From positions 32,001-96,000 of the forward strand of contig CAWCXJ010000004.1 in NCBI GenBank assembly GCA_963799485.1: a DNA stretch of 64,000 nt, in the 5' to 3' direction. The DNA comes from an uncultured Trueperaceae bacterium (GTDB taxonomy: Bacteria > Deinococcota > Deinococci > Deinococcales > Trueperaceae). Below the pieces are notes generated by a model. That model was given only the letters and a program-made list of their open reading frames with translations, searched no databases and was not told the DNA's origin. Position 1 is the stretch's first letter. Every line of letters starts with the position of its first letter. Of this stretch, positions 1 to 64,000 are shown piece by piece. Made by a program: the position numbers and the translations under genes.

Positions 1-179
1 ACCTCGAGCCAACTCACCACGCCGCGAAAGTTGAGAAAGCCCGAATCGCCTGCAATCACGGCAAAAAATATAAACACTAAAATAGCGCCCGCAACCGCGC
101 CGAGTTCGGGGCGGCTCAGGAGTTTGCGCAGCGGGCTGACCGCCCGCACGCGTTCGTCGGTCAGGGGTGTGGTGCTCAA
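1..179 (-). CDS. Sugar ABC transporter permease, N-terminal part (runs off window)
   Basis: Manual translation from TTG at 179: LSTTPLTDERVRAVSPLRKLLSRPELGAVAGAILVFIFF...; AGGAG RBS upstream; follows the sugar-binding protein gene. Confidence 0.75.
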   Translation of the reverse strand, partial: MSTTPLTDERVRAVSPLRKLLSRPELGAVAGAILVFIFFAVIAGDSGFLNFRGVVSWLE

Positions 180-223
180 ATAGGGCTCCTAGAGCTGTCT
201 AGAGTCAAGTTTTACGGCGAAGG

Positions 224-252
224 GGGCTCGAGGCCAGGTAAACCTCGAGCCC
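224..252. other. Intercistronic stem-loop between binding-protein and permease genes
   Basis: Perfect 10-bp inverted repeat GGGCTCGAGG ... CCTCGAGCCC. Confidence 0.6.
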
Positions 253-262
253 AAACCAACGT

Positions 263-1210
263 CTAGCGAATCCCCTCAGCGCTCAGCGCGATGACCTGCT
301 CGGCATTTTCCGGCGTTACAAAACCGGGGCCGGTCAAGATGATGGGGTCAGCAGGCAGGAGACCGTACTGAATATAGTTCGTTAGAAACACAATCGGCAG
401 GTAGCCTTGCAAGTATTGCTGCTGGTCGATGGCAAAGGTGATTTCATTGTCGACCAAAGCCTGCAAGATAGTCGGTGAGAGGTCGAAAATCCCGACTTGC
501 ACATTGCCGAGCTGTCCACCTTCGCGGAGCGCTTCGATGGTGGGTTCACCGCCTAGCGGCCCGACCGCCAATACGCCGCCGACGTCAGGGTTTTGCGTAA
601 ACGCCGCTGAAACCGCGTTACGAACTTCCGTAGGATCGCTTGAAACTGAGAGCACGTTGACCGTAGCACTGTCGCCGAGACCGTCTTGAAAGCCGTTGCA
701 ACGCTGGTCGAGGCCGATGTTGCCGACTTCGTGATTGACGCAAACGCCGCTGGTGACACCTGCTTCAGCCATCCGCTCGCCTGCGCCCAAACCCGCTTCG
801 TACTCGGTCTGCCCGATGTGCCGCAGCACGCCCAAGTCTTCAAAAGAATCCGAACCCGAGTTCATCGACATCACCGGAATCCCGGCGTCTACAGCGGCGC
901 GAATCGAATCGCCCAAAGCGTCGGCGTCGGGGATGGAGACGACTAAGCCGTCGGGTTGTGAAGCGACCGCCGCGTCGATAAGTTGCGCCATCCGGGGCAT
1001 GTCGAAGGTTTCCGGGGCGCGGTACTCGACCTGAATCCCCATGTCTTCGGCGGCCTGATTGACGCCGTTACTGGCAACCGACCAGAACGGGTCGGCGGCG
1101 CTGCCGTGCGTAACAACGACGATGCGGATGTCTTGGCGTGGTTTGACATCTTGTGCGAAAGTGAAAGCAAAACCAGCGAGAAGTAATAGAGAAACAGCCA
1201 AACGCTTCAT
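263..1210 (-). CDS. Sugar ABC transporter substrate-binding protein (RbsB-like periplasmic binding fold)
   Basis: Signal peptide [13 protein letters not shown] with AAGGAG RBS (true start 1210, not 1384); [13 protein letters not shown] and [12 protein letters not shown] motifs. Confidence 0.9.
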
Positions 1211-1322
1211 AAACAGGCTCCTTTGGGGCGTACGCTTTGTCCCATTTTTAACCTTAGCTAACGCTGGCGACCGGGAAGTGCGACTACGCCGATGACGATA
1301 TAGCAAACAGTGTGTCGAGAAA

Positions 1323-1351
1323 ACTATACGGTCTGGTTTGCCGTGTGTCAA
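1323..1351 (-). promoter_or_regulatory. Sigma70-type promoter of the sugar ABC operon
   Basis: TTGACA-17 bp-TATAGT on the minus strand. Confidence 0.75.
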
Positions 1352-1632
1352 CGGTGCTGCCGAGGTAAGGCGCGTTACCGCCAAACCCTGACAGCGAGAC
1401 GAAATCCGCTCCGGTCGCCTTGGCTACCGAACGCACCACCCGGTCAAACAAATTCAGGTCGGGTCGCCTACGTTTAGCTTTACGCTAGAAGCCGTCCTCG
1501 CCTGTTTGACCGGTGGCACATAAAGGGCGTGTAAAGCATTAAAAACCTGAAGTATCACCCGACCCGGCGTTTACGAGCGTAGTCGCGGTGTTTATCGCGG
1601 AGTTGTCCGGTGCTGTCCGTACCGTAAAAACC

Positions 1633-1667
1633 TGACACCTGTCACCCTCCAAGGCTGACGCTTTGCA
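1633..1667 (+). promoter_or_regulatory. Candidate tandem response-regulator boxes upstream of the ABC exporter
   Basis: Palindrome TGACA-cc-TGTCA (1633-1644) plus degenerate TGACG-ct-TTGCA 23 bp downstream; NarL-family regulator nearby. Confidence 0.55.
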
Positions 1668-1716
1668 CTAACCTCCGGTCTTTAAGAAGCGCACAGTACG
1701 CTTTAGGAGGTTGACT

Positions 1717-2667
1717 GTGGTCGTTTCGATACCGAAAAAAGCTATCGGGCCGGGAAGTACAACGGTCGCGGAAACTGCCCTGCTTAAAGTCTGCAAAAGC
1801 TACGGCAACGTTCCGGCTCTGGCGGACGTATCTTTAACGCTGCGCGCCGGCGAAGTACTGGCGCTGTTAGGGCCGAACGGAGCGGGAAAGACGACGGCGC
1901 TCAGTCTGCTGCTGGGGTTGTTACGTCCGGACAGAGGTGAGGTTCAGCTCTTCGGCAGGCCGCCGCAAGAAGCTGCGAGCCGTGAACGCGTCGGGGTGAT
2001 GTTGCAGCTCTCCGGCGTTCCGGAAACGCTGAGCGTCGCGGAGCACCTGGCGCTGTTCGCAGCTTACTATCGGCACCCCCTGCCACGGGGTGAGGTGCTG
2101 GAGCGCACCGGGCTGCTGGGCCTCGAGCACCGTTTGTACGGCAAGCTCTCGGGCGGGCAGAAGGGGAGGCTGCATCTAGCACTGGCGCTTGTCGGCAACC
2201 CCGCGCTGCTGGTTCTCGACGAACCGACGACCGGGCTCGACGTGGCCTCGCGGCGTGCACTCTGGGAGAGCGTGCGGGAGGCTGCCGCCGAGGGTAAAAC
2301 AGTTTTGTTGACGACCCACAACCTGGAGGAAGCCGACGCCCTGGCTGACCGCATCGTAGTGTTAAACGGTGGGCGCGTGGTTGCCGAAGGAACGCCCGCC
2401 GCCATCAAGCAGCAGGTCGCCGGGCAGCGGGTGCGTTGTAAAACGGTAGTGCCGTTAAAAACCGTGCGGGCGTTGCCGGGGGTGCAGCGGGCACGGCAAG
2501 GCGGTGCGCTGACCGAATTGTGGGCGACCAAGCCCGAGCCGGTCGTGCGCTTTTTGCTAGACCACGATCCGGCGCTTTCCGGCCTCGAGGTTTCCGGGGT
2601 AGGGCTCGAGGAGGCATTTCTAGCCCTGACACGAAAAGTAGAACACGAAGATGAGGTGCAGGCGTGA
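1717..2667 (+). CDS. ABC-2 type exporter ATP-binding protein (YvfR-like)
   Basis: Walker A GPNGAGKTT, LSGGQ signature, LDEPT; GGAGG RBS favours GTG at 1717. Confidence 0.9.
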   Translation: MVVSIPKKAIGPGSTTVAETALLKVCKSYGNVPALADVSLTLRAGEVLALLGPNGAGKTTALSLLLGLLRPDRGEVQLFGRPPQEAASRERVGVMLQLSGVPETLSVAEHLALFAAYYRHPLPRGEVLERTGLLGLEHRLYGKLSGGQKGRLHLALALVGNPALLVLDEPTTGLDVASRRALWESVREAAAEGKTVLLTTHNLEEADALADRIVVLNGGRVVAEGTPAAIKQQVAGQRVRCKTVVPLKTVRALPGVQRARQGGALTELWATKPEPVVRFLLDHDPALSGLEVSGVGLEEAFLALTRKVEHEDEVQA

Positions 2668-3428
2668 CTCATACAGCGCGTATTTATCTGCTCGAGGCCA
2701 AAACAGAGATTATCAAAGTGTGGCGTTTGCCGGTCTACTCGGTCTTTACGCTCGCTTTTCCGCTGATGTTTTACCTTATCTTCGGCCTGACCTTCGGCGG
2801 CGAGTCGGCGGGGCCGGTCAATGTCGCGGCCTATATGCTCGCAACCTATGGTGCATTTGGCGTTATCGGCGCGTCACTGTTCGGTTTCGGCGTCGGGCTG
2901 GCGTCCGAACGGGGGCAGGGCTGGTTACGTCTCAAACGCGCCTCACCGATGCCGCCGGGAGCCTACTTTACGGCCAAAATCGTGATGGCTTTGGTTTTTA
3001 GCCTGCTCGTGGTGCTGGGGCTTTTCCTGCTGGGCTTCTTCCTTTTCGGGGTGCGCCTGCCCGCCTTGACCTGGACTTCTCTACTCGGCACATTGCTACT
3101 GGGCGCGTTGCCTTTTTGTGCGCTGGGGATGGCGCTCGGCTACTTGGTCGGCCCGAACTCGGCGGCGGCAGTCGTCAACCTCGTGTATCTGCCGCTGGCG
3201 TTTGCCTCGGGGCTGTGGATTCCCGTAGAACAGTTGCCGGGGTTTATGCAGCGTTTGGCCCCTTTTCTACCGCCGTACCACTACGCGCAGCTCGCCTTAG
3301 GGACGATGGGCGCGGGCCGAGGCGGGGCAGCGTGGCTTCACGTTGCCGTCTTGCTCGGTTTTACGGCGCTGTTTCTGATGGTCGCAGGGTGGGCCTACCG
3401 GCGTGACGAAGGAAAAACCTACGGTTGA
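2664..3428 (+). CDS. ABC-2 type exporter permease (YvfS-like)
   Basis: About six hydrophobic segments, ERGQGWLRLKRASP motif, GTGA overlap with the ATPase. Confidence 0.85.
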   Translation: MTHTARIYLLEAKTEIIKVWRLPVYSVFTLAFPLMFYLIFGLTFGGESAGPVNVAAYMLATYGAFGVIGASLFGFGVGLASERGQGWLRLKRASPMPPGAYFTAKIVMALVFSLLVVLGLFLLGFFLFGVRLPALTWTSLLGTLLLGALPFCALGMALGYLVGPNSAAAVVNLVYLPLAFASGLWIPVEQLPGFMQRLAPFLPPYHYAQLALGTMGAGRGGAAWLHVAVLLGFTALFLMVAGWAYRRDEGKTYG

Positions 3429-3713
3429 GTCCATTTCATTCTGAAAGTATCCCAACACATTTAATTACTGGAGGCAAAGCCGTAAACTCCCCAACCGAAA
3501 ACATCGGAGCCCGCACCGGCAGCTTTGCAGGCTACCTTCGCAGCAGTTTGATCGCGGCAGTTGTCGCCCTGGTCATCTACCTAGTGATTTTCGCGCTTAC
3601 CACCGGAGGACTCGGCCTCGTCACAGGGCTTGTAATTGCAGGTTTTACCTTCCTCATCACCTTATATCATTAGTGCGGTTATCGGCGCAACAGTAAGGCG
3701 ACGCAGGCGCTAA
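3425..3713 (+). pseudogene. Small membrane protein, frameshifted
   Basis: Hydrophobic ORF stops at 3673, but removing one T at 3662 continues it as YIISAVIGATVRRRRR* to 3713; internal GGAGG is followed by GTA rather than a start codon. Confidence 0.5.
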
Positions 3714-3810
3714 GAGATGGAGGACATGAAAAAAGCTGAATCCAAGAGGTTTATGACCTTGACCAACGCCTCTCTCATTCAGCCTCTGCCAAAGCTGCTG
3801 GACAGAACTA

Positions 3811-4206
3811 CTAGGCTCGCCTCGCGCCTGCCCGCCGCGTTCCGGCAAGCGCCGAGACAGCCAAGATAAATACCAGTGCGCCGACGATCCAGGCATTCCA
3901 AGCTGCCGGGAGGGTGAGATAACCGAGTACCCACGGCGCGATAAAAAGCCCCGCACCTAACAAGGCGTTGCTCCACTCTGCGATGCTGGAAGCGGGCATC
4001 GCCAGCGCCCAGATTGCTACTAAAAAGATGAGGGCACCTACCCACCAAGCGTCGGTATTATAGATACCGCTGCTTCGCAGTACCCAGGGAGAGACAAATA
4101 GCCACGCCCCTAGGAGCAGGTTAAGCCAATCTTGCCAGCGCGGTTGGTGGCGCGGGATATCTGAGGTATCCGACGTTACCGCGACTCTGTTTGACTCGTT
4201 ACTCAT
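3811..4206 (-). CDS. SPW-repeat integral membrane protein
   Basis: Two repeats WQDWLNLLLGAWLFVSPWVL / EWSNALLGAGLFIAPWVLGY. Confidence 0.8.
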   Translation of the reverse strand: MSNESNRVAVTSDTSDIPRHQPRWQDWLNLLLGAWLFVSPWVLRSSGIYNTDAWWVGALIFLVAIWALAMPASSIAEWSNALLGAGLFIAPWVLGYLTLPAAWNAWIVGALVFILAVSALAGTRRAGARRA

Positions 4207-4793
4207 AATTGTTTTCCTTTCGTGTAGAGAGTGACGCCGCTACGTCAGCGTCTCTAGCAAGAGAGCGTTTATGTTTGAATTATCCGGCAAACAGTACGTC
4301 AAACAGCTTTGACCCCCCTGGATCGACTCGAGCTTATTCACTGTGGGCTCCCGCCTCAAACTGGCCCCACAAACTGTTGCAGCTCTGCTAGAGCTAGGCC
4401 ACAGTTTGCTCCAAACCGTGACCATTTTATGTAACCTTTGCTTCAGTAAACAGGTTCAACATTTAACCGGAGACTTACAAAGTTGTTCAGGTAGCAGTAC
4501 TGAACCGTCAAACCGTATACATCGGTATGGGAGGTTTGGCATGACCACAGCGGAAAATTTGGACTGCACGGCGGTATTGGGCCGTGTAGATATAAGCAGC
4601 GCAGGTTTGGCGGTCGCTAGCACTAACACCGGCATCTTCGGCCCGGTTGAGGTTGACCTGTGTGCGGCTGAGCTGGTCGGACTCGAGCGGTCCTAAAGGT
4701 ACTGTAGGAGGTACTGTGACGCAGCCCCACCGAGCCGAACGGCTGAAAATAGCGTACGGTGTAAAATCCGGCCTTCAAGCTGCACAATAACTT

Positions 4794-5918
4794 ATGACCA
4801 CTGAGCGCATACCGAAAAAGCTGGGCCGGGAGCCTTATATCTACCTGGTCTATCTGAGCTTTCTCTTTTTTCAACCGCTTTACGAACCCGGGAACGCGCT
4901 GGACTGGGCACTTATCGCGCTTATCATCGCGCTATTTTTGCCCGTATATTTTTGGACGTGGCGAGCGCCTGGTAAACGCGCTCTCTGGGGCGTTGCGGGG
5001 ATGGCGCTCCTCGGCGGTTTATTTACGCCGCTTAACTCAGGGGCGAGCGGCCTCTATATCTACGCGGCGGCGGCGGCAGCTTTTACGGGGCCGCCGCGCT
5101 TTGCGGCGCGGGTCGTCGGCGGGATTTTTGCACTCGGACTGCTGAGCGCCGCACTTTCGGGGATCCCGTGGCCTTACTGGTTGGCAGCTTTTGCGCCTGC
5201 ACTGATTTTCGTCCCGATTATCGGCGGCGTCAACATCTTTCAGGCCGAAAAAGCACGGGCTAACGCAAAATTGCGTCTGGCACACGACGAAATCGAACGC
5301 CTCGCCAAAGTCGCCGAACGTGAACGCATCGCCCGCGATCTGCACGACCTCTTGGGGCATACGCTCTCGAGCATCACCTTAAAAAGCGAGCTGGCCTCGC
5401 GGCTGGCTCCGGTCGATCCGGTGCGGGCCGAACGCGAGATGCGCGAGGTGGCGCAGGTCTCGCGGGGAGCGCTTAAAGAAGTGCGCGAAGCGGTGAGCGG
5501 CTACCGGGCGCGCAATTTAGCAGGTGAGCTGACCCACGCGCGTAAGCTGTTGGCGGCTACCGGGGTACGGCTGGAATACTTTGCCGAACCGCTGAACTTG
5601 CCGCCCGTGCAAGCAAGCACGCTGGCTCTGGCGCTGCGCGAAGCCGTCACGAACGTCGTGCGGCACGCCCACGCGTCGGTGTGTACGGTGCGGCTTTTGC
5701 AGGTTGGGGACGAGCTGCGGCTCGAGGTCATCGATAACGGTCTCGGCAAATGTGCGCCTGACGGGGCAGGGCTTTCGGGGATGGGCGAACGCGCAGGCTT
5801 GCTCGGCGGTCGGCTCGAGGTTAAAGGCAGTGCCACGGGGACACAACTCCGGTTGACGTTGCCGCGCGGGCATACAGTGAACACGGTGCCCGAAATTCTG
5901 GAACCTCCAATCGCATGA
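4794..5918 (+). CDS. DesK/YvfT-like membrane sensor histidine kinase (HisKA_3)
   Basis: ERERIARDLHDLLGHTLS H-box; REAVTNVVRHA, DNG and GAGLSGM motifs. Confidence 0.92.
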   Translation: MTTERIPKKLGREPYIYLVYLSFLFFQPLYEPGNALDWALIALIIALFLPVYFWTWRAPGKRALWGVAGMALLGGLFTPLNSGASGLYIYAAAAAAFTGPPRFAARVVGGIFALGLLSAALSGIPWPYWLAAFAPALIFVPIIGGVNIFQAEKARANAKLRLAHDEIERLAKVAERERIARDLHDLLGHTLSSITLKSELASRLAPVDPVRAEREMREVAQVSRGALKEVREAVSGYRARNLAGELTHARKLLAATGVRLEYFAEPLNLPPVQASTLALALREAVTNVVRHAHASVCTVRLLQVGDELRLEVIDNGLGKCAPDGAGLSGMGERAGLLGGRLEVKGSATGTQLRLTLPRGHTVNTVPEILEPPIA

Positions 5919-6517
5919 TTCGTATCGTCATCGCCGAAGATCAGGGGATGGTGTTGGGCGCGCTGGCGGCGCTGCTCGCGCTCGAGGGCGACCTCTCGGT
6001 CGTGGCTCAAGCGCCTGACGGGGCTGAAGCCTTGGCGCTTGTCCAAGAAACCAAACCCGACGTGCTTTTGACCGATATCGAAATGCCCAAGGTGACGGGG
6101 CTCGAGCTGGCTGCTGCGGTGCGCCGCGAGTGTCCCCGAACGCGCGTTATCATCCTGACGACCTTTGCCCGTGCGGGCTACCTGCGCCGCGCGCTCGCTG
6201 CGGGCGCGGCAGGTTATTTGCTTAAAGACGCGCCTGCGACTGAGCTGGCGGCGGCGGTGCGACGTGTCCACAGTGGCGGCCGCGCCATCGACCCGGAACT
6301 CGCCGCCGAAGCGTGGGGCGAACCCGACCCTTTGACCGAACGTGAGCGGGCGTGTTTGCGGCTAGCGGGGCAGGGGCAGACCGGACCCGAAATTGCCCAA
6401 ACGCTCGGGTTATCAGTCGGGACGGTGCGTAACTACCTCTCTGAAGCCATCGGCAAACTCGGGGCCGGAAACCGGATTGAAGCGGCAAGGTTGGCGCGTG
6501 AGAAGGGCTGGCTCTAG
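5915..6517 (+). CDS. DesR/YvfU-like NarL/LuxR-family response regulator
   Basis: Receiver domain (AEDQ, DIEMP, TTF, LLKD) plus LuxR HTH ending AREKGWL; ATGA overlap with the kinase. Confidence 0.93.
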   Translation: MIRIVIAEDQGMVLGALAALLALEGDLSVVAQAPDGAEALALVQETKPDVLLTDIEMPKVTGLELAAAVRRECPRTRVIILTTFARAGYLRRALAAGAAGYLLKDAPATELAAAVRRVHSGGRAIDPELAAEAWGEPDPLTERERACLRLAGQGQTGPEIAQTLGLSVGTVRNYLSEAIGKLGAGNRIEAARLAREKGWL

Positions 6518-6712
6518 GTTGCGGCGATTTAAGTTATCCAGGATTTTGTTACGGTGGACGGGAGCCGTAAAAAGTAAGGGGCAAGCACCGGAAAGGGTTC
6601 GGAACCTGCGCGTTTAGCCTGTTGGGTGTGAGGTCAAAAGCGCTGCTTGAATTGACCGGCCTCCTGACGAGAGTTGTCTGTTGCTATTTATGCTGCACTA
6701 AGTATCTCCATA

Positions 6713-7783
6713 CTATGACTGCGAGATAGCTTTAGCGCCGAGGAGTTGAAGGGCAGCCAGCACAGCGTCCAGGAGTTGTTGTCTAGAGTTGTAGCAGCGC
6801 CTGGGCAGGAGAAAGCCTTTGAGCTTTTTCCAAACGGTCTCAATGAGGTTGAACCGAGGCGAGTAAGAGGGCTGAAACCACAGGGTAAGCCCTTGAGCTG
6901 CCCAGGCATCCTGTTCGTCTTTAATGAGATTCGCCCGGTGAAAGCCCGCGTTGTCGAGAATGACGACTGTTTCTGGGGCTAGACGCTCTGCTTCTTGCGC
7001 CAACGTTTCCAGGTACGTTTTGACATGGATTGCGTAGCAACGTTCTTCAAGCACTTGGTACGCGAGCTGCTCAGTACCTCGGGTACAGGACAAAGTGCCG
7101 ATGAGGTTGATGCGACCCGCCGCCCCCCAGTGCCTGGGAACGTTTAGGGGCTTGCCTTTGGGACGCCAACCATAACTCAAAGGCAAAGACCGGCTAAAAC
7201 CCACCTCGTCCAGGTATTTCAGGAGGATGTCACCTTGCAGGCGGATGCCATGCGCTCCTTGAAGGGCTCTTTTTTTAAGCTGTCGAACTCGGCTTGTTTA
7301 GCCGCTAGAACCTCAGCTTCAGGCTGTTTGACAGGCACGTAGCGGTGGCGTTGCCAGCTGTAGCCCATTGCGTGCAAGCACACCCGCATACTTTCGCGGT
7401 TGACTTTCGCGGTTGACTTTCGCGGTTGACTTTGAGCTTGAACGCTTCGTTCACCGCTTCAGCTAACTGTGAGGCCGTCCAACTGCGCTCCTCACTGAGC
7501 TTTTTCGTTAAGAAGCTTTTGCTCGCCTAGAGGACTCCGCTGACCGCTGCCCACCCCCTCAGTTAGGCCCTCGACCCCGCTTTGCTCCCAGCGGTTGAAG
7601 TCGCGCAACACGCTACTCACGTCCCGTGTAGCTCGCTATTTCTTCAGCTTTCAGCCCACGGTGCGACAAACGCAAAATTCTTGCTCGTAAACGTACTTTC
7701 TCGCGCAGTCCCGACTGATGCTCAATCTCACGCAACTGCTTGTCTTCTTCCTCGCTCAGCTTGATGTACCTCGCACTTGGCAT
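6713..7783 (-). pseudogene. IS630 transposase (HTH part broken, DDE part 6713-7270 open)
   Basis: MPSARYIKLSEEE... HTH region with frameshifts; YLDEVGF, ILDNAGFH and PSYSPRFNLIETVW DDE motifs; A7G slippery site at 7269-7276. Confidence 0.88.
7390..7433. repeat. 13-bp tandem repeat, about 3.4 copies, inside the transposase
   Basis: ACTTTCGCGGTTG three times plus ACTTT. Confidence 0.95.
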
Positions 7784-7807
7784 CTGGCAAGCTTACTATG
7801 GAAACAC

Positions 7808-8041
7808 TTAGAACGTGGAGGCGGGGCGGAAGACGAGTTCCTCGAGCAAATCCGGAACGACCAGCACGCGTAAAACGAGAGGTGGTGTAAAAATGGGGGG
7901 CGCAGCAGCACCCCGCCCGCTAGACCCAAGCCCAGCGCCAGTGTTGAGCCATGCTGAAAAAACGAGCGCGACGGTGAGCGTCTCGAGCCAGCCCCTTACG
8001 CCCGGAAGGATGAGTAGCGACGCGAAAATACGCGCCCTCAA
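7808..8041 (-). pseudogene. Truncated CPBP/Abi-family intramembrane protease
   Basis: TTGA overlap with the upstream gene; ends just after LLEELVFR (EExxFR motif) at the IS boundary. Confidence 0.6.
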
Positions 8042-9207
8042 GCCTTGGCTTGCCGCCGCAAAGGTTGCGCCGCCCCGTAGGTCAAACTGCGCCACACCCA
8101 CTCAACCGGGCCGAAACGAAAACGCGACAGCCACCAGCGGCTAAAAAGCACCTGTAAGGTAAAGATAACGGGCACCAGCACGAGCGCCACGCCTAAGCCC
8201 AGTTCATTGAAATAGCCGAGTCCGTAGGCGTTAAAAATCAGCGTGCCGACGACCGACTGGGTGAGGTAGTTCGTCAGCGCCATTCGTCCGGCGAAACCAA
8301 AAAACGACAGCCTTTGCTGCCACTCACGTTTCTCGAGCAACCGCGTCAAGAGTGCTAGATACACGAACATCAAGGCGGGGCCGCCGATGGCGAACGAGTA
8401 GCCGACCGCGAGCGGGTTATAGGCTCCCGTAAAAAACCAGTATGCGTACACGCCCTTAAAGACCAGCGCCACAGGCAGCGCCGTAATCAAGACGCCGTAC
8501 CACGTCCGGCGGTGGGGCCGCTCGAAAAGCCCGCGCCGCCCTGCCAGCAAACCGAGCAAAAAGAGCCACAACACGGTCGGTAAAAAGTTCGGCAGGTTGA
8601 GAATTTCGCGCCCGGCCAGCTGCAGTTGATACTGTACGACTCCCAGATACGTCCCGCGCTCAAATACCTGATTAAACGTGTTCAGATTAAGCCAAGACGC
8701 ACGTCCGGCAAAACCCAGACTAAAAGGTGTCAGATAGGCGAGCACGGAAAGGGCGAAAAAGGCGAGTGCAGCAGCGACCAGCACCCGACTTTTTTGAAAG
8801 GCGAAGAGCGTCAGCACAAAACCGCCGACTGCGTAGGTCAGCAAGATGTCGCCGTACCAGATAAGAACGGCGTGAACGAGGCCGATACCGAGCAGGACCG
8901 TCAGGCGGCGGCGAAAACGGGGCAAGGCGACCGGCCCGCGCCGGAGTTGCAAGGCTAGCCCCAAACCGAACAAAAACGAAAAGAGCGAGTAAAACGCACC
9001 CTGGGCGAACACGCGTACAAAGCCCTCGAGCCCCCGTTCAAAGGCGTTTTGGGCCGCCGTTACGCCGAAATAGCCGTACGCCCCGCTAAAAAAGAGCATG
9101 TTCACCAAAAAGATACCCAAAAGTGCAACCCCGCGCAAAATATCGATGGTGATGAGGCGGGCTTCGGGTGGTGTGGGCGCGTCGGTCGGAGCGGCAGTTT
9201 GTCTCAC
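8038..9207 (-). CDS. DUF418 (YeiB-like) membrane protein
   Basis: IDILRGVALLGI, FSFLFGLG, WYGDIL, GRMALTNYLTQS and GPVEWVWRSLTY motifs. Confidence 0.88.
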   Translation of the reverse strand: MRQTAAPTDAPTPPEARLITIDILRGVALLGIFLVNMLFFSGAYGYFGVTAAQNAFERGLEGFVRVFAQGAFYSLFSFLFGLGLALQLRRGPVALPRFRRRLTVLLGIGLVHAVLIWYGDILLTYAVGGFVLTLFAFQKSRVLVAAALAFFALSVLAYLTPFSLGFAGRASWLNLNTFNQVFERGTYLGVVQYQLQLAGREILNLPNFLPTVLWLFLLGLLAGRRGLFERPHRRTWYGVLITALPVALVFKGVYAYWFFTGAYNPLAVGYSFAIGGPALMFVYLALLTRLLEKREWQQRLSFFGFAGRMALTNYLTQSVVGTLIFNAYGLGYFNELGLGVALVLVPVIFTLQVLFSRWWLSRFRFGPVEWVWRSLTYGAAQPLRRQAKA

Positions 9208-9238
9208 TCTGCTAGTGTATCCGGCGCAGATGTGTGCG

Positions 9239-9718
9239 TTATTGGCGGGTTACGCGTATGAGCTTTGAGCAAAACGGTTGCGGCGGGGTGAAATCTCGCT
9301 CGAAGAGTGTAAAAAGGGGCTCGAGCCTCAGTCTGTCGAACGCGTTGCTAAAGGCGTCTATATCGTCTTTTTCGTGAACAGCGACCAGCGCGCGGGTAAA
9401 AGTTTTGCGGTTTAGCCTTTCCAGTACCGCCGCGGTCAACGCGTGCGGCAAGTTGGACAAAATGATATCGACCGCGAGCGCTGCCAAAGCAGCCAGCGCG
9501 TCGCCCGAAATGACTTTTGCCTCCGGAAAACGGACACGTAAGCTTCTAGCGAGTTCCGCGTCGAGCTCGACCAGTGTCAGTGTACAAGGCGGCAGAACTC
9601 CGGCAACTGTACCGCCGCCGCTGCCCAGCTCGAGCACCCGGTCAGCCGGCCTTATCGCGGCAGCTGAGGCGAGTGCGCGCAGCTTTTCCGGGTTCGTTAA
9701 GAAGTGCTGTTCCATCAC
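9239..9718 (-). CDS. Short KsgA/Erm-like SAM-dependent methyltransferase
   Basis: QHFL, VLELGSGGG, VELD, GDAL, SNLPH and F.P.P motifs; only 159 aa. Confidence 0.7.
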   Translation of the reverse strand: MMEQHFLTNPEKLRALASAAAIRPADRVLELGSGGGTVAGVLPPCTLTLVELDAELARSLRVRFPEAKVISGDALAALAALAVDIILSNLPHALTAAVLERLNRKTFTRALVAVHEKDDIDAFSNAFDRLRLEPLFTLFERDFTPPQPFCSKLIRVTRQ

Positions 9719-9779
9719 GCGCTAAAAAACGCGCCGACCTGAGCCGACGCGTCTTTGTAGTCAGGTTTTGCCGTAAAAT

Positions 9780-10271
9780 CTAGCGTTTGCCGAGAAACCG
9801 TTTGGCGGCGAACGCGGCCAGTCCGGCCATCGCCATTTTACCGCCCGTGCTGTTTAAGGGGCTGTTCGGGCCGAGCAAGCTCTCGATCAGATCGGGGTCT
9901 TGTTTCGACGCTTGCCGGGTCATCCGGCCCAGTTCGCGGGGTTTAGCAGCTTGATCCAGGTCTTGACCGTCGCGGTAGCCCTGAAAGCTGCGGCTGTCGT
10001 CGCGGTTTGCTTCTTGGTAACGGCGCGCCAGCTCGCGGCGTTCGTCGGGCGACATCTTGCTAAACGCCCGCTCGTATTCCGATTCGGCCTCGGGGTCGTT
10101 TGAATCGTCGAAGTCGCTGTCGTCTTGGTTCTGCATCATCTCGCGGTAACGGCGCGCAGCCTCCTCATCGGAAATCGAGTCCGGGTTTTCGCGGTAGCGG
10201 CGCTCGAAGTCGCGATAGTCTTGCTGGCGGCCTTCGTCTTGACCAAAAAAGTCGTTGAGTTTGTCGAACAC
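9780..10271 (-). CDS. Hypothetical highly charged hydrophilic protein
   Basis: 163-aa ORF with GGAGG RBS; D/E/R/Q-rich; short hydrophobic C-terminal helix. Confidence 0.75.
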   Translation of the reverse strand: MFDKLNDFFGQDEGRQQDYRDFERRYRENPDSISDEEAARRYREMMQNQDDSDFDDSNDPEAESEYERAFSKMSPDERRELARRYQEANRDDSRSFQGYRDGQDLDQAAKPRELGRMTRQASKQDPDLIESLLGPNSPLNSTGGKMAMAGLAAFAAKRFLGKR

Positions 10272-10434
10272 AGTTAGCCTCCGTTTCGTTCAGAACACAG
10301 CCTAGCACCACGTTACATAGAACATTAGAGCGTGGCTCGCCATTGGAAGTTTGTACACATTTAGTCAATTCTATGCGTGTTCAGTCTCTCCGCTTGTCTA
10401 CAGGTCTACCTGCAAAAAGTGTGCTCAAAAGTTG

Positions 10435-10463
10435 AGTTGACAGCACTTAGTTGACAGCACTTA
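10435..10463. repeat. 14-bp tandem duplication at the modA stop
   Basis: AGTTGACAGCACTT twice. Confidence 0.9.
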
Positions 10464-11205
10464 AGGTGCGCCGAACCCGTATTTGCTGAGCACGGCTTGA
10501 CCTTGACTCGAGCGCACCAGGTCGACGAACGCCTGGGCAAGTTTGGGTTGCGTGCTGTCTGCCAGTGTCACAACCGCATAGGTGCCGAGTACGTTAAGCG
10601 GTTCGGGAACCGGGATAATCCTGACATTTTCAGCGAGCGCCGCATCGGTTGCGTAGACGATAGCGGCGTCCGCCTCACCGAGTTCGACCTTGAGGGCGAC
10701 CTGCCGCACGTTCGACTCTTCCGAAACGAGGTTGTCCAACACCCGGTCTGAAAAATTTGCGCCGTAAACCCGGTTCATCTTTTTCAGTGCTTCGCGTGCG
10801 TAGTTGCCGACCGGAACCTCGGGCGCGGCGAGAACGAGCAGCACACCGGGTTCGGCGAGTTGCGCCAGCCGGGTGATGTTGCTGTCTTTTACGGTAATTA
10901 CGACCAGACGGTTGGTGGCAAAAACTGACGGTGTGTTTGCCGCGAGCCCTGCGTCTATAGCGACCTGCAGCTGGTCTTCGTCGGCGCTGGCGAACACGTC
11001 GGCGGGTGCGCCCTGAACAATCTGTGTGGCAAGGGTCGAGGAACCGTCGAAATTCAGGAGTACCTCGGCTCCGCCGCGCTGCGTTTCAAAAACCATCTGC
11101 GATTTCTTCAAATGCTTCGGTGAGGCTCGAGGCGGCGAACACCGTCAGGGTTTGAGCGGTGGCGAGTGGACTCATCAGTAGTATCAAGAGTGTAGAAGTT
11201 CTCAT
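10461..11205 (-). pseudogene. modA: Molybdate ABC transporter binding protein, frameshifted (or sequencing error)
   Basis: Signal peptide plus TLTVFAASSLTEAF from ATG 11205; one extra base in A5 run 11088-11092; then GSSTLATQIVQGAPADVFASA and VPVGNYA. Confidence 0.85.
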
Positions 11206-11216
11206 CGGGCTTTCGT

Positions 11217-13013
11217 CTAACGCACCATGTCCGGGATGCCGGTCAGGTAATCTTCACCGGGGTTGGTAAAGGTGTTTTGTTCCCACGCATACTGCCGGTC
11301 GTGGAGTTCACGGTAACGCCCGCCTTTTTTCAGGGGCTGGGCGTGCGTTCCCCGCCCGACGATTTTACCTGCTTCCAAGACCAAAATCTGGGCGGCGCTG
11401 CGAATGGTCGAAAGCCGGTGGGCAATCACAAACGCTGTGCGCCCCCGCTGAAGTTGCGCCAAGCCTTCCTGAATCATTCCTTCGCTCTCGCTGTCCAAAC
11501 TGCTCGTCGCCTCGTCCAGGATTAAAGTGCGTGGGTCGGCCAGGAGCGCCCGCGCGATGGCGACACGTTGCCGCTGCCCGCCCGAAAGCTTGACGCCGCG
11601 TTCACCGACAATGGTGTCGTAGCCGCTTGGAAACCCCCGGATAAAGCCGTCGGCGTTGGCGAGGCGGCTCGCTGTTTCGACCTCTTCTTCGGTCGCGTCA
11701 GGACGAGCGAAGCGGATGTTGTCGACCACGGTACCGCCAAACAAAAAGTTTTCTTGCACCACCCCGAGCTGCTTGCGGTAGTCGCCCAGCTTAATGTCTT
11801 GCAAATCGTATCCGTCGACCGTGACACGGCCTGCGTCGGGGCGGTGAAACGCCATCGTCAGGCGCACCAGGGTGCTTTTGCCCGAACCCGACGAACCGAC
11901 CAGCGCGGTCGTCGTTCCGGCGGGTGCGCGGAGTGAGATACCCTTAAGTACAGGGGTACCGGGTTCGTAGGCGAAGCTTACGTCGTCTAGTACGACCTCA
12001 CCCTTGACTCTGGTGAGGGGAGCCCCGGCCTCGTCCTCATCGTCTTCAGTGGTCATCGCCATAAGTTCCCGGATACGGTCGAGTCCCGCAAACGCCTCGC
12101 TGACCTGCGTCCCGATCAAGGCGATTTGAATCACAGGCGCAGCCAAAACGGTCACGAACGCGACGTACATGATCAGCTCGCCCAAGGTCATCGCGTCCGC
12201 TAAAATAGCTCGTCCACCGAACAAAATCATCAAGACGCCGACCGCGCCGATAATCACCGTGGCAAACACGGTGATCGCCGAAGTGCCGGTGATCGAGCGT
12301 TTGACGTTGGCAAAAAGCCGCTCAACCCCCTCGCCGAATACATGCTGCTCTCTTTCTTCCATCCGGTACGCCTTGATGATGCGAATCCCGCCCAGCGTTT
12401 CAGTGAGACGGCCCGTGACCTCGGCGTTAATCGCCCCGCGTTCGCGGAAGATAGGCCGCAGTTTTGAAAAAGCCAGTGCCATCGCTCCACCGAAAAGCAG
12501 CAAAAAGACCAAAATAGCGACTGTGAGCTGCCAGTTGAGGTAAAAAAGCACCCCGAGTGCCAGCACTGCCGTCAAGATACCGCCCACGAGCTGAACGATG
12601 CCCGTCCCGATAAGGTTGCGGACGCCCTCGGCGTCGGTCATGATGCGCGAAATCAGGACGCCCGTCTGGGTCCCGTCGAAAAAACGAATCGGCAGCCGCG
12701 TGACGCACTCCTGCACGCGCCGCCGCATCTCCATGATGGCCCCCTGCGCCGCTACGCTGACGACCTGTGAAAGCGAATAAGTCGTCACGGCCTGAACGAC
12801 AGTTGCAGCGCCTACGGCGAGTACCAGAGGTACAAGCAGCCCGGCTTGACCTTTGCCGATAACGTTGTCGATCAAAAACTTTGAGCTCGCAGGCAACACA
12901 AACCCCGCCAAGCGGTTGACGATCATCAGGGCGAAGCCGATCCCTAAACCTTTACGGTAGCTCCAAGGCAGGCTTTTCGCCTCCTGCCGGACCTCTGCGC
13001 GGGGCCTTTTCAT
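11217..13013 (-). CDS. Fused permease/ATPase ABC exporter (MsbA/MdlB-like)
   Basis: N-terminal TM domain; GSSGSGKST, LSGGQRQR, LDEATSSLD, IAHRLSTI. Confidence 0.9.
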   Translation of the reverse strand: MKRPRAEVRQEAKSLPWSYRKGLGIGFALMIVNRLAGFVLPASSKFLIDNVIGKGQAGLLVPLVLAVGAATVVQAVTTYSLSQVVSVAAQGAIMEMRRRVQECVTRLPIRFFDGTQTGVLISRIMTDAEGVRNLIGTGIVQLVGGILTAVLALGVLFYLNWQLTVAILVFLLLFGGAMALAFSKLRPIFRERGAINAEVTGRLTETLGGIRIIKAYRMEEREQHVFGEGVERLFANVKRSITGTSAITVFATVIIGAVGVLMILFGGRAILADAMTLGELIMYVAFVTVLAAPVIQIALIGTQVSEAFAGLDRIRELMAMTTEDDEDEAGAPLTRVKGEVVLDDVSFAYEPGTPVLKGISLRAPAGTTTALVGSSGSGKSTLVRLTMAFHRPDAGRVTVDGYDLQDIKLGDYRKQLGVVQENFLFGGTVVDNIRFARPDATEEEVETASRLANADGFIRGFPSGYDTIVGERGVKLSGGQRQRVAIARALLADPRTLILDEATSSLDSESEGMIQEGLAQLQRGRTAFVIAHRLSTIRSAAQILVLEAGKIVGRGTHAQPLKKGGRYRELHDRQYAWEQNTFTNPGEDYLTGIPDMVR

Positions 13014-13261
13014 AAAGCTCGTTTCATGAAGTCATCCTAGTCTCCCGCAGCGCCTTTACGCTAACGCACCGAGACACGCGCGGTTCTGGGGCCGGTTGAT
13101 TTATGGTTCGTCATCAGCTGTCAAGCAGGTATTGGTACAGTGACGAGGACACTAGGACACTCGGGTGCGCCAGAGCAAACCAGCAACTTCGGGCAAGCTC
13201 ATGATAGAAAAGACCACTACGCCGCAGCCTTTGGGATTGAACGCAGTGGTGGCGGCTGCGC

Positions 13262-13822
13262 TCAGCGGATACCGGGTGGTACCTGCGTTGGTGGCGGTTC
13301 GGGCAGGTTGCGCGGTTCGGGTACGCCCTCGAGCCGCTTCAGTACCCCGTTTTCGTTACAACCGACGAAAAACGGACACCGCAGACACTCCGACCAGACG
13401 CGCGGGTGCAGCTCTTTGGTCTTATCGATCAGCCTGAAGCCGCAGCGTTCAAAAAAACCTACCGAATACGTCCAGGCAAAGAGCGTCGGCACGCCGATAC
13501 GCCGCGCTTCAGCTTCGCAGGCCGCGACCAGTTCACGCCCAACGCCTTTAGACTGCACCCCGGGCCGCACCGCCAGACCGCGCACTTCGGCGACGTCGCC
13601 CCAGAGAATATGGAGCGCGCCGCACCCGGCAAACTGCCCGTCAATCTCGGCGACGAAAAAATCGCGCAGGTTCTCGAAGATGTTTTGCATCGGTCTGACC
13701 AGCATCTTGCCCTGCCCCGCCCAGTAGCCGATGGTTTCAAAGATGTCGGTCACGTCTTCGGCTTTTGCGGGCCGCACCGTTACCTGGACATGGGCCACAG
13801 TCGATATGTCAGTCGTCGCCAC
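13262..13822 (-). CDS. argA: Short GNAT-type N-acetylglutamate synthase candidate
   Basis: ENLRDFFVAE, AEVRGLAV, FFERCGF and VWSECLRCP motifs; directly downstream of argH. Confidence 0.7.
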   Translation of the reverse strand: MATTDISTVAHVQVTVRPAKAEDVTDIFETIGYWAGQGKMLVRPMQNIFENLRDFFVAEIDGQFAGCGALHILWGDVAEVRGLAVRPGVQSKGVGRELVAACEAEARRIGVPTLFAWTYSVGFFERCGFRLIDKTKELHPRVWSECLRCPFFVGCNENGVLKRLEGVPEPRNLPEPPPTQVPPGIR

Positions 13823-15197
13823 GCAACATCTCCTCAGCCGCTCGAAGCTGCCTTTCGACCTGAGCCAGCGCGGTGCCGCCGTAGCTCGAGCGCGCGTTGA
13901 CGACGGTCTCGAGCCTTAAAACTTCAAACACATCATTACCGATAAGTGCCGACACGTTTTGCATCTCTGCCAGACTCAGTGCCTGCAAATCTTTACCCTC
14001 TTGCACCCCGAGCGCGACAAGCTTGCCGACAACTTCGTGCGCTTCACGAAAGGGGAGGCCTTTTTGGGCAAGATAATCAGCGAGGTCGGTGGCGTTCGAG
14101 TAGGCGCGGCCCGCGGCGTGGTACATCCGCGCTTCGTTCACCGTGAGTTTCGGCAACAGGTCGGCGGTTAAACGCAAGCAGACGCGGAGGGTGTCGGCGG
14201 CGTCGAACGCGCCCTCTTTGTCTTCTTGCAGGTCTTTGTTGTAAGCGAGCGGTAGCCCCTTGAGCGTCGTTAAAAGGCCCAGAAGATGCCCGTAAACGCG
14301 CCCGGTTTTGCCACGCGTCAACTCGGACACGTCCGGGTTCTTTTTCTGCGGCATGATGCTCGAGCCCGTGGTATGCGAGTCCGGCAGCGTGACAAAACCG
14401 AACTCTTGCGACGACCACAAGATGAGTTCTTCGGAAAGTCTCGAGAGGTGCATCATCACGAGGCTGGCGGCGCTCAAGAATTCTACGACAAAATCGCGGT
14501 CGGAAACCGCGTCGAGTGAGTTGCGGGCGGGCCGGTCGAAGCCCAAAAGTTCGGCGGTGCGCGCCCGGTCGATAGGGAACCCTGTTCCGGCGAGTGCTCC
14601 GGCCCCGAGCGGCGAGACGTTCAGGCGTTTAAGCGAGTCTTGCAACCTTTCGGCGTCGCGTGAAAACATCTCGAAGTAGGCCAAAAGATGATGCGACAAA
14701 AGCACGGGTTGGGCGACCTGCAGGTGGGTGTAGCCCGGCATGATGACGCCCAGATGTGTGTCGGCAGCCGCTACGAAAGCGGCGCGCAGGTCGTGTAACA
14801 AGCCGACAAGCGCGTGCGTTTCGCCCCTGAGCCAGAGCCGAAAGTCGGTTGCCACCTGGTCGTTGCGGCTGCGGGCGGTGTGGAGCTTGCCGCCGACCGG
14901 CCCGACGCGCTCCGTGAGGGCGGCCTCGAGGTTCATGTGCACGTCTTCGAGTTCGGTGCGCCACGCAAACGTACCGGCTGCGACCTCTTGTTCAAGCTCT
15001 GCTAATCCGGCAACGAGCTGTGCGGCCTCATCTTCGCTCAAAATGCCCGCTTCACCCAACATCATCGCGTGCGCGGTAGACCCCCAAATGTCTTGCAAAG
15101 CCAAGCGTTTGTCGAAACTGACTGAGGCGTTAAACTGCTCGACTAACGTGTCGGTACTCTCGGCGAAGCGTCCGCCCCACATGCGTTTTTGCGTCAC
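13809..15197 (-). CDS. argH: Argininosuccinate lyase
   Basis: MWGGRF, LHTARSRNDQVATD, GSSIMPQKKNPD, YNKDLQEDKE. Confidence 0.98.
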   Translation of the reverse strand: MTQKRMWGGRFAESTDTLVEQFNASVSFDKRLALQDIWGSTAHAMMLGEAGILSEDEAAQLVAGLAELEQEVAAGTFAWRTELEDVHMNLEAALTERVGPVGGKLHTARSRNDQVATDFRLWLRGETHALVGLLHDLRAAFVAAADTHLGVIMPGYTHLQVAQPVLLSHHLLAYFEMFSRDAERLQDSLKRLNVSPLGAGALAGTGFPIDRARTAELLGFDRPARNSLDAVSDRDFVVEFLSAASLVMMHLSRLSEELILWSSQEFGFVTLPDSHTTGSSIMPQKKNPDVSELTRGKTGRVYGHLLGLLTTLKGLPLAYNKDLQEDKEGAFDAADTLRVCLRLTADLLPKLTVNEARMYHAAGRAYSNATDLADYLAQKGLPFREAHEVVGKLVALGVQEGKDLQALSLAEMQNVSALIGNDVFEVLRLETVVNARSSYGGTALAQVERQLRAAEEMLRGDD

Positions 15198-15224
15198 CTG
15201 CAGCCTGCTTTCATCTAGTTCGCA

Positions 15225-15587
15225 TCAGAGCTCATAGGGAAGCCGAATATCGGGTAGCCCGAGCTCGAACCCTTTTGCGTCTCGAGTAACGAACAAACAC
15301 CCCTCCGCCCTAGCGGTGGCGTAGACAACCGCGTCGGGTAGTTTAAGTCGGTAACGTCTTCTTAAAGAGACGCCGAGCGTAGCAACTTCTGTTGATAAAG
15401 CTACCGTCCGAAAGTAATTAAAAAACTTTTGCACCGAGGCTTTATCTTCTTGGTTGACACCGACCATAATCTCCATCCAAGTGATTACGCTGATAAGCGG
15501 CTCGGTGTAAGTCTCGAGCTCCCGGCGCGCTTCGTCAACCCCGTTCAAATGGTCAATCAAGATGTTCGTATCTAATACAGCTTTCAT
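15225..15587 (-). CDS. vapC: PIN-domain toxin (VapC family)
   Basis: MKAVLDTNILID, ISVITWMEIMVG, LKLPDAVVYATA, VTRD. Confidence 0.9.
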   Translation of the reverse strand: MKAVLDTNILIDHLNGVDEARRELETYTEPLISVITWMEIMVGVNQEDKASVQKFFNYFRTVALSTEVATLGVSLRRRYRLKLPDAVVYATARAEGCLFVTRDAKGFELGLPDIRLPYEL

Positions 15588-15621
15588 ATAAGGTTTACCG
15601 CAGTTCGGTCGGTGGCGCTGT

Positions 15622-15840
15622 TCACTCCCATTCTTCACGCAGACGGCGCTGATATATCACGCCGTCTACCGCTCGGCCTTGCCACAAACCAAACGACTCG
15701 GATAAGTTGCTCGTTTGCCGCTGAGCTAGATATTCTGCAACCGCTTCGCGGATCAGCGCCGCCCGTGAGCTTCCCCGTGCCTCGCCAAGCTTTGCAAGTG
15801 CGTCAAGCTGTTCTTGCGGCAAATCTACCAGTGTTCTCAT
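15622..15840 (-). CDS. vapB: CopG/RHH antitoxin (VapB family)
   Basis: MRTLVDLP...SRAALIREAVAEYL ribbon-helix-helix; FGLW...DG..YQ..LREEW tail; upstream of the PIN gene. Confidence 0.88.
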   Translation of the reverse strand: MRTLVDLPQEQLDALAKLGEARGSSRAALIREAVAEYLAQRQTSNLSESFGLWQGRAVDGVIYQRRLREEWE

Positions 15841-15846
15841 CAGCTG

Positions 15847-15870
15847 AGTATATCACCAAAGTATATCACC
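15847..15870 (-). promoter_or_regulatory. vapBC internal -10 box with direct-repeat operator candidate
   Basis: AGTATATCACC at 15847 and 15860; the first copy contains TATACT (minus strand) 6 nt before the vapB ATG. Confidence 0.6.
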
Positions 15871-16336
15871 CTTGCCGCTGCCACACGCCACCGACCCGTT
15901 TGGAGAGCTCGAGCGGCGCTTCTAGGTCTCTGGGACGGTAGCCCATCCGGGTGTAGTAAGGCAAAAGGTCGATTTGTGCACCTGTGAGCGTCAAGCGCAG
16001 TTCGGGGATATTGTGCTGGATGGCAAGCGCCTCGAGCCGCGTCGTCAGCCAGCGTCCGAACCCTTGACCCCGGTATTCCGGCAGCGTCGCCAAACGCCCG
16101 ACTTCCCAGCCGTAAGGAGCTTCACGCCAGCGCAGCGCGCTGATAAACGTTCCGGCACAAATAAAAGAGAGGGTGCCGCCGTCCCCGAGCCACTGCTGCA
16201 CCCGCGCCTCGTCTTCGGCGGGGTCGCTCCAAGCTGTTTGATAAAGCTCTGCGAGCGCCGCAGCGTCGGCGTCGGTTGCAGTATGCAGTTTGGCGGGTTG
16301 GTTTAGCGGCTGTGCCTGAGTCTCTTGTACCATCAT
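15866..16336 (-). CDS. GNAT-family N-acetyltransferase
   Basis: [14 protein letters not shown] acetyl-CoA motif, YYTRMGY; ATGA overlap with argG. Confidence 0.85.
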
Positions 16337-17589
16337 TCGCTGTACTGAGGAATCTTGATGGGGGGCGTTTTGGTTTCGGCGTCGAGTTGCGCGGCAATCC
16401 GTAGTCTAAGCGCATTTAGTTTGATAAAGCCGTCGGCGTCGGCCTGATTGTACACGTTGTCTTCTTCAAAGGTCACCACGTCCTGACGGTAGAACGAGTT
16501 GGGTGATTTGCGCCCGGTAATCGTAACGCTGCCTTTGTACAGCTCGAGCCTCGCGGTTCCCGTAACCGGTTTTTGAATGTCGTCCATCAAGTTTTGCAGT
16601 AGGGCGCGTTCGGGCGCAAACCAGAAACCGTTATAGATAGTTGCAGCGTATTTGGGCATCAGTTCGTCGCGGAGCTGCATCACTTGCCGGTCTAAAGTCA
16701 GCGATTCGACGGCCTTGTGGGCGTGAAAGAGGAGCGTCCCACCGGGGGTTTCGTAGCAGCCGCGCGACTTCATCCCGACAAACCGGTTTTCCACGATATC
16801 GGCGCGCCCGACGCCGTGTTTGCCGCCGAGTGCGTTGGTGCGTTCTAAAAGTTCAACCGCTCCCAACCGCTCGCCGTTGATGGCGACCGGGTTGCCCGCT
16901 TCAAACTCAACCTCGACGGTTTCCGGCGTGTCCGGCGCGTCTTGCGGGTCGGTCGTGAGCCGCCACATGTTTTTCGGCGGCGCGGCCCACGGGTCTTCTA
17001 AAATGCCGCCCTCATACGAGATGTGATACAAATTCGCGTCCATGGAGTATGGTTTTTCTTTCGTCACACCCACTGGAATCCCGTGTTCCTGGGCGTAACG
17101 CACGCAGTCTTCACGGCCCCGAAGCGTCCACTCGCGCCACGGTGCAATGACCCGGATGTCGGGCTTGAGCGCGTAAGCGGAGAGTTCAAAACGCACCTGG
17201 TCGTTGCCCTTGCCGGTCGCGCCGTGCGCTACGGCGTCGGCTCCCTCACTCTCGGCAATTTCAACCATCTTTTGCGCGATTAAAGGGCGGGCGAACGAGG
17301 TGCCGAGCAGATAGTAGCCTTCGTAGAGCGCACCTGAACGAAGCACCGGAAAAACGAAATCTTGGACGAACTCGCGCCGCAAATCGGCAGTGTAGGCGCT
17401 TACCGCGCCCGTTTGCAGGGCTTTCTCTTTCGCTCCGGCGACCTCTTCACCCTGACCGATGTCGGCGGTAAAGGCGACGACCTCGGCGTTATAGGTGTCT
17501 CTAAGCCAACGCAAGATGACCGAGGTGTCGAGGCCGCCGGAGTAGGCGAGTACGACTTTTTTGACGTCTGGGGTTCGGGTGGGCGGCAT
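16333..17589 (-). CDS. argG: Argininosuccinate synthase
   Basis: [41 protein letters not shown]. Confidence 0.98.
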
Positions 17590-17688
17590 ACGGTTCTCCT
17601 AAAATAAGGGGTAGGGCGGGGGCAAGGCAACAAAAATCCTCACCCGAAAGGGGCGCAAGGCGGTTCCGCTCGCTTTTAAGAGCGGACG

Positions 17689-17727
17689 TTAGCGTCGGAC
17701 GCGGCGGGTAAGGGATGCTGTCAGCAT
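17689..17727 (-). CDS. Candidate Arg-rich leader peptide MLTASLTRRVRR
   Basis: ATG CTG ACA GCA TCC CTT ACC CGC CGC GTC CGA CGC TAA, ending about 100 nt upstream of argG. Confidence 0.55.
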   Translation of the reverse strand: MLTASLTRRVRR

Positions 17728-17739
17728 AATTGAGCGCAG

Positions 17740-17777
17740 ATTGCAGGTTTATGCAAGGTCTGCAATAACTTTGCAAA
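17740..17777. promoter_or_regulatory. Candidate tandem ARG boxes (ArgR operator)
   Basis: ATTGCAGGTTTATGCAAG (TGCA-N6-TGCA) plus a weaker adjacent TGCAATAACTTTGCA upstream of argG. Confidence 0.55.
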
Positions 17778-17854
17778 CTCTAGCATGTGTCCGGAGGTGG
17801 GTCAAGCGTGACGAGGTGCGTTTTACGGTGATCATTTGCAGGTAGCATGGCAGG

Positions 17855-18799
17855 GTGAAGGTGCGGCGCAGTGCTTGGATAATCCTCTGGAGTTTTTTGG
17901 GGCTAGGTGCGGGACTGTTTGTTAGCTGGCGTGCGTCGCTGCTGCTTTGGCCTCTAGCACTCGTCCTGATAGCGGTGTGGCTGGCGCGTTGGCCGAGGCC
18001 GGGGGTGTGGCTACTGGCTGCGACGTTTGGCGTTATGTCGGTAAGTCCGTTTGTCGGCGACCTCGAGCAACAATCTCCCGCGCCCCACATGCGCGAGACC
18101 GCGAGCACCCGGCGAGACGCGCAGACCTGGGACGGGGTGCAAACACTGTCGGTTCGTAACAGTGCCGGCGACATCACCGTGACGGGCGGCGGAACTTGGC
18201 GACTCCGGGCGCGCTACCGCTGGGGCACAGCGGTGCGCGGTTTACCCGATAGACTTTTGATCTCGGAGCGCGGCAAAACACTGGATTTTACGGGACTCGA
18301 GCCCAGCTGGTCGCAAGCACCCTTGCGCGGGACCGAAGCGCAACTTCGGGCAACGGTACCGCGCCGCCTCAACCTGTTAGTCGACGCCCGTAGCAGCGAC
18401 GTAACGGCCCAAACCCTGGCCTCGGCAAACGTCGAGACTAACCTGGGCGACGTCACCCTCAGCGGTATTGCAGGCGCGGCAGTCGCCCTGACCGACGTCG
18501 GTAACGTCTTTATAACCGATGCCGGCGGGGCGGTCGAGGCCGAAACCCTGATAGGCGACATCTGGCTCGAACCCCGCGCTTCAACAGCGCCGATTTTAGC
18601 CAAGGCGGACGTCGGCAATATCGCTCTGGTCTTGCCACCCGGTACGAACGCCCGTATTACGGCGACCTCGACCTCACGGGAGCTGCCGGAAAACTTCAGA
18701 CGGGTGTCCCCGACGAGAGGAGAACTCGTGCTAGGCAAGGGCTCGAGGCTGATTGTCCTCACGACCCGTATTGGCAAGATCAGACTTGTCCAGCGCTAA
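17855..18799 (+). CDS. Membrane-anchored beta-strand repeat protein (DUF4097-like)
   Basis: N-terminal TM segments then repeated T..G[DN][IV] units. Confidence 0.7.
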   Translation: MKVRRSAWIILWSFLGLGAGLFVSWRASLLLWPLALVLIAVWLARWPRPGVWLLAATFGVMSVSPFVGDLEQQSPAPHMRETASTRRDAQTWDGVQTLSVRNSAGDITVTGGGTWRLRARYRWGTAVRGLPDRLLISERGKTLDFTGLEPSWSQAPLRGTEAQLRATVPRRLNLLVDARSSDVTAQTLASANVETNLGDVTLSGIAGAAVALTDVGNVFITDAGGAVEAETLIGDIWLEPRASTAPILAKADVGNIALVLPPGTNARITATSTSRELPENFRRVSPTRGELVLGKGSRLIVLTTRIGKIRLVQR

Positions 18800-19665
18800 T
18801 CGGTACTCGCGGTGATGGGCTCACGCACCGGCAGACTCGCTGCGAGCGCCGCCCCTAAAATAAGCGCGCCGCCCAAAAGCCCCCACGTGCCGAGGCGTTC
18901 ACCGAACAAAAGTGCACCCAAAAGCGCCGCGACGACCGGCTCGACGCTGGCAACCAACACCGCCCGTGACGCCTCGACGCGTTTTAGACCGGCGTAGTAG
19001 AGGCCGTAAGCCGCGTAGGTCGACAGTGCTGCAAGCAGCAGCAAAAATCCCCATACCGCCGGGCTTTTGGCCGAAAAATCTACGAACAGCAATAGTCCCA
19101 GCGCCCCGAACGGCATTACGAACGCGTTGATCGTGACTGGGCTGTAGCGCGCGAGCGCCCATTTGCCGAACAGATAGTAACTGCTATAACTTAGCGCCGC
19201 CGTAAGCCCCCATAACAGAGCGGGCGCTGAGACATTGACGCCCGCGCCGCCGCCCCTGGATACGAGCACCACGCCCGTGAGCGTGAGAGTCAGCAGGCCG
19301 AGTTTACGGCGCGTTAGCCCTTCACGCAAAAAGAACCACGCGGCTACGGCGACAAACGCCGGGGCGCTGTAGAGCAAAATCGACGCCAGACTGACGCCGC
19401 CGTACTGCACCGCAAACGTATAAGACGCGTAAAAAAGCGTGATGCCGACGAGCGAAAAGGCGGCGAAAACGAGCAAATCGCGTCTTCGCGCTACCTTGAG
19501 CTGCCGGGTCGAAGCGGCGTGGGCGAGAAACATCCCGCCTGCAAATAGCGCCCGCCAGAAGGCCAGCTCGAGCGGCCCTACCCCCGCTGCCAAAATGTTG
19601 TAAGAAAAGACGCCGATAAGCCCCCAGAGCACCGCCGCCGTAAAAATAAGCAGGTAACCTTTCAC
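18796..19665 (-). CDS. EamA/DMT-family transporter
   Basis: About ten TM segments in two EamA halves; LLYSAPAFV, VEPVVAALLG..LFGERL. Confidence 0.88.
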   Translation of the reverse strand: MKGYLLIFTAAVLWGLIGVFSYNILAAGVGPLELAFWRALFAGGMFLAHAASTRQLKVARRRDLLVFAAFSLVGITLFYASYTFAVQYGGVSLASILLYSAPAFVAVAAWFFLREGLTRRKLGLLTLTLTGVVLVSRGGGAGVNVSAPALLWGLTAALSYSSYYLFGKWALARYSPVTINAFVMPFGALGLLLFVDFSAKSPAVWGFLLLLAALSTYAAYGLYYAGLKRVEASRAVLVASVEPVVAALLGALLFGERLGTWGLLGGALILGAALAASLPVREPITASTD

Positions 19666-19693
19666 CTGCTAGAGCATACCGTGACGGGTTGGA

Positions 19694-19978
19694 CTAGCCG
19701 ACGGTAACTTTGCTCTTGTCGAACGCCAGGTGTCCGGCAATCTCTTTGGCCGCCTCTTTCGGTTCCGGATACGACCAGGCGGCGTCGTGAACTTCCTCGC
19801 TACCAACCGTCAGGTTGTAGTACGCCGCCTTGCCTTTCCACGGACAGGTGTAGGGCGTGGGGCTGTCTGAAAACAAGTCCATCCGGACGCTCTCACGCGG
19901 GAAGTAGTGGTTTCCCTCGACGACGATGGTCTGGTCGCTGTCGGCTAGCACGGTTCCTTGATATTCGGCTTTAGGCAT
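19694..19978 (-). CDS. DUF427 family protein
   Basis: VEGNHYFP, CPWKGKAAYY, AAWSYPEPK. Confidence 0.9.
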   Translation of the reverse strand: MPKAEYQGTVLADSDQTIVVEGNHYFPRESVRMDLFSDSPTPYTCPWKGKAAYYNLTVGSEEVHDAAWSYPEPKEAAKEIAGHLAFDKSKVTVG

Positions 19979-20034
19979 TTTTTCCTCCTGCCTGCAAGGC
20001 TACTATGCCCGCGAACTTGTTACCGCAGGGTTTC

Positions 20035-22164
20035 TTACGCTTTGCGGTCGGTTTTCCGGGGCGCACCGCGGCGAAGCTCGAGCCCCCGCTGCTCAGTCCG
20101 GTAGGACGTTCCCTCGATAATCACGGCGACGGTGTTAAGGATATAGATTCCGACAAGAACGAGGTAGAGCGTCAGAGGTGAGGTGGGCTCGCGGCCGAAC
20201 AGCGACAAGGCTGCTGCACCCAAAATGGCCCACGGCACGAGCAGAAAAATCCCCCACATCTCGTCGGCGAGGCCTGTTCCGGGGAAGAGGAGCGCTGACA
20301 GCTGATAAACCCGGCTGCGCGGCGCATCATAGGCGCTACGCGGGCGCGGGACGAACAAAAAGGTGAGGTGAACGAGTGCGACGAGCAAAAATGCGAGTTG
20401 CAAAATGCGCCAGAGGACGAGGCTGAAACCGTAGGGCGGGGCGCTCAGGGCGCGTTGCGGATTGGTAAAAATGTCTGTCAGCGCCGTTTGCCAGCTTCCC
20501 GAAGCGACGCTAAAGTCGTTTGGTGTCGGCAGGGCGAGAGCGGGGCGTGCGGGTCTGTACTCTGCCTGAAAGGGGAGCAGCGCCCGGTCGCCGGTGTTGT
20601 AGCGAGCGGCGGGCAAATTGGGTAGGAGCGCCAGCGCACGCCTGTAAAACGCTTTGTTTTCGGTTAAAACGCCCAGATTGTTAAGTGCGGGTGCGTAATT
20701 CCCGGCACCGCGTAAAAGGGCTTCGGCTTGGGCGTCTCCCAAAATCTGCTGCGCCGTACCCCGGATAAAAGCCGCACGTGGGCCGCTGAGGTCTGTAGTT
20801 GATTCATCCAGATAGGCTTGCGCGGCCCGGTTTGCGAGGGTGCCGGAGCCGATAACCCGCGTGGGTAGTTCGCCGCGTTCGGCCCAGCTGCCGAGCACCG
20901 CCGCGCCGAGAGTCAGCGCCAGCAACAGGAGCAGTACGAGCTTTTCACTCAGCGTGTCGTAATGCAGGGCAAACCAGGGCAAGCGACCGCCGTTACGGTC
21001 GCTGCTATGGTCACTGCGGCGGGCGCGGGCGTATTTGGCGAGCAGCGTCAGGTGCAGCGCAAAAAAGGCGATGAGCAGGGCAGGGACGAGCTTCCAGCCG
21101 GCGCGGGCCAGCGTTAAGCCGAGGCGCTCCAGTACATTTTCGCCGGAGCCTGGCTCGCGGGCGGCGCGGTTTTCCCAGAGCGCGGCCTCATCCGGTGGGC
21201 CGACGCGCCGGAGGAGCGCAGCGTAGCCTCCAAACGCCTCGGTTGCCCCCGGTACGCGCGGGGCAGCGAGCCATAACCGCTCGGCCCAAAATCCGGCGCT
21301 GAGGTCGTCGTTTTTCGCCAGTGCGTTTTGCAGCGGCGCGAGCGGAAAGTTGTAAGCAGCTGCCAGCACCCCATCGGTCAGCAACCTCGGGTCGTACCCT
21401 CTTGCCGCAAAGTCTCCGAGCGCTTTACCGAACGCGTCCTCGGCGAGTGCCCGCTCTTCCTGAGCTGCCAAGACGGTCGCAAGTCCGGCGAGGTCGTAAA
21501 AGGTCGTGGCTACCTGGACGGCTTTTGTAAAGGCCGCCCGCGCGGTTTCCGGGTTGCGTTGGTTGAGTCCTTGCCGCAGGTAAAGCCACGGGTTCGTCGG
21601 GTCTCGGCGTAGCCGCGCGGCTACGTCCGGGACGTTCGCCTCGGCGCGGAGGTAACCGAATGTTTTGGGGTCGATACCAAACCTGACCGGCTCCTGCAGC
21701 GCGCCGCCCCGCAGGGTAAAACGCTCTAAAAGTGTGTCCGAATGCCGTACGATAATTCCTGTAGTCTCGTCGTCAACACGTTCTAGACGGGCAACCGGCC
21801 CGGAGACGGTAAAGCGTTCCAGAATCGTTCCGGTTTGCGGCTCCAGCTCAAGCACACTGTTCCCGTGCCCGAGATAAAGTTGCGGTTCGGCTCCCGCCGT
21901 CTGCTGAAGGAAAGATTGTGACGTGGAACCGCTCCCTTCGGGAAACGTCAGTGTCCAGAGCTGCTCGTCGCCTTGGGTCGCGCTGACGCCGTTGACCGTG
22001 CGCGCCACCTGGAGCGTAGCTGTTGCGGACGGTTCTGCTGCCGGCGTCATAGTTCTGAGTTGTACGCTCTGTGCGTGTGTGTAGCCGAGGAGCACACAGC
22101 AGGTCATTACCAAGCTCGCGGATCGTCGCCACAGTAACGAGGTCGGCTGGAAGATGAGCTGCAT
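20035..22164 (-). CDS. Large hypothetical membrane protein with TPR-like helices
   Basis: 709-aa ORF, signal peptide, several TM segments, ALNNLGV / ARYN TPR-like motifs; TATAAT 6 nt before ATG. Confidence 0.7.
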   Translation of the reverse strand: MQLIFQPTSLLWRRSASLVMTCCVLLGYTHAQSVQLRTMTPAAEPSATATLQVARTVNGVSATQGDEQLWTLTFPEGSGSTSQSFLQQTAGAEPQLYLGHGNSVLELEPQTGTILERFTVSGPVARLERVDDETTGIIVRHSDTLLERFTLRGGALQEPVRFGIDPKTFGYLRAEANVPDVAARLRRDPTNPWLYLRQGLNQRNPETARAAFTKAVQVATTFYDLAGLATVLAAQEERALAEDAFGKALGDFAARGYDPRLLTDGVLAAAYNFPLAPLQNALAKNDDLSAGFWAERLWLAAPRVPGATEAFGGYAALLRRVGPPDEAALWENRAAREPGSGENVLERLGLTLARAGWKLVPALLIAFFALHLTLLAKYARARRSDHSSDRNGGRLPWFALHYDTLSEKLVLLLLLALTLGAAVLGSWAERGELPTRVIGSGTLANRAAQAYLDESTTDLSGPRAAFIRGTAQQILGDAQAEALLRGAGNYAPALNNLGVLTENKAFYRRALALLPNLPAARYNTGDRALLPFQAEYRPARPALALPTPNDFSVASGSWQTALTDIFTNPQRALSAPPYGFSLVLWRILQLAFLLVALVHLTFLFVPRPRSAYDAPRSRVYQLSALLFPGTGLADEMWGIFLLVPWAILGAAALSLFGREPTSPLTLYLVLVGIYILNTVAVIIEGTSYRTEQRGLELRRGAPRKTDRKA

Positions 22165-22367
22165 AGCTGTATTATATGCATCCGATTACGTGCACCCGTT
22201 TTAGAGCTTGAACTTCAGGGTGAGGGGTAGGTAGAGCTTTTCGGCCTCGAGCCCCGTCCAGCCAATAAAAGGGTGGCGTAAGGTTGTAGTATTTTCCACG
22301 CACCACGCGCGCAAAAGTAAAAAAGCGTGCCCTTCCCGGGGGCTATGTTCCCGTTATACTAGGTTTT

Positions 22368-23063
22368 GTGGAGATTATTCCCTGGGCCGCTCTCGCCGCA
22401 CCCTTTTCGGCTGCGGACTTATGCTGGCGCGTCGTCAAGCTTTCGCCCGATCGCCTGAGCGCGCAGGTGCGCCCGCAACTCCGGGCAGAGGCGGTCAATG
22501 CCCGGTTTAACGCGGTTCTTGGCGTCGGCGGCTGGTCGCAGAGTTTCGCCGCGCTCGGTGAACGCGGGCTGGTTTGCACGCTCGGCATTGCGAGCGTTTC
22601 CAAAGCTGCGGTCGCACCCTACACCGCCGAAACCGACCTGAACGGCACCGCTGAAGACGCCCTTGCCGCTGCTGCCATGCTCTTCGGCCTGCGTCCGGCA
22701 GTTGTACTAGACGAGCTGCCGTGGGTCGACTACGACCCCGAGCAGCAGCAGCCCCTTTACGAACCCAATCTAGCTGGTGCAGAAGAGGTCGATGCGGCTT
22801 CGGTTACAACCCGGCCCGAACCGGCGCAACCCACGGCCCAGCCAGCCTCCCCAGCGGAAGCCCAGCCCGCCGCTCAACCTGCCGCCAAATCTGCTGGTCA
22901 GCAAGCCATCGACAAGCTCGTCGACCGCCTCAAAGCTGACGGCAAGGGGCTCGGTGCGGCAAAGCTGCTTAACGCCTACGGAGGCTACGGGAGTGACCCG
23001 AACGCGGCCAGAGAACTCTACGCCAAACTCAGAGAATTGCTGCGCGAGGGTTCTGCACCGTGA
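22368..23063 (+). CDS. Rad52/Rad22-family ssDNA-binding protein (DdrA paralog)
   Basis: LAAPF....WRV...V..R...VLG..GWS pattern as in DdrA; P/A/Q-rich linker; helical C-terminal domain. Confidence 0.7.
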   Translation: MEIIPWAALAAPFSAADLCWRVVKLSPDRLSAQVRPQLRAEAVNARFNAVLGVGGWSQSFAALGERGLVCTLGIASVSKAAVAPYTAETDLNGTAEDALAAAAMLFGLRPAVVLDELPWVDYDPEQQQPLYEPNLAGAEEVDAASVTTRPEPAQPTAQPASPAEAQPAAQPAAKSAGQQAIDKLVDRLKADGKGLGAAKLLNAYGGYGSDPNAARELYAKLRELLREGSAP

Positions 23064-23136
23064 GACGTCCCATGAAAGAAGTACTGTGAGAAAAGTACCG
23101 AGGAAAGTACTGTGAGCGAAACCCTGTGAGAGCAGG

Positions 23137-23916
23137 ATGACGGGCGCACACGACGCCGCACCGGGAACACACAGGATTCTCGCGCTCGGCGATGTTCACG
23201 GGCAGTGGGCCGAGCTGTGGGGTGCGCTTCGGGCAGCAGGTATGGCAAGCGACGTAGGCGAACCGACTGTGCCGGTTTTGGAAAACGCTGCCGAAATCAT
23301 CTTGATCGGCGACCTGGTGCATTACAAAGACGCGGCAAGTTACGCTTACGCGGTCGGTGAAGAAGTTTTCGACGCGGGCAACCCGAAGCAGCTGCGGCGG
23401 GCAGCCAAGGCGCAAATCCGCGAACTCTACCGTTTTAAGGATTACATGGAACGCGCCGGGGGTTGCGTCAGCGTGATTTTGGGCAACCACGATGAGGCGG
23501 CCCTGACGCACGAATATACCCTGGCACTGCGCGGCGGCTTGGAGCATAACGAATTCGACCCTGCCAAGGGCGGGTTGCCCCTCCCCGACGATTTAAGGGC
23601 GTGGATGGCAAGTTTTCCCCGTCAGAAAATCCTCGGCAATATTCAGTTTGCCCACGCCGGGCCGCTACCGGGGATGCAGTACTACGACGACTTCTTTTAT
23701 CATGACCCCGATACCAAGGGGTGGTGGCGTGACAAACCCGAGCTGGCGCAACAGTCGGGTTACCGTTTCGGGGTTTACGGGCACACGGTTATGTCTGAAG
23801 GCATTTTGCTCGATAAAGCGAACATGTTTGCGATGGTCGACGCGCTCGCCAAACGGCAATACCTCGAGCTCCAGCTCCAGGGCGGCGACCTCTACGCTGA
23901 AATTAAGACCTTCTAG
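23137..23916 (+). CDS. Calcineurin-like metallophosphoesterase
   Basis: GDVHG, GDLVH, GNHD, HAG and GHT motifs. Confidence 0.88.
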   Translation: MTGAHDAAPGTHRILALGDVHGQWAELWGALRAAGMASDVGEPTVPVLENAAEIILIGDLVHYKDAASYAYAVGEEVFDAGNPKQLRRAAKAQIRELYRFKDYMERAGGCVSVILGNHDEAALTHEYTLALRGGLEHNEFDPAKGGLPLPDDLRAWMASFPRQKILGNIQFAHAGPLPGMQYYDDFFYHDPDTKGWWRDKPELAQQSGYRFGVYGHTVMSEGILLDKANMFAMVDALAKRQYLELQLQGGDLYAEIKTF

Positions 23917-23917
23917 C

Positions 23918-24454
23918 GTGCCGGGCAGGGTTTCGGCAGTTAGTCTCAGCGCAGCCCACACATTTAGTAAAGCACCGGCATCGGTTATTAAACTCGTCGC
24001 CGGACTCGGCGTCTCCGGCGACGCACACGCAGGTCAGGTGGTACAACACCGTTCGCGTGTTCGCGCCGATCCTACTCAGCCCAATTTACGGCAAGTTCAT
24101 CTAATCCACGAAGAGCTTTTTGCGATGTTGGCGTACAAAGGCTCTGCCGTAAAGCCTGGAGAACTCGGCGAAAACATCACCACAAAAAGGCTTTATCTGC
24201 CAGCGCTGCCGACTGGGACGCGGTTACATATCGGTGAGGCGGTTCTCGAGGTTACCGGCCTCCGAAACCCGTGCGCGCAGATAGACGGGTTTCAAAAGGG
24301 ATTACTGGGAGCTGTTTTAGCTTGCAACGCCGAAGGTAAGTTCCGCAAAGCCGGAATTATGAGCGTCGTGCTGGCGGGTGGCGAAGTAAGCCCGGGGGAC
24401 GACATCGGGCTCGAGCTGCCGCCGGAACCGTGGGCAAAGCTGAAGCGGGTTTAG
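23918..24454 (+). CDS. MOSC domain protein
   Basis: GDAHAG, NLRQVHLI, GENITT, TGLRNPC; start reassigned to GTG 23918. Confidence 0.88.
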   Translation: MPGRVSAVSLSAAHTFSKAPASVIKLVAGLGVSGDAHAGQVVQHRSRVRADPTQPNLRQVHLIHEELFAMLAYKGSAVKPGELGENITTKRLYLPALPTGTRLHIGEAVLEVTGLRNPCAQIDGFQKGLLGAVLACNAEGKFRKAGIMSVVLAGGEVSPGDDIGLELPPEPWAKLKRV

Positions 24455-24864
24455 CTCGCGGTTTTGAGCGTGCGTACACCGCGTAGAGGCCACTGCAGGG
24501 GTTGCTGCCCGGATTCTTGTACGTAGTAAAATAGTGCGGACTTCGCTTAATTCGTTCATACGAACAAACAAGCCGAGGCTAGCGAACGGGAATGATACGG
24601 AGGTTCTTAATACCGTAAACGAACCTTGGGGTCTCCACGCCTTGACCAACCGGTTTGTATCCGAAGATAGGCTTTTACGAGTAATTCGTACCGGACTATA
24701 AAACTCTGTTTGTCGCCTGTGTATTTTGTGTCGTATACTGGCCCCAGTGCCTACGCGAAGGATGAAGTTTCCTTTACATAACCCTGGTTTAGTGCCGGGG
24801 TTTCGCCTGCTAGGATGCGCCCTATGATGTGCGTTTCCCCTCTTTTCAGATTCTCAGGTGCTAG

Positions 24865-25224
24865 ATGAACGCACTGCTCTTGTGGTTTATGCTCGTCCAA
24901 ACACTGACCGGTGGACACGAGATGGTTCCCGGTACCGTCGTAACCCTGGCTGCGCCCGACCTCGTTCCGGTCTACAGCTCAGCAGTCCTGAAGCAGCAGA
25001 AACTCGTTTTTAACGTAACGCTCGAGCCTGAAACCGAGGTTCGAGTGCTGATTATTCCGCCGGGTGGCGAGGCAGCCGCGAGCGAAGCCCCCTACGGTCG
25101 TATCGGGCCTACCGGCGACGATATTTTTGTGCAGTTCAGTGGCGCAGCCAAGGCGGTTTCGTTACGCAAGTGGTTAGCCGAAGAATACGACGTCGAGCTT
25201 ATGTTCAAGCCTTCCGGAAACTGA
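24865..25224 (+). CDS. Hypothetical exported protein
   Basis: 119-aa ORF with hydrophobic N-terminus, 7 nt before the response regulator. Confidence 0.6.
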   Translation: MNALLLWFMLVQTLTGGHEMVPGTVVTLAAPDLVPVYSSAVLKQQKLVFNVTLEPETEVRVLIIPPGGEAAASEAPYGRIGPTGDDIFVQFSGAAKAVSLRKWLAEEYDVELMFKPSGN

Positions 25225-25231
25225 GGGAACT

Positions 25232-25960
25232 GTGCCTGTAGACGATCCTAAAGACAATCCCGAAAACACCCCGCGAGCGGCCCCGAACGCGCTCCTTGAA
25301 AAACACATCTTGATCGTCGAAGACGACGTAGATATCAGCCGCTTGTTAAGTCTCGAGCTTTCCGAAGCAGGGTTCAAGGTGACGGCGTGCGACACCGGGA
25401 TGCGCGGCCTCGCGGCAGCTAGAGAAGAGGAGCCCGACCTTATCGTCCTCGACCTGGGCCTCCCCGACATCAGCGGAGCCGAAATCGCCCGGCGGGTGCG
25501 TAAAACCAGCACCACACCCATCGTGATTCTGACCGCCGCCGACGACGTAACGACCAAGGTCGATATGCTCAACGCCGGGGCCGACGATTACCTTGCCAAA
25601 CCCTTTCACGCCGAAGAACTACTCGCGCGTATTCGCGTTCAGCTTCGGCACCAAAACGCCGGTTCCGCGCAGACCGTCGGCGATTTGCTCCTCGATACGC
25701 ACCGCCGTCAGCTCTACTGGGAAAAACAAGAAGTCCGTCTCTCACCCCGTGAATTCGACCTTATCGTCTATCTTTGTGGCGCACCCGGACGCGTTTACAC
25801 TCGCCTGGAAATCGAGCAAAACGTTTGGGGTGAAGAGCTGCCGCCGTCGTCGAACGTCGTCGACGTACATATCGCCAACATCCGCGCGAAACTCCGTGAA
25901 GTCGGGGGTTACGGCCTGATTCGCACCGTGCGCGGTATCGGTTACGCGATTAAAAGCTAG
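25232..25960 (+). CDS. OmpR-family response regulator
   Basis: IVEDD, LDLGLPD, GADDYLAKPF, NVVDVHI, IRTVRGIGY. Confidence 0.95.
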   Translation: MPVDDPKDNPENTPRAAPNALLEKHILIVEDDVDISRLLSLELSEAGFKVTACDTGMRGLAAAREEEPDLIVLDLGLPDISGAEIARRVRKTSTTPIVILTAADDVTTKVDMLNAGADDYLAKPFHAEELLARIRVQLRHQNAGSAQTVGDLLLDTHRRQLYWEKQEVRLSPREFDLIVYLCGAPGRVYTRLEIEQNVWGEELPPSSNVVDVHIANIRAKLREVGGYGLIRTVRGIGYAIKS

Positions 25961-26203
25961 TTGGGCTGACGCGCTGAACGCAAAAAGCAAGCACTAGGAA
26001 CCAAGCGTTGAAGTGTTGATCCGCTTAAAGTTTGCTTAGGCGTTCATCAGCTAGACATCGAGGTCGTTTTGGTGAGCCGTAGTCGCAACCTGTTCGGGTA
26101 TTTACAATGACTATCGACACAATATTTATTCGCAATTTATTCGCAGCCTTACCAACGAGCATGACAGCGTCGGTAAGTTCTCATTAAGCTCGGCTTAAGT
26201 CTC

Positions 26204-27616
26204 ATGTGGCAAGCTCATTTTATGGTTAAACGGCGCGGTATCGCGCTCCGGTGGCGGATTGCAATCTTTAGCAGTCTGGCGATCGCGTTTCTCAGTTTGT
26301 TGGCGTCGGTAGCAGCTTACGCGGTGGTGCGCTCGAGCCTCGTCGGGGATTTGCAGCGCGCGCTTAAAGCCGATGTTGCGCGGGTTGCCGCTGCTTACAC
26401 GACCTCTCAAGAAGAGGTAGCCTCGAGCGCGACACCTGCACGAGTAGGCTCACCAGCTACCGGTTCACCAGCCCAGCTTGGTGCCAGCGATCTGCAGAGC
26501 GTGGCGACGGGTGGTGTAATTATTCAGCTTTATACGAGTACAGGCGAGCGCTTGGCTGCCTCGAACGACGCGACCGCACCCCGCTCCCCGTCGCTGCCTG
26601 TCGCAGTTGTAACGGCGGCCCTGACAGAGCCGCAGACGTGGCGGGGCGAACTCGCAGGTAGTCCGGTGCAGGCGGCGCTAGCACCTGCAAGTCTTGGGGT
26701 CGTCGCCGTGCTCGCCCCGGCAGGCTACATCGGGGCGGCGCTCGGGCAGCTTGCCAGAGTTCTGGCACTCGCTGCGCTTGTCCTGGTGGTTCTAAGTATC
26801 GTACTCGGTTACCTCGTCGCAGCGGCGGCGGCGCGCCCGGTGACGCAGCTCGCCAACGCTGCCGCGCAGCTCGACCCGGGCCAGCTGACGCCGATCAGCT
26901 ACTACGGCCCCGACGATGAGGTCGGCAAGCTGAGCGCTGTTCTCAACGACCTCATCGAACGTCTCAAGCTCTCCGTCGAGGCGCAGCGTACTTTCTTAGC
27001 TGAAACCAGCCACGAACTCCGTACGCCGCTTACGAGCTTGCAAGGGTTTCTAGACCGTTCGGTACGGCGCTCGCCGCCTTCGATGCGGGGGGAACTCGAG
27101 GACGCCCAGCGCATCGCCCGTTCGATGTCACGGCTCGTTTCCGACCTTTTACAACTTACGCGGGGTCAACTCGTGCGTGAATACACGCCGCACCTCTTAG
27201 ACCCTATGACTGACATTCTCAGACCCGTCGCGGAGGAGTTTCCGGGGGTGAGGCTCGAGGCCAAGCCCGGTCAACTCCTGCTCGGCGATCCCGACCGGCT
27301 TAAACAGCTCGTCCGCAATTTGACCGCAAACGCCGTGCGTGCGGCAGACAACCCGCGTAAAGTTACGCTGGGTCTCGTGACAACCGGTGCCCACGTCGTT
27401 CTGTTGGTACGTGACCGTGGCCCCGGTATCCCCGAGGAGCTTTTGCCGCATATTTTCGAAAAGTTTCATAAAGGGGTCGGCGGCGGTGCGGGCCTCGGTC
27501 TAGCGATTGCCAAACAGATTGCCGACGCGCATAGCGGCACGCTCACAGTCGAAAGCTTTAAGGGGCGCGGGACGACCTTCCGCGTTACTTTGCCCGCCGT
27601 TGAAGAGGACGACTAG
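26204..27616 (+). CDS. HAMP-domain sensor histidine kinase (start may be ATG 26222)
   Basis: Two TM segments, HAMP, SHELRTPLT, DRGPGIP, GAGLGLAIAK. Confidence 0.92.
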   Translation: MWQAHFMVKRRGIALRWRIAIFSSLAIAFLSLLASVAAYAVVRSSLVGDLQRALKADVARVAAAYTTSQEEVASSATPARVGSPATGSPAQLGASDLQSVATGGVIIQLYTSTGERLAASNDATAPRSPSLPVAVVTAALTEPQTWRGELAGSPVQAALAPASLGVVAVLAPAGYIGAALGQLARVLALAALVLVVLSIVLGYLVAAAAARPVTQLANAAAQLDPGQLTPISYYGPDDEVGKLSAVLNDLIERLKLSVEAQRTFLAETSHELRTPLTSLQGFLDRSVRRSPPSMRGELEDAQRIARSMSRLVSDLLQLTRGQLVREYTPHLLDPMTDILRPVAEEFPGVRLEAKPGQLLLGDPDRLKQLVRNLTANAVRAADNPRKVTLGLVTTGAHVVLLVRDRGPGIPEELLPHIFEKFHKGVGGGAGLGLAIAKQIADAHSGTLTVESFKGRGTTFRVTLPAVEEDD

Positions 27617-27629
27617 CTCAGCCTACGCA

Positions 27630-28178
27630 TTAGAGTTTAGGCAACGTTACGCCGCGCTGTCCCTGATACTTGCCGTTACGTGACCTGTAGCTGACTTCAG
27701 GTTTGTCGCCCTGAAAAAAGAGCAGTTGTACGATGCCTTCGTCCGCGTAAACTTTGGCAGGGAGCGGGGTCGTGTTCGACAGCTCGAGCGTTACGTGTCC
27801 CTCCCAACCGGGCTCTAAGGGGGTCACGTTCGCAACGATGCCGCAGCGTGCATAACTCGACTTGCCGAGTGCCACGACCATCACGTCTTCGGGTACGCGC
27901 AGATACTCGACCGAGCGCGTCAGCACAAACGAGTTGGGCGGGATGATGCAGGTTTCTCCCTCCGCCTCGACGAGCCCGCGCAGATCGAAGTTTTTGGGGT
28001 CGACCACGGTGTTGAAAACATTGACGAAGATGCGCCATTCAGGGGCGGCGCGCAGGTCGTAACCAAACGACGACAGCCCGTATGAGATGACGCCTTGCCG
28101 CACCAGACGATCCTCAAAAGGCTCGATCATGCCTTTGTGCGCTTCTTGCCGAATCCACCAGTCGGGTTTGATACTCAT
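27630..28178 (-). CDS. dcd: dCTP deaminase
   Basis: [37 protein letters not shown]. Confidence 0.96.
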
Positions 28179-28210
28179 GCGCTGAAGTTTACCCCGGATT
28201 TGGCGACGCG

Positions 28211-28765
28211 CTAAGGTGCCGTAAAAGAAACACCCAGTGAAACATCAAAAGCTTGACCGAGTTCGGGAAAAAACAGCGGGCGGTGGGTGTAGACGAGAAT
28301 CAAGGACGTTTCGGCTGAGAGCTGATAACTGAGCGCGGCGCTGAGCGCAACGCCGAACGACCCCGCCACGTAGCTGAGGCCCGTCCCGGCGTAGCTGCGA
28401 AAACCGAACACGTCGTCAGCGCCGGGTAAAAAGCTGTACCAGCCACCCATATCGAGCGTCAGGTCGCCGTCGAAAGCAAAAACCGCGTAAAAGGCGGCGG
28501 TCTCGGTCAGCGGCTGAATCCCGCGAAAGCCGATACGCAGGTGCGGCAAAAGTCCTTCGGCGCTGGGTCTGTAACCGAGACCCGACTCGAGCCACAAGCT
28601 AGGGGGCATCGGCTCCGGTTCGGGTGAGGACGTTTGCTGTGCTGATGTTGGACTCTGTGACGATGTTTGACTCGCCGCCGTTTGTGCCGATTCTTGCGCG
28701 TGTGCTGTCCCTGTCAGGTTTCCGGCAAGGCTGAGGCAAATGAAGACAAAGAGGGTAGCGCGCAT
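28211..28765 (-). CDS. Hypothetical exported protein, possible small beta-barrel
   Basis: Signal peptide, S/Q/P linker, alternating beta-strand pattern ending near a Phe. Confidence 0.6.
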
Positions 28766-28812
28766 AAAGGCAGTCTACCGCAGAGACATCACTGCGGCGT
28801 TATAGTCGGGTT

Positions 28813-30648
28813 ATGACGTTGCAACCGCCGCCCGTAAGCAAAAAAGAGCTGGTACGGCAGCTGAGTGAAGCCGCGAGACTCCTCGAGCTGCTCGGCGCGG
28901 ACGGCTACCGGGTCAACGCTTACGCGGGCGCGGCGCGGCAACTCGACGCGTTTTCCGGCGATTTTACCGAGCTGTTCAGTGCGCGGCGGCTTGCCAGTCT
29001 GCGCGGTATCGGCGACGGGTTGGCGAGTGAGATGTACGCGCTAAGGACGCAGCCCCGGCTTGCTGTGCTGGACGAACTTTACACCCAGATTCCGGAGGGC
29101 GTCCGTGGGCTTTTGCGTATCTCGGGTCTGGGGCCGAAAAAGGTGCGTCTACTCTGGCTTGACGGGATTGAGAATATCACCGAACTCGTCGCAGCCGTAG
29201 AAGACGGACGCGTTGCCAAGCTCAAAGGTTTCGGGACTAAAAGCGCACGAACGATTTTGGAAGCTGCCAAGTTTGCCCTGCGCGCTTCGGCGCGGCTCCG
29301 GCTCGATGAGGCCGAGATGCTGGCTGCAGCGTTTACCGAAGCCTTTACGCAGACGTTCCCGGCAGCGACTCTCACGTGGGTCGGAGAACTGCGGCGGAGC
29401 CTCGAGACCGTCGGAGAACTGCGCGCCCTCGTCGTCGGCGTTACGGCAGAAGCGTTGGAAAAGGAACTCGAGACCTTTGGCGGCGAAAGCGAAGCAACCG
29501 AGACCGGCTTTAGCGTGACCTTTGCCGAAAGAACGCTCGAGCTTATCCCTACCCACGCCTCCGCGCTGGGAACGGCGCTGGCACTTACGACCGGCGACGA
29601 AGCGTTTACTGCGGCGCTTCAGGAACGCGCTGCAGAGAAGGGCTTGCGGCTTACGCGGGTGGGGCTGCTTAAGGCTGAAGAACGCCTTGCGACCCCCTCT
29701 GAAACCGACGTGTTTGAGTTTCTCGAGCTGCCTTATACGCCACCCGAACGCCGGGACGTGCCGCTCGGCTCGGCTACCGAAAACCTGATTACGCTCAGAG
29801 ATTTGCGTGGGCTGGTGCATAACCACTCGAGCTGGTCGGACGGGGCTGCGCCGCTCCGCGAAATGGTAGAAAAGGCGCGCGCCCTCGGCTACGCCTACCT
29901 GGCGATGGCCGACCATTCCAAAACGTCGTACTACGCCAACGGCTTAAGTATTGAGCGGGTGTTTGCTCAGGCAAAAGAGATCAGGGCCATTCAAGAAGAG
30001 CTGAAGCGTGAGGGCTCGGCGTTTCGGGTGCTGCACGGGCTCGAGGTCGATATCATGCCGGACGGTACACTCGACTATCCCGACGAGGTGCTCGCCACCC
30101 TCGATTACGCTGTCGTCAGCGTGCATCAGCACTTTACGCTGGGTAAAGCCAAGCAAACAGAGCGCATCGTCCGCGCCGTACAAAACCCCTACGCGCACAT
30201 CTTGGCGCATATGACGGGCCGCTTGCTGCTCCACCGCCCGAGCTACGAAGTCGACGTCGAGGCGGTTTTACGCGCGTGTGCCGAGACAGGTACATTTGTC
30301 GAGCTCAACGCCAGCCCCTATCGCCTCGACCTCGACTGGCGGCTGGTGATCCGCGCCCGCGAACTCGGCTGCCGCTTTTCAATCGACCCCGACGCACACC
30401 ACCCGGACGGTTACAAAGACCTCCGCTACGGCGTTATGATGGCCCGTAAAGCCGGTTTGACGGCCCTGGACGTGGTAAACACTGCGCCTACAGCCGAGGC
30501 TTTCCTGACGCGCCTCGCGGCTCAGCCCGACCTGCTCGGTTCGTTTTCCGTAGCTGCATCAGAACGTGTTGACACCCTCTTAGGTGCGTGCTACCCTGCG
30601 TATTCGGACGCGGACGAGAGTACGCGTGTTCGAACCGACGAAGACTAG
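28813..30648 (+). CDS. polX: DNA polymerase X family / PHP-domain protein (non-canonical polymerase site)
   Basis: HhH motifs GIG, GLGPKK, GFGTKS; PHP motifs HNHS.WSDG, DHS, GLEVDI, SVH, AHMTGR, DPDAH. Confidence 0.9.
   Translation: MTLQPPPVSKKELVRQLSEAARLLELLGADGYRVNAYAGAARQLDAFSGDFTELFSARRLASLRGIGDGLASEMYALRTQPRLAVLDELYTQIPEGVRGLLRISGLGPKKVRLLWLDGIENITELVAAVEDGRVAKLKGFGTKSARTILEAAKFALRASARLRLDEAEMLAAAFTEAFTQTFPAATLTWVGELRRSLETVGELRALVVGVTAEALEKELETFGGESEATETGFSVTFAERTLELIPTHASALGTALALTTGDEAFTAALQERAAEKGLRLTRVGLLKAEERLATPSETDVFEFLELPYTPPERRDVPLGSATENLITLRDLRGLVHNHSSWSDGAAPLREMVEKARALGYAYLAMADHSKTSYYANGLSIERVFAQAKEIRAIQEELKREGSAFRVLHGLEVDIMPDGTLDYPDEVLATLDYAVVSVHQHFTLGKAKQTERIVRAVQNPYAHILAHMTGRLLLHRPSYEVDVEAVLRACAETGTFVELNASPYRLDLDWRLVIRARELGCRFSIDPDAHHPDGYKDLRYGVMMARKAGLTALDVVNTAPTAEAFLTRLAAQPDLLGSFSVAASERVDTLLGACYPAYSDADESTRVRTDED
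30569..30597 (+). promoter_or_regulatory. Promoter for the tRNA-tuf cluster, inside the polX 3' end
   Basis: TTGACA-17 bp-TACCCT. Confidence 0.65.
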
Positions 30649-30724
<76 letters not shown>

Positions 30725-30789
30725 GGTTTTTAGAGGTATCATCTGTAATTTACTTACAGATGTGACTGTAAAAATCGTTTTCAGGGTAC

Positions 30790-30874
30790 GGGTAGGTGCC
30801 CGAGTGGTTAAAGGGGACGGACTGTAAATCCGTTGGCTACGCCTACGCTGGTTCAAATCCAGCCCTACCCACCA
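30790..30874 (+). tRNA. tRNA-Tyr(GTA)
   Basis: Anticodon loop CTGTAAA, long variable arm, CCA end. Confidence 0.97.
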
Positions 30875-30925
30875 CACTAGCGGTATCATCGGCTGGAACT
30901 GTTTCACAGATGATACCTTTGATAT

Positions 30926-31001
<76 letters not shown>

Positions 31002-31092
31002 GAAGTTTAGGCTACCGTGAATCGGCTCCGCCGACTCACGGCAAGTAGTGAAAACTGCTGCTTATACTTTCTTGGATACCAGGCTCGGTTAG

Positions 31093-31167
<75 letters not shown>

Positions 31168-31271
31168 ACGTCGAGCAAGCTCAAAGTGTGACCAGACCCG
31201 CAGCTGTCGGGCTGGTTGATTTCGACTGTTGCATATTCAGTATATGCCTCAGACTGAAGAGAGGAAAAAGT

Positions 31272-32489
31272 ATGGCAAAAGCGACTTTTACGAGAACGAA
31301 ACCGCACGTCAATATCGGCACGGTAGGGCACGTCGACCACGGCAAGACGACGTTAACGGCAGCGATTACGTTTACGGCAGCAGCAGCCGACCCTACGATT
31401 GAGACCTTGAGCTACGACATGATCGACAAAGCGCCGGAAGAGAAAGCGCGCGGGATCACCATCAACACCTCGCACGTCGAATACCAGACGGCGGCGCGGC
31501 ACTATAGCCACGTCGACTGCCCCGGACACGCCGACTACGTGAAGAACATGATTACCGGCGCGGCGCAGATGGACGGTGCGATCCTGGTGGTCTCGGCTGC
31601 CGACGGCCCGATGCCGCAAACCAGAGAACATATCCTCTTAGCCCGTCAGGTGGGTGTGCCGTACATCGTCGTGTTCATGAATAAAACCGACATGGTCGAC
31701 GACGAAGAGCTCTTGGAACTCGTCGAGATGGAAGTCCGGGAACTGTTGTCCTCCTACGAGTTTCCCGGCGACGATATTCCTGTCATCAAGGGCTCGGCCT
31801 TAAAAGCCTTGGACGCCCTGACCGCCAACCCCAATACCCAACGCGGTGAAAACGAATGGGTCGATCATATCTGGGAACTCCTGGACGCGGTCGACTCGTA
31901 CATCCCCACCCCCGAACGCGACATCGACCGTCCTTTCTTGATGCCGGTCGAAGACGTCTTTACCATTACCGGACGCGGCACCGTGGCGACGGGCCGGGTC
32001 GAACGCGGGCAGGTCAAAACCGGCGAAGAGATCGCCATCGTGGGTCTTACAGACACCCGCAAATCAATCGTCACCGGGGTCGAGATGCACCGTAAAACGC
32101 TCGATTCGGGGATGGCGGGCGACAACGTCGGCGTCCTTTTGCGCGGCGTCCAAAGAGACGACATCGAACGCGGACAAGTGCTTTCAAAGCCGGGTTCGAT
32201 CACCCCACATACGGGCTTTAAGGGCTCGGTGTATATCTTGAAGAAAGAAGAAGGGGGACGGCACAGCGCCTTCTTTAGCGGCTACCGCCCGCAGTTCTAC
32301 TTTCGGACGACCGACGTGACGGGTGTCTGCACCTTGCCCGACGGGGTCGAGATGGTGATGCCGGGGGACAACGTCGAGTTGGACGTCGAACTGATCAAAC
32401 CCATTGCGATGGAAGAGGGTTTGCGCTTTGCCATTCGTGAAGGTGGTCGCACCGTTGGTGCCGGCGTTGTCAGTCAGGTGACCAAGTAA
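31272..32489 (+). CDS. tuf: Elongation factor Tu
   Basis: [27 protein letters not shown] ... [13 protein letters not shown]; true start 31272. Confidence 0.99.
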
Positions 32490-32549
32490 GTACCGAGTAG
32501 GTACGGCGTGGGCTGAACTACGGTTTACTCCACTGCCTAAAGGAGAAAA

Positions 32550-32714
32550 ATGGCGAGTGATGTAAGAATCAGGCTGTTGCTCGAGTGTCAAGAGTGCAAA
32601 CGCCGTAACTACGCGACGAACAAAAATCGCCGTAACACCCAGGCGAAGCTCGAGCTTAAAAAATACTGTCCGTGGGACCGCAAGCACACCCCGCACCGCG
32701 AAGTCAAAGCCTGA
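32550..32714 (+). CDS. rpmG: 50S ribosomal protein L33
   Basis: Manual translation [54 protein letters not shown] (below ORF-track cutoff). Confidence 0.97.
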
Positions 32715-32893
32715 TGAAAGGTTTACTGCGTTACCTGCGGAATTCACGCGCCGAACTCGGCCGTGTTACCTGGCCGACACGTGAAGAGGTCGTTCAGTCG
32801 ACGCAAGCAACGCTCGTATTCGTGCTTATCACCGTTGCGTTTTTGATGGTCGTCGACGCTATTTTCGGCAATCTCATCAGCGCGATTCTTTAG
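32714..32893 (+). CDS. secE: Preprotein translocase subunit SecE
   Basis: ELGRVTWPTREE plus a single TM; TGATG overlap with rpmG. Confidence 0.95.
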   Translation: MKGLLRYLRNSRAELGRVTWPTREEVVQSTQATLVFVLITVAFLMVVDAIFGNLISAIL

Positions 32894-32938
32894 GGTTTTT
32901 ATGACGAGCGCACCTCAACTAATACGAACGGAGCTGAC

Positions 32939-33496
32939 ATGAGTATCGAGTGGTACGCCGTTCATACTTATGTGGGGCACGAGGAAAAGGTTCGCACCAA
33001 CATGATGCAGCGCGCCCGCTCGCTCGGTATTGCCGACCTCATCTACCAGGTCATCGTGCCTTCAGAAGAAACGGTCGAACACGCGGGCGGTGGTAAAAAA
33101 GAGGTTGTGCGGCGCAAACTTTTCCCCGGCTACGTCTTTGTGCAGATGGATATGGGCGACAACCCTGACGAACCCAATGAAGCCTGGGAGGTTGTGCGCA
33201 ATACGCCCGGCGTAACCGGCTTCGTCGGTACGGCGACGCGCGCGGTACCGCTGACACAAGAAGAAGAGGCGCGAATGCTCGGGACGATGGGGCTTACCGG
33301 CACCAAGGAAACGCCTAAAGTCAAGGTCAGTTTTGCTGTCGGCAATATCGTACAGGTTACGTCGGGGCCGTTTGCCGACTTCACCGGCGTCGTTTCCGAA
33401 CTCAACCCGGAGCGCGGCAAGGTCAAAGTGCTCGTATCTATCTTCGGGCGGGAAACACCCGTCGAACTCGATTTTTCGCAGGTCATCAAAAACTAG
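32939..33496 (+). CDS. nusG: Transcription factor NusG
   Basis: [35 protein letters not shown]. Confidence 0.98.
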
Positions 33497-33572
33497 GTCT
33501 AGCGTACCTGAAGTTTTGGCTGGCGTTTGAACCCCGTGTGCGCCACACGCCGGGGGAGCTTAAGGAGGAAGT

Positions 33573-34010
33573 ATGGCAAAGAAAATTGCTGGGATCGTAA
33601 AACTCCAGCTGCCCGCCGGGAAGGCGACACCCGCCCCCCCGGTCGGGCCGGCGCTTGGTCAATATGGGGCCAACATTATGGGGTTCGTCAAAGAGTATAA
33701 CGCGGCTACTGCGTCGCAAGCGGGCGCGATTGTGCCGGTCGAAATCACCATTTTTGCCGACCGCAGCTTTACCTTTATCACCAAAACGCCGCCGGCAAGC
33801 TACCTGATTCAGCAAGCAGCGGGTATCGCTAAAGGGTCGGGCGTACCGAACAAGCAAAAAGTCGGGAAGCTTACCTGGGATCAGTGCCTCGAGCTAGGCC
33901 GTACCAAGATGAAAGACCTAAATGCCGCAGACGAAACGGCGGCGGCTAAAGTCATTGCGGGGACGGCGCGTTCGATGGGCGTGACCATTGAGGGGGCTCC
34001 CGATGCCTAA
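33573..34010 (+). CDS. rplK: 50S ribosomal protein L11
   Basis: [23 protein letters not shown]. Confidence 0.98.
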
Positions 34011-34686
34011 ACACGGCAAACGTTACCGGAGCCTGTTGGAAAAAGTCGATACGGCCAAGGTGTACTCGAGCGACGAAGCAACAACGCTCGTCAAAGAACT
34101 CGCAACCGCCAAGTTCGATGAGACGATCGAAGCGCACGTGCGTCTAGGTATCGACCCGCGTAAATCGGACCAAAATGTGCGCGGCACCGTTGCCCTGCCG
34201 CACGGTACCGGACGCACGGTTCGCGTCCTCGCGCTGACCCAAGGTGACAAAGTGAGCGACGCGGAAGCGGCAGGCGCAGATTTCGTCGGCGGGGATGAAA
34301 TGATCACTCGGATTCAGGGGGGGTGGCTCGAGTTCGACGCCGTAGTCGCTACACCTGACATGATGGCCGCTGTTGGTAGTAAGCTCGGTCGCATCCTCGG
34401 CCCACGTGGTCTCTTGCCGAACCCCCGCTCCGGTACCGTCGGCCCGAATATCGGTGAACTCGTGCGCGCCCTTAAAGCCGGTCAGATCGAGTTTCGTAAC
34501 GATAAAACCGGCGTCGTTCACGCACCTATCGGTAAGGCGAGTTTCGACGCGGCCAAGCTGCAAGAAAACCTGAATGCGTTTCGCAGCGCAGTCGAAGCGG
34601 CAAAACCTGAAACCGCTCGCGGCGTCTTTGTCCGCACGGTTTTCCTGAGCTCGACAATGGGTCCGAGCGTTCAGGTGGGTACTTAA
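34003..34686 (+). CDS. rplA: 50S ribosomal protein L1
   Basis: [30 protein letters not shown]. Confidence 0.98.
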
Positions 34687-34757
34687 GCAATGAGTGCCGA
34701 GCCATGAGCAACGAGTGAACGCTTTTCTCTCATTACTCATGGCTTTTACCTCATTGC
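34687..34757. repeat. Heptamer-periodic imperfect hairpin element (copy 1)
   Basis: AATGAGT GCCGAGC CATGAGC AACGAGT ... CTCATTA CTCATGG CTTTTAC CTCATTG. Confidence 0.7.
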
Positions 34758-34791
34758 CGCTTTTAAGCATCTCGGTGCGAAGCACCTTTTT

Positions 34792-34915
34792 GGCGTTGGA
34801 GACAGCAGGGGCCGCCAGGCTTAAAGACCCTGCCGAGGCGCTAGTTCGGTTGATGAGGTTAAACCTACCGAGCTAGTCGTGCTTCGCGGTTGACGTTCTC
34901 ACTATTTAGGAAGGT
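34792..34915 (+). promoter_or_regulatory. L10 leader (autoregulatory RNA)
   Basis: GAGACAGCAGG...TTAAA..CCTGCCGAGG core upstream of rplJ. Confidence 0.75.
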
Positions 34916-34920
34916 GTTAG

Positions 34921-35448
34921 GTGGCAAACAAGAGGAATACCGCGTCGGTAGAAGAACTGCGTGTTCTTTTAGGCGACGCCAAGACGTTTTTCCTCATCGA
35001 TTACCAGGGACTTTCTGCGGATCAGATCGGCAAGCTGCGTACAAAAGTACGTGACGCCGGTGGGCGGATGCTGGTAGCGAAGAATACGCTCGTCAGTGTG
35101 GTCTTAAAAGAGCAGGGTGCTGCTGACTTGGGCACGAAGCTTACCGGCCCCACCGCCCTTATTTTGGTCGGCGACGATCCCGTTGCCCCGGCAAAAGCAA
35201 TTACTGACTTTGCCGATGACAACGCAAAAGACCTGCCCACAGCGAAAGGTGGACTTTTAGAAGGCGCGATTATTGAAGCCGACGCCGTCTCTAGAGTCGC
35301 CAAGCTGCCCACTCGCGAGCAGCTCCTCAGCGAGCTGGTGGGCGTGTTGCAAGCGCCGTTGCAGCAAGCGGTGGGTGTTTTGGAAGCCGCTCCGCAGAAC
35401 CTGGTATCCGTCATAACCAACTACTCAGAAAAACTCAAGGAGGCCTAA
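34921..35448 (+). CDS. rplJ: 50S ribosomal protein L10
   Basis: [27 protein letters not shown]. Confidence 0.97.
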
Positions 35449-35449
35449 C

Positions 35450-35836
35450 ATGGCATACGACAAACAAGCCCTTATCGACCAACTCGGCGGCCTGACCGTC
35501 CTCGAACTCGTCGACCTCGTTGAAGGTCTGAAAGAAACGTGGGGCGTTGAAGCCGCCGCCGCGATGCCCGCCGGGATGATGATGCCTGCCGGGGGCGCAG
35601 CCGGTGCCGCGCCCGCCGCCGAAGAGCAGACCGAGTTTACCGTCAGCATTAAAACTGCCGGCGACAAAAAGCTCAACGTCATTAAAGAAGTCCGCGCGAT
35701 CACGAGCCTTGGCCTCAAAGAAGCCAAAGACCTGGTTGAAGCGGGCGGCGTCGTCAAAGAGGGTATTGCCAAAGACGAAGCCGACGAAATTCGCGGCAAG
35801 CTCGAGGCTGCCGGCGCGACCGTCGAAGTCAAATAG
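35450..35836 (+). CDS. rplL: 50S ribosomal protein L7/L12
   Basis: [27 protein letters not shown]. Confidence 0.98.
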
Positions 35837-35856
35837 GTTTTTAAGCACCAGATGCA

Positions 35857-35891
35857 AGAGGGTAGGTCACGTGGCCTACCCTCTATCTTTT
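35857..35891 (+). terminator. Intrinsic terminator/attenuator after rplL
   Basis: AGAGGGTAGG...CCTACCCTCT stem followed by ATCTTTT. Confidence 0.75.
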
Positions 35892-36009
35892 GAGAATGCC
35901 TTATGCTAGTATAGTTGTTTGCTGCGCCCCACCGGGAGGTGAACTTTGGGCCTGCTGTAGATGACCAGTTTAGCTGACCCGGCATACAAGCGCATACGAT
36001 TTGTTACAT

Positions 36010-36045
36010 TAGCTTAAACCCTCACGATAGCTTAAACCCTCACGA
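36010..36045. repeat. 18-bp perfect tandem duplication in the rplL-rpoB spacer
   Basis: TAGCTTAAACCCTCACGA twice. Confidence 0.95.
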
Positions 36046-36274
36046 CTACGCAAACGAGAGAGTCCCACGCACTGTTTAGACGAACCCACAACACAGTCAC
36101 GGCTACCCAGGCATAAGCTTGGCGTCTTTTGCTGCCTGCTCATAAGGCAGCCGATACTTAAGGCCTTATAGTGCATACTTTACAACTTTGACCTTTTAAG
36201 AGCAAGACCGCCACAGATAAGTGGCAGATAAGCAGCTGACTGCAAAGCCGAGTACGACTTTTAGAGAGGTGACG

Positions 36275-39200
36275 ATGCGCGAGATTCGCAAATTTGGGAC
36301 AATTGAAGAAGTTATCGAACTCCCGAACCTGACCGATATTCAGATCAAGTCATACAACACGTTTTTGCAACTGGGAAAAAGTGCGCCGGAGCGTGAGAAC
36401 CTAGGTTTGCAAAGTGCCTTCAAGGAAGTTTTTCCGATAGACGAAACCGAACGTGGGCGGCAGACGGGGCTGGTGCTCGATTTTCTCGAGTACACCCTCC
36501 AACCTCCTGAATTTACGCCCGAAGAGTGCCGCGAAAAAGACCTCTCGTATCACTCCGGGTTGTTTGCTAAACTGCAGTTGGTTCACAAAGACACCGGCCT
36601 GATTAAAGAAGACCAGGTATTTCTGGGCGACTTGCCGCTGATGACCGAAGACGGCTCGTTTGTCATCAACGGGGCCGATAGGGTCATCGTTTCGCAGATT
36701 CACCGCTCCCCCGGTACCTACTTTACGAGCGCCCCTAAAGGTCTCGGCAAAACCCACATGGCGAGCATCATCCCGATGCCCAAACGTGGGCCGTGGATCG
36801 AGTTGGAGTTCGATAACTCCGACGTCTTATGGATGAAGGTCAACAAGAAAAAGTTTCCCTTTACCCTCATCTTGCGCGTTCTGGGTTACAGCGACGCCGA
36901 AATTCGCGGGCTGTTTGCCGGTAGCGAGGCGCTCATCGACGCGACCTTCGAAGAGGACACGACCACGGGTGCGTCGGTTGAAGAGGCGCTCCTCAAGCTC
37001 TTTACGGTGCTTCGCCCCGGCGACCCGCCCAAGGTCGACAAGGCCAAGTCTTACCTCTTTAGCCTCCTAGCCGACCCGCGCCGGTACGACCTCGGCGACG
37101 CGGGCCGTTACAAGATGAACACCAAATTGGAACTCGAGTTCGAGGAGAGTACGCTGCTCGGTTTCGACAAGGAGAACGACCGTTTTATCGACTACGGCCT
37201 CGTCCCGGCGATTCAGTACCTTGTCAATCTTCAGGCGGGCGTCGAGTCCTACGAAGAAGACGACATCGACCATCTCGGCAACCGCCGCATCCGCACCGTC
37301 GGTGAACTCGTCGCCGACCAGATTCGCGTCGGTTTGGGTCGGATGGCGCGGGGTGTCCGCGAGCGGATGCTGCTCGGAAACCCGGACGCTGCCACGCCGC
37401 AAAAACTTGTGAACAACCGTCCCATCGTGGCGGCGCTCCGTGAGTTTTTCGGTCGCAGCCAGCTCAGCCAGTTTAAGGATCAGGTCAACCCTTTGTCAGA
37501 ACTGCGTCACAAACGCCGCATTTCAGCCCTCGGGCCGGGCGGCCTGACGAGGGAACGCGCCGGTTTCGACGTCCGTGACGTTCACCGCACCCACTACGGG
37601 CGTATCTGTCCGATTGAAACGCCTGAAGGTGCGAACATCGGTCTGATCACCTCTTTGGCCTCGTTCGCTCGGGTCAACCCGCTCGGGTTCATCGAAGCGC
37701 CGTACCGCCGCGTGGTCGACGGCAAGGTCACGAACGACGTGCAGTACATGACCGCCCACCAAGAAGACAAGTACGTCATTGCACAAGCCAACACCATTTT
37801 GGACGATACCAACGGCTTTGCCAACGACAGCGTGTTGACGCGCCGTTTGGGAGACCCGTTTTACGTCGAGCCGGAAACCGTCGACTTTATGGACGTGTCG
37901 CCGAAGCAGATTATCTCGGTGCCGACTTCGCTCATCCCGTTTTTGGAGCACGATGACGCCAACCGCGCCTTGATGGGTTCGAACATGCAGTCGCAAGCCG
38001 TGCCGCTGATTAAACCCGACGCGCCGTACGTCGGGACGGGGGTTGAAGAAAGGGTCTCGCGGGACTCAGGCACCGTCTTACTCGCTACCGAAGACGGCAC
38101 CGTCACCTACGTCGACGCCAAACGTATCGTGACTGAAAACGACCGCAAGGTCGAGCATGAATATCAGCTGACCCGCTTCCAGCGCTCAAACCAGAACACG
38201 AACTTGGATCAGCGTCCGCTCGTCAATGTCGGCGACGTGGTTACGAACGGTCAGGTTATCGCGGACGGCCCCGCCTCGCAAAGCGGTCGTCTGGCTTTAG
38301 GTCAAAACGTTCTCATCGCCATTATGCCTTTTGACGGTTACAACTTCGAAGACGCAATTGTTTTGTCTGAACGGCTCGTGCGTTCGGACGCCTACACGAG
38401 CGTTCACATCGAAAAGTACGAAAAAGAAGCTAGAGACACCAAACTCGGCCCGGAAAAAATTACCCGCGACATCCCTGGTTTGAGTGAAGCTGCACTCCGC
38501 GACCTCGACGAAGACGGTGTGGTGCGAATCGGCGCTGAGGTCAAACAAGGCGACATCTTGGTCGGTCACACCTCGTTCAAGGGTGAAACCGAACCGACAC
38601 CGGAAGAGCGCCTTTTGCGTTCGATCTTCGGGGAAAAGGCGAGGGAAGTAAAAGACACCTCGCTCCGCGTGCCCCCCGGTGACGGCGGCATCATCCTCCG
38701 CACGGTGCGGTTTCGCCGTGGCGACGCGGGCGTTGAACTCAAACCCGGGGTGCAGGAGATGGTGCGCGTCTACATCGCGCAAAAACGCCGTTTGATTGAG
38801 GGTGACAAGCTCGCCAACCGGCACGGGAACAAAGGTGTCGTGGCGAAGATTCTGCCACCTGAAGACATGCCGTATATGCCCGACGGCACGCCCGTTGACC
38901 TCGTATTCAACCCGCTCGGGGTGCCGTCCCGGATGAACCTGGGCCAGATTTTAGAAACGCACCTGGGTCTGGCAGCGTACAAAAACAACGTTTCTTACGT
39001 GACGCCGGTTTTCGACAGCGCCCGCGAAGAGCAGATTAAAGCGCTGCTCGAGACCGCCACCCGTGAAGACTTGGCTGCCGATAAGAAAGCCGGGTTTGAA
39101 ACCGACATACGCGAAGCGCGGGTGATCGAACGCGCCGCCAAGCTCGGCATCATCGACCGCGATATGGACGACGAAGCGGCGCGAATCGCGCTCGCCCGCA

Positions 39201-39652
39201 CCGGCAAAACCGTATTGTTCGACGGTCACACCGGCGAAGCCGTAGACGCGCCCATCGTGGTCGGTGTGATGTACGTCATGAAGCTCTACCACATGGTCGA
39301 GGACAAGATGCACGCCCGCTCGACCGGCCCGTACTCGCTCATCACGCAGCAGCCTTTGGGCGGTAAAGCGCAGTTCGGCGGGCAGCGTCTGGGTGAAATG
39401 GAGTGCTGGGCGCTTCAGGCCCACGGCGCGGCGCACACGCTCCAGGAGATGCTCACTATCAAATCCGACGACATCGACGGGCGCAACACCTCGTATGAAG
39501 CCATCGTCAAAGGTAACGACGTGTTAGAACCCACCATCCCCGAATCGTTCAAGGTTCTGGTCAAAGAGCTTCACTCGCTCGGGCTCGACGTTCAGGTCAT
39601 GGACGACGCACAGCCGATCAGCATCTTCGACGAATCAGGTAGAGGCAAGTAA
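36275..39652 (+). CDS. rpoB: RNA polymerase beta subunit
   Basis: [38 protein letters not shown] favours ATG 36275. Confidence 0.99.
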
Positions 39653-39660
39653 GGGGGAAT

Positions 39661-44238
<4,578 letters not shown>

Positions 44239-44258
44239 ATTCACTCTATAGTCAAAGA

Positions 44259-44282
44259 GTCGGACATTCATGTCCGGTTTTT
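44259..44282 (+). terminator. Intrinsic terminator after rpoC
   Basis: CGGACA-TTCA-TGTCCG followed by a T-run. Confidence 0.7.
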
Positions 44283-44317
44283 CATGTTTAGGCTTTTACG
44301 GCGGTATGCTCAGGTTC

Positions 44318-44716
44318 ATGACCGAGATATTTGTTGTCGCGTTAGACCCAGGCCACAATATCGGCGTGGCGTTCGTCTCTAAGAATGGGGGTGCTAGGGT
44401 TTCATAAGGTGATGGATTTGGAGAGTCTAAAAACCCTCGAGTTCCCCCCCAAACCACCGTCCTAGTTGGCAATGGCACCGGCAGCGACACCGTAAAAAAA
44501 GTGCTGAGCAAAAGAGAGATAGCGTTCGAGGTTGTCGATGAATGGGGCTCGAGCCTCACCGCCCGCAAACTCTACTTTCGTGACCAGCCGCCGAGGGGTT
44601 TGCAGCGTCTTTTACCGGAGGGTATGAGAACGCCGCCCGGACTGATTGACGATTATGCGGCTTACGCTCTGGCTCTGGCTTACCTCGCTAAATTGGGCAA
44701 ATCGTCCCAACCGTAA
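44318..44716 (+). pseudogene. YqgF/RNase H-fold protein with two compensating homopolymer frameshifts
   Basis: VALDPG, VLVGNGTGS, VVDEWGSSL.AR..YF, IDDYAA; extra G at 44387-44391 and missing C at 44444-44450. Confidence 0.75.
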
Positions 44717-45193
44717 GCGACTTCTTCCAAGATCTCGCCGCCAATGTCAATGGGTTTGGTTTTGAGGTAACGCCCGCCCAGCTTTTCGTAGAACCCGCGT
44801 GAAGAATTCGTCGAGAGCACCCAGAGCAGCATGGCAGTGTGGTTTTGCTCCAAAAACCGCTTGACTATCCCCCAAACAATGCTTCGCCGTAACCGTAGCC
44901 CTGCTGTTCTTTCAGGAGATAAAGGGCGTAAAGCTCGGCCGTATAAACCGGGTCGTGTTCACGTTCCAAACCCCGTTGACGAAACCGATAACCTTATCTT
45001 GTTGACCGGTAACTACGAAAACAGATTGTTTTTTAGCCCGTTCGATAACCTCTCGCCAGAAGTTCACCCGCTGCTCCACTGAGAGCCCGTCTAATACAGC
45101 GTCCGGCATTAAGCCCCGGTAGGTGTTACGCCAACTCTCGACGTGGACGTGTCCGATAGCTGAGGCGTCGTCAACGGTAGCAGGCCGAATCAT
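44680..45193 (-). pseudogene. GNAT acetyltransferase with two homopolymer frameshifts
   Basis: MIRPATVDDA...; adding one base at each of C-runs 44971-44974 and 44869-44873 restores ELYALYLL..QQGYGYG and LWVLSTN...FYEKLGG. Confidence 0.78.
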
Positions 45194-45277
45194 GTCTTAG
45201 TTTAACGACTTGGTGCTTTAAGAAAGACACAGTAAAAAAGACCGGGGAACTCCCGGCCTCAGTAGGTAAAATTTCGG

Positions 45278-45784
45278 TTAATTCAGTTCGTCTTCGTCGC
45301 CCGCGTCCATCATCGCGCGCGCTTCTTTGGTGTCGATGCCCAAAACAGCGCTGATCTCACCGGCTAACAGGCGCAGGGCGCGGCGGTAGGCTTGGCGGTC
45401 GAGGTCGGGCAACCCGCGCTCCAAGTCCCAGCGGCGCAGCTCGCTGCCCAAGGTGGCAATCTGATACGGGTCGCCGGACGACAAGATTTCGGTGACGCGG
45501 CGGTGACGGGCGGCCCACTGTTTGGGCAGGTTGACCCGACCGTTGCCGAGGCGCTCGAGCACGTTATGCACTTCGGTCTTGGTTAAAGCGGGGCGGAGGC
45601 CCGCAGCTTGCGGTGCGGCGACCGGCACAAACGCTTTCGAGGTGCCGTTCGGAAACGCGACCTCGTAGTACTGGTGGTCGGCGCCTGCAATGGTGCGCGT
45701 GGTGGTGCCTTCGACGATGCCGACACCGTAGGGCGGCAAAACTACCTGGTCGCCATGCTTATAGGTTTTTTGGATATCTTTCAA
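45278..45784 (-). CDS. carD: CarD family transcription factor
   Basis: GDQVVLPPYGVG, AFVPV, LPKQWAARHR. Confidence 0.92.
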   Translation of the reverse strand: MKDIQKTYKHGDQVVLPPYGVGIVEGTTTRTIAGADHQYYEVAFPNGTSKAFVPVAAPQAAGLRPALTKTEVHNVLERLGNGRVNLPKQWAARHRRVTEILSSGDPYQIATLGSELRRWDLERGLPDLDRQAYRRALRLLAGEISAVLGIDTKEARAMMDAGDEDELN

Positions 45785-46028
45785 AACAGCACTCCTTCAG
45801 GCCATAACGCCATAATCGCTCCTACCCCCCGGCACAGACTTTAATTCGTAAGGTGATAATGTTGTATGGTGAGAGTTCGTTGTGTCGGTAACGGTAGGTA
45901 TTGAGGTGTTACTGACACAAGCACGCCGTATATGGTAGCAGATTTTGCGCCTTTTTACTAGTCCCGGCCTGACATCGGGCTGATATCAGTACATTTTAAT
46001 CGTTTTTTAGCAGGTTCTGACAGAGTGT

Positions 46029-46925
46029 TTAGAGCGGTTCTTCAGCGGTCAAACGGCTGTTCCGGGTTGTGATAGCGACGCCGGTGAGTAGAACGAGCGC
46101 ACCCAAGAGGGTCGGCAGCGGCGGAACTTCGGTAAATAAAATCAGCGCCAAGAGACTTGCGCCGATGGGCTCGAGCAAAATCACCGTAGCGACCACTGCC
46201 GGGTTCATGTGTTTTACGGCGTAGTTGTAAGACGTGTGCCCGACAAGCTGCGGAATGAGCGCCAAAAGTAGAATCCACCCATAGCTCTCTGCGCTGTAGC
46301 CGGTATAGCTGTAGTCCAAAAAAAAAGGGAGCGGCAGTAACACGAGAGCAGCGACGCCGTAAGCAACGCCGATATAGGCTTGCAAGCTGAGCCCGCGGTT
46401 CTGCGCGGCGCGGCCCAAAAGGAGGTAAGCGGCGGCGGCTGCCGCGCCCACGAGCGCCAAGCTGTTGCCCAGAAAAGGTGCGCTGCTCGTTTCGCCTACT
46501 GCGCCGCCGAAACCGATAAGTGCGCCCCCCAAAACAGCGACCAGCATCCCTAACAGCGCGCTAAAGGGCGGGGCTAAACCGAGAAAAAGCCAGCTCGAGA
46601 GTGCCACCCACACGGGCGTCGTCGTCCCTAAGCTCGTACTTGCAGCAACCGTTGTATAAGAGAGTGAACTGATCCAGGTCGCAAAATGCAGCCCTAGCAG
46701 CAGTCCGGCAAGCACGGCGTAACCCAGATTTCTGCGGGTCAGCGGCGTTTTACGAAGTGCCCGCACCGTCCAGGGCAGCAAAATAAGGCTTGCCAGCAGC
46801 ATCCGGTAAGCCGCGACGACCACACCGGGCGCGTCGGCGAGGCGGATAAAAATAGCCGAGAGGCTTACAGCAATCAGGCCGACGCCCATTACCAGGGTGA
46901 GACGAGAAGATGAGGGGGCGTCCAT
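46029..46925 (-). CDS. EamA/DMT-family transporter
   Basis: LHFATWISSLSYTTVAAS, PQLVGHTSYN, LLEPIGAS. Confidence 0.88.
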   Translation of the reverse strand: MDAPSSSRLTLVMGVGLIAVSLSAIFIRLADAPGVVVAAYRMLLASLILLPWTVRALRKTPLTRRNLGYAVLAGLLLGLHFATWISSLSYTTVAASTSLGTTTPVWVALSSWLFLGLAPPFSALLGMLVAVLGGALIGFGGAVGETSSAPFLGNSLALVGAAAAAAYLLLGRAAQNRGLSLQAYIGVAYGVAALVLLPLPFFLDYSYTGYSAESYGWILLLALIPQLVGHTSYNYAVKHMNPAVVATVILLEPIGASLLALILFTEVPPLPTLLGALVLLTGVAITTRNSRLTAEEPL

Positions 46926-47007
46926 AGCGCAATCGTACCTTGCCGTCTCTCTCTCGGTTGAGGGCGACGCTCGAATCAGATAAGCAGCCTTAGCGCCATA
47001 AAGATAC

Positions 47008-47036
47008 TTGACAACATCATGCTAAGGTTTTATATT
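47008..47036 (+). promoter_or_regulatory. Sigma70-type promoter of hsp20
   Basis: TTGACA-17 bp-TATATT. Confidence 0.75.
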
Positions 47037-47055
47037 GATTTACGAAAAGGAGGCG

Positions 47056-47535
47056 ATGATGTTACAAAGTTGGAACCCTTGGCAAGAACTAGAAGAGATG
47101 CAGCGCCGCTTGGGCCGCGCCGTTCGCTCCGACGAGACCGTAAGCTGGGCACCCCCGACCGACGTTGTAGAAGACGATGCGGGGCTCTACCTCTACCTCG
47201 ATTTGCCCGACGTCGATGAAGGCAGCCTCGAGGTCACCAGCGAGCAGAACAGCCTGAGCGTCAAAGCGACGCGCCGCTACCGTAAAACCGATGGTCAGAC
47301 GGTGCATTATCAGGGTCGTCCGAAGGGAACGTTCTCGCGTGTTTTCAACGTTCCGACGAGCTTCGACCTCGGCAAAGTTACGGCGTCTTACGACGGCGGC
47401 GTGCTGAGCCTACTCGTCCCACGCTCTGAAAGCACCAAACCTCGCAAAATCGATGTGAACACCGGGGAAACCCAGAAAGGCCACAAAGAGGTCGAGGTTC
47501 AGGCCGAAGAAAACCGCGAAACCGCCAACGCTTAA
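47056..47535 (+). CDS. Hsp20/alpha-crystallin small heat-shock protein
   Basis: WAPPTDV, DLP, G.FSR.F..P, ASYDGGVLSL..P; AGGAGG RBS (start 47056 or 47059). Confidence 0.92.
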   Translation: MMLQSWNPWQELEEMQRRLGRAVRSDETVSWAPPTDVVEDDAGLYLYLDLPDVDEGSLEVTSEQNSLSVKATRRYRKTDGQTVHYQGRPKGTFSRVFNVPTSFDLGKVTASYDGGVLSLLVPRSESTKPRKIDVNTGETQKGHKEVEVQAEENRETANA

Positions 47536-47550
47536 GCGTTAGGTACTGCA

Positions 47551-47580
47551 AAAAAGCTGAGGGAAACCTCAGCTCTTTTT
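47551..47580. terminator. Probable bidirectional terminator
   Basis: AAAA-AGCTGAGG-GAAA-CCTCAGCT-CTTTTT between convergent genes. Confidence 0.75.
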
Positions 47581-47961
47581 ATTGAGGCTAAAAAAAAGAA
47601 TTGCCCAACCGATAAGTTGCAGCACGCCGCCGATAGGAGCAACCGCGCCCAAAATCGACACGCCGCTCCATACCAGTGCGTAAAGGCTGCCGGAAAAGAC
47701 GATGCTCCCGATAAAGAGCCACGGCGCAGCCCGCTGCGCCCGCAGCGGCAACGCGCCTAAAGCCAGCAGACCTAGCGCGTGAAACATTTGGTAACGGACG
47801 GCGGTTTGGTAGGTCTCGAGCTGACCCGAACTCAGCACCCCGTTAAGGGCGTGCGCCCCGAACGCGCCGAGCCCAACACCTAAAAAGGCGAGCAGCGCAC
47901 CGAGTTGAGCCGGGTTGATAGGGGAGCGTTCGGCCTTAGCAGTTTGAATCGTCGTTGCCAT
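47569..47961 (-). CDS. DUF423 (YgdD/TMEM256) membrane protein
   Basis: GAFGAHAL, TAVRYQMFH, FSGSLY, APIGG; TATAAT 6 nt before ATG 47961. Confidence 0.9.
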   Translation of the reverse strand: MATTIQTAKAERSPINPAQLGALLAFLGVGLGAFGAHALNGVLSSGQLETYQTAVRYQMFHALGLLALGALPLRAQRAAPWLFIGSIVFSGSLYALVWSGVSILGAVAPIGGVLQLIGWAILFFSLNKKS

Positions 47962-47968
47962 CTCCCGA

Positions 47969-48679
47969 TTATAGGGCGACTTGCACCGGTGCGTGGTTGG
48001 GCGCAGCTTCACCCTCTAATACGCCGTCGGCAAAGTTGAGCACCCGGTCTACCTCGTCTACAAGCCGCGCGTCGTGCGTCACTAAAATGACGGTTCGACC
48101 CTCCTTAGCGGCTTGGCGGAGCGTTGCCACGACGACCTTGCCGCTTTTCGAGTCGAGGTTGCCGGTCGGTTCGTCGGCAAAGACCACATCCGGGTCGTTG
48201 GCGAGCGCCCGCGCGACGCTGACGCGTTGCCGTTCGCCGCCGGAGAGTTTGTGTGGCAGGTGGTGGGCCCTGGCTTCCAGACCGAAGCGACTGAGTAGCG
48301 CCACGGCTTTCTTTTTGCGCTCTCCGGTATGAACCCCGGCCAGCCCCATCGGAAAGGCGACGTTTTGCCACGCATTTTGCACCGCAATCAGGTTGTACGA
48401 CTGAAATACGAAGCCGAAACGCCTGAGCCGCAACTCAGCGCGTTCGTTTTCGGGTAGGGTGCTGACTACCGTGTCGCCGAGCCGAACTTCACCGGCAGTC
48501 GGCGTGTCGAGTCCGGCAAGAAGATTTAGCAGCGTCGTTTTGCCCGAACCCGACGGACCCATAATCGCCGTGATAGAGCCCACCGGAAAGGTATAAGAAA
48601 ACCCGGCGAGGGCCACGACCTCGCCGCCGGGGTCGCGGTAAACTTTGCGTAACTGACGGGCAGAGAGTTGCGTATTCAC
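47969..48679 (-). CDS. LolD/MacB-like ABC ATP-binding protein
   Basis: GPSGSGKTT, GFVFQSYNL, LSGGERQR, ADEPTGNLD. Confidence 0.92.
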   Translation of the reverse strand: MNTQLSARQLRKVYRDPGGEVVALAGFSYTFPVGSITAIMGPSGSGKTTLLNLLAGLDTPTAGEVRLGDTVVSTLPENERAELRLRRFGFVFQSYNLIAVQNAWQNVAFPMGLAGVHTGERKKKAVALLSRFGLEARAHHLPHKLSGGERQRVSVARALANDPDVVFADEPTGNLDSKSGKVVVATLRQAAKEGRTVILVTHDARLVDEVDRVLNFADGVLEGEAAPNHAPVQVAL

Positions 48680-48733
48680 GCCCAAGTATAGCGTTGACGT
48701 ATCCCAAAAATTGTTCCGGGTATTGTTCCGACC

Positions 48734-50464
48734 TTAGCGGCCACCTGAACTGCCGCCGCCGCCCCCGCCGCCCCCGCCGGCAACCGATCCGCCCGACGAC
48801 GCGGACGCTCCCGCCGAACTCAGGGCGCTGCTCAGTGAGCTGAGTGAACTCGTCACGTCGCCTAAACTCTGAAACTGCCCGGCTGAGGTGCGACCGAGCC
48901 AGAGTGGAGCGTAGCCTACGCCGCGCTCGCCGCGTTCGGGCGCGGCCCGCTTCATGTTTTTGAGAAACTTATCCGCCACGCCCAGGGCCGCCGCGTAGCA
49001 GTAGTAAACTTCCCAGAGCTTGAAAAAATCGTCGGGTGCCCGTTTCATCTGCGTGTAGTCCGACAAGGTGCGTCTGAAACCCTGCCAACCGAGCGCTTCG
49101 GGGGCGACCTCTTTACGCCACGCCGGAACCGTTACCAGGGCCAGAACGCCAAGTATGCCGCAAAGTACGGCCCCAACGATAAAGATAATCTGCGCCACAC
49201 CGAGTGTCAGAACAGCGCCCAAGACACATCCGCCGGTTGCCAGTAGCGCAAGCGCAAACCATAGTCCGGCAGACCGCTGACTGCGGGGCTCGAGCCTCGT
49301 CCCGCCGAGTTCTTTGCTGAGCCACAACCCGACACCGTTCCACCAACCACCTAAAAAACTGCTCAGATGCTTTTCGGAGTAGCGTTTGAGTTCTCTAAAC
49401 TCGAGGTAATCGGGGTCGCCCCTGCTGCTTTTGGCGGCGCGTTTAAGGTAGGTCCGCACCTCACGCTCGAAGGGCAAAAGCCCACCGTCGTCTTTGTCCG
49501 AGAGCCGCATGTTGAACTTGCCCGCCTTGGAGTCGAACACGCCGTAACCGCGCCGCGCCAAATCCATAATGGTCGCGTGAAAGGCGGGGCCGGGGCCGCC
49601 CGCAAACCGCGAAGCGAAGTAAGGAACCGCGGCAGGGGGCCGGTCGGCGGGCGGTTCAAACGGGTAGCGCATGGCGAGCGCGGTCGGTCGGTACTTGCGT
49701 GCAGCCCGCACGATACCGACCCCTAAACCAGCGACAGGGAGCAGCACGAGTGCGCCCCACCACGGGTTACGGCGCGTTTTGTCGAGGCCGGCGACGCGTG
49801 TTTCATCGCGTAAAAGGCGTTCAAATCCCGGCTCATCTCCTTCGACGCTGAACAGCTCCGGCGGCATCAGGTAACGGATTTCGACGCCAGTATCTCCGGG
49901 TACACGGTCGTAACGAACGGTGAGCGTCTGCCGGTCTTCCGAGAGGTTGACGGTCGGTAGTTCGGTGTTGCCGAGGCGGTGGACATAAGCGTCGTAAGGG
50001 CCGGTCATCGGCCCCGGTATCTGCACGGTGAGGTCGTAACCGCGTACCGGTGGGTGCGTCTCTTCTAAAATCTTCCAGTACCACTGCACCACGTCGCTGT
50101 AGGGCTCGAGTGACCCCTCCAAACGGTAACGGTAAAACACCCGCCGCTCGCTGACCCGCTGATTTTGTTTAACCACCAGTTCCGTACCGCCTGAGCCGTC
50201 TTCACACGGTTGCTGAAACGCTGCTGCTGCCGGGCCGGGTGACAGTGCGCCGCCCTCTAAAAGCGTAAGCTGCTGCCCTGCAGCGAGGTTGATACAGACG
50301 AACGCCTCACCGAAATCCTCGTCGGTCGTCAGGGTGCGCTCGTCACGGACGATAACCGAGCCGTCGGCCTGAAGGCTGACCTGCTGCACCACGTCACGCC
50401 AGGTAAAATCTTGCGCGCTCACTAAGCTTAGAAGGCTCAAAAGCCCCGTGAAAAACCGTTTCAT
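48734..50464 (-). CDS. DUF2207 family membrane protein
   Basis: Signal peptide, ATIMDLARRG, W..F...L, YAAALG, Gly/Ser-rich C-terminus. Confidence 0.85.
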   Translation of the reverse strand: MKRFFTGLLSLLSLVSAQDFTWRDVVQQVSLQADGSVIVRDERTLTTDEDFGEAFVCINLAAGQQLTLLEGGALSPGPAAAAFQQPCEDGSGGTELVVKQNQRVSERRVFYRYRLEGSLEPYSDVVQWYWKILEETHPPVRGYDLTVQIPGPMTGPYDAYVHRLGNTELPTVNLSEDRQTLTVRYDRVPGDTGVEIRYLMPPELFSVEGDEPGFERLLRDETRVAGLDKTRRNPWWGALVLLPVAGLGVGIVRAARKYRPTALAMRYPFEPPADRPPAAVPYFASRFAGGPGPAFHATIMDLARRGYGVFDSKAGKFNMRLSDKDDGGLLPFEREVRTYLKRAAKSSRGDPDYLEFRELKRYSEKHLSSFLGGWWNGVGLWLSKELGGTRLEPRSQRSAGLWFALALLATGGCVLGAVLTLGVAQIIFIVGAVLCGILGVLALVTVPAWRKEVAPEALGWQGFRRTLSDYTQMKRAPDDFFKLWEVYYCYAAALGVADKFLKNMKRAAPERGERGVGYAPLWLGRTSAGQFQSLGDVTSSLSSLSSALSSAGASASSGGSVAGGGGGGGGGSSGGR

Positions 50465-50503
50465 AGGGCTGAGCTTACGCGCTTTGGACTCGAGTTGGCT
50501 AGA

Positions 50504-51658
50504 TTATTCGCGCGACATGGCCACGGCAATCGGGATACGTGCGGCGCGGGCAGCGGGTAAGAGTCCCGACAAGATACCCATCAAAAAGGCGATAGCGACA
50601 GCAAAAACGCCGAGCCTCAGAGTGAGCGCGGCGACGTCCAAGCCGATTAAGTTTTCGGCAATCCGGTTGACGGCAAAAATACCGAGCCGCCCGAGAGCGA
50701 CGCCGAACACCGCTCCGACAAGACTGAGCAGCACGGACTCGCTCAAGACCAGGCCGAACAAAAACCGGGGCCTTGCGCCGACCGCCCGGATGACGCCGAA
50801 CTCGCGGGTACGCTCGAACACGCTCATCAAGACGGTGTTGGCAACGGAAATCGCGCCGACGATGAGGGCGATGGCGCTGATGCCTAAGCGCACCACGTCG
50901 CTGATACGAACGCCGCGCTCGAGTACCTGCAAAACCTCACCCTGGGTTTGAAACCCGAGGTCGGGGTAGGCACTGCTCAGCGCCGCCGCAACTTCTCCGG
51001 CCCGGCCCGGCTCCTCTACGTCGAGCGCAAAAAAACTGACGCGGTCGCGGATGCCAATCGCCGTTTGCAGCACAGGTAGCGGCACGAGGACGGCGTTATC
51101 GACGAGCCCACCCCCGGAACGCGCGACGCCGACAATCTCGAGGCTGCTCTCCGGGTTGAGCCGGAGCGTATCGCCGATACCTATGCTGTTGCGTTCCGCG
51201 ACCTGTTCACCGATGACGGCAACTTTTGCGTTGCTGTCTTTTTGCGTCAACCCTCGCCCGCGGACGACGGCGTAATCGAAATAGAGGCTGCCCACGTCCA
51301 AACCGGCGGGCAAACCCTGAAACAAAAACGAACTCCCCGGTGAAAAACCGCCCCGCGCGTAGAGCAAGATCGGGGTCACGCGGGTAATGCCGTACTGCTC
51401 ACGGGCGTCCCGAAGTTCAGCGGCGAAGCGGAGCGGCAGTTCGGGTATAGCGGTCAAGGCGGTTGTATCGAAGGGGCCGTAACTCACCTGAATGGCGGGG
51501 CCGATACCGCCGATTTCACGGGTGAAGACCTGCCGCAAACCCTCGCCGAGCGACAAAAAGATAACGGTCGAGGCGACGGCGACGGCGATGCCGAGCGCCG
51601 TTAAAAACGTCCTCAGGGGGCGCAAACGAAGCGACTGCAGCGCGAGCGACCAGATCAT
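50504..51658 (-). CDS. MacB/FtsX-type ABC permease
   Basis: LRTFLTALGI, SVFERTREFGVIRAVGA, LPAARAARI. Confidence 0.9.
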   Translation of the reverse strand: MIWSLALQSLRLRPLRTFLTALGIAVAVASTVIFLSLGEGLRQVFTREIGGIGPAIQVSYGPFDTTALTAIPELPLRFAAELRDAREQYGITRVTPILLYARGGFSPGSSFLFQGLPAGLDVGSLYFDYAVVRGRGLTQKDSNAKVAVIGEQVAERNSIGIGDTLRLNPESSLEIVGVARSGGGLVDNAVLVPLPVLQTAIGIRDRVSFFALDVEEPGRAGEVAAALSSAYPDLGFQTQGEVLQVLERGVRISDVVRLGISAIALIVGAISVANTVLMSVFERTREFGVIRAVGARPRFLFGLVLSESVLLSLVGAVFGVALGRLGIFAVNRIAENLIGLDVAALTLRLGVFAVAIAFLMGILSGLLPAARAARIPIAVAMSRE

Positions 51659-51729
51659 AGGGTGTCCACGCTTTAGTCTACCGACACCCGCACGCAGTTA
51701 TCCCCCTCGGCCTTACGGTTGCCCGTAAC

Positions 51730-52830
51730 TCAGTACGCTTCGCCGACAACTGCGCCCGAGGTTCCTAGGGGCTGCGCCGGGGCGTCCCCTTTAGCGACCG
51801 AGACGCCGCCCGCATTACCGCTAAAGATGTAAACGGGCGCGCTAAAGCTGTAAGTAGCGCCGGGTTGGGCCGTCTCGTAGACGAGGCGTTCGCCGCCTCT
51901 GGTATTGCCCCGGTAGACCTCGAGCCAAGCCTCCGCCGAGACCGTCACGACGACCTGAGCGGCAGCTTGAGGCGCGGGTGCAGCTGCTCGAGCAGGCGCT
52001 TCTACACGTATTCCCATGACTGTCGCCGGTCTTACACCTCTAGGAAACAGTGTAATATTCAGGCGGCGGTCACGGCTCAGGTCGAGGGTGCGTTCAAAGG
52101 TGCCGTAACCGCCGCGCTCGACCTTGAGCGTGCGGTTTCCGGCGCGTACCGGGGCGTCCACAACCGGGCTCTGCCCGAAACGGTAACCGTCGATGCTGAT
52201 CTCCGCGCCCGGCGGCGTCGTTCGGAGTGAGAGCAAAATCATTGCTGGAGCCGCCGGCGTTGAGGTTGTCGAGGGTGCCGGTTGCGACGGTTCGGCGAGC
52301 TGCGTTTGTCCCGGCTCGGTTTGTGCCGGCGTCAATTGTCCGGGCGTCAACGCTCCGTCGAACGCACGCAGGGCGAGCCAGATGGCGGCGGCGACGAGCA
52401 GCAGTGAGGCGAGCAGCCGCGTAAACCGTCCGAGCCGAGGGTGCACCGACGCGTTACCCGAGGCGGGTAGTCCCAGCCCCGCAGGTTCAGCTTGCGTAGC
52501 CGGACTTTGCGCCGGACTTCGCCGCTCCTGCGCGTACAAGAGCAGGGCGCGGGCCGGCTCGAGGCCGACGGCCCGCGCGTAGAGCCGGACAAAATTTTTA
52601 CCGTCGGCCTCGCTGGGCAAGTCGGCAAAGCGTCCGGCCTCGAGCGCCTCGAGGTATGAAAGCCGGACGTTGGTTATTTCGCTCAGGTCTTCGAGCTCGA
52701 GGTTGTTCTCCCGGCGCGCCTCGCGGAGCGTTTGACCGAGGCGGTTGGGGCGCTGAACGGTTATTCGGGTACGGCGTTTGGCGGTGGGGTCGCTGCGGAA
52801 GGTGGGCAGATTGGCAGGCGAATCGTCCAT
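51730..52830 (-). CDS. RodZ-like protein with an internal PEGA domain
   Basis: HTH LGQTLREAR...YLEALEAG, TM, PEGA TTPPGAEISIDG..GQSP, C-terminal GNAGGV. Confidence 0.8.
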   Translation of the reverse strand: MDDSPANLPTFRSDPTAKRRTRITVQRPNRLGQTLREARRENNLELEDLSEITNVRLSYLEALEAGRFADLPSEADGKNFVRLYARAVGLEPARALLLYAQERRSPAQSPATQAEPAGLGLPASGNASVHPRLGRFTRLLASLLLVAAAIWLALRAFDGALTPGQLTPAQTEPGQTQLAEPSQPAPSTTSTPAAPAMILLSLRTTPPGAEISIDGYRFGQSPVVDAPVRAGNRTLKVERGGYGTFERTLDLSRDRRLNITLFPRGVRPATVMGIRVEAPARAAAPAPQAAAQVVVTVSAEAWLEVYRGNTRGGERLVYETAQPGATYSFSAPVYIFSGNAGGVSVAKGDAPAQPLGTSGAVVGEAY

Positions 52831-52843
52831 AGCGCGCTCCTAC

Positions 52844-53746
52844 TCAGGCGAGTTGAGGTTTGGCGGGGCGAACCAGCTCGAGCGCCACCTGTGCGCCCAA
52901 ACGGGCATTTTCCCGCAAGAGTCTGAGGTTTACGTCCATCGCCCGCCCGTCTGACAGGGCGGCGAAACGGGCCAAAAGAAAGGGGGTGAGGTCTTTGCCG
53001 CTGAAATTCTGCTGTTTGGCCTCTTTAAGGGCCGTCTCCAGCCAACTTGCAACTTCTCCAGCTTCAAGTCCTTGCGAAACCGGTTTGGCGACCAGCAGCG
53101 CAGCGGGTAGGCCCAGCGCCCGCGCCGCCTGAAACGTTCCGGCAACTTCATCCGGGGTGTCGCAACGGGCCGGCACCGGCAATTCGGTTTCAGGGACGTG
53201 AAATCCGGCGAAGCGGCCCGTGCCGTAGCCGACGACCGGCACCCCGAGGGTCTCGAGGCGCTCCAAGGTCGCCCCCTGATTGAGGATTGACTTGGCTCCA
53301 GCACAGACGACCACAAGCGGATTTTTTGAAAGCGCCAATAGGTCGGCGGACTCGTCGAAATCGTCGAAGTGAACGCCGCCGATACCGCCGGTGGCAAAAA
53401 CTTTGATGCCGACCTGCGCGGCGAGGTGCAGCGTTGCGGCAACTGTGGTGCCGCCGTCGCGCTTTTGGGCAACCAGTGCAGGCAGGTTCCAGATGGAGGC
53501 TTTGCTTACGTCGGTCGCGGCGAGATGCTGCAACTCGTCTGCTGACATTCCGATCACCACGTTGCCGCCGATCAGCCCCACGGTCGCCGGTACTGCACCC
53601 GCCTCGCGGACGGTGTTTTCTAACAACTGGGCAAGCGCCAGATTTTGCGGACGCGGCAGGCCGTGGGTGATAACAGTGGACTCTAGCGCGACGACCGCGC
53701 GGCCTTCGCGCAGCGCTTCCTGGACAGTTGGATGGATACGCCTCAC
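52844..53746 (-). CDS. psuG: Pseudouridine-5'-phosphate glycosidase
   Basis: VALESTVITHGLP.PQN, TTVAAT, FATGGIGGVH, DESADL, TPFLL. Confidence 0.95.
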   Translation of the reverse strand: MRRIHPTVQEALREGRAVVALESTVITHGLPRPQNLALAQLLENTVREAGAVPATVGLIGGNVVIGMSADELQHLAATDVSKASIWNLPALVAQKRDGGTTVAATLHLAAQVGIKVFATGGIGGVHFDDFDESADLLALSKNPLVVVCAGAKSILNQGATLERLETLGVPVVGYGTGRFAGFHVPETELPVPARCDTPDEVAGTFQAARALGLPAALLVAKPVSQGLEAGEVASWLETALKEAKQQNFSGKDLTPFLLARFAALSDGRAMDVNLRLLRENARLGAQVALELVRPAKPQLA

Positions 53747-53888
53747 GCTGAGTATCGTACCGCAACCGGGTGCAGAGCATCATGGGAGGTTTTCCTACAG
53801 TAGAGGGCGATAGCCGCGAGTTTTTTGGACAGGGTTTCGTGAGCTGAAACCTGTACCGAACACAGTAAAAGCATAGTAGAAATACAGC

Positions 53889-53922
53889 AAAACGGCCTTT
53901 ATTACCCTGCAAAGGCCGTTTT
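53889..53922. terminator. Terminator downstream of hflX
   Basis: AAAACGGCCTTT ... AAAGGCCGTTTT perfect 12-bp inverted repeat. Confidence 0.75.
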
Positions 53923-53967
53923 ACGGTCGTTGTACGTTGCCGCCTGAACTATCTGCGGTAGGGCCGC

Positions 53968-55677
53968 CTAGTCGTGTGACGACACGACGCCGTAGGCCGC
54001 CGTAAAATCTTCGGGTAAGGGGGTGTGCTGCTCGCCCTCGAGCGTTTTCGCCAGCAGCGCCTTGAGTTCGTCCAAGCCCGCGCCGGTCACGGCTGAAACG
54101 CTGTTCGCCTCATAACGTTCGCCGAGTTCGCGGACGATGTGTGCGTTGGCGAGATCGGCCTTGTTGAGGACGACCAAACGCGGAACCTCGAGCCCCAGCT
54201 CGTCTAAAATCCGGTTTACGGCGTCTACGCGGTCGGGCGCGCCGGGGGTGGCGGCGTCTACGACGTGCAGCAGCAAATCGGCGTCGTGCAGCTCTTCGAG
54301 GGTTGCCCGAAACGCGTTCAAGAGTTCGTCCGGCAGGTCTCTGATAAACCCCACCGTGTCGGTGTAAAGCGCCTTCGCGCCCCATTCACCGAGCGCCGGG
54401 AGCCAGCCCTCGCGGGTCGTTGGGCGGAGCGTGGCAAAGAGTTTGTTCTGACTGAGCGCGTCGGCTTTGGCGAGCACGTTGAAAAGGGTTGATTTTCCGG
54501 CGTTGGTGTAACCCACCAGAGCGATCACCGGCACGTCCGAACGGGTACGCCCTTTGCGGCTCTCGGAGCGGCGCTGACTGATTTCGCCGACGCTGCCCTC
54601 GAGCGCCGTAATGCGGTCGCGGATACGGCGGCGGTCGACCTCGAGCTTCGTTTCCCCCGGCCCCCTCGAGCCGATGCCGCCACCGAGTCGGCTCATCGCG
54701 CGACCCCGCCCAGCAAGGCGCGTCACCTGATATTGCAGCTGCGCCAGCTCGACCTGCAGCTGCGCCTCACGGCCCCGCGCGTTCTGCGCGAAGATATCCA
54801 GAATCAGCTGCGTGCGGTCGATGATTTTGAGATTTGTCTCGGCCTCGATGTCGCGGGCCTGCGCGGGATTGAGTTCGCGGTCGAAGATTAATAGGTCGGC
54901 GTCTTCGTGGTACGCCCTCGAGACCAGCTCTTGCAGTTTGCCGCGTCCAATCAGCGTCCGGGGGTCGGGCGACGCGCGGTTTTGTTTGCTCGTTACCGCG
55001 ACGGTTGCCCCGGCGCTGCGGGTCAGCTCAGACAGTTCGGCGAGGCGGGCGTCACTCTCGAAGGTGTTTTCGCCGGTGTTGAGGCCGATTAAAACGGCCC
55101 GTTCTTGCGAGCTGCGGGTGGTTTCACGGGCAGTGGCGCTCCGAGCCAGTTCTTCTTCTAGGGCTTGAATACGCTCGAGAATGTTGATTTTCTCCGCGTC
55201 GCGGGCGCTCATGGGTAGCTCGCGAATCCAGTCCTCTTCTTCAGACCCCGGCGGCGCGACCTGTGCGAGATGCACCTGCCCAACCTCGGTGTGACCCCGG
55301 CTGTTTTCTTGAACGTCCACCGCAATCATCGCGTCGAGGCGGTTCAAAAACAGCATCGACAGGTCGTTGTTCGACAGCCCACCCGGTTTGAGGTGCGTAT
55401 GGACGAGCCGGAGACCGTAAAGGCGTGAGTCCGCCTCCCCGGCCAGGCTCGGCAAGGGCGTTTCAGCGGCGTCGCCGAGCGCGACCGTGACGACGCGGCC
55501 CTGGCGGTCAACCAATGTTGAGACGTTTTTACGAAGTTCCAGCGCCAGTTCGCCCAAATCTCTGGCAAACTCCAAAGAGACCGGCACTTCCGGGGCCAAG
55601 CGGCGACGGTAAAGGTTTGAGAGACGTTTGATTTGAGCATTTTTAAGCGAAGAGAGTTTTCCGTGAACCTTATTGAT
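53968..55677 (-). CDS. hflX: GTPase HflX, long form; probable ATC start
   Basis: IDRTQLILDIFAQ, GPGETKLEVDRR, GYTNAGKST, DTVGFI, NKAD; GGAGG 5 nt before ATC 55677. Confidence 0.93.
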   Translation of the reverse strand: MNKVHGKLSSLKNAQIKRLSNLYRRRLAPEVPVSLEFARDLGELALELRKNVSTLVDRQGRVVTVALGDAAETPLPSLAGEADSRLYGLRLVHTHLKPGGLSNNDLSMLFLNRLDAMIAVDVQENSRGHTEVGQVHLAQVAPPGSEEEDWIRELPMSARDAEKINILERIQALEEELARSATARETTRSSQERAVLIGLNTGENTFESDARLAELSELTRSAGATVAVTSKQNRASPDPRTLIGRGKLQELVSRAYHEDADLLIFDRELNPAQARDIEAETNLKIIDRTQLILDIFAQNARGREAQLQVELAQLQYQVTRLAGRGRAMSRLGGGIGSRGPGETKLEVDRRRIRDRITALEGSVGEISQRRSESRKGRTRSDVPVIALVGYTNAGKSTLFNVLAKADALSQNKLFATLRPTTREGWLPALGEWGAKALYTDTVGFIRDLPDELLNAFRATLEELHDADLLLHVVDAATPGAPDRVDAVNRILDELGLEVPRLVVLNKADLANAHIVRELGERYEANSVSAVTGAGLDELKALLAKTLEGEQHTPLPEDFTAAYGVVSSHD

Positions 55678-55857
55678 AAGACCCTCCAAAGGTAAAAGTC
55701 GGCGCGAAAACGCTGGATACAGCAGACCAAACTGAGTTGATTGACTTAGAAATGTGCAAGGCTGCACCTGATAAAGCACGCCGCAAAAAGCCGAAGCGCT
55801 CAGCGTAACTCTCCTCGCACACCTGACGCGGGCGTGTCGGGGAATGTGCTGTGCGTG

Positions 55858-55884
55858 CTAGACGTAGAAAAACCTCTTGAACAT
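55858..55884 (-). CDS. Candidate hflX leader peptide MFKRFFYV
   Basis: ATG TTC AAG AGG TTT TTC TAC GTC TAG, 12 nt after a TATAAT box (55897-55902). Confidence 0.45.
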   Translation of the reverse strand: MFKRFFYV

Positions 55885-56008
55885 GATGATGCACTTATTA
55901 TACTGCTTTTTTGTCCCCGCTGCTTGTAACAAAAGACGTATTCAAGCCGGTTGCATCTGGTCGAACGGCTTGACCTTATAGCTGCGCTCCCAAGCGCTCC
56001 AATATGCC

Positions 56009-57578
56009 ATGCTTGAGCTTATGAACGCTCACGAACAACGCCTCGCCGAAGGCTTTTTATTTACCGATTTGTACCAGCTCACGATGGCGCAGCTTTATTT
56101 CCGGGCCGGAATGGGGGAGACGCGGGCGCAGTTCGACCACTTTTTTCGTGATTACCCGAATTACGGCGACCATCAGGCCGGGTACTGCGTCAACGCAGGG
56201 CTCGGGTGGCTGCTCGACTGGATGGAAGCCTCGAGGGTCAACGACGATGACTTGGGGGTCTTAAAAGGGTTTACGGGGCGCACCGGCGAACGGCTGTTCG
56301 GTGACGACTTTTTAGACTGGCTTAAAAAACACGGTACTTTTGAATCTTTGACCCTCCGGGCAATTCCCGAGGGGCGCGTGGTGCATCCGGGAGTGCCTTT
56401 GACCGTGGTGGAAGGCCCGCTGATTATGGCGCAGATTTTAGAGACGGCGCTCCTGGCGCAGCTCAACTATCAGACGCTGATTGCCACCAAAGCGGCGCGG
56501 ATTAAAGAGAGTGCAAGGGGCGGGACGGTTTTGGAGTTCGGCGTGCGCCGCGCTCACGACCGGGGTGCAAACGCCGGAACGCGGGCCGCGCTCATCGGGG
56601 GCGCGGACTTTACCTCGAATACCGGGATTTCGCACGTGCTGGGTTTTCCGCCTAAAGGCACGCACGCGCACTCGATGGTGCAGGCGTTTATCGCACTTGG
56701 GCTCGGCGAGCTGGCGGCCTTCCGCGCCTACGCCGACACCTACCCGGACGAGTGCTTGCTGTTAGTTGACACCGTAGATACGCTTCATAGCGGCGTGCCG
56801 CACGCGATTACGGTCTTTGAAGAGCTGCGCCGTAAAGGACATGAACCGGTCGGCATCCGCCTCGACTCGGGCGATTTGGCGTACCTGAGCATCCAAGCGG
56901 CGAAGATGCTCAACGACGCGGGCTTTCCCGACACCTCGATTACGCTGAGCAGCAATCTTGGACGAACTCGTCATCTGGCAGATTCTCACGCAGATTACCC
57001 AGGAAGCGCCCGCGTATGGCCTCGCGCCCGACGCACTTATCAAACGCCTGACCTACGGCGTCGGCACGCGGCTCATCACCTCTGCCGGGGAAACGGCGTT
57101 AGGCGGCGTCTACAAACTCGTGGCGATTGACAAGGGCGGGCAGTGGCAACCGGCGATTAAACTCTCGGACTCACGCGACAAGGTACCGAACCCCGGCGGC
57201 AAGCGGGCGTGGCGTGTGTACGACGCCCGAAACCACGCGACCGCCGACCTGCTGACGACGCCGGACGAAACGCCGAGGGCCGGGGAACCCTTACGGCTGC
57301 ATCACCCGTCCGACCCGGCAAAAACGCGCTCATTGAGTGCGCGTAATGTGACTCGAGTCGAACCGCTGCTTACGACTATCCTGGAGGAGGGCCGCTTGGT
57401 CTATGACCTGCCCGACATTGCCGAGATGCGTGAAAGGCGTATTCACGACATCGCCGCGCTCAACACCGGGGTACGCCGCCTGGTGAACCCGCACATTTAT
57501 CATGTATCGCTTTCAGACAAGCTCCGGCGGCTCAAGCAAGAGCTGATGGCGTCGGTGAGGGGGGACAGCGCCGAGTAG
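56009..57578 (+). pseudogene. pncB: Nicotinate phosphoribosyltransferase, one frameshift near 56958 (or sequencing error)
   Basis: [28 protein letters not shown]; then SN-LDE, GVGTRL and LGGVYKLV in the next frame. Confidence 0.9.
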
Positions 57579-57659
57579 AAGCAGCAATGAGTAGCGAGCA
57601 ATGAGCAGTGAGTTAAAAGCTTTTACTCGTTGTTCGGTACTCATTACGCATTGCTGCTT
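57579..57659. repeat. Heptamer-periodic imperfect hairpin element (copy 2)
   Basis: AAGCAGC AATGAGT AGCGAGC AATGAGC AGTGAGT ... ACTCGTT GTTCGGT ACTCATT ACGCATT GCTGCTT. Confidence 0.72.
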
Positions 57660-57675
57660 TGGTTATGCTTAACAG

Positions 57676-58878
57676 ATGAACAATAATCCAACTGCACAAG
57701 GGCGTCCAAAAGTCGTTATCGTCGGCGCGGCGCGGACGCCGTTTGGAACCTTCCAGGGGGCGCTTTCACCGCTCAAAGCGTCAGAACTCGGCGCAGTGGC
57801 GGTGCGGGCGGCGGTCTCGCGGGCGGGTCTCACCGGGGCCGACATTGGGCACGTCTATATGGGCAATGTACTTCCGGCTGGTATGGGTCAGGCTCCGGCG
57901 CGGCAAGTCGTGCGTTACGCGGGTTTTCCAGATGGTGTGCCGGCGGTGACGGTGAGCAAGGTTTGCGGGAGTGGGCTCGAGGCCATCATCCAAGCCGCGC
58001 GCGCCGTTGCGTTAGGAGACGCCGACACCGTGGTTGCAGGCGGGATGGAGTCTATGAGCAACGCGCCTTATCTGCTTCCCGGTGCGAGGGGCGGGTTGCG
58101 TTTCGGCAACAAAGAACTCGTTGACCACATGGTTTACGACGGTCTGCAGGATGTGTACAGCGACCGGGCGATGGGGAGTTGCGCCGAGTTATGCGCGTCG
58201 CGTTACGATTTTTCAAGGGAAACACAGGACGCGTTTGCCGAACGTTCGTATCGCCGCGCCCAAGAAGCGACCGCAAACGGCTTTTTTGCGGCTGAGATCG
58301 CTCCTGTGACTGTACCGGGACGTAAAGGCGAGGTGACGGTTACTGAAGATGAAGAACCGGGGCGCGTAGACTTTGCGCGGTTGCCGAGTTTACGGCCTGC
58401 GTTCGAGCAAGCCGGAACGGTTACGGCGGCAAACGCCTCGAGCATCAACGACGGGGCTGCGGCAGTCGTCGTTTGTTCGGCAGAGACGGCGGCGGCGCGG
58501 GGCTTGCCCATCCTCGCCGAAATCGACGGGTACAGCGGTTTCGCCACCGAACCCGAGTGGTTTACGGTCGCGCCGGTCGGGGCGATGCAAAAACTCTTCG
58601 CTAAACTCGGCACCAGCCCGGCAGACTACGACCTTTACGAAATCAACGAAGCTTTTGCGGTGGTGACGCTGGCGGCGATGCTCGAGCTGGGGTTGGACTC
58701 TGAAAAGGTCAATGTGCATGGTGGTGCGGTGGCGCTCGGTCATCCCATCGGCGCGTCGGGGGCGCGGCTCGTGGCGACGCTGGTTCATGCATTACGGCAA
58801 CGCAGTAAAAAACGGGGCGTGGCGTCGATCTGTATAGGTGGTGGTGAGGCGCTCGCGTTGGCGCTGAGTATTCCCTAA
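57676..58878 (+). CDS. Acetyl-CoA C-acetyltransferase (thiolase)
   Basis: KVCGSG, GGMESMS, EINEAFA, GHPIGASG, CIGGGE. Confidence 0.96.
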   Translation: MNNNPTAQGRPKVVIVGAARTPFGTFQGALSPLKASELGAVAVRAAVSRAGLTGADIGHVYMGNVLPAGMGQAPARQVVRYAGFPDGVPAVTVSKVCGSGLEAIIQAARAVALGDADTVVAGGMESMSNAPYLLPGARGGLRFGNKELVDHMVYDGLQDVYSDRAMGSCAELCASRYDFSRETQDAFAERSYRRAQEATANGFFAAEIAPVTVPGRKGEVTVTEDEEPGRVDFARLPSLRPAFEQAGTVTAANASSINDGAAAVVVCSAETAAARGLPILAEIDGYSGFATEPEWFTVAPVGAMQKLFAKLGTSPADYDLYEINEAFAVVTLAAMLELGLDSEKVNVHGGAVALGHPIGASGARLVATLVHALRQRSKKRGVASICIGGGEALALALSIP

Positions 58879-58919
58879 AACCGTTGCAGCGTAGGCGCGG
58901 CTTTTACGGCAGAAGCTGT

Positions 58920-59400
58920 CACTACACCGTCAACCACAGAGGCTGCGTAGCAAGGGACGCCCAAGAAGCTGTAGGGAGTGAGGTCGACGCTTGCGGCGCG
59001 CAAAGAGTTAGCGGTGGTGACTACATCAGGGCGGCTCGTTCTACGCCTGCCTGGAACCCGAGGACGCCTTGGCCCTGGTTCAACGCTGCGACAGGCACTT
59101 TACGCCTAGGGGTGTGCACTGGCTGGATATACAAGCCGGCCCGCTAGGCTGGAACTTCGCCCCCTTGGGGTGTGCTGTTTTGCCCAAGGCGATCGAAAGC
59201 GAGTTCTCAGCGCCGAGCAAGCAGTGTCTAGACCGCCGCATCCCTCGTCGGAAACAGTTAGAACACCAGGTTTTAGCCTGAGTCAAAACCCGTAACGCCA
59301 AGCGCGCCACCGTCACCCGGCAATTCTCCATTCAAACGGCGCGCCATAAGCTCCAGCGTCACTAGCAAAAATGCCGTAAACCCTAGTTGACGGCGTACTG
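58920..59400 (+). mobile_element. Internally deleted IS630-family relic
   Basis: Imperfect IRs CACTACACCGTCAACCA vs CAGTACGCCGTCAACTA (14/17); transposase C-terminal remnant HFTP....WL...ESEFS..SKQCLDRRIP...VLA*VKTRN....RQFSIQTARHKL. Confidence 0.75.
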
Positions 59401-59524
59401 GGTTGCTTACTAAACCACTATGCCGTACCTGAAACTATTAGAAATGAAGGTTGAGCCCTGCGCGTGTGCGGAGGAAATAGTCGTCTTGCAAGCTCGAGCC
59501 TTACCGTGCTACTTTGTTGCCGTG

Positions 59525-60364
59525 CTACTCCGCATAGATGTTGCGGTAGCGCGCCTCGACCGCCATATAAACGCCGTACAGCACAAAACCGAGGGCGACC
59601 GCGCCGAGCAAAAAAGGGCCGTAAGGTTGCCGCTGCAGCGTTCGCAGCGCGCCGCCCAAACCGCGCGCTTCCGACGCTTGCGCCTGCAGCGCAGCCTGAA
59701 TAAAAAAGCTGCCCATAAGTGCGAAAACAATCCCTCTGGCGGCGTAGCCCACGCGACCGGCACGCACCGCCCAGCGCTGCTCGGTCTGACTCATCTGCGC
59801 TGTTTTAAGCGCGTCACGAAAGTCTGCCCGGTACGCCTTAACCAGCTGATATACGCCCATACCGATAATTGCCAGTCCGACCAAGCCGACCAGCCAGCGC
59901 CCGAACGGCACCGCTAGAAGTCGCGCCGCCATACCCTGTTCGGAGCTGCCGCCGCCGCTGCTCGAGCCTACCAAAAGCCCGACCGCCGTAACTGCCAAAG
60001 CAAGGTGAATCACGCCGCTGACGACAAACCCACTGCGGGCAACCACACCTTTTGCCCCCTCGCGGTCGGCCGGGTTGTTCCACGCCTGGACAAAGCGCCA
60101 GAGACCGTAACTTATCAACCCGAGGCTTAAGAGGGCGAGTAGAACCTGACCGAAGGGTGCCCGGGCGAGGGCTTGCACCGCTCCCTGCGTGTCCGTCGTT
60201 TGTCCTCCTGAGCCGAAAGCGGCGCGGAGCGCGAGGACGCCCACCGTGGCGTAGACCAGACCCTTGGACAAAAACCCGAGCCGCGCAAGCCGCTCGAGCC
60301 ACGGTCTGGCTTGTTGGGCCTGGGCTTTGGCTTCTTGCTCTACCGACGTTTTATCAGTGTTCAT
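59525..60364 (-). CDS. DUF1206 membrane protein (three repeats)
   Basis: ARLG...KGLVY / ARSG...G.I / GRVGYAARG repeats, each followed by P[FY]G; start reassigned to ATG 60364. Confidence 0.88.
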   Translation of the reverse strand: MNTDKTSVEQEAKAQAQQARPWLERLARLGFLSKGLVYATVGVLALRAAFGSGGQTTDTQGAVQALARAPFGQVLLALLSLGLISYGLWRFVQAWNNPADREGAKGVVARSGFVVSGVIHLALAVTAVGLLVGSSSGGGSSEQGMAARLLAVPFGRWLVGLVGLAIIGMGVYQLVKAYRADFRDALKTAQMSQTEQRWAVRAGRVGYAARGIVFALMGSFFIQAALQAQASEARGLGGALRTLQRQPYGPFLLGAVALGFVLYGVYMAVEARYRNIYAE

Positions 60365-60572
60365 ACTTACATTATGACCCGGAGCGGCCTCTTCGCGTGC
60401 GAGGTGATCGTCGAACTTGGGCAGGTGCGGCAGTTGGGGAGGTAAGAGGCGATGTTTGCAGCGTAAGCGATTGTCTTCGACTGTTTCGCCACCTTTTTGC
60501 TGGCCCCGGTCGTTACGAAAGTGGCGCGAAATCCACCCTGTACACATACCCTGACGCAACCTGACTCGCTGT

Positions 60573-60747
60573 TAGGGCTACGGCAAAGTCCAAAATGACC
60601 TTTGAAACCAAAGCTTATACGGAATAAATCTGTGGACTTGATGCCAACTCATCGGCATTTTTCAAGGTAACTCGCGCTGCGGCGTTTTCCAATTAAAGGT
60701 CATCTAGCCCGTTTACTTATCGGGGTGCCGACTTTGCGGTAGCCCTG
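60573..60747. mobile_element. 175-bp MITE with ISAs1-like ends
   Basis: 18-bp TIRs TAGGGCTACGGCAAAGTC / GACTTTGCGGTAGCCCTG (16/18) flanked by 9-bp direct repeat ACTCGCTGT. Confidence 0.8.
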
Positions 60748-60799
60748 ACTCGCTGTAAGCTTTGAACCAAGACCGTCGTCGCACGATGTAGAGTCGGCT

Positions 60800-61228
60800 G
60801 TGATCTGGTCTCTCCAAGCGCGTATCAGCCGCCACCTGCTCAGCTGGAGCGCACTCAGCATCGTCGGGGGCGTAGTGCTGCTTTTTCTAGCTCCTTTTTG
60901 GCGCGGCGTGGGGGTGCAGGCGCTCGTATGGGGCGCTATCGACGCGGCTATTGCAGGGTTTGGGCTTAGGCAGCTTCGGCGAAAACAGGCGCGACCTGAA
61001 GCCGGTGTACCGGAAAACCTTACACGTGAAGCGCGCAGTCTTCACCGCACACTTCTCATTAACGCCGGACTCGACGTGCTTTATATAATCGGTGGCGTCG
61101 TTTTGACGAATTTTGCAACCGAGTTCGCCAGGGGCAACGGCGTCGGCATTATCGTTCAAGGCGCGTTCTTGCTCTTTTTCGACGCGTTTTACGCGTTTCG
61201 AGTACAACGTCTGGAGGTTAGCAGATGA
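60800..61228 (+). CDS. Hypothetical four-TM membrane protein
   Basis: WGAIDAAIA, NAGLDVLY, G.GIIVQGAFL..FD motifs. Confidence 0.75.
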   Translation: MIWSLQARISRHLLSWSALSIVGGVVLLFLAPFWRGVGVQALVWGAIDAAIAGFGLRQLRRKQARPEAGVPENLTREARSLHRTLLINAGLDVLYIIGGVVLTNFATEFARGNGVGIIVQGAFLLFFDAFYAFRVQRLEVSR

Positions 61229-61605
61229 CCTTTACCAAACCACCCAAACTTCAGGCCGGCGATACGGTTGCGGCAATTTCGCTCTCCTCCGGCGCAGCAG
61301 GCGAGCTTCGGGGTTTACGAGGCGGCGAAAAAAACCTGAGGCAAACCCTCGGTGTTCACCTTACCGAGAACCCCAGCGCCCTAAAACCGGACGACTGGCT
61401 CTACCGTAATCCCGAGGCCAGGGCCGACGACCTTCACTGTGCGCTGCAAAATCCCGACATCAAAGGGATTTTCGGCCGCCTTGCCATAGGCCGTTTACGG
61501 CTGCGTGACGCGAAGCTCCAAACGCTTACAATAGACGAGCTGCGCGTGCACTCTGTCAAGGTGGAAAATCTTGAAGTTACCGACACACTGACGTTGCCGA
61601 GTTAG
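61225..61605 (+). pseudogene. Truncated S66 (LD-carboxypeptidase/MccF-like) peptidase fused to an unrelated tail
   Basis: KPPKLQAGDTVAAISLS...PEARADDL..A..NPDIKGIF, then a switch to GRLAIGRLRLRDAKLQTLTIDELRV before the catalytic GYSD. Confidence 0.7.
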
Positions 61606-61762
61606 AGGCGCTGAACAGCCCGCCCACCTTTGCAGCGCGTAGCCAGGCAAAAGCTCCGGCATGTGGTGGCTCGAGTAACCCTCAGTACCCTAAATACCCT
61701 CGGTAAGTACCATAAGTATCAGCACTACGGCAACGCCGACCTTGAAGCGGTAAGTTACCCTT

Positions 61763-62818
61763 ATGTCCATGCTCGCCCCTAGCGACCTCTACCCGGTCGG
61801 CGCAGGCTGCCCTGCGTTTACGCTGCTCGACGTGCGCGCGCCGGTCGAAGTCGCCGCGGGCGCGCTTCCCGGTGCGGCGCTGCACCCTATCCTCACAGAT
61901 GAAGAGCGGCACCTCGTCGGGGTGCGTTACAAGGCGGCGGGGCCAGCCGAGGCGGTTAAACTCGGGTACGCGCTGACCGAGCCCTATTTGGCTGAACGTA
62001 CCGAGGCGTGGCGCGCCGTTGTAGCAACGGGGCCGACGGCGGTGGCGTGCTGGCGTGGCGGACTCCGGAGCCGGCTGACAGCTGAATTTATCGGCGGTGA
62101 CGTGCCCCGTGTCGAAGGCGGGTACAAGGCAATTCGCGCCTATCTGATGGCGCAGTTGGAACCGTCGCTGAAGCGCTATAAAAGCGTGGTCGTCGGCGGG
62201 CTGACGGGTTCGGGTAAAACGGCACTTTTGGAACGACTTGGAGAAACGGCGGATACAAGAGTTCTGGATTTGGAACACGAAGCCCGCCACCGGGGAAGCG
62301 CGTTCGGGCGGCTTGCCGAACCGCAGCCCGCCCAGGCGACGTTTGAAAACAGCGTGGCAGCGCAGCTTTTGCTCGGGAATGAGACGAGGCTTTTGCTCGA
62401 GGACGAATCACGCAGCATCGGTCACATCAACCTGCCCGACTCGCTTCACGAGACTATTCAGACAGCTCCCTTGGTCATCGTCGAAGAACCTCTGGAAAAC
62501 CGGGTGGCGCGTATTCATCAAGATTATGTACTTTCCTTAAGCAGCACGCTCGGCGTGCCGGAGACGCGGCGTTACCTGAGCGGAAGTTTAGCAAGACTGA
62601 GAAAACGTCTTTCCGGCGCAGTCACGGACGCGGCGCTTAAAACCCTGGAAGATGCGGAGCTTTCCGGCAACTGGCACGAGCTAGACGCGCACCGGGGCTG
62701 GCTTACTCCCCTTTTAGAACGCTATTACGACCCGCTCTACCGTAAAGGACTCAAATCAGGACGCCCGGTGCTGTTTACCGGCGATTTGGAGGCGTGTTAC
62801 AAGTGGCTGACACAGTAG
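61763..62818 (+). CDS. mnmH: tRNA 2-selenouridine synthase
   Basis: LDVRAPVE, rhodanese CWRGGLRS, GLTGSGKT, HRGSAFG, EDESRSIG, YYDPLY. Confidence 0.93.
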   Translation: MSMLAPSDLYPVGAGCPAFTLLDVRAPVEVAAGALPGAALHPILTDEERHLVGVRYKAAGPAEAVKLGYALTEPYLAERTEAWRAVVATGPTAVACWRGGLRSRLTAEFIGGDVPRVEGGYKAIRAYLMAQLEPSLKRYKSVVVGGLTGSGKTALLERLGETADTRVLDLEHEARHRGSAFGRLAEPQPAQATFENSVAAQLLLGNETRLLLEDESRSIGHINLPDSLHETIQTAPLVIVEEPLENRVARIHQDYVLSLSSTLGVPETRRYLSGSLARLRKRLSGAVTDAALKTLEDAELSGNWHELDAHRGWLTPLLERYYDPLYRKGLKSGRPVLFTGDLEACYKWLTQ

Positions 62819-63900
62819 CTAAAACAGCAGATAAAACAGTAGCCATTGATACTCCTATCAGACTCACCCAAACCGTAAAAAAAGGCGGGTGTGCCGCAAA
62901 AATCGCCGCCGGGACGCTTTCCGAACTGCTGCAAACCCTGCCACGTCAAAGTCATCCGGATTTGCTCGTCGGTACCGATTTTTTAGACGACGCCGCGGTT
63001 TGGCGCGTCAGCGACCAGCAGGTGATGGTACAAACCCTCGATTTTTTTACGCCTATTTTAGACGACGCTTACGACTTCGGCGCGGTTGCCGCTGCCAACG
63101 CGCTTTCCGACGTGTTTGCGATGGGCGGAGCGCCGACAACGGCGCTGACGATTCTGGCGTATCCGCTCAAGACGCTGCCGCTGAGCATTTTACGCGAGCT
63201 GATGGCGGGCGCGGTCGCAAAAGTCAACGAGGCCGGGGCGCAACTCGTCGGCGGTCACTCCATCGACGACGACACGCTTAAACTCGGCTTTAGCGTGACG
63301 GGTCTGGCGCACCCGGACAAACTCTGGAGCAACCGGGGTGCGCGGGTCGGGGACGTGCTGGTCTTGACCAAAGCCGTCGGTACGGGGACCCTCACAGGCG
63401 CGCTGAAAAACGGTGAACTGGGTTACGCCGACATCACCGAGGCGATTACGTCGATGAAGACCCTCAACAATCTGGCTTTGCCTGAGGAACTTCACCGCGC
63501 CGTTCACGCCGCGACCGACGTGACGGGCTTCGGCGTCCTTGGACATGGGCTGCATCTGGCGCAGGGCGGGGGTGTCACCCTCGAGCTAGACGCACAAGCC
63601 GTTCCTCTTTTAGAACACGCCACCGACACCCTGGCGCAAAACATCCTGACCAAAGCGCACCGCAGCAACACCGCCTACGTGCAGGCGCACACCGCCGGAC
63701 GTGAGAGTGTAAGCGAAACGGCGTGGTGGGCGCTGACTGACCCGCAGACTTCGGGCGGGTTGCTGCTTGCAGTTGACCCTGGGCAAGCTGACGCGCTGCT
63801 GGCTTTTGTCGAGCCGGGTTTTCCCAAGGCTTCCGTTGTCGGACGGGTCAAAAAACGGGGAGAAAGGGCGCTCGAGCTTCGCCCTGCAAATCCAGGCTAG
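62803..63900 (+). CDS. selD: Selenide, water dikinase (Cys form)
   Basis: GGCAAK, DDAAV, DFFTPI, ANALSDVFAMGG, TDVTGFG, DPQTSGGLL. Confidence 0.96.
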   Translation: MADTVAKTADKTVAIDTPIRLTQTVKKGGCAAKIAAGTLSELLQTLPRQSHPDLLVGTDFLDDAAVWRVSDQQVMVQTLDFFTPILDDAYDFGAVAAANALSDVFAMGGAPTTALTILAYPLKTLPLSILRELMAGAVAKVNEAGAQLVGGHSIDDDTLKLGFSVTGLAHPDKLWSNRGARVGDVLVLTKAVGTGTLTGALKNGELGYADITEAITSMKTLNNLALPEELHRAVHAATDVTGFGVLGHGLHLAQGGGVTLELDAQAVPLLEHATDTLAQNILTKAHRSNTAYVQAHTAGRESVSETAWWALTDPQTSGGLLLAVDPGQADALLAFVEPGFPKASVVGRVKKRGERALELRPANPG

Positions 63901-64000
63901 ACGACCTTCTCGCGCCCCTTGCTGAGGTCGATCTGCGTTGCCGCCATCTTAAAGCTCTGCGAACTCGTCGCCGAAGTGAAGCCGGTCTCATAGGTGATTT
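63897..64000 (-). CDS. C-terminus of a convergent gene, possibly a PilT-like ATPase
   Basis: Open frame ...ITYETGFTSATSSQSFKMAATQIDLSKGREKVV*; only 33 codons visible. Confidence 0.35.
   Translation of the reverse strand, partial: ITYETGFTSATSSQSFKMAATQIDLSKGREKVV

Follow-up and report, generated by a model that had tools for sequence, protein, structure and literature searches.

Translational coupling at ATGA or TGATG overlaps is well established (Huber et al. 2019, PMC6728339), and in the reporters of Huber et al. 2023 (PMC10666635) little coupling of termination to reinitiation is left once the gap reaches about 20 nt. A review (PMC12548453) that cites a mycobacterial study discusses short ORFs whose part is to "deliver" ribosomes to the gene coupled behind them, and the same review summarizes the work of Supply et al. 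1997 on MIRUs, which insert at start codons and carry an internal ORF coupled at −4. Between senX3 and regX3, tandem MIRUs are described whose units measure 77 and 53 bp (PMC4213456). Neither a multi-link relay nor overlapping small ORFs within tandem repeats turned up in the open-access literature that we searched. The window analyzed here, a 64,000-nt stretch from the genome of an uncultured Trueperaceae bacterium, contains four very short ORFs joined in series between a ddrA-like gene and a phosphoesterase gene (PE). From the DNA of this genome and its relatives, we think it probable that the frames bridging this junction undergo translation and that selection acts to keep their register, and we lean toward the view that the spacer acts as a termination-reinitiation relay, with true delivery of ribosomes from the ddrA-like gene to PE.

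All of the genes and micro-ORFs concerned lie on the + strand. The ddrA-like gene (22368–23063; 231 aa in the ORF list) ends in a TGA at 23061–23063 within a GTGA context, and a 73-nt spacer (23064–23136) separates it from PE (23137–23916; 259 aa). Micro-ORF 1 (23060–23089, peptide MRRPMKEVL) starts at a GTG at 23060 that overlaps the ddrA-like stop by 4 nt. Its own stop is overlapped by the GTG at 23086 that opens micro-ORF 2 (23086–23115, MRKVPRKVL), whose stop is in turn overlapped by the GTG at 23112 of micro-ORF 3 (23112–23129, MSETL); micro-ORF 4 (23126–23140, MRAG) starts at GTG 23126 and ends in a TGA that overlaps the PE ATG at 23137. Read directly from the sequence, all five stop/start joints are 4-nt overlaps (23060–63, 23086–89, 23112–15, 23126–29 and 23137–40), and the start-to-start steps along the chain are 26, 26, 14 and 11 nt, each of them 2 mod 3. 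A relay of four micro-ORFs with overlapping starts and stops had been proposed in an earlier, sequence-only reading of this DNA, and its coordinates, peptides and steps all proved to be as claimed. The sole ATG, GTG or TTG of the PE frame is ATG 23137, which is the only possible start for PE because this frame is open only from 23116. On the far side of PE, a MOSC-domain gene (23918–24454; PF03473, E = 1.5e-13) probably belongs to the same operon as its third gene, since its GTG at 23918 sits one base past the PE stop.

The earlier assignment of the downstream gene as a phosphoesterase is borne out by a match to PF00149 (Metallophos, E = 2.6e-9), and we refer to it as a calcineurin-like metallophosphoesterase. 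The upstream label is less direct. The ddrA-like protein has no match of its own in Pfam or NCBIfam and no solved relative by sequence, and nearly all of its homologues are without a name, but one of them (P0094, 42% identity) matches PF04098 (Rad52_Rad22, E = 2e-5). Deinococcus DdrA is described as a Rad52-family annealing protein for which a paralogue and a Thermus homologue exist (PMC1978522). We therefore regard "ddrA-like" as a fair but unproven label that is only indirectly supported. On the opposite strand, a family profile search with the antisense ORFs at the locus gave no match, and the 172-aa antisense ORF at 23029–23547 was treated as a shadow frame because it has no Pfam match and lies opposite a conserved gene.

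In the relay that we favor, ribosomes ending the ddrA-like gene would restart at the GTG at 23060 on its stop, aided by an SD-like GAGGG (23046–23050, + strand) that lies within the ddrA-like 3′ end, 10 nt 5′ of that GTG. Each very short frame would then be read as far as a TGA that overlaps the next start, with the cycle repeated four times, and the final stop would fall on the PE ATG, so that translation of the ddrA-like gene and PE would be coupled despite a 73-nt gap that, left unbridged, would break the coupling. The micro-ORF peptides would have no function of their own; only their frames would count. We measured SD strength as the duplex energy with the genome's own 16S 3′ tail, a scale on which the medians are −5.4 kcal/mol for called gene starts and −3.7 kcal/mol for random sites. 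The GAGGG before micro-ORF 1 pairs at −7.1 kcal/mol. Pairing is poor before micro-ORF 2 (−1.6 kcal/mol), moderate before micro-ORF 3 (−5.9 kcal/mol), which has GAGGAAAG upstream, and poor again before micro-ORF 4 (−3.9 kcal/mol); before the PE ATG it is weak, at −4.5 kcal/mol, and close to the random median.

The evidence that bears most on frame comes from the same junction in related genomes. A PE orthologue is present in 116 of the 128 genomes of the family, a tally that includes the unpublished genome G128; PE also occurs in the sister families within the order. Our junction sample comprised 138 loci (L001–L030 and L039–L146), with a ddrA-like homologue upstream of PE in 121; we classified 120 of them, leaving out 17 in which no upstream ddrA-like gene was detected with the query used and one (L145) that was unreadable. 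A chain was scored where each start overlapped a stop by 4 or 1 nt and the last link landed on an in-frame PE start 5′ of the RILALGD block. Under this rule, 43 loci have a direct overlap, 48 have a single bridging micro-ORF overlapping at both ends, two (L047 and L056, from one genus that is not the window's) have two links, and only the window has four. The other 26 classified loci have no chain: in 23 the stop has no start codon on it, in one the chain is broken after one link, and in two the bridging frame runs over the PE start. Nine further metagenome loci gave four direct overlaps, three one-link bridges, one broken chain and one case without the upstream gene.

The lengths of these bridges respect the frame closely. 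Where a spacer locus has an ATGA, GTGA or TTGA stop, the chain is complete onto the PE start in 50 of 53 cases (the exceptions are L023, L096 and L108), against an expected share of one third or one half if the frame were free. The one-link start-to-start distances are 14, 17, 20, 23, 26, 29, 32, 35, 38, 41, 47, 71 and 83 nt, with further values of 122 nt in L010 and 74 nt in L147, a metagenomic close relative, and every one of them is 2 mod 3. The landing site in 44 of the 51 relay loci is a conserved start that lies two codons ahead of the aligned RILALGD block, and the exceptions include the window's genus, where PE has 9–17 extra N-terminal residues. The start codon over the upstream stop is likewise retained, ATGA or GTGA being found at 52 of the 61 TGA stops of spacer loci versus 261 of 832 in the non-overlapping genes of this genome. 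Relay forms occur in 15 genus groups from two families, with several lengths within single genera. A quick maximum-likelihood tree (117 rows) built on the ddrA-like protein, which is short, calls for at least 24 distance changes among the relay loci, and the junction state changes 25 times, counts that overstate independence because the genomes are related; given the many different spacer lengths, we suggest that frame-preserving changes of length arose separately at least about 15 times. The sequence-only reading had staked its case on related spacers varying with regard to frame, and so they do, with distances from 14 to 122 nt in steps of 3. Selection preserving the frame at the ddrA-like/PE junction is thus well supported, since spacer length varies in threes and nearly all bridging frames end on the TGA at the PE start.

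Such conservation does not by itself require that ribosomes be passed along, and this weighs against a relay. It is equally predicted if the spacer is a form of damage control, in which the orphaned former PE start and its SD still capture ribosomes while PE initiates from its own SD; selection would then need only that the captured frame end before or on the PE start and not cross it in another register, with few or no ribosomes relayed. The near absence of SD-like pairing before micro-ORF 2 (−1.6 kcal/mol) also weighs against a relay, and four successive reinitiations may pass few ribosomes. Across the relatives, the median SD pairing at the PE start is −7.6 kcal/mol at direct overlaps, −6.8 in relay loci and −6.6 in loci with no chain, a similarity that weakens the claim that PE needs the relay and suggests that PE may initiate on its own. 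Spacers often have GGAGG-like runs 6–10 nt 5′ of the PE start, PE codons 1–2 (RTG ATC or RTG ACG) in any case dictate the TGA on which the bridge ends, and the loci that lack a chain altogether, 26 of 120, sit comfortably with damage control. The window itself fits less well, given that its PE SD (−4.5 kcal/mol versus the random median of −3.7) is weak and that, past the first stop at 23087–23089, no register would be needed, yet three more joints are in register. Moreover, an in-frame fusion in which the bridge is read through as an N-terminal extension of PE would be equally harmless, the PE of the window's genus tolerating 9–17 extra residues, and it is seen in one or two loci only (L046 and perhaps L135) versus 51 relays. 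Because of the weak PE SD in the window, the four joints in register and the scarcity of in-frame fusions, we prefer the relay and consider damage control unlikely, though a reading to be taken seriously.

The window's own genus shows how little of a bridge other than its frame is kept. A single-ORF bridge is present in four congeners, L002 (42 nt), L003 (51 nt), L004 (27 nt) and L147 (78 nt), and the TGA overlap has been lost in L005 and L007, two other relatives. The bridge peptides of this one genus are unlike each other: MNLVGTMNLKVRQ in L002, MRPVLGLVAHAQTCLE in L003, MKAPVKLP in L004 and the product of a 25-codon ORF in L147. Among the bridge ORFs of the relatives as a whole, we found no conserved peptide or stalling motif, the sequences being unrelated and the lengths running from 2 to 41 codons. 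Conceivably, the small peptides of the micro-ORFs are themselves functional, or one acts on PE as a regulatory stalling or leader peptide, and the conservation of the frames as frames is what such a role would have in its favor; with sequences and lengths that vary so freely even inside one genus, we find it extremely improbable. We also rejected the idea that the bridge is the remnant of a frameshifted ddrA-like C-terminus: homology in the upstream protein reaches to within 0–6 residues of the stop, in direct and spacer loci alike. A MAFFT alignment of four same-genus spacers was uninformative, and pairwise comparison gave partial 3′ homology with L147 only. The long spacer probably predates the four-link state, because L147 is nearly equal in length to the window (start-to-start 74 versus 77 nt) and the 3′ part of its spacer can be aligned.

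Within the window, the spacer is partly repetitive. Tandem Repeats Finder reports a degenerate array at 23079–23116 (+ strand) with a 12–14-nt unit in 2.9 copies that match at 73%, and AAGTACTGTGAG occurs as two exact copies 26 nt apart. The outer copies carry CTGTGAG (GTGA) joints. The middle copy, which has lost its joint, measures 12 nt where the others measure 14, so that the step stays at 26 (2 mod 3) and does not become 28. The proposal that the spacer was built of junction duplications is borne out in part. The 12-mer repeat motif has two exact occurrences in the genome, both in this spacer; the 81-nt spacer stretch has no second match longer than 14 nt in the whole genome, and the long spacers of two relatives, L010 and L099, have no other copy in their own genomes (G022 and G131). 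A mobile-element origin was accordingly rejected for the window and these two relatives, and, motif and spacers alike being unique, the window spacer is not a dispersed element. Repeated AAGTAC motifs are also present in the spacer, and AGTACT is palindromic.

Those AAGTAC repeats and their palindrome raise the question of whether the repeat is a regulatory site in DNA or RNA, such as an operator, an internal promoter or a small RNA, all the more as the MIRU-containing senX3-regX3 spacer is described as having promoter activity (PMC4213456). Between 22100 and 24600, however, neither a terminator-like site nor a + strand promoter-like site was seen. An Rfam search of the spacer region gave no match, on which ground a known RNA family was rejected for it, and the spacer RNA has no stable fold, being weaker than its shuffles (z +1.06). 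With a motif that occurs nowhere else in the genome and is not conserved in relatives, a regulatory site seems to us very improbable.

How far the chain exceeds chance depends on what is counted. We made 20000 dinucleotide-preserving shuffles of 23064–23136 with the flanks held fixed, of which 1922 gave a one-link complete chain, 234 a four-link chain and 17844 no chain. A spacer of this length allows 1, 4 or 7 links and no other number, because n links need 2n = 2 mod 3. The odds of about 1 in 81 given in the sequence-only reading are therefore close to the mark for a four-link chain given the length (1.2%, about 1 in 85), but any complete chain arises in 10.8% of shuffles, or about 1 in 9. 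To place this in the genome as a whole (59% G+C), we used our own crude codon log-likelihood gene caller, which yielded 3248 genes and 1950 same-strand neighbor pairs; 381 pairs overlap directly, and 52, 16, 2 and 2 are relay-joined by one, two, three and four links. Of 278 pairs that have both a spacer and a start codon over the upstream stop, 72 complete a relay in the real frame; moving the frame by 1 or 2 nt lowers this to 18 and 29. In an exploratory count one-link relay frames outnumber frames that run over the next start by about 2 to 1 (52 versus 25). Chains of at least three links are not enriched genome-wide (4 versus 3 and 2 in the frame-shifted controls), so multi-link chains are not special as a class. 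Taken alone, the four-link chain is weak evidence, only mildly beyond chance, since 1.2% of shuffles yield it and chains with at least three links are no more frequent than in controls.

These figures give some purchase to the view that the four links are a neutral by-product, in which slippage of the roughly 14-nt repeat broke a single bridge and the pieces align by luck, with no added role or already decaying. Tandem repeats of 13–16 nt are common in same-strand spacers, and with about a third of the spacer repeat periods being 2 mod 3, the gain of three links would be about a 1-in-20 event. Four links turn up in 1.2% of shuffles, the genome has no excess of multi-link chains, four links were found at only one of the 120 classified loci, and the close relatives L002, L003, L004 and L147 are one-link. 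Nor do repeats in general respect the frame: periods of 0, 1 and 2 mod 3 number 16, 32 and 22 in same-strand spacers, with no excess of 2 mod 3, and 133, 133 and 163 among all intergenic repeats. The suggestion that duplications persist only when they preserve coupling hence fails as a general rule in this genome. Against a purely neutral origin, the jointless middle copy is 12 and not 14 nt long, which preserves the 26-nt step; this genome holds other chain-forming tandem junction copies, with units of 17, 32 and 38 nt; and the two-link loci L047 and L056 share the design in another genus. On balance, we think a neutral by-product improbable.

Returning to the relay, we suggest a history that began with a direct RTGA overlap at the ancestral ddrA-like/PE junction; many lineages would later have acquired a spacer bridged by one frame, and in this genome the bridge would have been split into four links by tandem copies of about 14 nt bearing the GTGA joint. 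The four-link form is most likely a lineage-specific variant that arose from these copies. Sampling of the species amounts to a single genome, the 100% cluster P0001 having one member. A further, doubtful extension is that link number is a dial on which selection can act, and that frame-conserved, peptide-free bridge ORFs make up a regular cis-translational class at overlaps that have been parted. If so, each reinitiation would pass on a fraction of the ribosomes, and gain or loss of a unit of about 14 nt would reset the ratio of phosphoesterase to Rad52-like protein stepwise. The four-link window and its one- and two-link relatives form a natural series in which the cost of each reinitiation step could be gauged. 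There is a practical side as well: gene callers pass over bridge frames, and an assembly error of 1 nt in a spacer of this kind would escape them.

Set beside the systems described to date, the locus suggests how evolution may circumvent the coupling limit of about 20 nt reported from the reporter work (PMC10666635). It has the same 4-nt overlap at its five joints as the ATGA/TGATG pairs of the coupling literature, and 43 of the 120 related loci retain the direct overlap itself. The studies of such pairs, as cited above, concern two real genes, whereas here the partners are separated by one to four frames of 4–41 codons with no conserved product. As with the short ORFs said to deliver ribosomes, each frame would serve solely to hand a ribosome on to the start that follows; unlike them, the frames here would be fed by the upstream gene and not by de novo initiation at a leader, and would act in series. 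The minigene of the axe-txe toxin-antitoxin system, as reported in PMC8708949, is likewise a very short ORF in an operon that influences downstream translation, but it is single, belongs to a different system and is not a chain.

The closest known case is that of the MIRU relay ORFs. In the sources cited, a MIRU is a short intergenic unit within an operon, as the window spacer probably is; like that spacer, it carries an ORF coupled at −4 to what lies downstream and can occur in tandem, and its unit sizes of 77 and 53 bp share with the window steps of 26, 14 and 11 nt the property of being 2 mod 3. MIRUs are dispersed and apparently mobile, whereas the spacers of the window, L010 and L099 are each unique in their own genomes. 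The units here are also far shorter, at 11–26 nt, and throughout a bacterial order a bridge of unrelated sequence has been kept at a single orthologous junction. Followed over 15 genus groups, this junction is either overlapped or bridged by a peptide-free frame, with a length that changes only in threes, which is unusually clean comparative evidence that bridge frames are translated and selected, in a setting that, unlike that of the MIRUs, involves no mobile element. The logic of the MIRU is thus shared and its character as an interspersed repeat is absent; what the ddrA-like/PE junction adds is the chaining of very short links, together with an orthologous series of some depth.

The genome of the uncultured Trueperaceae bacterium (G000) contains 72 apparent relays, in which one or more micro-ORFs join two genes by overlapping each start with the preceding stop, versus 18 and 29 in frame-shifted controls, a count that was made over 278 same-strand gene pairs that are separated by a spacer and have a start codon overlapping the upstream stop, and that rests on a crude gene caller. 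Tandem repeats in the same-strand intergenic spacers of this genome most commonly have periods of 13-16 nt, with periods of 14, 16 and 13 nt accounting for 25 of the 38 arrays that score at least 45.

Outside the window, complete relays arising from tandem copies of a stop/start junction were found on four contigs of the same genome, with coordinates counted on the strand named for each. They comprise three 17-nt units on C12 (+ strand, stop end 182895), three links on C8 (- strand, 236712) beginning with RTGAGAC (RTG being ATG or GTG) and advancing in steps of 14, 14 and 11 nt, two perfect 32-nt units on C5 (+ strand, 175121), and two 38-nt units on C13 (- strand, 283947). The periods of the junction copies are all 2 mod 3. 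Within the window, a further relay lies at 15195-15227 on the - strand, where micro-ORFs of 15 and 21 nt connect two genes, as called by our own gene caller, through TGATG/ATGA overlaps.

Repeats are also present in spacers upstream of the calcineurin-like metallophosphoesterase gene that lack a strict chain, as at L027 (genome G012), whose spacer of about 290 nt is full of two differing tandem arrays with units of about 14 and 15 nt, and at L015 (G021), whose spacer holds two 17-nt copies. A different arrangement is seen at L046 (G090), which has 21 nt compared with the 20-nt one-link bridge of eight relatives in its genus. Here the usual phosphoesterase start is CTG and the old start now continues directly into the gene, and the resulting 7-codon N-terminal extension is an in-frame alternative to the relay.

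At the other end of the phosphoesterase gene, a single base separates its TAG stop from the GTG that opens a MOSC-domain gene (PF03473; window 23914-23920), and the ddrA-like, phosphoesterase and MOSC genes probably form a three-gene operon. The pairing of a Rad52-like annealing-protein homologue with the metallophosphoesterase (window 22368-23916) recurs in 121 of 138 related loci, and across the whole order the two genes stay joined by an overlap or a relay. This conserved pairing brings to mind the annealase-plus-nuclease modules of recombination systems, and the two proteins might hypothetically act jointly or bind one another.
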